IMG/VR virus record: IMGVR_UViG_2802429231_000006 | Length of the DNA stretch: 7,055 nucleotides | Source of the DNA: a virus | Taxonomy: Duplodnaviria; Heunggongvirae; Uroviricota; Caudoviricetes | Strand: one strand, 5' to 3' | In this document: positions 1 through 7,055 of the stretch, in pieces | Layout: the number at the start of each line of letters is the position of its first letter | How positions within the stretch are numbered: the first letter of the stretch is position 1 | Position numbers and translations under genes: made by a program | The notes under the pieces: generated by a model | What the model was told of the DNA's origin: nothing | Databases searched by the model: none | Seen by the model: only the letters and a program-made list of their open reading frames with translations

Positions 1-1191
1 ATGAGTGACTATCATCACGGCGTGCAGGTGCTGGAGATTAACGACGGCACCCGCGTCATTTCCACCGTATCCACTGCCATTGTCGGCATGGTCTGCACGG
101 CCAGCGATGCGGATGCGGAAATCTTCCCCCTCAATAAACCGGTGCTGATTACCAATGTGCAGAGCGCAATTGCAAAGGCCGGTAAAAAAGGCACGCTGGC
201 GGCGTCGTTACAGGCCATCGCTGACCAGTCAAAACCGGTCACCGTTGTCGTCCGTGTGGAAGACGGCACCGGCGAAGACGAAGAAACGAAACTCGCGCAG
301 ACCGTTTCCAATATCATCGGCACCACCGACGAAAACGGTCAGTACACCGGACTGAAAGCCCTGCTGGCGGCGGAGTCAGTAACCGGTGTTAAACCGCGTA
401 TTCTCGGCGTGCCGGGACTGGACACCAAAGAGGTGGCTGTTGCACTGGCATCAGTCTGTCAGAAGCTGCGCGCTTTCGGGTATATCAGCGCATGGGGCTG
501 TAAGACCATTTCCGAGGTGAAAGCCTACCGCCAGAATTTCAGCCAGCGTGAGCTGATGGTCATCTGGCCGGATTTCCTCGCATGGGATACGGTCACCAGT
601 ACCACCGCCACCGCGTATGCCACCGCCCGTGCGCTGGGTCTGCGTGCCAAAATCGACCAGGAGCAGGGCTGGCATAAAACGCTGTCCAACGTCGGGGTAA
701 ACGGTGTTACCGGCATCAGTGCCTCTGTATTCTGGGATTTGCAGGAGTCCGGCACCGATGCTGACCTGCTTAACGAGTCAGGCGTCACTACGCTGATTCG
801 CCGTGACGGTTTCCGATTCTGGGGTAACCGTACCTGCTCTGATGACCCGCTTTTCCTCTTTGAAAACTACACCCGCACCGCGCAGGTGCTGGCCGATACG
901 ATGGCTGAGGCGCACATGTGGGCGGTGGACAAGCCCATCACCGCAACGCTGATTCGCGACATCGTTGACGGCATCAATGCCAAATTCCGTGAGCTGAAAA
1001 CAAACGGCTATATCGTGGATGCGACCTGCTGGTTCAGCGAAGAATCCAACGATGCGGAAACCCTCAAGGCCGGAAAACTGTATATCGACTACGACTATAC
1101 CCCGGTGCCTCCTCTCGAAAACATGACCCTGCGCCAGCGTATCACCGATAAATATCTGGCAAATCTGGTCACCTCGGTTAACAGCAATTAA
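1..1191 (+). CDS. FI: Contractile tail sheath protein (P2 gpFI family)
   Basis: 396-aa ORF starting with ATG at position 1; sequence is recognisably P2 gpFI-like (begins MSDYHHGVQVLEIN) and has the same length as P2 FI; immediately followed by the tube gene. Confidence 0.93.
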   Translation: MSDYHHGVQVLEINDGTRVISTVSTAIVGMVCTASDADAEIFPLNKPVLITNVQSAIAKAGKKGTLAASLQAIADQSKPVTVVVRVEDGTGEDEETKLAQTVSNIIGTTDENGQYTGLKALLAAESVTGVKPRILGVPGLDTKEVAVALASVCQKLRAFGYISAWGCKTISEVKAYRQNFSQRELMVIWPDFLAWDTVTSTTATAYATARALGLRAKIDQEQGWHKTLSNVGVNGVTGISASVFWDLQESGTDADLLNESGVTTLIRRDGFRFWGNRTCSDDPLFLFENYTRTAQVLADTMAEAHMWAVDKPITATLIRDIVDGINAKFRELKTNGYIVDATCWFSEESNDAETLKAGKLYIDYDYTPVPPLENMTLRQRITDKYLANLVTSVNSN

Positions 1192-1203
1192 GGAGCCTGA
1201 CCG

Positions 1204-1722
1204 ATGGCAATGCCGCGCAAACTCAAGTTAATGAACGTCTTTCTGAACGGCTACAGCTATCAGGGCGTTGCAAAGTCCGTCACGCTGCCAAAACTGACCC
1301 GTAAGCTCGAAAACTATCGCGGTGCGGGGATGAACGGCAGCGCACCGGTAGACCTCGGCCTTGATGACGATGCGCTGTCAATGGAGTGGTCGCTCGGGGG
1401 CTTTCCGGATTCGGTTATCTGGGAGCTTTACGCCGCAACCGGTGTGGATGCTGTGCCGATTCGTTTTGCAGGCTCTTACCAGCGTGACGATACCGGCGAA
1501 ACGGTGGCCGTCGAAGTGGTCATGCGTGGACGTCAGAAAGAAATCGACACCGGCGAGGGTAAACAGGGAGAAGACACTGAGTCGAAAATCTCCGTGGTCT
1601 GCACCTATTTCCGGCTGACGATGGACGGTAAGGAGCTGGTCGAAATCGACACCATCAACATGATTGAGAAGGTGAACGGCGTCGACCGGCTGGAGCAACA
1701 CCGCCGCAATATCGGCCTGTGA
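1204..1722 (+). CDS. FII: Tail tube protein (P2 gpFII family)
   Basis: 172-aa ORF with ATG at 1204 preceded by AAGGAG at 1190-1195; same length and position as P2 FII, directly after the sheath gene. Confidence 0.92.
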   Translation: MAMPRKLKLMNVFLNGYSYQGVAKSVTLPKLTRKLENYRGAGMNGSAPVDLGLDDDALSMEWSLGGFPDSVIWELYAATGVDAVPIRFAGSYQRDDTGETVAVEVVMRGRQKEIDTGEGKQGEDTESKISVVCTYFRLTMDGKELVEIDTINMIEKVNGVDRLEQHRRNIGL

Positions 1723-1729
1723 TTTTCAT

Positions 1730-1750
1730 CCGGTCAGCCTGGCTGACCGG
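1730..1750 (+). promoter_or_regulatory. Perfect 10-bp inverted repeat (CCGGTCAGCC t GGCTGACCGG) in the FII-E intergenic region; possible RNA stem-loop
   Basis: Palindrome read directly from the sequence between the FII stop (1722) and the E start (1779); there is no strong T-tract after it, so it is not a classical intrinsic terminator. Confidence 0.35.
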
Positions 1751-1778
1751 TTAACCCCGATTCATAAGTGAGAAAACC

Positions 1779-2054
1779 ATGAACAAAGAAAATGTGATTA
1801 CCCTGGACAATCCGGTCAAGCGTGGTGAGCAGGTTATCGAACAGGTCACGCTGATGAAACCCAATGCCGGGACGCTGCGCGGTGTCAGTCTGGCTGCGGT
1901 CGCAAATTCCGAAGTCGATGCACTGATTAAAGTGCTGCCGCGCATGACGGCACCGATGCTGACCGAGCAGGAGGTCGCCGCGCTGGAACTGCCTGACCTT
2001 GTGGCGCTGGCCGGTAAGGTGGTCGGTTTTTTGTCGCCGAACTCGGTGCAGTAA
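1779..2054 (+). CDS. E: Tail assembly chaperone gpE (zero-frame product)
   Basis: 91-aa ORF with ATG at 1779 and TAA at 2052-2054; position and size match P2 gene E between FII and T. Confidence 0.88.
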   Translation: MNKENVITLDNPVKRGEQVIEQVTLMKPNAGTLRGVSLAAVANSEVDALIKVLPRMTAPMLTEQEVAALELPDLVALAGKVVGFLSPNSVQ

Positions 2055-2206
2055 CGTTTCCGAAAAATCTCTCGGTCGATGACCTGATGGCGGATGTGGC
2101 AGTGATATTTCACTGGCCGCCATCAGAACTGTATCCCATGAGCCTGACCGAACTCATCACATGGCGCGAAAAGGCGCTCCGGCGAAGCGGAAACACGAAT
2201 GAGTAA
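1779..2206 (+). CDS. E+E': Tail assembly chaperone gpE+E' fusion made by programmed -1 ribosomal frameshift
   Basis: Slippery heptamer T TTT TTG at 2027-2033 lies near the 3' end of E; after a -1 slip the frame stays open for about 57 codons (…LSVDDLMADVAVIFHWPPSELYPMSLTELITWREKALRRSGNTNE) to TAA at 2204-2206, giving a product of about 142 aa as known for P2 E+E'. The extension has no start codon of its own, so it is absent from the ORF track. Confidence 0.8.
2027..2033 (+). other. Programmed -1 frameshift slippery site TTTTTTG
   Basis: Heptanucleotide in X XXY YYZ register relative to the E reading frame, positioned a few codons before the E stop; conserved mechanism in P2 E/E' and analogous to lambda G/GT. 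Confidence 0.75.
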
Positions 2207-4646
2207 CAATGTAAAATTACAGGTATTGCTCAGGGCTGTTGACCTGGCATCCCGCCCGTTTAAATCCATCCGCACAGCGAGCAAATCGCTGTCGGGGGAT
2301 ATCCGGGACACACAAAAATCACTGCGCGAGCTGAACGGTCACGCATCCCGTATTGAGGGATTTCGCAAGACCAGTGCACAGCTCGCCGTGACTGGTCAGG
2401 AACTGAAAAAAGCCAGACAGGAAGCCGCAGCTCTGGCTGTCCAGTTTAAAAATACTGAACGACCGACAAATGCACAGGCAAAGGCAATGGAAGCCGCGCG
2501 TAAAAATGCGTCTGAGTTACAGGCGAAATATAACAGCCTGAGATTGTCGGTACAGCGCCAGCGTCAGGAATTGAGTCAGGCGGGTATTAATACCCGTAAT
2601 CTGGCGCATGATGAACGAGGGCTGAAAAACCGTATCAGTGAAACCACCGCACAGCTTAACCGTCAGCGTGACGCGCTGGCACGTGTCAGTGCACAACAGG
2701 CAAAACTTAACGCAGTCAAACAGCGTTATCAGGCCGGAAAGGAACCGGCCGGAAATATGGCCTCGGTGGGCGCTGCCGGTGTGGGGATTGCGGCGGCGGG
2801 AACGATGGCCGGAGTTAAGTTGCTGATGCCCGGTTATGAGTTTGCGCAGAAAAACTCAGAATTGCAGGCCGTGCTCGGAGTGGCAAAAGACTCCGCCGAA
2901 ATGGCCGCGCTCCGCAAGCAGGCGCGCCAGCTCGGCGATAATACCGCCGCCTCGGCGGATGATGCGGCCGGTGCGCAGATTATCATTGCGAAAGCGGGTG
3001 GAGATGCTGCGGCTATTCAGGCGGCAACGCCGGTCACGCTGAATATGGCACTGGCGAATCAGCGGTCGATGGAAGAAAACGCGCAACTGTTGCTGGGGAC
3101 TAAGGCATCCTTTCAACTGTCAAATGATGATGTCAGCCATGTGGGCGACGTGTTGTCGGCAACGATGAATAAGTCGGCGGCTGATTTTCAGGGACTCAGT
3201 GATGCACTGACTTACCTCGGGCCGGTTGCGAGGACGGCAGGTGTAAGTCTTGAGCAGGCAGCGGCCATGACAGGTGTGCTGCATGACAATAACATCAGGG
3301 GGTCAATGGCGGGTACGGGTAGCAGTGCCGTTGTCACCCGATTACAGGCACCGACTGGAAAAGCATGGGATGCACTCAAAGAGCTTGGCGTTAAAACCTC
3401 GGACAAAAAGGGAAATATGCGTCCGTTGTTCACCATTCTGAAAGAGATTCAGGCCAGCTTTGATAAACACAAGCTGGGAACGTCTCAGAAGGGGGAATAC
3501 CTTAAAACCATTTTTGGTGAGGAAGCCCTGAAATCAGCGAACGTTTTACTGGCAGCGGCAGCAAGCGGAAAACTGGATACGCTGACCGCCACGCTGAAAG
3601 CCTCGGACGGTAAAACGGAAGAGCTGGTTAAAATCATGCAGGATAACCTCGGCGGTGACTTTAAGGAGTTTCAGTCCGCTTATGAGGCGGTGGGGACAGA
3701 CCTGTTTGACCAGCAGGAAGGCGCACTGCGTAAGCTCACTCAGACGGCCACAAAGTATGTGTTAAAACTCGACGGCTGGATCCAGAAAAACAAATCACTG
3801 GCATCAACCATCGGCCTCATTGTCGGTGGCGCGCTGGCGCTTATTGGCATCATCGGTGCAATTGGTCTTGTAGCCTGGCCGGTTATCACCGGCATCAATG
3901 CCATCATCGCGGCAGCAGGCGCAATGGGGGCAATCTTCACGACGGTTGGCAGTGCTGTTATGACCGCCATCGGGGCGATTAGCTGGCCGGTTGTGGCTGT
4001 GGTGGCTGCCATTGTCGCCGGGGCGTTGCTTATCCGTAAATACTGGGAGCCTGTCAGCGCATTCTTTGGTGGTGTGGTTGAAGGGCTGAAAGCAGCATTT
4101 GCGCCAGTGGGGGAACTGTTCACGCCACTTAAACCGGTGTTTGACTGGCTGGGTGAAAAGTTACAGGCCGCGTGGCAGTGGTTTAAAAACCTGATTGCCC
4201 CGGTCAAAGCCACCCAGGACACCCTGAACCGTTGCCGTGACACGGGCGTCATGTTCGGGCAGGCACTGGCTGACGCGCTGATGCTGCCGCTTAATGCGTT
4301 CAACAAACTGCGCAGTGGTATTGACTGGGTACTGGAAAAACTCGGTGTTATCAACAAAGAGTCAGACACACTTGACCAGGCCGCCGCCAGAACTCAAGCC
4401 GCCACGTATGGCAGCGGTGGTTATATTCCGGCGACCAGCTCTTATGCAGGTTATCAGGCTTATCAGCCGGTCACGGCACCGGCTGGCCGCTCTTATGTGG
4501 ACCAGAGTAAAAACGAATATCACATCAGCCTGACGGGTGGTACTGCGCCGGGGACACAGCTCGACCGCCAGTTACAGGATGCGCTCGAAAAATACGAGCG
4601 GGATAAACGTGCGCGCGCCCGTGCCAGCATGATGCATGACGGTTAA
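2199..4646 (+). CDS. T: Tail tape measure protein (P2 gpT family)
   Basis: 815-aa ORF with ATG at 2199 overlapping the E' stop by 8 nt; Ala/Gln-rich N-terminal region that looks coiled-coil, long Gly/Ala-rich hydrophobic central segment and the expected position after the chaperone genes; same length as P2 T. Confidence 0.93.
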   Translation: MSNNVKLQVLLRAVDLASRPFKSIRTASKSLSGDIRDTQKSLRELNGHASRIEGFRKTSAQLAVTGQELKKARQEAAALAVQFKNTERPTNAQAKAMEAARKNASELQAKYNSLRLSVQRQRQELSQAGINTRNLAHDERGLKNRISETTAQLNRQRDALARVSAQQAKLNAVKQRYQAGKEPAGNMASVGAAGVGIAAAGTMAGVKLLMPGYEFAQKNSELQAVLGVAKDSAEMAALRKQARQLGDNTAASADDAAGAQIIIAKAGGDAAAIQAATPVTLNMALANQRSMEENAQLLLGTKASFQLSNDDVSHVGDVLSATMNKSAADFQGLSDALTYLGPVARTAGVSLEQAAAMTGVLHDNNIRGSMAGTGSSAVVTRLQAPTGKAWDALKELGVKTSDKKGNMRPLFTILKEIQASFDKHKLGTSQKGEYLKTIFGEEALKSANVLLAAAASGKLDTLTATLKASDGKTEELVKIMQDNLGGDFKEFQSAYEAVGTDLFDQQEGALRKLTQTATKYVLKLDGWIQKNKSLASTIGLIVGGALALIGIIGAIGLVAWPVITGINAIIAAAGAMGAIFTTVGSAVMTAIGAISWPVVAVVAAIVAGALLIRKYWEPVSAFFGGVVEGLKAAFAPVGELFTPLKPVFDWLGEKLQAAWQWFKNLIAPVKATQDTLNRCRDTGVMFGQALADALMLPLNAFNKLRSGIDWVLEKLGVINKESDTLDQAAARTQAATYGSGGYIPATSSYAGYQAYQPVTAPAGRSYVDQSKNEYHISLTGGTAPGTQLDRQLQDALEKYERDKRARARASMMHDG

Positions 4647-4660
4647 GGAGGTGACGAAAA

Positions 4661-5140
4661 ATGATGCTCGCGTTAGGTATGTTTGTTTTTATGCGCCAGA
4701 CGCTGCCACACCAGACCATGCAGCGTGAATCAGATTATCGCTGGCCGTCAAATTCCCGTATCGGTAAACGGGATGCCTTTCAGTTTCTCGGTGTGGGTGA
4801 GGAAAACATCACGCTTGCCGGTGTGCTTTATCCCGAACTGACCGGCGGCAAGCTGACGATGACCACGCTCAGACTGATGGCAGAGGAAGGCCGGGCGTGG
4901 CCGTTGCTGGATGGCACCGGCATGATTTACGGCATGTATGTCATCGGCAGGGTGAGTGAAACAGGGAGTATTTTCTTTGCAGACGGCACACCCCGAAAAA
5001 TTGATTTTACGCTGTCGCTCACCCGCGTTGATGAATCACTGGCCGCGCTGTATGGCGATATCGGTAAACAGGCGGAATCGCTCATCGGTAAGGCTGGCAG
5101 TATGGCGACCAGATTCACGGGTATGACGGGGGCGGGATAA
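4661..5140 (+). CDS. U: Tail protein gpU (tail terminator/completion family)
   Basis: 159-aa ORF with ATG at 4661 preceded by AAGGAGG at 4645-4651; same size and position as P2 U. Confidence 0.9.
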   Translation: MMLALGMFVFMRQTLPHQTMQRESDYRWPSNSRIGKRDAFQFLGVGEENITLAGVLYPELTGGKLTMTTLRLMAEEGRAWPLLDGTGMIYGMYVIGRVSETGSIFFADGTPRKIDFTLSLTRVDESLAALYGDIGKQAESLIGKAGSMATRFTGMTGAG

Positions 5141-6303
5141 TGCTGGATGCGCTGACATTTGATGCAGGCAGTACGCTGACGCCGGATTACATGCTGATGC
5201 TCGACAGCAGGGATATTACCGGCAATATCAGCGACCGTCTGATGAGCATGACCCTGACGGATAACCGGGGCTTTGAGGCTGACCAGCTTGATATTGAACT
5301 GAACGATGCCGACGGGCAGGTCGGGCTGCCGGTTCGTGGCGCTGTCCTGACGGTGTATATCGGCTGGAAAGGTTTTGCCCTGGTATGCAAAGGGAAATTT
5401 ACCGTTGATGAGGTTGAACACCGGGGCGCGCCGGATGTGGTCACCATCCGCGCCCGGAGTGCAGATTTTCGCGGGACGCTCAATTCCCGCCGGGAAGGCT
5501 CCTGGCATGACACCACACTCGGTGCGATTGTTGAGGCGATAGCCTCCCGTAACAAGCTGGAGGCCAGTGTCGCTCCGTCACTGGCCGGAATTAAAATCCC
5601 GCACATCGACCAGTCGCAGGAGTCTGATGCGAAATTCCTGACCCGTCTTGCAGAACGCAACGGCGGTGAGGTGTCGGTAAAAATGGGAAAACTGTTGTTT
5701 CTCAAAGCGGGGCAGGGGGTGACGGCCAGCGGTAAAAAAATCCCGCAGGTCACCATCACCCGCAGCGACGGCGACCGTCATCATTTTGCGATTGCTGACC
5801 GTGGAGCTTACACCGGCGTAACGGCAAAGTGGTTACACACCAAAGACCCGAAGCCGCAAAAGCAGAAGGTAAAACTGAAACGCAAAAAGAAAGAAAAACA
5901 CCTGCGCGCACTGGAGCACCCGAAAGCGAAACCAGTCACGCAGAAGAAAGCGCCAAAAGCACCGGAAGCGCGCGAAGGTGAATACATGGCCGGTGAGGCT
6001 GACAACGTTTTTGCCCTGACTACGGTTTATGCCACGAAAGCACAGGCCATGCGCGCCGCTCAGGCGAAGTGGGATAAACTGCAACGGGGCGTTGCGGAGT
6101 TCTCCATCAGCCTGGCTACCGGTCGGGCAGATATTTACACGGAAACACCGGTCAAAGTGTCTGGCTTTAAGCGCGTCATAGACGAGCAGGACTGGACAAT
6201 CACTAAGGTGACACATTTTCTGAATAATAGCGGCTTCACGACGTCCTTAGAGCTTGAGGTCAGGCTTTCTGATGTGGAGTACGAAACAGAAGATGATGAG
6301 TGA
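5140..6303 (+). CDS. D: Late control gene D protein gpD (tail/baseplate hub-like protein)
   Basis: 387-aa ORF whose ATG overlaps the U stop (TAATG at 5138-5142), suggesting translational coupling; same length and position as P2 D; contains a Lys/Pro-rich basic segment. Confidence 0.9.
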   Translation: MLDALTFDAGSTLTPDYMLMLDSRDITGNISDRLMSMTLTDNRGFEADQLDIELNDADGQVGLPVRGAVLTVYIGWKGFALVCKGKFTVDEVEHRGAPDVVTIRARSADFRGTLNSRREGSWHDTTLGAIVEAIASRNKLEASVAPSLAGIKIPHIDQSQESDAKFLTRLAERNGGEVSVKMGKLLFLKAGQGVTASGKKIPQVTITRSDGDRHHFAIADRGAYTGVTAKWLHTKDPKPQKQKVKLKRKKKEKHLRALEHPKAKPVTQKKAPKAPEAREGEYMAGEADNVFALTTVYATKAQAMRAAQAKWDKLQRGVAEFSISLATGRADIYTETPVKVSGFKRVIDEQDWTITKVTHFLNNSGFTTSLELEVRLSDVEYETEDDE

Positions 6304-6321
6304 TGTTTTTGTTTTATCTAT

Positions 6322-6350
6322 TTGTTTTGTAAGGATAAATTAACTAAAAT
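6322..6350 (+). promoter_or_regulatory. Candidate sigma70 promoter for ogr (TTGTTT-N17-TAAAAT) with T-rich upstream region
   Basis: -35-like TTGTTT at 6322-6327 and -10-like TAAAAT at 6345-6350 with a 17-bp spacer, about 35 bp upstream of the ogr ATG; P2 ogr is known to have its own promoter. Called by sequence pattern only. Confidence 0.45.
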
Positions 6351-6384
6351 GGCACCATCAACAAAACCGGAAGAGGTGCTCGCG

Positions 6385-6603
6385 ATGTTTCATTGTCCTT
6401 TATGCCAGCATGCCGCACATGCGCGTACAAGCCGCTATATCACTGACACGACAAAAGAGCGTTATCACCAGTGTCAGAACGTGAATTGCAGCGCCACGTT
6501 CATCACTTATGAGTCGGTACAGCGATACATTGTGAAGCCGGGAGAAGTCCACGCCGTAAGGCCGCACCCGTTGCCGTCAGGGCAGCAAATTATGTGGATG
6601 TAA
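6385..6603 (+). CDS. ogr: Late transcription activator Ogr (Cys4 zinc-finger protein)
   Basis: 72-aa product from ATG 6385 (MFHCPLCQHAAHARTSRY…) preceded by GGAAGAGGTG at 6369-6378; C-x2-C-x22-C-x4-C zinc-binding motif; size and sequence match P2 Ogr. The 93-aa ORF in the track begins at a TTG inside the putative promoter and is an over-extension. Confidence 0.9.
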   Translation: MFHCPLCQHAAHARTSRYITDTTKERYHQCQNVNCSATFITYESVQRYIVKPGEVHAVRPHPLPSGQQIMWM

Positions 6604-6613
6604 TTACAAACAG

Positions 6614-6646
6614 AAGCCCCTCAGTCGAGGGGCTTTCAACTTTGTT
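6614..6646. terminator. Bidirectional rho-independent terminator between convergent ogr and the minus-strand gene
   Basis: GC-rich 9-bp stem (6614-6622 pairing with 6627-6635, core GCCCCTC/GAGGGGC) with loop AGTC, followed by T-rich sequence on the + strand (TTTcaacTTTGTTT) and by a U-rich tract on the minus-strand transcript (revcomp of 6601-6613). Confidence 0.7.
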
Positions 6647-6653
6647 TAGGAGC

Positions 6654-7055
6654 TTATTTCCCTGTGTAAAGACGTGTTTGGGATGAAAGTAACACTTGCC
6701 CCTGTTTAGGCGTCAACGAACCTATTTCATTGCATGTTTTTAATGGTTCGGAAAAAACATAACCGATGGATTTATATTGATTAACTATGCTTATTTCTTT
6801 GATTTTTTTGAGATATGAAACAGGCGTGTCTTTTGTCCAGACTGGTGTGCATACACCCGTCATAATCAGGTTGTTGTAGGCGTCAGGAGAGATTTCTTTG
6901 CTAGGAAGCACCACCGTAAGCGAGTTGTTTTTATTCGTGATTTCTAGGGGTTGCCATGGTTTAAGCTGCTTTTGAAGGGTTTTAATATCACTCGCGTTTG
7001 CGTTGAGTGAAATTATTAAGGTGGCTATTGCCATCACTGATTTAAGAGTTGCCAT
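6654..7055 (-). CDS. Hypothetical secreted/periplasmic protein, 133 aa, with N-terminal Sec signal peptide; unknown function
   Basis: Complete ORF from ATG (revcomp of 7053-7055) to TAA (revcomp of 6654-6656); N-terminus MATLKSVMAIATLIISLNANA followed by SD has a positive n-region, hydrophobic core and A-x-A cleavage motif; two Cys in the mature part; AT-rich unlike the phage genes; no family recognised from memory. Confidence 0.65.
   Translation of the reverse strand: MATLKSVMAIATLIISLNANASDIKTLQKQLKPWQPLEITNKNNSLTVVLPSKEISPDAYNNLIMTGVCTPVWTKDTPVSYLKKIKEISIVNQYKSIGYVFSEPLKTCNEIGSLTPKQGQVLLSSQTRLYTGK

Follow-up and report, generated by a model that had tools for sequence, protein, structure and literature searches.

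Three variable loci, made up of AT-rich accessory genes acquired horizontally, are recognised in P2-like phages: the TO-region (tin/old), the Z-region (Z/fun) and orf30 (PMC3091744). The chromosomal interval between cpxP and fieF is the site of the P2-like prophage Wphi1 in E. coli W (PMC3032704); an O157 strain carries a prophage of 31 kb there (PMC7609406). In P2, the 27-bp attP core, AAAAAATAAGCCCGTGTAAGGGAGATT, is annotated at AF063097 24356-24382. Both P2 and Wphi (Peduovirus Wphi) carry only one hairpin past ogr, AGCCCCTCAGT[C/T]GAGGGGCTTT, and their Int repeats begin 4-8 nt further on. Here we analyse a stretch of phage DNA of 7,055 nucleotides, hereafter the window, whose final part departs from this compact arrangement.

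Positions 1-6603 of the window derive from a P2-like (Peduovirus) phage and form its tail and late-control module. This module comprises FI (1-1191), FII (1204-1722), the E/E′ tail chaperone pair (1779-2054), T (2199-4646), U (4661-5140) and D (5140-6303). The late-gene transcription activator ogr (6385-6603, plus strand) follows, and is the final conserved P2 backbone gene within the window. It matches the NCBIfam equivalog NF007241 over its full length (E 4.6e-53), and matching records annotate it as ogrK or Ogr. The E/E′ pair contains a T-run slippery site (2027-2033). The slippery run GGTTTTTTG, at about 2025-2033 and immediately ahead of the E stop, is an ordinary P2 feature and fits the known −1 frameshift of P2.

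An earlier note on this DNA had reported a sharp fall in GC content just past ogr, centred on a hairpin. The fall is real. GC content amounts to 55.1% over 1-6603 and 51.1% in ogr, and drops to 39.2% over 6638-7055; the lowest value of any 418-bp segment in 1-6603 is 44.7%, still above that of the distal part. The change point, taken as the maximum difference between the left and right 200 bp, lies at 6633, on the ogr hairpin (6613-6636). Codon usage, which the note had proposed as a check, confirms the break: the minus-strand open reading frame at 6654-7055 has a GC content of 39.3% and a GC3 of 39.6%, against 51-57% and 58-68% in the neighbouring phage genes. Judged by the end of the megablast match to P2 and by the GC contrast, the breakpoint is located at 6636-6638. 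A second, shorter low-GC patch (34.6%) occupies the D-ogr intergenic region (6304-6384), the P2 counterpart of which holds the annotated ogr promoter. Low GC by itself is therefore no marker of foreign DNA in this window.

The nature of the DNA past the breakpoint was addressed by megablast against phage records, with positions 6300-7055 and the entire window as queries. Among the matches listed, those of P2 and of all other records lacking the minus-strand gene end at window position 6636 or 6637, yet three phage records, those of Yersinia phage GMS190 and both records of P37, reach 7055. Identity over 6300-7055 is 98.4% for GMS190 and 84% for P37. When the translated reading frame was searched with tblastn, it matched P37 at 69% and Salmonella phage FSL SP-004 at 59% protein identity; remoter homologs were found in Peduoviridae of Klebsiella, Serratia and Burkholderia. 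The annotated gene order in P37 and FSL SP-004 is D, ogr, the minus-strand gene (convergent), int, C and cox. Among collinear close relatives the gene is thus present in GMS190, P37 and FSL SP-004 and absent from P2 and Wphi. Bacterial chromosomes were surveyed in a set of 5426 complete E. coli genomes. The query carrying ogr is matched by 2074 of them, and 44 carry 6640-7055, in one copy each. In 44 of these 44 genomes ogr and the gene are contiguous, and none of the 5426 has the gene apart from an adjacent ogr.

Since the DNA past 6636 is present in the free phage genomes GMS190, P37 and FSL SP-004, it is phage DNA. At a prophage-host junction, the far side would be missing from free phages and present in prophage-free chromosomes, and 6604-6700 does not show this pattern. 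The break at 6636/6637 is very probably the boundary between a P2-type backbone and a phage-borne accessory cassette, and not a host junction. The reading frame at 6654-7055 is phage cargo, an accessory gene of putative moron type. The earlier note had raised a possible prophage-host junction at 6604-6700, with the minus-strand gene as flank of which only the last codons could be supplied by the phage; both proposals have to be given up, as 6637-7055, with the entire gene, occurs in phage genomes. It had itself named phage homology through 6654-7055 as an argument against a junction, and virion-derived genomes display exactly this homology. Its alternative of cargo inserted between ogr and att proves to be right, the gene being placed between ogr and int in P37 and FSL SP-004.

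A second line of evidence concerns the attachment site. The P2 att core was correctly given in the earlier note and is indeed missing from the window: a search with AAAAAATAAGCCCGTGTAAGGGAGATT yielded no matches at up to three mismatches on either strand. A weak resemblance to this core at 6651-6680 had been taken as a possible degenerate or secondary att site. The ungapped comparison at 6651 gives 14 identities in 27, while the best position elsewhere in the window gives 18 and the maxima of 200 shuffled sequences range from 15 to 19. The resemblance is thus no more than chance, being lower than the best position elsewhere and than every shuffle maximum. The segment at 6651-6680, rejected as an att core, is really the 3′ end of the cargo gene with three bases of spacer, and it is shared with free phages. 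A further suggestion, that of a different integration specificity, was right: judged by the identical relatives, the specificity is of the Wphi type, at cpxP-fieF.

The adjoining DNA can be viewed in E. coli M45, which matches window positions 6640-7055 at 100% identity (position 6001 of its locus L001 corresponds to window 6300). Past the ATG of the cargo gene, M45 presents in order an AAGGA motif, about 60 bp of AT-rich DNA, a second hairpin, Int-type repeats, an AT-rich inverted repeat, a 47-bp block and the upstream region of fieF. The second hairpin (hairpin 2), AAAGCCCCATGTGCTTAGGGGCTTT, at L001 6817-6841, has terminator-like character when read on the minus strand. Resembling the annotated Int P-arm site of P2, the direct repeats TCGATGTGGACGCTATGTGGAC are putative Int arm sites. 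Putative arm-type repeats of the form GATGTGGAC-N5-TGTGGAC are located in the relatives, outside the window, at L001 6848-6869 and 6876-6897, and the AT-rich inverted repeat of the relatives occupies the position of the P2 IHF site.

The 47-bp identity block, GACACCATCCCTGTCTTCCCCCACATGATGTGGGGGTTTTTTTTATC, forms attR of the M45 prophage at L001 6919-6965 and attL at L004 7050-7096. At the attL end the block adjoins cpxP and is followed by P′-arm-like repeats and int, which delimits a prophage of about 30.5 kb. The block also occurs in attP of P37, GMS190, FSL SP-004 and Wphi. In the empty site of K-12 (attB, L005 1845-1891) it is present with one difference in the hairpin loop, and matches of the M45 attR query to genomes whose site is empty begin only at the block's first base. 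An att repeat shared by both prophage ends, for which the earlier note had proposed a search, does exist in M45, only not at the 6645-6685 stretch named there. The window itself contains no match to the Wphi-type core at up to three mismatches (46-mer, GACACCATCCCTGTCTTCCCCCACATGATGTGGGGGTTTTTTTTATC minus its first G). The att region of the cargo-bearing lineage is of the Wphi type and lies beyond the cassette. Should the source DNA run on past the window as it does in M45, its att block would sit at about 7218-7264, some 163-209 bp beyond the window end. The attR query also found 6263 places against 5426 E. coli genomes. As places outnumber genomes, this suggests several hundred genomes with a second copy of the core, and hence an occupied cpxP-fieF site, about 44-46 of them with the cassette.

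The 47-bp block overlaps an sRNA gene. CpxQ is an sRNA derived from the 3′UTR of cpxP, and its gene is placed at L005 1831-1888 by the K-12 RefSeq annotation, on which the identification of cpxQ rests. The block, located between cpxP and fieF, spans the last 44 nt of cpxQ, among them the terminator. Integration of the phage therefore takes place in this 3′ part of cpxQ, which the phage itself restores. In lysogens the 3′ end of CpxQ thus comes from the phage and has A for C in the terminator loop. Rfam at gathering thresholds reported no family at the att core, cpxQ included, and none in the window, and among the papers listed by a literature search none ties CpxQ to attB or P2-like phages.

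The borders of the cassette are formed by hairpins. The hairpin at 6613-6636 (hairpin 1) is the intrinsic terminator of ogr and the F operon. It is terminator-like on the plus and minus strands, folding at −19.5 and −19.6 kcal/mol (z −3.3 and −4.3 against shuffles), and has the sequence of the annotated P2 terminator at 24265-24288. Its T-tract is interrupted in the window (CTTTCAACTTTGTT), where P2 has CTTTTTTGT. Because hairpin 1 is identical to that of P2 through GGGGCTTT, we regard it as the original ogr terminator. It likely also terminates the convergent cargo gene, which is flanked on both sides by terminator-like hairpins. In a multiple alignment, the P2/Wphi hairpin is split in the cargo-bearing genomes: its left arm corresponds to hairpin 1 and the right arm to hairpin 2, the two being separated by the cassette. 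Furthermore, a repeat search of locus L001 of M45 revealed an 11-bp perfect direct repeat, AGGGGCTTTCA. The left copy is found at window 6628-6638 (plus strand; L001 6329-6339) and the right copy at L001 6833-6843, outside the window. The two copies are the 3′ arms of two similar GC-rich hairpins flanking the cassette, and their spacing of 504 bp gives the cassette a size of 504 bp. This repeat could be the trace of an insertion event or the substrate for precise deletion.

The same anatomy can be given the reverse history. The gene would then be ancestral and fixed in its position, and P2, Wphi and most coliphage relatives would have lost it by deletion between the hairpin repeats. The distribution of homologs lends this some credit. 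Distant homologs in Dickeya, Paraburkholderia and Klebsiella michiganensis are situated at the end of P2-like prophages, convergent with Ogr_Delta or Phage_GPD genes; where this prophage end abuts the chromosome, ordinary host genes come next. In Klebsiella phage ST147-VIM1phi7.1 the gene stands between D and ogr, in Burkholderia phage KS14 (gp9) it directly follows D, and Serratia KSP20 has a further homolog in the same place. The att-proximal location, convergent with D or ogr, thus recurs across these genera, and the 11-bp repeat could mediate deletion as readily as mark insertion. However, the gene is much lower in GC and GC3 than the phage genes around it, and it is rare in E. coli P2-like prophages (44 versus 2074 genomes). 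In addition, every coliphage and Salmonella phage with the cargo that was checked has a Wphi-type att, which suggests a single lineage. We consider an ancestral gene possible but rather unlikely. Low GC and rarity favour gain of the cassette, while conserved position and flanking repeat are compatible with ancestry followed by deletion.

The cargo gene (6654-7055, minus strand) encodes a protein of 133 amino acids, its ATG being the final three bases of the window. The protein matches the profile of phrog_3807 over its full length (E 5.6e-56, residues 1-133 on positions 1-135 of 135). No match was found in Pfam, PADLOC or NCBIfam, nor in the PDB by sequence profile. Foldseek identified no matching solved structure in the PDB (best E 0.07, TM < 0.4), and among the viral models of BFVD it retrieved the protein's own family alone. 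A profile search gathered 67 clusters from Enterobacterales and Burkholderia/Paraburkholderia, all labelled hypothetical. One homolog bears the UniRef label ‘DUF4431’, which was rejected because a Pfam scan of 43 members did not reproduce it. Across 43 sequences, residues L27, C69, N92, G98 and C108 do not vary. The AlphaFold model (AF2, with the family alignment) has an alpha/beta fold with a pLDDT of 85.4 and a pTM of 0.76, residues 1-19 being unstructured. Inspection by eye suggests that the N-terminus, MATLKSVMAIATLIISLNANA|SD, is built like a Sec signal peptide (n-h-c) with no lipobox: a basic n-region, a hydrophobic core and an A-x-A motif, with both invariant cysteines in the mature part.

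These properties also bear on whether the reading frame is a functional gene at all, as the AT-rich stretch separating ogr from attP might be non-coding spacer or what is left of a decayed gene. The protein has no annotated function and no family outside PHROGs, and a scan of the relatives found no sigma-70-like promoter upstream of the gene. However, the 67 clusters are conserved over the full length at 20-73% identity, with invariant Cys, Gly and Asn residues and no truncations. The structural model is confident, and by eye a Shine-Dalgarno-like AAGGA precedes the ATG by 6 nt in the relatives. A non-functional reading frame is accordingly very improbable.

Lastly, a host junction, in which the GC break would be attR and the minus-strand gene a host gene with its last codons derived from a degenerate P2 core at 6651-6680, agrees with the GC drop at the end of P2 homology just past ogr and with a P2 attP core only about 100 bp after ogr, but is extremely improbable given that packaged phage genomes contain the gene and its flanks from ogr to int, that E. 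coli never has the gene without ogr, that the true att repeats are located elsewhere and that the core resemblance is below chance.

For the accessory cassette we propose the following scheme. The cassette lies, as in M45, between the ogr terminator and the complete left arm of attP in a P2-like phage with Wphi-type att. Transcription of the cargo gene would proceed leftward and end at the shared hairpin (6613-6636), and hairpin 2 may insulate the gene from leftward transcription through attP. Past the 47-bp block, the phage form would continue with AATCACTTACAT... and then int, and the prophage form with the upstream DNA of fieF. The product would be exported to the periplasm via its predicted Sec signal peptide and stabilised by a putative disulfide bond between C69 and C108. 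Tentatively, it may act as an envelope factor expressed in the lysogen, for instance in superinfection exclusion or another form of lysogenic conversion.

In a Paraburkholderia terricola prophage, a homolog of the cargo gene (L014 5479-5844) has as its divergent neighbour a small gene that hits Tlde1_dom (PF10908), which we take to be a periplasmic L,D-transpeptidase effector domain of type VI secretion. This neighbour may hint at a cell-wall-related role or be a coincidence. Taken together, the cargo protein might be an uncharacterised, periplasmic and disulfide-bonded factor with a fold unlike solved structures, att-proximal in P2-family phages from Enterobacterales to Burkholderia. That it is an envelope-level lysogenic-conversion or superinfection-exclusion protein is a possibility to which we give less than even weight.

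In practice, the prophage boundary shifts: the gene at 6654-7055 is to be assigned to the phage, and the end of the prophage is expected about 200 bp past the window, in the 3′ end of cpxQ. If the GC break were taken as the boundary, a phage gene would be mis-assigned to the host. In biological terms the finding is modest, since a further AT-rich accessory gene in the att-proximal position is ordinary for this group of P2-like phages. The wider interest lies in the protein family. Being positionally conserved and apparently secreted, and matching neither solved structures nor families of known function, the cargo protein is a reasonable candidate for a prophage envelope or defence factor.

Compared with known systems, the locus is close to Wphi, with which it shares the backbone, ogr with its terminator hairpin and the cpxP-fieF site. 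The identical relatives further share with Wphi the Int arm repeats, the AT-rich inverted repeat, the 47-bp core and the sequence on the int side. In contrast to Wphi, where the Int repeats begin 8 nt past the ogr terminator, the cargo-bearing arrangement has the 504-bp cassette and its convergent gene in between. P2 is 97.9% identical through ogr and the terminator to window 6636, and the order of elements (terminator, Int P arm, IHF region, core, P′ arm, int) is the same. However, P2, with its locI specificity, has a 27-bp core that differs from the 47-bp core of the cargo lineage, and no gene separates its ogr from attP.

The genes old, tin and fun have exclusion phenotypes, whereas the cargo gene has no such known phenotype. 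The cassette resembles the variable loci of P2-like phages in that a low-GC gene, flanked by terminator hairpins, is present in only some of several near-identical genomes, but the interval between ogr and attP is not among the three hot spots described (PMC3091744). An assignment of this interval to the published TO-region was rejected, as that region is the tin/old end of P2 (PMC3091744). Close counterparts are also GMS190, P37 and FSL SP-004, in which the gene has the identical position and orientation and the att core is common. They differ in being linear virion or phage records, and for this reason the gene is followed there by int and not by host DNA.

What the first reader, a model, noticed from the sequence alone, without database searches (positions are those of the whole stretch)
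6654..7055. AT-rich gene for a small secreted protein sits where P2 has attP and int
In P2 the region right after ogr is attP followed by the leftward integrase gene. Here the minus-strand gene is instead a 133-aa protein with a clear signal peptide (ANA|SD cleavage motif), two cysteines and no integrase features, in distinctly AT-rich sequence. It converges on ogr and shares its terminator. Two readings are possible: (a) a prophage-borne accessory (moron) gene, for example an envelope-acting exclusion or fitness factor, or (b) the first host gene beyond the prophage end. I cannot assign a family or function from sequence alone.
Basis: partly seen in the sequence, partly recalled or inferred. 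Interest (0 to 1): 0.6.

Follow-up and report, generated by a model that had tools for sequence, protein, structure and literature searches.

The report
Secreted-protein cargo gene in P2-like prophage
The gene is real and belongs to the P2-like prophage rather than the host: it is an optional cargo gene, inserted between ogr and the phage attachment site, that encodes a small exported protein of a conserved family with no known function.

Summary
Window 6654-7055 (-) encodes a 133-aa protein with an N-terminal signal peptide and two conserved cysteines. Its DNA is 39% GC against 55% for the rest of the window. It converges on ogr across a shared hairpin terminator.

The gene does not replace attP and int. 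It is a ~475-bp cassette inserted between the ogr terminator and attP.

In a genome 100% identical over the gene (E. coli M45), the 47-bp attR core lies 163-209 nt beyond the gene's start codon. That core is the 3' end of the CpxQ sRNA. Int sits at the other prophage end, next to cpxP.

The same gene lies between ogr and int in free phage genomes (Yersinia phages GMS190 and P37, Salmonella phage FSL SP-004). It is missing from K-12's empty cpxP-fieF site and from phage Wphi, which uses the same attP. Of complete E. coli genomes, 44 carry the cassette and 613 have the cassette-free junction.

So reading (a), a moron, is supported and reading (b), a host gene, is refuted.

The protein matches PHROG 3807 (function unknown). 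In all 79 viral contigs examined, homologues lie next to gpD. It has no Pfam, NCBIfam, PADLOC or PDB relative. My best guess, at low confidence, is a periplasmic binding protein that acts in superinfection exclusion or envelope protection.

The parts
6385..6603 (+). ogrK, the P2 late-gene activator (72 aa). It is the neighbour on which the gene converges.
   Evidence: Pfam Ogr_Delta E = 2e-21 and NCBIfam PRK09678 E = 1.1e-52, matching residues 22-93 of the longer TTG-started ORF. The RefSeq annotation agrees.
6613..6636 (.). G+C-rich hairpin that serves as a bidirectional terminator for ogr and the 133-aa gene. It also marks the left boundary of the inserted cassette.
   Evidence: Terminator-like on both strands. 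Fold z-scores are -4.4 and -3.25. Homology with the cassette-free phage Wphi ends at L002 9437, which is window 6636.
6637..7055 (-). The part of the ~475-bp AT-rich cassette that lies inside the window. The cassette continues about 55 nt past the window end, with a conserved leader and then a second hairpin plus T-run.
   Evidence: The cassette is absent from Wphi between two copies of the hairpin (L002 9438-9910). GC is 39% against 55%. It is a divergence island: 73.5% identical between prophages whose flanks are 95-100% identical.
6654..7055 (-). Coding sequence of the 133-aa exported protein, a member of PHROG 3807. The stop codon is at 6654-6656.
   Evidence: ORF. PHROG 3807 match at E = 5.6e-56 over the full length. 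dN/dS 0.08-0.20. Homologues.
6993..7055 (-). Predicted Sec signal peptide, residues 1-21, with cleavage after A-N-A.
   Evidence: Hydropathy profile and the -3/-1 rule. Low pLDDT over residues 1-17. The feature is conserved across the family, and in distant members it is replaced by N-terminal transmembrane anchors.
6657..6992 (-). Mature domain, residues 22-133: 112 aa, pI 9.4. It is an alpha/beta fold carrying C69 (6849-6851) and C108 (6732-6734).
   Evidence: AF2 model with mean pLDDT 87.4 and pTM 0.79. Elements in order: H21-30, E38-42, E45-49, H57-73, E87-91, E97-102, H104-111, H116-125, E127-131. Invariant residues are L27, C69, N92 and G98.

Best explanation
Shown (confidence about 0.95). 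Window 6654-7055 is a phage-borne accessory gene. It sits in a self-contained AT-rich cassette inserted between the ogr terminator and attP of a P2-like (Peduovirus) prophage. That prophage is integrated into the 3' end of cpxQ, between cpxP and fieF.

The gene encodes a ~12.6-kDa basic protein with a cleavable Sec signal peptide and two conserved cysteines. It belongs to an uncharacterised family, PHROG 3807. In P2-like phages from Enterobacterales to Burkholderia, members of this family lie next to the tail-hub gene D and ogr.

Inferred (confidence about 0.4). The protein is exported to the periplasm. The two cysteines, one on helix 57-73 and one on helix 104-111, probably form a disulfide. 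The conserved residues are structural (Leu, Gly, Trp, Asn, Phe, Cys) and include no catalytic constellation, so the protein most likely works by binding something rather than by catalysis.

The gene is probably expressed from the prophage. It has the same orientation as the immunity repressor (C -> int -> attP -> gene on the circular map), and in some distant phages it lies directly behind the repressor gene.

The most likely role is lysogenic conversion at the cell envelope, specifically superinfection exclusion. The protein would block an incoming phage in the periplasm after adsorption, by binding a tail-tip or ejection component or a host envelope factor the phage needs. Glo of the P2-like vibriophage K139 is a periplasmic phage-exclusion protein but is not homologous to this protein.
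For: Location inside the prophage:
- The attL and attR core repeats flank the gene.
- The gene is present in the free phages GMS190 (97.7% identity), P37 (69%) and FSL SP-004 (59%), between ogr and int.
- It is absent from K-12 and from phage Wphi, which has the same attP.
- 613 complete E. coli genomes have the cassette-free junction and 44 have the cassette.

Family and linkage:
- PHROG 3807 match, and 378 clusters in the profile search.
- In 79 of 79 IMG/VR loci the homologue is convergent with gpD, and 76 of 79 also have ogr nearby. Two layouts occur: D-ogr-X and D-X-ogr.
- The same linkage is seen in Dickeya, Paraburkholderia and a metagenomic phage.

Extracytoplasmic location:
- The signal peptide is conserved across the family.
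- Distant members carry the domain behind N-terminal transmembrane anchors.

Non-enzymatic character:
- The pattern of conserved residues.

Linkage to the lysogenic module:
- C, int and X share one orientation in P37 and FSL SP-004.
- The order is HTH repressor -> (one gene) -> X in L016-L019 and L111.

Conflict-type evolution:
- X is only 73.5% identical between prophages whose gpD, ogr and attP arm are 95-99% identical.

Functional analogue:
- K139 Glo is annotated as a periplasmic protein involved in phage exclusion (PMC4870250 cites Nesper et al. 1999).
Against: There is no expression, localisation or phenotype evidence of any kind.

No sigma-70 promoter passes the consensus scan upstream of the gene in M45 or P37. 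Only a -10-like hexamer (TATGAA, TATAAC or TATAAA) is conserved in the leader, so expression from the prophage is unproven.

An intrinsic-terminator-like hairpin lies about 60 nt upstream on the sense strand.

The protein is not homologous to Glo (hhalign probability 2%) and matches no PADLOC defence model.

Overall dN/dS of 0.1-0.2 indicates purifying rather than diversifying selection.

The position next to gpD and ogr may only reflect a permissive insertion point at the end of the late operon.
Confidence: 0.4

Rival explanations
1. The protein is a lysogenic-conversion factor that benefits the host in ways unrelated to phage defence. For example, it could be a periplasmic inhibitor or immunity-like protein against lysozymes, bacteriocins, or the peptidoglycan-targeting effectors of type VI secretion systems. 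It could also be an envelope-stress or colonisation factor.
For: It is small, periplasmic, cysteine-containing and apparently non-enzymatic, like many periplasmic inhibitor and immunity proteins. One metagenomic homologue is fused to a VasI domain, a family associated with type VI secretion (PF11319, E = 4.8e-10). It has the cargo-gene architecture and AT-rich composition. It sits in a prophage found in animal, poultry and human E. coli isolates.
Against: There is no sequence or structural similarity to any known inhibitor or immunity family. The VasI fusion is a single case on contigs of about 1 kb. The near-exclusive association with P2-like phages fits a phage-centred role better than a general host fitness role.
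Confidence: 0.3
2. The protein has a lytic-cycle accessory function for the phage itself. For example, it could be a periplasmic factor made during infection that modulates lysis, protects the infected cell, or stops progeny phage from being wasted on already-infected cells or debris.
For: The gene is tightly linked to the late tail genes D and ogr across very distant P2-like phages. No clear constitutive promoter was found. The leader is highly conserved, which suggests regulated expression.
Against: It is transcribed opposite to the late operon and is insulated from it by terminators on both sides. It is dispensable: Wphi, P2 and most E. coli P2-like prophages lack it. I found no Ogr-type TGT-N12-ACA element at about -55 when inspecting the upstream sequences shown. 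That inspection relied on my recollection of the consensus.
Confidence: 0.15
3. It is an ordinary host chromosomal gene that merely abuts the prophage end.
For: In all six E. coli genomes inspected the gene sits at one chromosomal position, next to fieF.
Against: The attR core lies beyond the gene. The gene is absent from the empty K-12 site. It is present in virion-derived phage genomes. In other genera it occurs at other chromosomal sites, for example next to pflB in Dickeya. It is never found without ogr in 5,426 complete E. coli genomes.
Confidence: 0.01

Closest known systems
PHROG 3807. Annotated members include Burkholderia phage KS14 gp9, Salmonella phage FSL SP-004 SP004_00135, Yersinia phage P37 QIW90038 and Serratia phage KSP20 orf1.
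   Same: Full-length HMM match (E = 5.6e-56, residues 1-133 against profile positions 1-135 of 135). Same size, signal peptide and two cysteines. Same position convergent with gpD and ogr in P2-like phages.
   Different: Nothing separates the window protein from this family. It is a new allele: 97.7% identical to GMS190 and about 70% to P37. The family has no assigned function in any source consulted. The KS14 genome paper, PMC3091744, was searched and gives no discussion of gp9.
Glo of Vibrio cholerae phage K139 (Peduoviridae)
   Same: A small (137 aa) signal-peptide-bearing periplasmic protein encoded by a P2-like temperate phage in the int/immunity region. Its GenBank record describes it as involved in phage exclusion (PMC4870250 cites Nesper et al. 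1999).
   Different: No detectable homology (hhalign probability 2%). glo lies between orf2 and int inside the cI operon, not between ogr/D and attP. Glo's function was tested experimentally; this protein's has not been.
P2's own non-essential lysogenic-conversion genes: old, tin and Z/fun (from my own knowledge), and the described P2 cargo hotspots (PMC9122126, PMC13586616)
   Same: Optional cargo in defined slots of an otherwise conserved P2 backbone, present in some relatives and absent in others.
   Different: This gene occupies a different slot. The hotspots named in the PMC13586616 passage I read are GpA-GpQ, within the tail genes downstream of GpL, int-att and int-primase. The ogr/D-att slot was not named in the passages retrieved; I did not read the whole paper. 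The product is exported rather than cytoplasmic, and no defence model matches it.
Envelope-located superinfection-exclusion proteins of other phages: T4 Spackle, T5 Llp, HK97 gp15 (from my own knowledge; the T5 Llp preprint 10.64898/2026.03.26.714494 is listed)
   Same: Small phage-encoded proteins that are exported or membrane-targeted and act by binding in the envelope.
   Different: No sequence or fold similarity. The only signal was a Pfam T4_Spackle hit at E = 0.26 for one family member, which is noise. This protein is neither a lipoprotein (unlike Llp) nor an integral membrane protein (unlike gp15).
Morons of lambdoid phages, as defined by Hendrix and colleagues (from my own knowledge)
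   Same: An extra gene between conserved neighbours, with deviant base composition, flanked by terminator hairpins, and absent from close relatives.
   Different: An autonomous promoter, part of the classical definition, could not be demonstrated.

Membership tests
PHROG 3807 (phage protein family of unknown function) | Significant full-length match to the family HMM | tested here: met
   E = 5.6e-56, 189 bits, residues 1-133 against profile 1-135 of 135.
Moron / prophage cargo cassette | Present in some phages and absent from otherwise near-identical ones, with sharp boundaries | tested here: met
   Wphi has the same ogr and attP but lacks L002 9438-9910. 613 E. coli genomes lack the cassette and 44 carry it.
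Moron / prophage cargo cassette | Base composition different from the surrounding phage genome | tested here: met
   GC 39.3% against 55.1%; GC3 39.6% against 62.1% for gpD.
Moron / prophage cargo cassette | Its own terminator | tested here: met
   The hairpin at 6613-6636 is terminator-like on the minus strand, z = -3.25.
Moron / prophage cargo cassette | Its own promoter, and expression from the repressed prophage | tested here: inconclusive
   No consensus sigma-70 site was found. A -10-like hexamer and the leader are conserved. Expression cannot be tested with these tools.
Sec-exported periplasmic protein | N-terminal n-h-c signal peptide with small residues at -3 and -1, and no lipobox | tested here: met
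   K5, hydrophobic residues 6-16, then A-N-A|S. The feature is conserved in 61 homologues. Transmembrane-anchored variants occur. SignalP was not available.
Sec-exported periplasmic protein | Experimentally shown periplasmic location and a disulfide bond | not testable with these tools
   Needs PhoA fusions, cell fractionation, and a DsbA-dependence test.
Tyrosine integrase (the gene P2 has beyond attP) | Phage_integrase catalytic domain | tested here: not met
   No Pfam or NCBIfam hit. The real int lies at the attL end.
Host core gene of the cpxP-fieF interval | Present at this locus in prophage-free strains | tested here: not met
   K-12 has only cpxQ between cpxP and fieF. All 44 genomes with the gene also have ogr beside it.
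K139 Glo exclusion protein | Sequence or profile homology to Glo | tested here: not met
   hhalign probability 2%.
K139 Glo exclusion protein | Phage-exclusion phenotype | not testable with these tools
   Requires plating and injection assays.
Known anti-phage defence systems (PADLOC-DB 2.0) | Match to any defence-protein HMM | tested here: not met
   No hits at E <= 1 for the window protein or four diverse homologues.
DUF4431 (a UniRef label on homologue P0030) | Match to the Pfam DUF4431 model | tested here: not met
   A Pfam scan of all 61 family members, including P0030, at E <= 1 lists no DUF4431 hit.

The most novel reading that the evidence does not exclude
The family could be a dedicated periplasmic 'anti-injection' factor of P2-like phages. 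On this reading it recognises the tip of incoming contractile injection machines: the gpD/VgrG-like hub, the spike, or the tape-measure protein of P2-like phages, tailocins or type VI secretion systems. Its conserved linkage to gpD, the single VasI fusion, and the deep allelic divergence in near-identical backbones would then reflect co-evolution with those tips. That would also make the D/ogr-att junction an additional cargo or defence slot of Peduoviridae, one not named in the hotspot passages I retrieved.
Probability: 0.1. Interest if true: 0.65.

Novelty: new member of a known kind. Interest (0 to 1): 0.3.

Why it matters
The gene is one more uncharacterised prophage cargo gene, so it is not a surprise in itself. 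It does have features that make it a reasonable experimental target:

- It is exported to the periplasm.
- It is under purifying selection.
- Homologues occur in P2-like phages from E. coli to Burkholderia, in the same place next to the tail-hub gene.
- It exists as deeply diverged alleles in otherwise near-identical prophages.
- It occupies a slot (ogr/D-att) that was not among the P2 cargo hotspots named in the passages I retrieved.

If it proves to be an exclusion or immunity factor, it would add a periplasmic mechanism to the mostly cytoplasmic defence repertoire described for P2-like prophages.

Tried and rejected
- Pfam, NCBIfam and PADLOC scans of the protein and its homologues found nothing usable.
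- Sequence and profile searches against PDB gave nothing better than E = 0.3.
- Foldseek against PDB found no hit at E <= 0.001.
- Foldseek against the viral structure library (BFVD) found only two hits at E <= 0.001, KSP20 orf1 (a family member) and one unnamed sequence.
- The AlphaFold-database library (afdb50) was not available.
- The pattern-based scan of genome contigs failed with the broad alignment and returned a single locus with the narrower one.
- Pfam scans of longer fusion proteins gave one VasI fusion and otherwise uninformative or sub-threshold hits.
- Context look-ups for distant representatives mostly hit contigs of 1-2 kb.
- Promoter scans found no site upstream of the gene.
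- Inspecting the upstream sequence by eye, I found only TGT-N13-ACA within the Int arm-type repeats, too far upstream for an Ogr-type late promoter. I rejected that idea.
- Homology to K139 Glo was rejected.
- The UniRef label 'DUF4431' on one homologue is not supported by the Pfam model.
- The Rfam scan found no RNA family in the region.
- Literature searches for the protein accessions and for phrog_3807 returned nothing.
- The KS14 genome paper does not discuss gp9.

Full report
**1. What is in the window**

The window is the right-hand late region of a P2-like prophage. It holds the tail sheath gene FI (1-1191), tube gene FII (1204-1722), E/E' (1779-2206), tape measure T (2199-4646), U (4661-5140), D (5140-6303) and ogr (6385-6603), followed by the ORF in question. 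RefSeq annotation of near-identical E. coli genomes agrees.

The ORF runs 6654-7055 on the minus strand and encodes 133 aa. Its ATG is the last triplet of the window. In E. coli M45, which is 100% identical over window 6640-7055, the upstream in-frame codons are TAA GGA TTT TCT, and an AAGGA Shine-Dalgarno lies 7 nt before the ATG. The ORF is therefore complete.

**2. Check of the observation**

All descriptive points hold.

- *Signal peptide.* K5, then a hydrophobic stretch at residues 6-16, then A-N-A|S-D. The AlphaFold model is disordered over residues 1-17 and well ordered from residue 21 (mean pLDDT 87.4, pTM 0.79).
- *Cysteines.* There are two, C69 and C108. C69 is invariant and C108 is at least 90% conserved across 61 homologues.
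- *Composition.* GC is 39.3% against 55.1% for the rest of the window.
- *Terminator.* The gene converges on ogr across a 50-nt spacer. The hairpin there (6613-6636) looks like a terminator on both strands and folds much better than shuffled sequence (z = -4.4 and -3.25).
- *Coding status.* dN/dS between alleles is 0.08-0.20.

**3. Phage gene or host gene**

The 47-nt sequence GACACCATCCCTGTCTTCCCCCACATG[C/A]TGTGGGGGTTTTTTTTATC is shared by three kinds of site:

- the prophage-free K-12 site (L011 2845-2891);
- the attP regions of phages GMS190, P37, FSL SP-004 and Wphi;
- both ends of the prophage in strain M45.

In M45 the two copies are attL (L113 9050-9096), between cpxP and int, and attR (L002 10019-10065), 79 nt before fieF. 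The gene (L002 9455-9856) lies between them, and its start codon is 163 nt from the attR core. Homology to the free phage GMS190 runs from the gene to the end of the core at 99.5-100% identity.

K-12 has nothing but the cpxQ sRNA between cpxP and fieF. In the packaged phage genomes P37 and FSL SP-004 the order is D - ogr - gene - about 325 nt containing attP - int - C.

All 44 complete E. coli genomes with the gene also have ogr beside it. All six I inspected are at cpxP-fieF. This is a known P2-like insertion site: prophage Wphi1 of E. coli W sits there (PMC3032704). In Dickeya a homologue sits at the end of a P2-like prophage next to pflB, a different chromosomal site.

Reading (b), a host gene, is therefore refuted. 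Reading (a), a prophage-borne gene, stands.

**4. Anatomy of the insertion**

Phage Wphi has the same ogr and the same attP but lacks the gene. Aligned with M45, homology stops at the 3' end of the ogr terminator hairpin (L002 9437, which is window 6636) and resumes at L002 9911. The single Wphi hairpin aligns with both flanking hairpins of M45.

The cassette is therefore about 475 bp. It consists of the gene, a ~55-nt leader, and a second hairpin with a T-run on the sense strand about 60 nt upstream of the ATG.

Across alleles, that upstream hairpin keeps its structure while its sequence changes. The leader keeps a -10-like hexamer (TATGAA, TATAAC or TATAAA), a nearly invariant CTCAACCAAATGTTTATTAAGGA block, and the Shine-Dalgarno sequence. 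No canonical sigma-70 promoter passes the scan, so the promoter and the timing of expression remain open.

attP is still there, just beyond the window. Int is at the other end of the prophage, as in any integrated P2-type phage.

**5. How optional is it**

613 complete E. coli genomes have the Wphi-type junction in which ogr is followed directly by attR. 44 have the cassette.

Between window-type and P37-type prophages, gpD is 97% identical, ogr 99%, the attP arm 95% and the core 100%. The gene is only 73.5% identical, with dS about 1.0. It is a sharply bounded divergence island with at least two deep alleles, of 133 and 135 aa.

**6. The protein family**

The protein matches PHROG 3807 (function unknown) over its full length. 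Nothing matches in Pfam, NCBIfam or PADLOC.

Word-seeded searches found 65 clusters. An exhaustive profile search found 378 clusters at 50% identity, 227 of them at E <= 1e-10.

In IMG/VR, 79 of 79 loci with a homologue have gpD convergent and close by. Of these, 54 have the layout D-ogr-X and 22-25 have D-X-ogr. The same linkage holds in Klebsiella phage ST147-VIM1phi7.1, Burkholderia phage KS14 (gp9), Paraburkholderia prophages and a metagenomic phage.

In Paraburkholderia (L016-L019) and in L111, the gene is co-oriented with the HTH repressor gene and lies just downstream of it. On the circular map of P37 and FSL SP-004, C, int and the gene all point the same way.

**7. Structure**

The confident model is a small alpha/beta domain. 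Its elements in order are H21-30, E38-42, E45-49, H57-73, E87-91, E97-102, H104-111, H116-125 and E127-131. The two cysteines lie on helices 57-73 and 104-111.

- Foldseek against PDB finds nothing at E <= 0.001.
- Foldseek against BFVD finds two hits at E <= 0.001: KSP20 orf1, a family member, and one unnamed sequence.
- A profile search of PDB sequences finds nothing better than E = 0.3.

The conserved residues (L27, L31, G67, C69, W73, N92, G98, F101, C108, T127) do not look catalytic.

**8. Likely function**

*Shown.* This is a phage-borne, optional, exported small protein that belongs to a conserved family found next to gpD in P2-like phages.

*Inferred.* It is periplasmic, probably disulfide-bonded, and acts by binding. 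It is likely expressed with, or like, the lysogenic module. I put superinfection exclusion or envelope protection first, at about 0.4. The reasons are:

- its location in the periplasm;
- its orientation and linkage to the repressor;
- the cargo-cassette architecture;
- the allelic divergence inside near-identical backbones;
- the precedent of K139 Glo.

K139 Glo is a 137-aa periplasmic exclusion protein of a P2-like vibriophage (PMC4870250). It is not homologous to this protein (hhalign probability 2%), so it is only a functional analogue.

The rivals are a host-benefit factor such as an inhibitor or immunity-like protein (0.3), a lytic-cycle accessory function (0.15), and a host gene (refuted).

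**9. Novelty**

The gene is already in databases as a hypothetical protein. The exact sequence occurs on 61 contigs, and the family is PHROG 3807. The kind of element, a prophage cargo cassette, is well known.

What this analysis adds:

- exact delimitation of the cassette;
- proof that it lies inside attR;
- its consistent linkage to gpD in the 79 viral loci and the other phages examined;
- evidence that the domain is extracytoplasmic.

The P2 hotspots named in the PMC13586616 passage I read are GpA-GpQ, within the tail genes, int-att and int-primase. The ogr/D-att slot was not named in the passages retrieved. I did not read the whole paper.

I rate this a new member of a known kind, with modest interest (0.3).

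Noticed in passing
Just beyond the window end. L002 10019-10065 (attR), L113 9050-9096 (attL), L011 2845-2891 (K-12 attB).: The 47-nt attachment core of this phage group (Wphi, P37, GMS190, FSL SP-004) covers the last 44 nt of the CpxQ sRNA, that is, the cpxP terminator (cpxQ is annotated at L011 2831-2888). Integration rebuilds it. In lysogen M45 both copies carry the phage variant, A instead of C, in the terminator loop.
   Followed up: partly
Window 6654-7055 compared with L024 and L004: The gene is a sharply bounded divergence island. It is 73.5% identical at the nucleotide level between prophages whose gpD (97%), ogr (99%), attP arm (95%) and core (100%) are nearly the same. This points to deep alleles exchanged by recombination in the flanks.
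   Followed up: partly
L002 9857-9916 (the ~55-nt leader just past the window end) and its counterparts in L004, L005, L031-L040: The 5' leader block CTCAACCAAATGTTTATTAAGGA is almost unchanged in alleles whose proteins are only about 45% identical. It is better conserved than the coding sequence, which hints at a regulatory element in the leader.
   Followed up: no
Window 6613-6636 and L002 9917-9940: The cassette is bracketed by two diverged copies of the same G+C-rich hairpin. The cassette-free phage Wphi has a single copy that aligns with both.
   Followed up: yes
[not shown]
   Followed up: partly
Window 6322-6603: The longest ogr ORF starts at TTG 6322 (93 aa). The NCBIfam model PRK09678 matches residues 22-93, and RefSeq annotates the 72-aa protein from ATG 6385.
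   Followed up: yes
Window about 5850-5990, inside gpD: gpD contains a lysine-rich low-complexity stretch (KPQKQKVKLKRKKKEKH...KAKPVTQKKAPKAPE). It coincides with an AT-skew peak of about 0.5.
   Followed up: no
Window 1779-2054 and 2051-2206: The tail-assembly gene E and the short GpE-family ORF overlap, as in the P2 E/E' pair, which is known for programmed frameshifting. No slippery site was sought.
   Followed up: no
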